Positions 1 through 20,000 of a stretch of DNA of 20,000 nucleotides are shown piece after piece; position 1 is the first letter of the stretch, and the number at the start of each line of letters is the position of its first letter. The stretch is from Armatimonadota bacterium (lineage in GTDB: Bacteria; Armatimonadota; Fimbriimonadia; Fimbriimonadales; Fimbriimonadaceae): NCBI GenBank assembly GCA_031400935.1, contig JANNQV010000051.1:60509-80508 (forward strand), written 5' to 3'. Under the pieces are notes generated by a model, which worked only from the letters and a program-made list of their open reading frames with translations, was not told the DNA's origin and made no database searches. Position numbers and translations under genes: made by a program.

Positions 1-557
1 TATCGCGAACCATCTGATTTGAAATCCAGATATCCACGGTTCGACATTCCGTAAATGTCAACTTCAATAGGGTCAAGCCCGCGCTTCTTCACAGCGGCGA
101 TCCACCTTGGGTCAACCCGCAAAAGGCGATCGGCAATATTCGAATCGTTGTAGTCGTTCGTGCTCTGTTTGCCAACCAGGAGCTTTGATTCTAAGTATTT
201 CTTTGTGATGTTCACGACCGCAAAGAACGTCTCGTTGGTTTTAGGCTCGTAAAAGGTGGCGTTGGCTTTTCTGTCGAACTCGTCACCAGCCTTAAATGCG
301 AGAACATCTTCCTTCTTAGGCTCGGTGAGCGTAATAAAGGAATACATCGCTCGCCGAGTCGCATGCTTTCCATCCAGCAAGAGCTTAGAAACCAGCTTGA
401 TCTCATCTTCTGTAAGGGGGTCGAGTGGGTGGCGGAGCAGTTTTGCCTTGGCCTCCGCTTCTGCCTTTTCGTCCTTTGGCGGGGATGTTGCGCTTTGGGA
501 AAAGCAAACATTTAGGCAAACAAGAAAGGAAGCTAAAAGGGCAAGAGTTCTAATCAC
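1..557 (-). CDS. Copper-containing primary amine oxidase (TynA/CAO family), N-terminal part, with signal peptide; continues past the window edge
   Basis: Manual translation from GTG at 557: MIRTLALLASFLVCLNVCFSQ...LRHPLDPLTEDEIKLVSKLL...YSFITLTEPKKEDVLAFKAG...DPRWIAAVKKRGLDP. HPLDPLT..EI and I.L.EP.K match the copper amine oxidase N2 domain. The frame is open to position 1. The catalytic NYDY region is not in the window. Confidence 0.8.
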   Translation of the reverse strand, partial: MIRTLALLASFLVCLNVCFSQSATSPPKDEKAEAEAKAKLLRHPLDPLTEDEIKLVSKLLLDGKHATRRAMYSFITLTEPKKEDVLAFKAGDEFDRKANATFYEPKTNETFFAVVNITKKYLESKLLVGKQSTNDYNDSNIADRLLRVDPRWIAAVKKRGLDPIEVDIYGMSNRGYLDFKSDGSR

Positions 558-585
558 GATAGAACAGGATACCGCTATCCCATTC

Positions 586-611
586 GCAACTTCCTTTCAA
601 GCAGTTTCGTC
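586..611 (+). promoter_or_regulatory. Putative ECF sigma promoter (GCAAC-N17-CGTC)
   Basis: AAC ends at 590 and CGT starts at 608 (17 nt spacer), just upstream of the ATG at 624. Confidence 0.45.
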
Positions 612-623
612 TGTTTCAACAAC

Positions 624-1214
624 ATGGCAACAACTCAGACTGACGGCAGATTCAACCACCCATCCTATGTGCTCAAGAGGCAGATATTCAAGATGGTGGG
701 CTCGAATTTTTTCATCTATGAACCCAGCGGCGCACTTGCGTTTTTTGTCCATCAAAAGGGTTTCAAGTTGAAAGAGGATATAACAGTCTTTGCTGACGAA
801 GCCCAATCGAACCCGCTTTTTACGATTCGGGCAAGGCAAATCATGGATTTTTCGGCGGCATACGACATTTCTTTGGCTGGGAGTGGGGAGAGAATAGGCG
901 TTCTCAAGCGGAAGGGCTGGGCATCTATTGCTAGAGACGAATGGATAGTCTGCGATGCTAACGAAGTGCAATTCGCGCAGCTGATTGAAGATTCGCTGAT
1001 GCTGGCTCTTTTTAGGAGGTTCCTTTCGGGCTTGATTCCTCAAAACTACGACATGTTGACTGGAACAACCCGAATCGCGGACTACAAGCAGAATTTCAAC
1101 CCGTTTAGCTACAACTTGAACCTAGATATGAGCGAGTGGAACGATCAGTTCGACCGAAGGATCGCCATTGCGGCGGCAGTGCTTTTGGCGGCGATTGAGG
1201 GAAGGCAGAAGTAG
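624..1214 (+). CDS. LURP-one-related/scramblase (YxjI-like, Tubby-C-like fold) protein
   Basis: 196 aa ORF with repeated beta-hairpin units (F.IYEPSGALAFFVHQKGFKLKEDITVF; YDI...GERIGVLKRKG) and a C-terminal DRRIAIAAAVLL helix. Confidence 0.65.
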   Translation: MATTQTDGRFNHPSYVLKRQIFKMVGSNFFIYEPSGALAFFVHQKGFKLKEDITVFADEAQSNPLFTIRARQIMDFSAAYDISLAGSGERIGVLKRKGWASIARDEWIVCDANEVQFAQLIEDSLMLALFRRFLSGLIPQNYDMLTGTTRIADYKQNFNPFSYNLNLDMSEWNDQFDRRIAIAAAVLLAAIEGRQK

Positions 1215-1340
1215 GGGTTGGGGAGGGAGTCGAGCAAAATTGAAGCCGCAAAAGCCTTCCAAAAGCACGGTCTGTGAACTTGTGTTTGAATACAGGTTTG
1301 TGATTCCTGGCTCAAATGGACTTTTTCTGGCGCATTTAAC

Positions 1341-1440
1341 TCCTCACCCAGCCCTCTCCTCTAGTTCAAGCTCGTTCCTCGCGAACAAAAGGAGAGGGCT
1401 CATAACCCCCTTCCTCTCACTTCGCGAAAGGAAGGGGGTT
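1341..1440. repeat. REP-like palindromic element pair between convergent genes; possible bidirectional terminator
   Basis: Perfect stems AGCCCTCTCCT(1350-1360)/AGGAGAGGGCT(1390-1400) and AACCCCCTTCCT(1404-1415)/AGGAAGGGGGTT(1429-1440). 1371-1400 matches 8260-8289 at 29/30 nt. Confidence 0.75.
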
Positions 1441-2207
1441 CAAACAGCCGTCCCCAAATACGCCTCGATGACTTTCGGATTGTTCCGAATCTCGCTTGGT
1501 ACACCACGCGCGATTTCCTCGCCATGGTCTAGCACGAGAATCTTTTCGCAAAGGTTCATCACAAAACGCATGTCGTGTTCGATCAAAAGGACTGTCTTGT
1601 TAAAGTCGTTTCTGATTTTCAGGACTACGTTCAAAAGCTCGTTTTTCTCTTGCGGATTCATGCCAGCGGCAGGTTCATCAAGGAGGATGAGGTCGCACTG
1701 AGTTGCCATCGCCCGGGCGATTTCGACTCGCCGTTGGGCTCCGTACGATAGGTCCGTGCTTCTGGCGTGTGCAAAATTTGCGAGGTCCATAAATTCAAGC
1801 AATTGCCACGCCTCGTCCTGCAATTTTTCGGTTTCCTTGATGGCTCCTGGAAGATAAATCATTGCCGAGCTTAGCGATGACTTATGCCGAAGATGTGCAC
1901 CGACCATTACATTTTCCAATACAGTTAGTGATGAGAATAGTCGAATATTTTGAAATGTTCTGCCTATTCCTAATGCGGCGATTTTGTTCGGCGGCAACCC
2001 GGTGATTTCTTTGCCGTTGAAGACGATTTCACCAGAAGTGGGCTTGTACATACCTGTTATCAGGTTAAAGCAGGTCGTTTTTCCGGCACCGTTAGGGCCG
2101 ATCAAGCCAAAGATATCGCCTTTCAAAATGTCGAACGAAACGTCATTGACGGCAACTAATCCGCCAAAACGAATCAGAGCATTTTGAACACTTAGAACTG
2201 CGGTCAA
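1440..2207 (-). CDS. livG: Branched-chain amino acid ABC transporter ATP-binding protein LivG
   Basis: Walker A GPNGAGKTT, RTFQNIRLF, LSYGAQRRVEIARA, LLDEPAAG, C-terminal NPKVIEAYLG; TTG start overlaps the livM stop. Confidence 0.92.
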   Translation of the reverse strand: MTAVLSVQNALIRFGGLVAVNDVSFDILKGDIFGLIGPNGAGKTTCFNLITGMYKPTSGEIVFNGKEITGLPPNKIAALGIGRTFQNIRLFSSLTVLENVMVGAHLRHKSSLSSAMIYLPGAIKETEKLQDEAWQLLEFMDLANFAHARSTDLSYGAQRRVEIARAMATQCDLILLDEPAAGMNPQEKNELLNVVLKIRNDFNKTVLLIEHDMRFVMNLCEKILVLDHGEEIARGVPSEIRNNPKVIEAYLGTAV

Positions 2208-3667
2208 GGTGCCACCCCAATCGCCTTCTTCTTTCCAAAAATTCCCTTAATAAAGTCCCAACTGAATTCTTGATGGCTCATGATTCCTTGTGGCCGGTTC
2301 AGCATGACAATAACAAGAGCCAACGAAAAAATTGCCCATCGCAGGTCGGCTGCTTGATATTTTATGGGGTCAAGAACTGCTGCAAGGGGAGCGATTTTAT
2401 GGAGCAAAGCTTGTGTTCCAAATGAGACGCCGTAGGCGAGAGCGAGCACCACCATGGCACCGCCAAATTTTGGCAATGCCGTTCGAAATGAAGATGGAAG
2501 TAGCATCGCAACATTAAGAGCCAAGGCGATCACAACAAACGCTACTTTTATTACAACCGACATATCGGCTCCCCAAAGACGATACGCCCCAAATAAGGCG
2601 CAACCAAGTCCAATCAAGCCCGGAACAATCAGTGCCTTGTCGAAAGTGACTCTAGCAGGGCCTTCGATTCGCTTAAAGACTTGCTTTGCTAAAAGGACAG
2701 TCACGATTAATGCAATCAAAAATCCATAGAGTGCAGTTGCCGAAATTCCGGGTAACGCTCGCAATCCTTCTTCGAGTACTTTGAGACTAACCCCAGAGAT
2801 TACCGCTCCTGTAATTGAACCCGTACCACCGATCACGACCATCGCGACAAGCATAAAGCTGACATCCATTTTGAAATCGTCAGGAGAAACAGATCGGTTG
2901 TAATGGGCAAACAAGGCTCCCGCCATTCCTGCTATTGCAGCACCAATCGTGAATGCTGTAACTTTTATACGCGTAGAGTGAACTCCAGTGGCATCTGCGG
3001 CCAATTCGTCTTCTCGAACTGAAAGAAAGGAAAGTCCGTGAGCGGTCTTCAGTAAGTTTCGCGAAAGTGCAATTGCAACGATTAGCAAGAGTAAAAGATG
3101 GTACATTTCGGTGAGCTTTGGAACCCCTTGGAGTCCATAGGCGCCACCTAAATCGAGTCCGCCAAATGCTTGCTTTCCACCATCTTGGTTGATGACAATG
3201 ACACGGGCAATTTCACCAAATCCCATAGTCATAACTGCCAAGTAGTCGCCGCGAAGCCTGAGCGAAGGAATTCCAACAAGCAGCCCAATGAGTGCTGCAC
3301 CAACGGCTCCAACCACAACCATCAAAGGCAACCAAAGCCAGCCAGGAACGCCTGCGGTTTTGTAGTACATCGAAGAAATCTTGCCGGAGATGATTGCACC
3401 TGACAAGTAAAACGCCGCATGGCCCATCGAGAATTGGCCGGTAATGCCATTGATAAGGTTGAGGCTGACTGCAAGTGTAGCGTAGAGCAAACTGTTCACC
3501 AAGATTCGCATGTCATAAATGCCCAAATTTGGTGTTAGAAAAAGCTGCAAAGCATAAAGAAACGCAGCAATCAAAACGAAAGTGCCGACACGAGTAGTCC
3601 AGAACTTTCCTGCGGAGTACCGTGTGCTGCTCAAGCTAGAAACAAGCGTTTGGGGAGTCGCCGCCAT
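2204..3667 (-). CDS. livM: Branched-chain amino acid ABC transporter permease LivM, with extra hydrophobic insert
   Basis: SLNLINGITGQFSMGHAAF, LRLRGDYLA..T.GFGEI, VREDELAA, GGTGSITG and RPQGI motifs. Confidence 0.9.
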   Translation of the reverse strand: MAATPQTLVSSLSSTRYSAGKFWTTRVGTFVLIAAFLYALQLFLTPNLGIYDMRILVNSLLYATLAVSLNLINGITGQFSMGHAAFYLSGAIISGKISSMYYKTAGVPGWLWLPLMVVVGAVGAALIGLLVGIPSLRLRGDYLAVMTMGFGEIARVIVINQDGGKQAFGGLDLGGAYGLQGVPKLTEMYHLLLLLIVAIALSRNLLKTAHGLSFLSVREDELAADATGVHSTRIKVTAFTIGAAIAGMAGALFAHYNRSVSPDDFKMDVSFMLVAMVVIGGTGSITGAVISGVSLKVLEEGLRALPGISATALYGFLIALIVTVLLAKQVFKRIEGPARVTFDKALIVPGLIGLGCALFGAYRLWGADMSVVIKVAFVVIALALNVAMLLPSSFRTALPKFGGAMVVLALAYGVSFGTQALLHKIAPLAAVLDPIKYQAADLRWAIFSLALVIVMLNRPQGIMSHQEFSWDFIKGIFGKKKAIGVAP

Positions 3668-4615
3668 TTAGACTTTGTCCCTCACGCTTCCAAATAGTCC
3701 GCTTGGCTTTACGAGCAAAATGATAATGAGCAAGAGGAAGGCGACAGCGTCCTTATATCCAGCGTAGCCGAGCCACACAACGAGGTACTCCGAAACACCC
3801 ATAATCAGACCGCCTGCTACGGCTCCTGGGATGTTGCCGATACCGCCTAGAACAGCAGCGACAAACGCTTTGACACCTGGCAGGACACCGAAGAAAGTAT
3901 TGAGAGGTGTTCCATAATTCGTGGCTTGAAGCATTCCGCCTGCACCAGCAAGCGCTGAACCAAGTACAAAGGTGAAAACGATGATCTTGTCAACGTTGAT
4001 TCCCATCAGCGATGCAGTTTGGAAGTCATGGGAGACAGCACGCATGGCACGGCCAGTCGGAGTCTTTGTGACTATAAACCACAATGTTACCATCAGAAAG
4101 GCAACGACTCCCATCACGATCAGCGAAAAAGTAGTTGCTTGAATTCCAAGGAAATTGACCGTAGACTTTGCGAACGGATTAATTTCCTCGACGATACTGG
4201 GTTGAGGCGAAGTTTGAACTATGAGCCGTCCTGCATATTCCATAAAGAGGGAAATGCCAACCGCCGTTATCAAAACCGATAATCTAGGTGCCTTTCGCAA
4301 CGGCCGATAGGCAAGACGTTCAATCGTTACACCCAAGGCTGCTGTTCCGACCATCGCAATCACCAACATTACGAGCAGAAGGACAATGGGATGCTGCGCC
4401 AACCAAACCGTAAACGGGTGTGAAGAGTCCTTGGTAAACCACACCATCGAGGTGTAGTAAGCCAAGTATGCGCCGACCATATATAAATCGCCGTGCGCAA
4501 AGTTGATCAGCCTCAATACGCCATACACCATGGTATAGCCGAGGGCGATCAATGCATAGACCGCCCCCCACTGAATCCCATAGAAAAGTTGGGTTGGTAA
4601 AGTCGAAAAATCCAG
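3668..4615 (-). CDS. livH: Branched-chain amino acid ABC transporter permease LivH; start probably CTG at 4615
   Basis: YALIALGYTMVYGVLRLINFAHG, GRAMRAVS, KAFVAAVLGGIG motifs. The frame extends 21 codons upstream of the TTG at 4552 to a CTG lying 9 nt after AAGGAG. Confidence 0.9.
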   Translation of the reverse strand: MDFSTLPTQLFYGIQWGAVYALIALGYTMVYGVLRLINFAHGDLYMVGAYLAYYTSMVWFTKDSSHPFTVWLAQHPIVLLLVMLVIAMVGTAALGVTIERLAYRPLRKAPRLSVLITAVGISLFMEYAGRLIVQTSPQPSIVEEINPFAKSTVNFLGIQATTFSLIVMGVVAFLMVTLWFIVTKTPTGRAMRAVSHDFQTASLMGINVDKIIVFTFVLGSALAGAGGMLQATNYGTPLNTFFGVLPGVKAFVAAVLGGIGNIPGAVAGGLIMGVSEYLVVWLGYAGYKDAVAFLLLIIILLVKPSGLFGSVRDKV

Positions 4616-4621
4616 TTTCGA

Positions 4622-5881
4622 CTACTCCTTAAACTCGAAGAATGCAACTTGCTTCACGGCAACAAATCCGCCCTTTTCGACTTTGAGAATCAAAGCAGGC
4701 TTTTGTGCATTTCCGTCTGGTCCGATTGTAATCACTCCGGAAACACCTTTCATGTCCTTCACTTGGGCGATTGCCTTTAGCAAGTTCATGCTGTTCGTTG
4801 CTTTGCTCGATGTAAGGGCTGTAAGCACAACATTGGTTGCATCATAGCCTAACGCACCCATTGCCGTGGCTGGTTCTGCTCCAAATTTCTTAGTGAACTT
4901 GGCAACAAAGTCTTGGACTTCTGGCCGCTTTTCTGAGTTATGGTAATGGTTCATGAAACACCCACCGATGATTCCGCTTCCGCCTGAATCAATCAGCTTC
5001 GTGCTATCCCAGCCATCGCCTCCAAGCATAGGCACGTTTAGCCCAATTTGCTCACGTTGTCGAGCGATTGGGCCCACTTCGGTAAAGTATCCCGAGCAGA
5101 AAAGTCCGTCAGGTGTTTTGCTTTTTATGTTTGTAAGTTGCGCCTTAAAGTCAATATTTCCCGCTTCATAGAATTCTTCCGTTGCAATCTTGCCACCAAG
5201 AGAGACGAATACCTTTGTAAACATTTCCGAAAGTCCAGTTGAATAGGGAAGTTTTCGGTCTGTCAGAACTGCAATGTTTCGGCATTTCAAATCGTCGTAC
5301 GCGTACTTTGCGAGGGCCGCGCCTTGGAAATTATCTGTGAAGCAAGCTCGAAAAACGTGCCCGCCCTTTTCCGTAAGATCAACGCGCGTTGCGCCAACAG
5401 CTACGATTGGAACCCCAGCTTCTTGGCAGACATCCGCCGCCTGAAGAGTAATTCCGCTAGCTACTTCGCCAATGACCGCCAAAACCTTATCTTGTCCAAC
5501 TAGCTTCTCTGTAGCAGACTTTCCGCCTTCGGGTTTCGACTGCGTGTCTTCAACAACGAGGGTCACCATCTTGCCATCTAGTCCGCCGGCAGCATTGAAT
5601 TCTTCAACGGCAAGCTCTGCACCTTTCTTGGAGTCCACGCCCCATGGCTGGTTTTCGCCGTTCAAACTTGCGATCATGCCGATCTTGATCGTGTCGCCCG
5701 TAGCATCATTTCCTGTTGCTTCAGGGAGAGGTCGTGTGGAAACAAAGGTATCGCTAGTTGACACCGAATTAGAAGTCGCGCCGTTTGTTTCAGTTTTTGC
5801 AGGGCATCCACCAAGGATTGCCGCCGCCGGAATGATTAGTGCGACCAAGGTCGCTAAAGTCAATTTTCTCTTGTTATTCAC
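4622..5881 (-). CDS. livK: Branched-chain amino acid ABC transporter substrate-binding lipoprotein (LivK/LivJ family)
   Basis: Lipobox ILGG-C, IKIG...LNG, A.EEFNAAGGLDGK, FRACFTDNFQG, GYDA; GTG start with AGGTGA SD. Confidence 0.88.
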   Translation of the reverse strand: MNNKRKLTLATLVALIIPAAAILGGCPAKTETNGATSNSVSTSDTFVSTRPLPEATGNDATGDTIKIGMIASLNGENQPWGVDSKKGAELAVEEFNAAGGLDGKMVTLVVEDTQSKPEGGKSATEKLVGQDKVLAVIGEVASGITLQAADVCQEAGVPIVAVGATRVDLTEKGGHVFRACFTDNFQGAALAKYAYDDLKCRNIAVLTDRKLPYSTGLSEMFTKVFVSLGGKIATEEFYEAGNIDFKAQLTNIKSKTPDGLFCSGYFTEVGPIARQREQIGLNVPMLGGDGWDSTKLIDSGGSGIIGGCFMNHYHNSEKRPEVQDFVAKFTKKFGAEPATAMGALGYDATNVVLTALTSSKATNSMNLLKAIAQVKDMKGVSGVITIGPDGNAQKPALILKVEKGGFVAVKQVAFFEFKE

Positions 5882-6043
5882 ATTTCACCTGCTGTCGAGT
5901 CTCGTTAAGGGACTGTGAGAAATTCGAGTATACAGAACTCGCGCACCTTTTCGTAAGCATTCTTTACTGGATTGGCTACAATTTTCTGCAAAAATTGTCA
6001 CAATGCCTTAGACTCGCACCCTTCAACACTGAGAAAACTCGAA

Positions 6044-6886
6044 ATGTCCCAAGAACAAGTTGAACAATTTATCTGCGAAGCGCAGCAATCTATGCAGACT
6101 GGGCACTTCGCGCCAGCCCTCGAACTCACAGAGCAAGCACTCGCGTTAGACCAGATGTCAAGCGAAGCCCACGTCTTGAGGGGCGTCGCACTTGCTCAGC
6201 TCAACCGTCCTGAAGAAGCCACGCAAGCTTTTCTAGCGGGAGTTAAATTCGGACCACAAAATGCGAAAGCGTTTTTTAACTTGGCGGTTCATCATCACCA
6301 GCAGGGACAAAGGGCACTTTCCGAGGAAATGGCAAGAGAAACCCTGCGGATTAATCCCGATCATTCAGGTGCCAAGTCTTTGCTGGTGGCAAATGATTCT
6401 GGGAACGGATCAGAATCTCAACTTAGCCTCGAAAAGCCACCGGTTATCTCTGGAATGGAGCCTCCGCCTCCCACTATTGCAGAACCAATGCAATCCGCGA
6501 GTTATCGCTCCGGTTACGATGCATCAAATGAAAATAGCCTTCAATTTGCAAAAAAAATGGGTAAAGGTTGGGTTGCAATTGGAGTCTCGCTCGCACTGCT
6601 ATCGTTGATAGCGGGATTGGCAAACTGGTTGATCAGACTTCAAGCTATGGCTGCAATTGGAGCTAATTTTAGCGATCAAAGCGGACTGGGAAACCTGTTT
6701 CCTACCTCAAGCAGTTGGATTTCCGTAGTTGCCACAGTAGTCGGCCTAACCAGCCTCGTTTGGATGATTCTTGATTTGATCCATCGTCGTGGAAACTGGC
6801 TGTGGATGCTTCCCTATGTCATTTGTTGCTGTTGCGGTTTTGGAGGAATTTGCCAACTGATCTACGTTTGGCAAGGCAGAAAGTAG
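6044..6886 (+). CDS. TPR-repeat protein with Pro-rich linker, about 3 C-terminal transmembrane helices and a CCCC motif
   Basis: TPR patterns (AHVLRGVALAQLNRPEEA; NAKAFFNLA...NPDH) and a hydrophobic C-terminus. ATG 6044 is preferred over TTG 5972 because a TACAAT box lies at 5977-5982. Confidence 0.75.
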   Translation: MSQEQVEQFICEAQQSMQTGHFAPALELTEQALALDQMSSEAHVLRGVALAQLNRPEEATQAFLAGVKFGPQNAKAFFNLAVHHHQQGQRALSEEMARETLRINPDHSGAKSLLVANDSGNGSESQLSLEKPPVISGMEPPPPTIAEPMQSASYRSGYDASNENSLQFAKKMGKGWVAIGVSLALLSLIAGLANWLIRLQAMAAIGANFSDQSGLGNLFPTSSSWISVVATVVGLTSLVWMILDLIHRRGNWLWMLPYVICCCCGFGGICQLIYVWQGRK

Positions 6887-6946
6887 CGAAATTCGCCACA
6901 ATCCAGCGTATAGTAAGTATCTGTATCAGAAAAATTGGAAATCTAA

Positions 6947-8113
6947 ATGATCTTGCCTGTCCTTTGTTCTTATTTTATTGTTGGAGCACAATCGTCATCA
7001 ATTGACGTCCCGTTTCGCCTTGCAGAAACAGCCATCATCGTGGATTCTGTTGTCAACGGCAAGAGAGCAGCACTTATGTTCGACACGGGATTTGGCGGCT
7101 CGGTAATTGTTGATTCTTCATTGAACATTGGCGAACCAACTGGAAAAATGGGCTTGCGAGATTTTGTTGGACAGTTCGAAGCGGACACAGTCAAGATCAA
7201 AACTTTGAAACTTGGTTCAATGACCATTGATCCAACTGGGATGGACGCCGTTAAGGTTCCCGGACAGGACAACACGATGTCTTACGGAATGAACTGCATG
7301 GGAATCATGGGTTTTGAAGTCATCTCAAAGTACATTACTGAGATTAGTTTTGAAAAAAGCAAATTTGTTTTTCACCCAAAATCGGTTGACATAACCAAAA
7401 GAGTTCCGGACAACAAGCGCACATTCTTGGCTAAATTGCTTCCTGTTGGGCATAGCTCGCTCGAAATGCTCGTGACAGCCCCCAATGGAAAGCAGATGAT
7501 TCTCGCGCTAGATACAGGTAATTCCTTTTATGCAACGACGCATCGGGACGTTTTGGAGAGGATCGGGGTTTGGGAACCAGGCAAGGAGCCAAAGTTCATG
7601 CGCTCGGCATTTGTTGCTTCTGGCGAAGTGGCGAGTTGGTACTGCAGGTTCAAAGATTTGAAAGTCTATGGAGTTCCGGTACCAGACAGCACTTGGAGCA
7701 TTATTGACCTGCCTTCAAGTTCTGCAGAACACGATGGCACTGTCGGGTTTGGTTTCTTGAAGAATTTCAATATTACGATTGACTATGGCCGACGGAGAGT
7801 TTGGCTTGAAAACTTTACTGGACAAACGGGAAGCGAGCCGGAAGCTGATCTGGGATTGATTGTTGGACCCCGAAATGAAAAAGTTGTGGTGTACCGAGTG
7901 GCACCAGAAAGTCCTGCGGCGAAGGCTGGAATCAAAATTGGCGATGAATTGCTTTCCAAGGATGGGGCCGATGTATCCAATATCGGCTTTCGGAGATTCA
8001 TGAGCTTTTTTGACGGCCAACAAGGAACAAAAGTCAGTTTGGCGATGTCTCGAAACGGACAATTGATGCGCTTCGAATTGACTCGAGAATTTCTGATTAA
8101 CGAAGCGAAATAG
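6947..8113 (+). CDS. Exported aspartyl protease (two retropepsin-like domains) with C-terminal PDZ domain
   Basis: Two DTG motifs (FDTGFG, LDTGNS), GIMG/GTVGFGFL flanking motifs, and PDZ signature V.PESPAAKAGIKIGDELLSKDG. Confidence 0.85.
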   Translation: MILPVLCSYFIVGAQSSSIDVPFRLAETAIIVDSVVNGKRAALMFDTGFGGSVIVDSSLNIGEPTGKMGLRDFVGQFEADTVKIKTLKLGSMTIDPTGMDAVKVPGQDNTMSYGMNCMGIMGFEVISKYITEISFEKSKFVFHPKSVDITKRVPDNKRTFLAKLLPVGHSSLEMLVTAPNGKQMILALDTGNSFYATTHRDVLERIGVWEPGKEPKFMRSAFVASGEVASWYCRFKDLKVYGVPVPDSTWSIIDLPSSSAEHDGTVGFGFLKNFNITIDYGRRRVWLENFTGQTGSEPEADLGLIVGPRNEKVVVYRVAPESPAAKAGIKIGDELLSKDGADVSNIGFRRFMSFFDGQQGTKVSLAMSRNGQLMRFELTREFLINEAK

Positions 8114-8122
8114 CTTGCAGTT

Positions 8123-8323
8123 AGCCCTTCCATTTTTGCGAGGAACGCCTGTCCCGCCGTAGCTGAAAGTCCCGCCGAACGAAGAGAGGGAAACGAAGTC
8201 GGGAGGAAATGAAATCGGGAAGCTCAGGTGAGGGTGACCATTCGCAATTCGAAACCTGCCTCGTTTCTCGCGAACAAAAGGAGAGGGCTTCGCTATTCAT
8301 CCTCGCGAACAAAAGGAAGAGCT
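8123..8323. repeat. Cluster of REP-like repeat copies between convergent genes
   Basis: CTCGCGAACAAAAGGA core at 8260-8289 and 8301-8323, a degenerate inverted copy at 8123-8147, and the same motif at 1371-1400. Confidence 0.7.
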
Positions 8324-8362
8324 CAACCATCCATCCGCGCAAACAATCAAGGAAAGGCTCAA

Positions 8363-9034
8363 TCATCCATTCAAGAAATTTGCAACTGCCCGGTCGAGCA
8401 TTTCTTCAGTCAATCGTCCTGTAAATGTGTTTTGCTGGCTTGGATGGTAGCAGGCGACGATCATAGTCTCACCTTTCAGCTTAAAAACGGCTTCATGTCC
8501 AAATTTCGGCCCGGGTTTTATGTCCAGAGCTGAAAAAAGGGCGTTCCATGCAAGGCTTCCGAGGCATAAGATGGACTTCCATTTTCTTGAACGCAGTATG
8601 GCATCCAAATAGGGCTCACAGTTCTTGAGCTCGCTGGGAAGCGGCTTGTTGCCGGGCGGAGCGCAGTGGCATATCGCTGTAATGGCGACCCCTTTGACGA
8701 TCAAGCCGTCTGCGATTGAGATTGATTCCGCCTGATTGGCAACTCCTGCCTTAAACAGAGCTCGGAAAAGCCAATCGCCCGAACGATCTCCTGTAAACAT
8801 TCTGCCAGTACGGTTTGCTCCATGCGCCGCAGGCGCAAGGCCGACAATGAGCCGATCCGCTGTTGGATCGCCGAAATGCGGTACTGCTTTGCCCCAATAG
8901 TCCCAATCCATGAACTGGCGGCGCTTGTCCTGGGCGATCGTCTCTCTCCGTTCGACCAGCCTCGCACAATTACGACATCCAATGATCGCATCGCATTCTT
9001 TGCTCCAATCAAATTTGCTTTCGTCCATACTCAT
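8363..9034 (-). CDS. udgB: Uracil-DNA glycosylase family 5 (UdgB, Fe-S type)
   Basis: GLAPAAHGANRTGRMFTGDRSG, HPSQQN, and CxxC plus further Cys for the Fe-S cluster; start may be 9034 or 9028. Confidence 0.9.
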   Translation of the reverse strand: MSMDESKFDWSKECDAIIGCRNCARLVERRETIAQDKRRQFMDWDYWGKAVPHFGDPTADRLIVGLAPAAHGANRTGRMFTGDRSGDWLFRALFKAGVANQAESISIADGLIVKGVAITAICHCAPPGNKPLPSELKNCEPYLDAILRSRKWKSILCLGSLAWNALFSALDIKPGPKFGHEAVFKLKGETMIVACYHPSQQNTFTGRLTEEMLDRAVANFLNG

Positions 9035-9039
9035 TGCAC

Positions 9040-9354
9040 ATGCCGATTTATGAGTATGAACCAGACGACCGTGATTGCCTGCTATGTGAGGGCCGAGTTG
9101 ACGTCATTCAGGCAATTGACGAAGAAGCATTGAATACTTGTCCTTGGTGTGGACTCTCAGTTGTGAGGGTGATTTCTCGCGCAAGCTTCAATATCAGGAA
9201 GTCTGTTGATCCCGTATCTGCGGCAAAAAAAGGCTTTTCAACGTTTCGGAAATTGGAAACGGGCAAATGGGAAAAGGTGGCTGGTCCCGATATTCCATCT
9301 GACCAGCCACCTCTCCCAAAGGGCGAACTGAACTTAAACGATTTCGAAGATTGA
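9040..9354 (+). CDS. FmdB-family zinc-ribbon protein
   Basis: MPIYEY start, CLLC...CPWCG...RVIS. Confidence 0.8.
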   Translation: MPIYEYEPDDRDCLLCEGRVDVIQAIDEEALNTCPWCGLSVVRVISRASFNIRKSVDPVSAAKKGFSTFRKLETGKWEKVAGPDIPSDQPPLPKGELNLNDFED

Positions 9355-9391
9355 CGTGACTTGGATGTCTCGCCCAAGAATTTTAAACGAA

Positions 9392-10090
9392 CTACTTTCG
9401 AGTGATAGCGATCTTTTGCTTGAAGACCATCGGCTTGGCTGCGCCGCCGTTCTGGCTTGGCATCGAAGCATTGATAGTTGTGTTGATATTGGCAGTTTGA
9501 AGTGAGCAATCGCTCATTCTCAAAAGGATGGTGCCCGTTCCGTTGATTTTGGCTTGTCCTCCTTTTGAACTCATCGTTACGCCAATATTAGCGCATTCCA
9601 TTCCGCCTACCATCTTGGTTCCCACCAATTTATAAGTTGAAGTAATGTTCATCCCAGGCGTTGGAACAATATTGGCAGACCACGACTGGCCGATCTTCAC
9701 TGGTTTTTCTGGAAGCTCGACATTTCCGAATTGTTGTCCCATTTGGCTAGATGCACCACTAACCATTTTCCCTCGACTGTTGACTCGCACGTTTGTGACT
9801 GAGGGTTTCCCGCCTCCAGGTACGCCAGCGCTTGGCGTTGCTGTATATTCGATGTCAGCGATATCTGCCGAGAATTTCTTTACCAAGGAAGACATGGCAA
9901 CGCTCATTCCAGGAGGAACCATATCACCGCTCATGGACATTTGATACTTCGTTGTTTCGCCCACCTTGAATTTCATCCGTAACAGGTACGAATCACCCGT
10001 TTTTTTTACTTGTGCGTATGCAGGTATTGAGGCGGAAGTGACGATCATCGCACCCAATAGGCAGGATGAAAAAAATCTAGTTGCATTCAT
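9392..10090 (-). CDS. Secreted hypothetical beta-rich protein
   Basis: Signal peptide ending AYA-Q; LRMKFKVGET.KY and LPEKPVKIGQSW segments. Confidence 0.75.
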   Translation of the reverse strand: MNATRFFSSCLLGAMIVTSASIPAYAQVKKTGDSYLLRMKFKVGETTKYQMSMSGDMVPPGMSVAMSSLVKKFSADIADIEYTATPSAGVPGGGKPSVTNVRVNSRGKMVSGASSQMGQQFGNVELPEKPVKIGQSWSANIVPTPGMNITSTYKLVGTKMVGGMECANIGVTMSSKGGQAKINGTGTILLRMSDCSLQTANINTTINASMPSQNGGAAKPMVFKQKIAITRK

Positions 10091-10102
10091 TGTAGCTTCT
10101 CT

Positions 10103-10127
10103 TACGTACAGACGGTAAAAATCGTTC
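10103..10127 (-). promoter_or_regulatory. Putative ECF sigma promoter (GAAC-N17-CGTA)
   Basis: Minus strand GAAC (10127-10124), 17 nt spacer, CGTA (10106-10103), 12 nt before the ATG at 10090. Confidence 0.5.
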
Positions 10128-10179
10128 TAAGGCTCAACCTTTTGGGGACTTTTGGGACTAAGTCCTACCCGCTTCAATC

Positions 10180-10995
10180 CTAATGAACTTTCCGCAATGT
10201 TAACTCAATCAAGACCAAACTGTTTGGCGGAATCGCTGTATTAGAGCTGTTTCCAAATCCGATAACGGGTGGAATTCTCATATATCGGACGCCGCCCTCT
10301 TTCATTCCGACAGTTGCAGACGAGAGTCCGCTTGGCACCATCCGGTCTCCTTCTACGAGCTTCGGCCCAATTCGAAATGTGACGGGTTTTTTCACATCAA
10401 CGCGTAAATCTGCAACTTTTCCATTCGCTAGTGTCAACTTGTAGTTCACATCAACAAGGCTTCCGATCTTCGCTACTGCACCAGTTCCAATTTTAATGTC
10501 CTTCTTGTCGAACACAGATTCTTCGCCTTTCTTAACAATTTCAAGAAGTTTGATCGTGAAATAGAGATCTGCTCCTGGCAGTACCTTTTCTCCTTGTCCA
10601 CGCTCACCATAGGCGAGGTTGGTTGGAATCTCAAGCTTGCGGGTGCCACCAACCTTCATTCCAGTTATTCCGATTTCCCAACCTAAAATGACTAGGTGTC
10701 CGCCAATTGTAAATGAAAGCGGTGAACCGCCTTCGATATCGTTGCTGTCAAATTGGGTTCCGTCCTTTAGAGTCCCTGTGTACGTAACGAAAACTAAATC
10801 GCCTTCCCCAGCAACTTGGCCTTTTCCAACTTCGACATCCAATTTTTTCAATGCCTTCAGTTGACGGAGGTTCAACGAAGCATCCACTTTCTTTGTAGTG
10901 GAAGATTCATTTACGGCGGGCTTCGATTCTTTGTTGCAACCAACGATTGCGAAAGTTGCCAACAGAGCAACCAGAAAAACATTTGCACGATTCAT
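10180..10995 (-). CDS. Lipoprotein with two tandem FKBP-type peptidyl-prolyl isomerase domains
   Basis: ATG 10995 gives MNRANVFLVALLATFAIVG-C (lipobox). Domain 1 has YTGTLKDGTQFDS..VILGWEIG..GMKVGG.RKL.IP..LAYG; domain 2 has GMKEGGVRYMRIPP..GFG. Confidence 0.88.
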   Translation of the reverse strand: MNRANVFLVALLATFAIVGCNKESKPAVNESSTTKKVDASLNLRQLKALKKLDVEVGKGQVAGEGDLVFVTYTGTLKDGTQFDSNDIEGGSPLSFTIGGHLVILGWEIGITGMKVGGTRKLEIPTNLAYGERGQGEKVLPGADLYFTIKLLEIVKKGEESVFDKKDIKIGTGAVAKIGSLVDVNYKLTLANGKVADLRVDVKKPVTFRIGPKLVEGDRMVPSGLSSATVGMKEGGVRYMRIPPVIGFGNSSNTAIPPNSLVLIELTLRKVH

Positions 10996-11065
10996 CTGCT
11001 TCAAAATGTACCCTAGGCAGTACCTACGATGGCTAAGGTGGCTTTCGGTACAATTCCGTGTCTTC

Positions 11066-11548
11066 ATGTCCAAGTCAAAAAACAAAGACGTCCCAAAAGT
11101 TCCCAAGACCATTGAGAACCGGAAGGCGAGGTTCGAATATGAGCTCATTGAAACACATGAGGCTGGCATCATGTTGGTTGGATGCGAGGTCAAAAGCGTC
11201 TTCCTTGGCAGGGTTAATCTGGTAGATGCTTACGTAAAAGTCACAAAGAACGAACTGTGGCTTCACGAACTTGACATCGAACCATACGAAAATGCGGGTA
11301 ACTATCGGCCCGAACGTCGGCGAGATCGCAAATTGCTTATGCATCGTCGGGAAATTGACCAACTTGCGCGCAAGAGCCAGGAAAAGGGACTTTCAATCGT
11401 TCCCACCAAGCTATATTTCAAGAATGGAAAGGTAAAGGTGTCTGTTTGTCTAGCGCGAGGAAAGCGCGAGTACGACAAGCGCGAACAGCTCAAAAAGGAT
11501 GATACACGAAAAGAAATTGAGAGAGCGCGAAATATTCGTAGGGTTTAA
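11066..11548 (+). CDS. smpB: SsrA-binding protein SmpB
   Basis: NRKARFEY, EAGIML.G.EVKS, RKLLMHRREI, LARGKREYDKR; start moved to ATG 11066. Confidence 0.97.
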   Translation: MSKSKNKDVPKVPKTIENRKARFEYELIETHEAGIMLVGCEVKSVFLGRVNLVDAYVKVTKNELWLHELDIEPYENAGNYRPERRRDRKLLMHRREIDQLARKSQEKGLSIVPTKLYFKNGKVKVSVCLARGKREYDKREQLKKDDTRKEIERARNIRRV

Positions 11549-11550
11549 CC

Positions 11551-11578
11551 TCAATATTCATGAGTTGCTTGCCGAAAA
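11551..11578 (+). promoter_or_regulatory. Putative sigma28 (FliA/SigD) promoter TCAA-N16-GCCGAAAA
   Basis: TCAA at 11551-11554 and GCCGAAAA at 11571-11578, upstream of the PilZ gene. Confidence 0.5.
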
Positions 11579-11601
11579 TTCCTAAAGTAGGGGAAAAAGC
11601 T

Positions 11602-12210
11602 ATGACAACCTCAGATGTTTTGAGTATTGGTACTCCGGTTTCGCTGATCGGAATTCGAAATGGAGAACCTCGCACCGCGATAGGCACTGTGTGCTCCGAA
11701 GTGCCGCTTATCGTAGAAATCTCCGTTGCAAATACGGATTGGGCTTCAAAAGGCGAGAGCCTAAAAGTGTTGTTCCAGAATGCAGGCAACTTTGAAACTG
11801 TAGATTCAAACATTCTATCGGTAACAAAGTTTTCCGGCAAAGTTCGAATCGAACTCGAACATGTATCTTGGGAAAAGTCTAACCGACGGAACTACGAACG
11901 CATAATCGCAAAAGTTTTGACGAAGTGTCGCTTTGTGGCTGAAGATTCAGAAGGTATCAGCATTAAGGAATTCACCGTAACGACAAACGATATTTCTTTA
12001 GGTGGGGCGTGGGTTCAAGCAGATGCAGATATCTGCAAAGGCACAATCTTCAATTGCGAATTGTCTGTCGGTCCTGAGTCAACAGTCAAAGTTCTTGCAG
12101 TTGTCGCATGGGTTGATCCAAATGGAAAAGGATTTGGTGTCGAATTTCTCGACTTTCTTGGCGGTTCACACTCCGTCCTACAAAGCTTTATTTCAAAGCT
12201 GGCAGCGTAG
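11602..12210 (+). CDS. PilZ-domain c-di-GMP receptor (YcgR-like two-domain layout)
   Basis: RRNYER (RxxxR) and DISLGG (DxSxxG) motifs, GFGVEF; GGGG SD before ATG 11602. Confidence 0.82.
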   Translation: MTTSDVLSIGTPVSLIGIRNGEPRTAIGTVCSEVPLIVEISVANTDWASKGESLKVLFQNAGNFETVDSNILSVTKFSGKVRIELEHVSWEKSNRRNYERIIAKVLTKCRFVAEDSEGISIKEFTVTTNDISLGGAWVQADADICKGTIFNCELSVGPESTVKVLAVVAWVDPNGKGFGVEFLDFLGGSHSVLQSFISKLAA

Positions 12211-13033
12211 CGAGCCAAGTTCCCGCAAAAATGGTTTCAGCGGGGCCGGTCATGATTGCATGACCGGCCTCGTTAATTTCAATTTGAAGCTGGCCTCCAG
12301 GAAGCTCAACGGTTGCAATACGATCCGAACGTCCAGTCTTCCAGCCAGCGGCTGTAACGGCGCAAGCGCCTGTTCCGCATGCCAAAGTTAGCCCTGCTCC
12401 GCGTTCCCAAGTACGCTGAATGATCCTGTCCCTTGCGACAATCTGTGCGAGATGCACATTTATACGGTTGGGAAACAAAGTGTGATTTTCGACCATTGGG
12501 CCAAAATCGGAAAGATTTACGCTTGAAACGTCTGCCACAAAAAACACAATATGTGGGTTTCCAACAGAAACCGCAGTTCCAACCCATTCCGTTTCGTCAA
12601 CTTTAAGCGGTGAATCAATGAATGGTCCTGAACGCTCCTCGAATCCAACCTGATTGGGATCGAAGGAAATTGGTCCCAAATCCACTAGAACTTGCCTATC
12701 CTCCAAAACAGTCAATTGAAGAATTCCTGCACCTGTGTCGCATGGAAAGGTCGTTTCATCGGAATATCCTTGATCCCGAATGACTTGTGCGATACACCGA
12801 ATTCCATTCCCGCACATCTCACTCAGAGTTCCGTCAGGATTGAACATCACCATCTGAAATGCCGACTTCGTGCTTTCACACAGAATCAATAGTCCATCGG
12901 CACCGACTCCAAATTTTCGATTGCAAACCTGTTTTGCAAACTTGGGGAGATCAATCCGAGACAAGTCATTTGCGATTCCGTCAATCAGGACAAAATCATT
13001 GCCTATGCCCTGAACCTTAAAGAACGGAATCAA
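12188..13033 (-). CDS. dapF: Diaminopimelate epimerase
   Basis: [41 protein letters not shown]. Confidence 0.97.
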
Positions 13034-13290
13034 TCGTCATCACTATGCGAATCGCCTTCTCCATTTGTGCGATATGAGCTGATTTCATTTACCGGGACGA
13101 TGCTGGCAACTGCATGTTTGTAAACGAGCTGAGTTGGCTTGCCGGGAGAATCCAGCAGTACTGTAAAAGCATCAAATCCGCGCACATGTCCTCGCAATTG
13201 CACGCTGTTTGTCAAATAAATTGTTACCGCAATTCCTTCCTTGCGAACCTGATTCAGGAACATGTCCTGAAGGTTGATTGATTTTCCCAT
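13030..13290 (-). CDS. hfq: RNA chaperone Hfq
   Basis: [26 protein letters not shown]; located directly after miaA. Confidence 0.95.
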
Positions 13291-13293
13291 TCG

Positions 13294-14172
13294 TCAGACT
13301 CCTCCATTAGCAGAAAGCCACAATCGCATTGCCGACAAGAATTCGTCTGGCGTTTCGGCCTCCAAAATATTCACGTTTGGTTCCGACCGAATCCAAGTCC
13401 GTTGCCGTTTGGCATACCGCCTCGTTTCCGTTTCGATGCTAGAAAGAGCCTCTTCCCCGACGATCTCGCCTTCTAGCAAGCGAAGAATAGTGCGGTAACC
13501 GATGGCTCGAAACGCCGGAGCTTCTTTGGGAACCCCTTGTTCGATCAGCCGCCTTACTTCTTCGACAAACCCTTCATCCATCATTGCACGAAGTCGCAAT
13601 CCAATGCTACGGTCTGTAGCCGCGACTGTAGGCAAAAGTGCAAATTTCAGCTTTCGATACGGTGGGAGAGCGAACTGAAACTCGTTTGTACTTCGCAATC
13701 TCTCCAGAGCACGGGTCACGCGAACAGGATTTGCAAGATCAACAGTTGTTGATGGGTCAAGCTTTATCAACTCATCAGTAAGGCTCGTTAGGCCTTTGTC
13801 AGCAAGCTGAGCCTGAAGTTCTGCCCGAAGCGCAGGGTCAGGCTCGCAGGACATATCTGAAAACTCTTCGAAAAGTGCGCGAACATATAACCCCGTACCA
13901 CCAACAATTATCGCGTTTTGCCGATTATTGAAGCAAGATTCAAGGTGAGGAAGCACAAATCGAATCCACTGCCCGACTCCAAATTGCTCGTCGGGATTTA
14001 GCAGATCTATACCCAAATATCGTCCGGACTCCTTTGGCTTCGACGTGCCAATATCGAATCCTAGATAAACCTGAAAAGCATCCGCATTGATAAGTTGTGC
14101 TGACAACTCAGCGGCAAGTGATTCAGCGACGAATGACTTGCCCGAAGCAGTCGGGCCGAGAATTCCGATCAA
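13294..14172 (-). CDS. miaA: tRNA dimethylallyltransferase
   Basis: GPTASGKS, DAFQVY.GFDIGTSKP, VGGTGLY, AIGY, TRRYAKRQRTW. Confidence 0.96.
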   Translation of the reverse strand: MIGILGPTASGKSFVAESLAAELSAQLINADAFQVYLGFDIGTSKPKESGRYLGIDLLNPDEQFGVGQWIRFVLPHLESCFNNRQNAIIVGGTGLYVRALFEEFSDMSCEPDPALRAELQAQLADKGLTSLTDELIKLDPSTTVDLANPVRVTRALERLRSTNEFQFALPPYRKLKFALLPTVAATDRSIGLRLRAMMDEGFVEEVRRLIEQGVPKEAPAFRAIGYRTILRLLEGEIVGEEALSSIETETRRYAKRQRTWIRSEPNVNILEAETPDEFLSAMRLWLSANGGV

Positions 14173-14188
14173 AAGTGGAGGTGAAGTA

Positions 14189-14575
14189 CTAATCGGCCTT
14201 TTTCACGCCGAATTTCTTGTCCTTGACTTCAGAAACATCTATTTCATTTTTGAAGGTCAATTCGCCAACTTGCTTTGACTTGCGAAAAATGCCACGGACT
14301 TCAACTTTGTCGCCAACTTTCAGAGGCGGCTTTTGCTCGCCGTGGCTAAAGCCATTGATCGTTTTATCGTCTTCCTTGACCTTGAACACAAAGTACAGAT
14401 TGCCTTTCTTGGATGTCTTTTGCTCGAATTCGGAAATCTTTCCAGTTAGAAAAACAGGCTTGCCATCATTGGCATCTGCCTTTAATAAAAGCGTTTTGAC
14501 AGTTAGCGCCTCTTCGGCAGCAATAGCCAAAAAGGCTAACGAGGCAAACAAAGAAAAAGTTAGAAATTTTTTCAT
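14189..14575 (-). CDS. Secreted small OB-fold-like protein
   Basis: Signal peptide MKKFLTFSLFASLAFLAIA; V.LTG.I...KGNLYFVFKV....LKVGDKVEVRG pattern typical of OB folds. Confidence 0.65.
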   Translation of the reverse strand: MKKFLTFSLFASLAFLAIAAEEALTVKTLLLKADANDGKPVFLTGKISEFEQKTSKKGNLYFVFKVKEDDKTINGFSHGEQKPPLKVGDKVEVRGIFRKSKQVGELTFKNEIDVSEVKDKKFGVKKAD

Positions 14576-14576
14576 G

Positions 14577-15098
14577 TCAATAGGTTATCAGAGATTTGAT
14601 CGGATATCCAAGTAAATTTTCTCGGCCATTCAAAAAAGACAGCTCAACCATAAACCCAAACCCGCAAACTGAGCCGTTTAGCCGTTCAATCAACCGCGCT
14701 GCCGCTGCGGCAGTGCCTCCTGTTGCAAGCAGGTCGTCAATGACATAAGCTCGTTGCCCGGGGTCTATCGAATCCGTGTGCATCTCAACGGTATTGGTGC
14801 CGTATTCCAGAGCATATTCTTCGGTGATTCGGTCGTAAGGGAGCTTTCCAAGTTTTCGTGCCATCGCAAACGGCAATCCCAATTGCAGCGCTACGGGAAC
14901 GCCAAAGACGAACCCCCGGCTCTCGATTCCTACAATTACTTCAGCACCCAATTCCTTTGCATCCGCACAAAGGAGGTCAATAACTTCCGCCATTGCCGCA
15001 GGTTGTTGAAGTACGGGAGCGATGTCTTTGAAAAGGATTCCCTCTTTAGGAAAGTCGGGAACATCACGGATATAGGATTGTGCGAGCAACTCGGCCAT
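14577..15098 (-). CDS. apt: Adenine phosphoribosyltransferase
   Basis: IRDVPDFPKEGILFKDI, ARKLGKLP, YALEYG, VIDDLLATGGT; start moved to ATG 15098. Confidence 0.96.
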   Translation of the reverse strand: MAELLAQSYIRDVPDFPKEGILFKDIAPVLQQPAAMAEVIDLLCADAKELGAEVIVGIESRGFVFGVPVALQLGLPFAMARKLGKLPYDRITEEYALEYGTNTVEMHTDSIDPGQRAYVIDDLLATGGTAAAAARLIERLNGSVCGFGFMVELSFLNGRENLLGYPIKSLITY

Positions 15099-15184
15099 GC
15101 CGCGCAAAAGGATACCAGGCAAATTGGATGGATTGTATGGGTTGGTGGACAGTTGTAGGTTGGATTGAGTCGAACAAACCCTAG

Positions 15185-16066
15185 CTAGACTTTTGCAAGT
15201 TCATTTGCCCCAAGCTCGACTAGTTGGTCGAACGATTCGCAACCCGAATCAACTTTGATTGAACGCGATGCCTTAAGACCCATTCGTGCCAGCTTCTCCA
15301 TATTGCCGCCTGCCGAAAGGTGAGGAAAGTCAATTCTATCGCTCAATGCGGCAACCAAGCGATCTCGAACCTGGTTGTTGACTCCTCGGAAACTGCTGTC
15401 AGGCTTGAACGGTGAAATTGCCAAATCAGTTTTTGCATCGAATTGGTAACGCCACAGCCTCGCCGCCCGAAACGGCTCGTTGGAGAGGTCTTCGCCCAGT
15501 ACTTGAAACATCCCTCGGTCAAAACAGAGAATTCTTGGCGAACCCCATCGAAGCGGAACAATCGCGGAGCGTTGATACTCTGGTCGGTCATGCCCAGTCA
15601 CCAGCACTTCAGATTGAAAAACTCCTTCTTCGGTCAGTTTTTCGATATGGTCGAGTGCTTTTGGAGGCGCATTCCGAGAACTCAAAATCGAAAACGTTTT
15701 TGCGTTTAGCAATCTGAGGTTTCCATAACAAAACAGAGCTGTAGGCGGCTGGGGATCGAATTGCTCGAGTCGAACTGGATAATCCGCGTCTGCGGCAGTA
15801 ATCAGCCGTACTCCAAGCTCGGTTAAACGGCGTTCTATCCCTGTAACTTCTTCATTCCAAGAATCTTTGCGAGAAGCAACTGACTCCGCTTGCTTGACTG
15901 ACAGTCCAAACGATTCTCGAAGTTCTTCGCGGGAGAGCCTAACGAATTCCTCAGGTGCAATTCCGAGAAGGTCAGACCTCGAAAGCACTCGAATGAGCGA
16001 CTTGCCGCCAATACCCGGCGTCAGGGCAAGAAGTGTGGCAAGACGGCGGTTAGATAGGGCAGCCAT
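15185..16066 (-). CDS. DprA/Smf-like (SLOG superfamily) protein, divergent
   Basis: N-terminal L..TPGIG.K, D.DYP.RL....PP..LF.YGN, N.VRDRLVAALSD; start ATG 16066 just after the mtnP stop. Confidence 0.72.
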   Translation of the reverse strand: MAALSNRRLATLLALTPGIGGKSLIRVLSRSDLLGIAPEEFVRLSREELRESFGLSVKQAESVASRKDSWNEEVTGIERRLTELGVRLITAADADYPVRLEQFDPQPPTALFCYGNLRLLNAKTFSILSSRNAPPKALDHIEKLTEEGVFQSEVLVTGHDRPEYQRSAIVPLRWGSPRILCFDRGMFQVLGEDLSNEPFRAARLWRYQFDAKTDLAISPFKPDSSFRGVNNQVRDRLVAALSDRIDFPHLSAGGNMEKLARMGLKASRSIKVDSGCESFDQLVELGANELAKV

Positions 16067-16068
16067 GC

Positions 16069-16791
16069 TTACACCTTTTGCGCCGCTTTCAGCAGAAGCT
16101 GAACAGCACATTCTCCTGAAATTTTCATTTGAGCAACCACGTCTTCGTGAGAAAGTGGGATTTGCGAGATTCCTGCGGCAAGATTTGTCACGATGGCTAG
16201 GCAAGCATAGGGAACTCCTATTTCGCGCATCGCAATTGCTTCGCTTCCGGCAGTCATTCCGACAATGTCTCCAACAGCTCGAAGGACTTGGACTTCATGT
16301 GCAGTTTCATATCGTGGGCCGTTTAGGTTCAGATATATTCCCTTAGTCTGAAGCTCCAAACCAAGCTCTTGGGCTGAATTCTGAAGTGCTTTTCTCGGAC
16401 CATTTCCAAAGGCTTCGGAAAAATCAATATGTTCCACAGTATTGTCAAATCGCGTGAGATTTCGGCTTGAAAAGTCAACAAAATCAGAACAGTTGACTAA
16501 AGTCCCCGCCGGCCAATCTTCGCGCAAACTTCCGACTGCCGCAGTCGAAAAACAGGCTCGAACATCCAGTCTTTTGCAAGCCCAGGAAAGCCCTAAATAT
16601 GGCACTTTGTGGGGTGGAACTTTATGACCAGCACTATGCCTTGAAAACACGACGATTGAAGTGCTTTCGACTTGAATGATTCGACCGCGGATCGTTCCAT
16701 AAGGAGTCGGAACATGGATCGGGCGACCCGGAATAGCAAGGAGACGATCCCCAATCCCTGTTCCACCAATCAACGCAGCATCAACACGCAT
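16069..16791 (-). CDS. mtnP: Methylthioadenosine/methylthioinosine phosphorylase (MTAP-family purine nucleoside phosphorylase)
   Basis: IGGTG, TPYG, RH...H..PPH, AVGSL, GPRYET.AE-like, VGMT..SEA..RE, VTN.AAG. Confidence 0.88.
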   Translation of the reverse strand: MRVDAALIGGTGIGDRLLAIPGRPIHVPTPYGTIRGRIIQVESTSIVVFSRHSAGHKVPPHKVPYLGLSWACKRLDVRACFSTAAVGSLREDWPAGTLVNCSDFVDFSSRNLTRFDNTVEHIDFSEAFGNGPRKALQNSAQELGLELQTKGIYLNLNGPRYETAHEVQVLRAVGDIVGMTAGSEAIAMREIGVPYACLAIVTNLAAGISQIPLSHEDVVAQMKISGECAVQLLLKAAQKV

Positions 16792-16836
16792 TTGGCTTCA
16801 AGTATAGCTCCCAGCAAATGAGTTACACTTTTTCAA

Positions 16837-17253
16837 ATGACTCTACGAGAGATTGTCCACTCGCATATTCCTGTGCTTCGGCGCGATAGCACCGTAAGAG
16901 ATGCCGTTGACAAAATGGACATTTATCAGTTTCCTGGGCTGGTCCTTGTTGATGACGATGAGAAGCCAATTGGAATCTTAACTGAAGGAGACGTGGTTCG
17001 GGCTGCACATGCTAGAGGCAATGTCACGAGCCTTGCTGATGAGCCGGCAGAAGTTTATGCAACTAAGGAGCCGATCGTCCTTACTGCGGAAACAGAAATT
17101 GGAGAAGCATTTCACCGAATGGCTATGAGCGGACTCACGATTTTGCCCGTAGTTGATGAAAACAGGCTCATTGGAATGCTCTTAAGAGTTGACCTGATGC
17201 ACGCGATGTTTTTAGATGCAATCGCCCATTCGAAAGAGGGAGAAAGGTCTTGA
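16837..17253 (+). CDS. Tandem CBS-domain protein
   Basis: LVDDDEKPIGILTEGDV and LPVVDENRLIGML..DL CBS motifs. Confidence 0.88.
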   Translation: MTLREIVHSHIPVLRRDSTVRDAVDKMDIYQFPGLVLVDDDEKPIGILTEGDVVRAAHARGNVTSLADEPAEVYATKEPIVLTAETEIGEAFHRMAMSGLTILPVVDENRLIGMLLRVDLMHAMFLDAIAHSKEGERS

Positions 17254-17714
17254 GCATTCGTGAAGGCGATATTTTCCCGGCATTTCGATTGAGTGATCAA
17301 TCTGAGAGTGTATTTACTCAAGTCAGTCTTTTGGGCAAAGTCTCCGTGCTCTATTTCTATCCGAAAGACGATACATCTGGCTGAACGCTAGAAGCGAACC
17401 AGTTTCGCGACTCTTTTCTTCAGGTCGAAGGAATCCAAGTTTTCGGAATCAGTCCAGACTCTGTTAAATCGCATCAAAAGTTCTGCAAAAAACTCGATCT
17501 GCCGTTTTCGCTTTTAGCCGACATTGAACATTCGCTTTGCGAAGCTTGCGGAGTTTGGGTTGAAAAGTCCATGTACGGCAAAAAGTACTGGGGAGTTGAG
17601 CGCTCAACATTTGTAATTGGCGACGATGGAATCATTACGAAAGTCTGGCGGAAAATTGTTGCCGATGGCCATGCAAGAGAAGTGCTTAGTTTCGTAAGAT
17701 CTTCTTCAGAATAA
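17250..17714 (+). CDS. bcp: BCP/PrxQ peroxiredoxin with in-frame TGA at the peroxidatic Cys (putative selenoprotein), 154 aa if read through
   Basis: TTG start overlaps the CBS stop. Translation: MSIREGDIFPAFRLSDQ...VLYFYPKDDTSG[TGA 17382-17384]TLEANQFRD...VFGISPDSVKSHQKFCKKLDLPFSLLAD...GVWVEKSMYGKKYWGVERSTFVIGDDGII.KVWRKI...GHAREVL...*. Confidence 0.88.
17390..17414 (+). promoter_or_regulatory. Candidate SECIS-like stem-loop 3' of the in-frame UGA
   Basis: GCGAA(17394-17398)-CCAGT-TTCGC(17404-17408) stem-loop, with possible lower pairing of AGA to TCT. Confidence 0.35.
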
Positions 17715-17738
17715 CTCGTCGGTATACTTTTAACCAAT

Positions 17739-18521
17739 ATGGGTTCAAGAATCACCGCTCCGGATATTTTCAAAATGAAGGCTGCCGGGTCTAAAGTCGT
17801 GTGTATCACGGCATACGATTCTACAACGGCTCGAATTGCTGACCTTGCCGGAGCGGATCTCATTTTAGTTGGAGATTCTGTTGCCAACACGATGCTAGGA
17901 CTAGAAACAACCCTCGAAGTTGATCTTGCTGCGATGGTTCATCACACACGTGCAGTAGCAACGTCGGTTATTCACGCACTTTTGGTTTCAGACATGCCAT
18001 TTGGATCATACCAAGGCTCTAGCTCCCAGGCTGTGGATTCGGCTGTAGCACTGATGAAAGCTGGCGCTCATGCGGTCAAATTAGAAGGCGATTATACGGA
18101 AGCGATCGAAGCAATTTGCAAGGCCGGAATTCCCGTAATGGGACATGTCGGTATGACCCCGCAATCCGTTCACACATTCGGCGGATTCAAGGTTCAGGGC
18201 AAAGACAACGGAGCACAGATTCTTAATGCGGCAACGTCAATTGCCAAAGCAGGAGTGTTTTCGATGGTAATCGAATTGGTTCCTGCGAACCTGGCAATGG
18301 AAATCACCAAAGCCGTTGATTGCCCAACAATAGGGATAGGCGCCGGCCCTCATTGCGATGGAGAAATCCAAGTTTTTCACGACATCGTTGGCTTAAGCCC
18401 GAGCGTCTTTCGACATTCAAAGAAGTACTGCGAGGGCGCGTCTATCTTCGAATCTGCGATCTCGACTTATATTTCTGAGGCTCGAGCTGGCACTTTTCCA
18501 ACTGAAGAGAATTCCTTTTGA
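17739..18521 (+). CDS. panB: 3-methyl-2-oxobutanoate hydroxymethyltransferase
   Basis: TAYD, LVGDS, DMPFGSY, AVKLEG, GH.G.TPQ, TIGIGAG. Confidence 0.97.
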   Translation: MGSRITAPDIFKMKAAGSKVVCITAYDSTTARIADLAGADLILVGDSVANTMLGLETTLEVDLAAMVHHTRAVATSVIHALLVSDMPFGSYQGSSSQAVDSAVALMKAGAHAVKLEGDYTEAIEAICKAGIPVMGHVGMTPQSVHTFGGFKVQGKDNGAQILNAATSIAKAGVFSMVIELVPANLAMEITKAVDCPTIGIGAGPHCDGEIQVFHDIVGLSPSVFRHSKKYCEGASIFESAISTYISEARAGTFPTEENSF

Positions 18522-19351
18522 AAGTCGTTCGAACAATTGCTGAACTCAGAGCTGAGCTTCATGGTGAGATCGGATTTGTGCCGACAATGGGCGCATTTCA
18601 CGAGGGGCATCTCTCACTGATGAGAAAGGCAAGGGAAGTGAGCGACTTAACGGTAGTTTCGATCTTTGTCAACCCGTTGCAATTCGGAGATAACGAAGAC
18701 CTTTCCAAATATCCAAGAGATGAAGAACGCGATTTCCAAATGGCTAAAGAAGTCGGAGTTAGTATTGTGTTTGCGCCTTTAACGGAAGAATTAATCGGAG
18801 ATAACTATACAAATGTGCAGGTATCACGAATAACTGAATTGTGGGAAGGAGAGTTTCGACCTGGACATTTTGACGGAGTTGCAACTATCGTCTGTAAGTT
18901 ATTTAACATTATTGGGGAGTGTCATGCAGTTTTTGGACTTAAGGACTACCAGCAATGTGCGGTAGTTACGCAAATGGTGAAAGACCTTAATTTGCCTGTA
19001 AAACTTATTTTCGAAGAAACGACCAGAGAAAATGATGGCTTAGCATTGTCGAGTAGAAACAGGTACCTGTCTAGTTCGAATCGAGACGTTGCACCAGTAT
19101 TGTTTCGTACTTTGGAAAGTGCGCGGAATCAAATGCTCGTAGACAATTCAATTGTGCCATTTGAACAAGTACTGATCAATTCGAAGCAAGTGCTAATTGA
19201 CGCCGGATTCAACGTTGATTATTTTGCTTATGTTGATGTAGATACGCTTCAGCCCAAGGCCATTCATGACGGCAATGGAAGAATACTCGCCGCCGTCCGA
19301 TTAGGTGAATCTCGACTAATTGACAATATCGAAGTCAAACAAAGTGCTTGA
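18518..19351 (+). CDS. panC: Pantoate-beta-alanine ligase
   Basis: VPTMGAFHEGH, SIFVNPLQF, RPGHFDGV, KDYQQ, DGLALSSRN, RLIDN. Confidence 0.97.
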   Translation: MKVVRTIAELRAELHGEIGFVPTMGAFHEGHLSLMRKAREVSDLTVVSIFVNPLQFGDNEDLSKYPRDEERDFQMAKEVGVSIVFAPLTEELIGDNYTNVQVSRITELWEGEFRPGHFDGVATIVCKLFNIIGECHAVFGLKDYQQCAVVTQMVKDLNLPVKLIFEETTRENDGLALSSRNRYLSSSNRDVAPVLFRTLESARNQMLVDNSIVPFEQVLINSKQVLIDAGFNVDYFAYVDVDTLQPKAIHDGNGRILAAVRLGESRLIDNIEVKQSA

Positions 19352-19375
19352 AACTTCGACTTTGCGTGATAAAAT
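19348..19375 (+). promoter_or_regulatory. Putative housekeeping-sigma promoter TTGAAA-N16-TAAAAT with extended -10 (TG)
   Basis: TTGAAA at 19348-19353 and TGaTAAAAT at 19367-19375. Confidence 0.5.
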
Positions 19376-19432
19376 TGCAGGTGCCAAATTGAGTAAACTA
19401 GCCATTCACAAAATTGAGGAAGGAAATAAGAC

Positions 19433-19846
19433 ATGAGTAAAACAGTTCAGAGTGTCAAAAATTCATTGAAATTCAAAGTGCAGCCAAAAGTTGGCCTTCT
19501 AACAGTTCGAGTTGGGGTTAAGAAGTATGTCTTGCCAGTTGCGGCAAGAATGTTGTCTGAAGGAGGCTATATGTTTCTTTCGTTCGCAGCCACTTCAGAG
19601 CTTTTTGAGATAAAGGACAAAAAGCTAATCGCTATGGATTCGAATTCAGGCGCTGGCAATGCTTCTACCGTTCTTGTTCCGGCAAAACGTCGAGGAAGAA
19701 AGAAGGGCAAAACGCTGGATCTGCCATCCGAATTGGAAAGCGCTCTGAAAGCAATTCCTGCGGGTTATAGATTGACATTTGATCTGACGACAGGACAGCC
19801 CAGGCTCGCAAAAATGCGAAAAAAGCGTGTAACGAAAAAGAAGTAG
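19433..19846 (+). CDS. Small Lys/Arg-rich hypothetical protein
   Basis: 137 aa ORF with SD GAGGAAGGA at 19416-19424, its own promoter-like element and a terminator. Confidence 0.8.
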   Translation: MSKTVQSVKNSLKFKVQPKVGLLTVRVGVKKYVLPVAARMLSEGGYMFLSFAATSELFEIKDKKLIAMDSNSGAGNASTVLVPAKRRGRKKGKTLDLPSELESALKAIPAGYRLTFDLTTGQPRLAKMRKKRVTKKK

Positions 19847-19864
19847 TAGTTCAGAATTGAATGG

Positions 19865-19893
19865 AAAGAGAGCGCAGATGCGCTCTCTTTTTT
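19865..19893 (+). terminator. Rho-independent terminator
   Basis: AAAGAGAGCGC-AGAT-GCGCTCTCTTT hairpin followed by a T tract. Confidence 0.85.
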
Positions 19894-19923
19894 ATTTTGA
19901 ATCGAGTACAATTTGCGGCTAAG

Positions 19924-19998
19924 GCCGGAGTAGCTCAGGGGTAGAGCAGCTGTTTTGTAAACAGCGGGTCGCGGGTTCGAATCCTGTCTCCGGCTCCA
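19924..19998 (+). tRNA. tRNA-Thr (anticodon TGT)
   Basis: Acceptor stem GCCGGAG/CTCCGGC, anticodon arm GCTGT-TTTGTAA-ACAGC, GGTTCGAATCC T arm, encoded CCA. Confidence 0.96.
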
Positions 19999-20000
19999 GA

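Follow-up and report, generated by a model that had tools for sequence, protein, structure and literature searches.

The window analysed here is a stretch of 20,000 nt from a metagenome-assembled genome (MAG) of the Armatimonadota, and it carries on its plus strand a CBS-domain gene followed by panB and panC (Table 1). Under translation table 11, the plus strand of the gap between CBS and panB gives fragments of 44 and 47 aa and nothing longer. An earlier note on this DNA had proposed that a full-length bcp gene is hidden in this gap, that its lone interruption is a TGA placed exactly on the peroxidatic Cys of the PxxxTxxC motif, and that it is translationally coupled to the CBS gene through a TTGA overlap. 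Such a gene does lie there: 17250-17714 has a sole in-frame stop, the TGA of codon 45 in FYPKDDTSG*T, and the read-through protein matches Pfam AhpC-TSA (PF00578) at E = 2.1e-29 over positions 2-123 of the 124 of the model. The TTG at 17250-17252 is the earliest start codon in frame, and the sequence has the expected TTGA overlap with the CBS stop. The same note had described the Arg of ERSTF as intact and Asn as standing in place of the resolving Cys of helix alpha2 at +5; we recognize these residues as R118 and Asn50, the latter indeed at position +5 after U45. A scan of the window at Rfam gathering thresholds returned a tRNA-Thr as its one match.

Table 1. Features of the bcp locus, in coordinates of the window.
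Feature	Position	Strand	Description
CBS-domain gene, upstream	16837..17253	+	Pfam CBS 5e-21; TGA stop shares TTGA with the bcp start
Putative Shine-Dalgarno-like GAGGGAG	17236..17242	+	7-13 nt before the TTG; predicted from sequence only
Predicted bcp/prxQ selenoprotein gene	17250..17714	+	154 codons, TTG start, TAA stop (17712-17714), Sec codon 45
UGA codon 45 (U45)	17382..17384	+	peroxidatic position of P38-x3-T42-x2-U45
Candidate SECIS hairpin 1	17386..17409	+	CGC-UA-GAAGC / loop GAACCA / GUUUC-GCG; MFE fold
Hairpin 2, alternative or additional SECIS candidate	17415..17433	+	7 bp, loop AGGUC; MFE fold
Cys79 codon TGC	17484..17486	+	helix alpha3 (HQKFC), possible lineage-specific resolving Cys
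Arg118 codon	17601..17603	+	conserved active-site Arg (VERSTF); invariant column, 49 aligned orthologues
panB, downstream	17739-18521	+	Pfam Pantoate_transf 6.7e-95
panC, downstream	18518-19351	+	Pfam Pantoate_ligase 8.5e-93

Profile and structure searches place the read-through protein in the BCP/PrxQ subfamily of peroxiredoxins. Among NCBIfam models, PrxQ (139.5 bits) and BCP (129.2 bits) score highest, both matched over their full length and both below their equivalog cut-offs (260 and 140, respectively), and the AhpC, Tpx, and PrxU models score at most 39 bits each. These best-scoring named models, E. coli BCP and Deinococcus-type PrxQ (NF006960, NF053650), describe enzymes with Cys at the peroxidatic site. 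BCP/PrxQ chains of the PDB match at 1.5e-33 to 1e-30; an AlphaFold (AF2) model built on 49 orthologues has a pLDDT of 96.1 and superposes in Foldseek on BCP/PrxQ structures with TM values of 0.90-0.96, the best 12 PDB fold matches being all of BCP/PrxQ type and 11 of them so named. In this model, U45 opens helix 43-56 and Cys79 sits within helix 72-82. None of the 49 orthologues departs from P38, T42, or R118, and column 45 holds Cys or Sec throughout. The window gene thus encodes a thioredoxin-fold Bcp/PrxQ peroxiredoxin, with selenocysteine as its predicted peroxidatic residue; its membership in COG1225 is by name only.

The peroxidatic codon among relatives

The protein of the window has a match in 39 of 40 relatives. 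Of 30 orthologue loci, four (those of the window genome, its congener G001, G019, and G006) have TGA as the peroxidatic codon; the remaining 26 have TGC or TGT. We then used a sample of the phylum (401 genomes, 260 of them with a match), in which TGA flags were judged among the matches listed (150); among these, five further loci were flagged as having one TGA, which proved to be the peroxidatic codon in three, whereas this codon was TGC in the other two. The three loci (G359, G052, and G362) belong to three other families. In total, the 55 loci have TGA in 7 and TGC or TGT in 48, with no other codon, and the TGA set spans 5 families; one has to remember that 7 against 48 is not a frequency, as five of the 55 loci were picked for their TGA flag. 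The alternation of TGA with Cys codons, which the earlier note had suggested looking for in related genomes, is therefore present, and a codon that is only ever TGA, TGC, or TGT in 55 loci implies that the stop does not stand there by chance. The frames of the other six TGA genomes are intact and full-length. All seven genomes with a TGA form have selA, and no TGA-interrupted match occurs in any of the 11 relatives that lack a selA match.

Purifying selection acts on both sides of the TGA. The congener protein is 76% identical to that of the window, and dN/dS between the two is 0.080 for codons 1-44 and 0.078 for codons 46-154, at saturated synonymous sites (pS 0.72); the half after the UGA, whose dN/dS had been put forward as a check, is thus conserved as strictly as the half before it. 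A search of named genomes with the same protein yielded 80 loci spread over many phyla; TGA stood at this codon in none of them (the motif was unmatched in 2), the best named relative being a Fimbriimonadaceae MAG of the Armatimonadota at 59% identity. A metagenome scan with the strict motif YPKDDTxG-TGA-T-x-E matched at least 120 contigs; all 80 contigs that were fetched carry homologues (29-53% identity), and all 72 loci with their stop inside the locus extend 100-134 aa past the UGA.

The neighbourhood is also shared. In 31 of the 55 loci, bcp is directly preceded by CBS, and in 30 it is followed by panB; within the window's own family, CBS is the neighbour in all four Sec-form loci and panB in two, the other two being on short contigs that end first. 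The bcp gene of the congener also begins with TTGA and has the same CBS overlap by tblastn coordinates. In a maximum likelihood tree of the 55 proteins, the distribution of Sec requires 6 changes, at least 3 of them forced by well-supported branches, with a bootstrap that had not fully settled, and the Sec forms are on long branches (0.77-1.18 versus a median of 0.43). This tree fits a history in which Cys would have been converted to Sec repeatedly and in place, as inferred in print for the Sec-Prx family.

Hairpins downstream of the UGA

Two hairpins appear in the MFE fold of the window gene after the UGA (Table 1), and the first can also be drawn in an alternative register (GCGAA / CCAGU / UUCGC). 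Hairpin 1 overlaps the longest run of nucleotides identical with the congener, 20 nt at 17391-17410; as the gene has two other such runs, of 19 and 17 nt, this one barely stands out. Over the 48 nt from the UGA codon onwards, the window gene has an MFE of -8.8 kcal/mol and a z of -0.38; none of the other six Sec forms folds as weakly, and these values fall among those of the Cys forms. When 69 nt are folded, z is +0.25, and 107 of 200 shuffles fold equally well or better.

As a group, the Sec forms do differ from the Cys forms. A hairpin follows the UGA within about 45 nt in all seven, in differing registers, and over 48 nt their mean MFE is -14.2 kcal/mol versus -10.3 for 48 Cys forms, with mean z values of -1.08 and +0.37, respectively. 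One-sided Mann-Whitney tests give p = 0.009 for MFE and p = 0.0002 for z, to be read with the restriction that related sequences are not independent. We discarded the idea of a single SECIS common to all seven Sec forms, for which RNAalifold found no shared structure (consensus of -1.39 kcal/mol); it retains the stem of hairpin 2 (columns 36-50) in 4-5 of the seven, with changes on both sides at 4 pairs. When G006 (Sec) is compared with G065 (Cys), the former is seen to owe its strong stem to GCG GCG ... GCC GCC codons, one of which replaces the +5 Cys codon. The hairpins of the window gene itself are weak and do no better than shuffles, and its SECIS, a weak hairpin, is therefore putative.

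Selenocysteine machinery and rival readings of the UGA

The genome (67 contigs, 95.6% complete, 1% contamination) has what is needed to insert selenocysteine, encoded on contigs other than that of bcp. The search for selA, selB, selD, and tRNA-Sec that the earlier note had recommended found all four. There is one tRNA-Sec (66.1 bits for a cut-off of 47), which ARAGORN also calls tRNA-SeC with anticodon tca, and whose 3' end has a discriminator G and an encoded CCA; profile searches found selB at 360.5 bits, selA at 451.7 bits, and selD at 354.1 bits, selD itself bearing one in-frame TGA at its catalytic SCSG*ASK position. In the same genome, TGA stands at known Sec positions in two Prx-like oxidoreductase genes, which read W-U-GPC, and in one Rdx/SelW-like gene, which reads CVE-U. 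The genome has five matches to molybdopterin oxidoreductases (PF00384), none of them with an in-frame TGA, and no match to PF02627 (AhpD/CMD). Elsewhere in the genome TGA is an ordinary stop, with no reassignment: it terminates 433 of the 1358 open frames of at least 300 codons and also the CBS gene, 130 nt upstream of the UGA of bcp. A binning artefact is unlikely since 29 of the 40 relatives have the same Sec trait. Taken with the TGA/TGC/TGT alternation and the purifying selection after the UGA, this machinery supports the earlier suggestion that Sec would be inserted at the catalytic position.

Two rival readings deny that the TGA is a functional codon. A Cys codon may have mutated to TGA in a gene that is dead or dying; a single base change separates TGC or TGT from TGA, and the hairpin after the UGA in the window gene is no better than those of the Cys forms. 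We nonetheless find such a nonsense pseudogene extremely unlikely, as the same TGA occurs in six other genomes with intact full-length frames and in at least 120 metagenome contigs, as the TGA has been kept over a saturated divergence (pS 0.72) with a downstream dN/dS of 0.078, and as the gene is the sole Bcp orthologue detected in the genome when the window protein is the query (the next-best match is at E = 4.2e-4). The other reading has a TGC or TGT codon altered at one base by a sequencing or assembly error, a natural suspicion with a MAG. The comparison we made here is with the DNA contigs of four runs of one study: contigs of its runs X1 and X2 agree with the window, at word depths of 27 and 36, and show no variant at 17382-17384, though these runs may be the very ones from which the MAG was assembled. 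TGA is also found at the same codon in independent assemblies of other species, and we put the probability of an error close to nil. A TGA and a dN/dS of 0.078 that are kept across saturated divergence exclude in practice both a recent nonsense mutation and an assembly error.

The remaining rival accepts that UGA45 is read through and has it decoded as Cys or another standard residue, for example by a SelB-dependent tRNA-ReC (selC*). The idea has a basis in the literature: according to a 2026 paper (PMC13582414), tRNA-ReC inserts Cys at SECIS-linked UGA codons, and of 5 Armatimonadota genomes with UXXU hydrogenases all 5 are reported to have tRNA-ReC-like tRNAs besides the canonical SelC, so that UGA codons of this kind may be read as Cys there. 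The weak SECIS of the window gene and an odd tRNA-Sec-like element at G000:C54:48147-48241 could also be counted in its favour. Applying the definition given there (at least 80 nt, UCA or GCA anticodon, discriminator U; PMC13582414), we found no tRNA of the ReC type among the 47 ARAGORN tRNAs of this 95.6% complete assembly: the sole UCA tRNA has discriminator G, and the sole GCA tRNA is an ordinary 76-nt tRNA-Cys. The odd element scores 38 bits, under the tRNA-Sec cut-off, gets no call from ARAGORN, and was not found in 39 of the 40 relatives; we rejected it as a UGA decoder because its UUA anticodon in the Rfam alignment and its discriminator G make it irrelevant to UGA. The set of selA, selB, and selD is moreover complete, and SelD itself has Sec. 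We therefore regard decoding as Cys as very improbable, and the fallback that the earlier note had kept for a genome lacking selABCD (another read-through route, such as Cys insertion) is unneeded, since that premise is false and there is no long UCA or GCA tRNA with discriminator U. Selenocysteine is the reading that we retain for codon 45, with high confidence.

Resolving cysteine, proposed catalytic cycle, and place in the Sec-Prx family

In E. coli BCP and Deinococcus-type PrxQ, the resolving Cys is at +5. The phylum loci split sharply at this position, with a Cys (CxxxxC) in 47 of the 48 Cys forms versus one of the seven Sec forms. We had to reject a general rule coupling Sec to the loss of the +5 Cys, as 49 of 80 metagenomic Sec forms retain it; the +5 Cys is also absent from many Cys forms of other phyla (27 of 79 motif matches).

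The earlier note had looked to Cys79, on helix alpha3, as an alternative resolving residue. A known enzyme with this arrangement is Xanthomonas campestris PrxQ/BCP (PDB 3gkk and 5iiz, among others), an atypical 2-Cys enzyme with its resolving Cys (Cys84) on helix alpha3, which matches the window protein at E = 1e-30 and a TM of about 0.90. It has Gly, not Cys, at +5, and the Cys of its SHDNFCAK aligns exactly with Cys79; it differs from the window protein in having Cys rather than Sec at the peroxidatic site, and the titles of its PDB entries name C48S and C84S mutants. The alpha3 placement thus holds good, and so does the alignment with a Cys of a known enzyme, but among the seven Sec forms position 79 is a Cys in the window species only, the other six, with the congener among them, having Ala, and the Sec form of G019 has no Cys anywhere. 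Judging from these alignments, Cys79 is not conserved among the Sec enzymes, and a resolving role for it would be confined to the lineage of the window.

The course of events that we propose is the following. When the ribosome arrives at UGA45, the mRNA hairpin located just downstream, in the codons of helix alpha2, would recruit SelB with Sec-tRNA(Sec), the product of SelA and SelD; Sec would be inserted, and translation would continue to the TAA at 17712. In the predicted enzyme, the selenolate of U45, placed by P38, T42, and R118, would attack the peroxide and become a selenenic acid. As no resolving Cys is conserved in the Sec forms of the phylum, this selenenic acid would most likely be reduced directly by thioredoxin or another thiol; in the window species, a selenenylsulfide between U45 and Cys79 of helix alpha3 may form first. 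A 1-Cys-like cycle for the Sec forms generally, with an optional Sec45-Cys79 bond in the window species, would be the most economical account of these residues.

A more elaborate scenario can be drawn for the gene between CBS and panB, which we put forward tentatively and judge unlikely as a whole: several Cys-to-Sec switches would have taken place within one family, each with its own SECIS in the alpha2 codons, the +5 Cys, its codon lying inside the hairpin, would have been lost in 6 of 7 Sec forms, and Cys79 would replace it here in a cycle passing through a Sec45-Cys79 selenenylsulfide. If true, this would be a natural case of the birth of a SECIS coupled with the relocation of a resolving residue.

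Peroxiredoxins of the Bcp type that contain Sec have been described since 2005 and form a catalogued selenoprotein family. In the literature, 43 Sec-Prx genes of the Sargasso Sea set are assigned to COG1225 (PMC1088965), table 1 of a later study has 12 Sec-Prx genes with 5 inferred Cys-to-Sec events (PMC1794560), and 91 selenoproteins in 78 organisms are counted elsewhere (PMC5029168); a table of a 2022 review has the entry "Prx, COG1225 (Bcp), TxxU" (PMC9312934), and a 2026 review gives the Sec-Prx motif as PxxxTxxU (PMC13188914). The window protein shares with this family the fold, PF00578, the Bcp/PrxQ subfamily, the predicted Sec in PxxxTxxU, and widespread Cys homologues; it differs in coming from a Fimbriimonadaceae-like member of the Armatimonadota, in lacking the +5 Cys, and in having an alpha3 Cys. 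The Sec-Prx that both reviews cite as experimentally shown, PrxU of Eubacterium acidaminophilum (PMC13188914, PMC9312934), is also a Sec-containing peroxiredoxin of the AhpC/TSA superfamily (NF040737) but of another subfamily, as the window protein reaches 33.6 bits where the cut-off is 270 and covers no more than part of the 233-position model. Our literature search found no paper linking the Armatimonadota with a Sec peroxiredoxin and, by titles, no biochemically characterised Sec-PrxQ.

The bcp gene of the window adds one member to the known Sec-Prx family, which thereby reaches Fimbriimonadaceae-like Armatimonadota, and opens no new mechanism. The seven Sec and 48 Cys forms make a compact set for studying how a SECIS originates inside a coding sequence, those of the window's own family occupying one conserved syntenic slot. 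The result is mainly a correction of annotation, as gene finders routinely miss such genes: with only the two short fragments that table 11 gives, the single Bcp orthologue detected in this genome looks absent, and at least four other selenoprotein genes of the genome are missed by table 11 in the same way. Both the peroxide defence of the organism and its dependence on selenium are thereby understated.

Predicted selenoproteins of the window's genome

Besides Bcp, four TGA-interrupted genes were found in the window's own genome (G000), two coding for Prx-like thiol:disulfide oxidoreductases (motifs FWGFW-U-GPC and FWAYW-U-GPC), one for a Rdx/SelW-like protein (EFCVE-U), and one for SelD (SCSG-U-ASK). 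The predicted selenoproteome thus counts at least five members including Bcp, all of them of thiol-redox types or SelD. FdhA is the bacterial selenoprotein of widest distribution; it appears to be absent or of the Cys type in this Sec user, since none of the five molybdopterin-oxidoreductase matches of the genome (PF00384; contigs C18, C10, and C4) carries an in-frame TGA.

Coordinates of the features discussed (C, contig of G000; L, fetched locus)
Feature	Location	Strand	Remark
Prx-like thiol:disulfide oxidoreductase	C15:14341-14697		TGA at known Sec position
Prx-like thiol:disulfide oxidoreductase	C62:57525-57863		TGA at known Sec position
Rdx/SelW-like	C39:27260-27490		TGA at known Sec position
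SelD	C15:155711-156616		TGA at known Sec position
tRNA-Sec-like element	C54:48147-48241 (L007 1500-1594)		RF01852 match, 38 bits
bcp codon 113	window 17586-17588		YWGV; Trp at usual Met of conserved KKYMGV motif
ORF, 137 aa	window 19433-19846	+	C-terminus very basic, KMRKKRVTKKK
tRNA-Thr	window 19924-19998		closely downstream of the ORF

tRNA-Sec-like element and the 137-aa ORF of the window

ARAGORN makes no call for the element on contig C54, whose score falls below the 47-bit cut-off used for RF01852, the Rfam tRNA-Sec model. Its features are an acceptor stem of 8 bp, a long variable arm, an encoded G-CCA end, and an anticodon loop CUUUACA, giving UUA as placed by the Rfam alignment; with an MFE of -32.5 kcal/mol, its fold has a z-score of -1.86. 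A BLAST search did not detect the element in 39 of the 40 relatives, the remaining one showing a 27-nt partial match. Possible identities are a decayed tRNA and a gene resembling those of allo-tRNAs. In the window itself, the 137-aa ORF has no Pfam match at E <= 1e-5.

Sec forms of Bcp and the Sec trait among relatives

The Trp at codon 113 is shared by the congener, the Sec form of relative G019, and one Cys form (L048). In the tree, branches of 1.0-1.2 substitutions per site (median 0.43) lead to the Sec forms L045 (G006), L038 (G019), and L073 (G362, from the phylum sample) and form the L019+L020 stem, the Cys-form sister of the G006 sequence (L069) having a branch of just 0.007. These lengths suggest that each switch from Cys to Sec was followed by rapid change in the protein, or else that they reflect a long-branch artefact. 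As selA lies above the cut-off in 29 of the 40 relatives, the Sec trait is common in the order, with Bcp still of the Cys type in most selA-bearing relatives.
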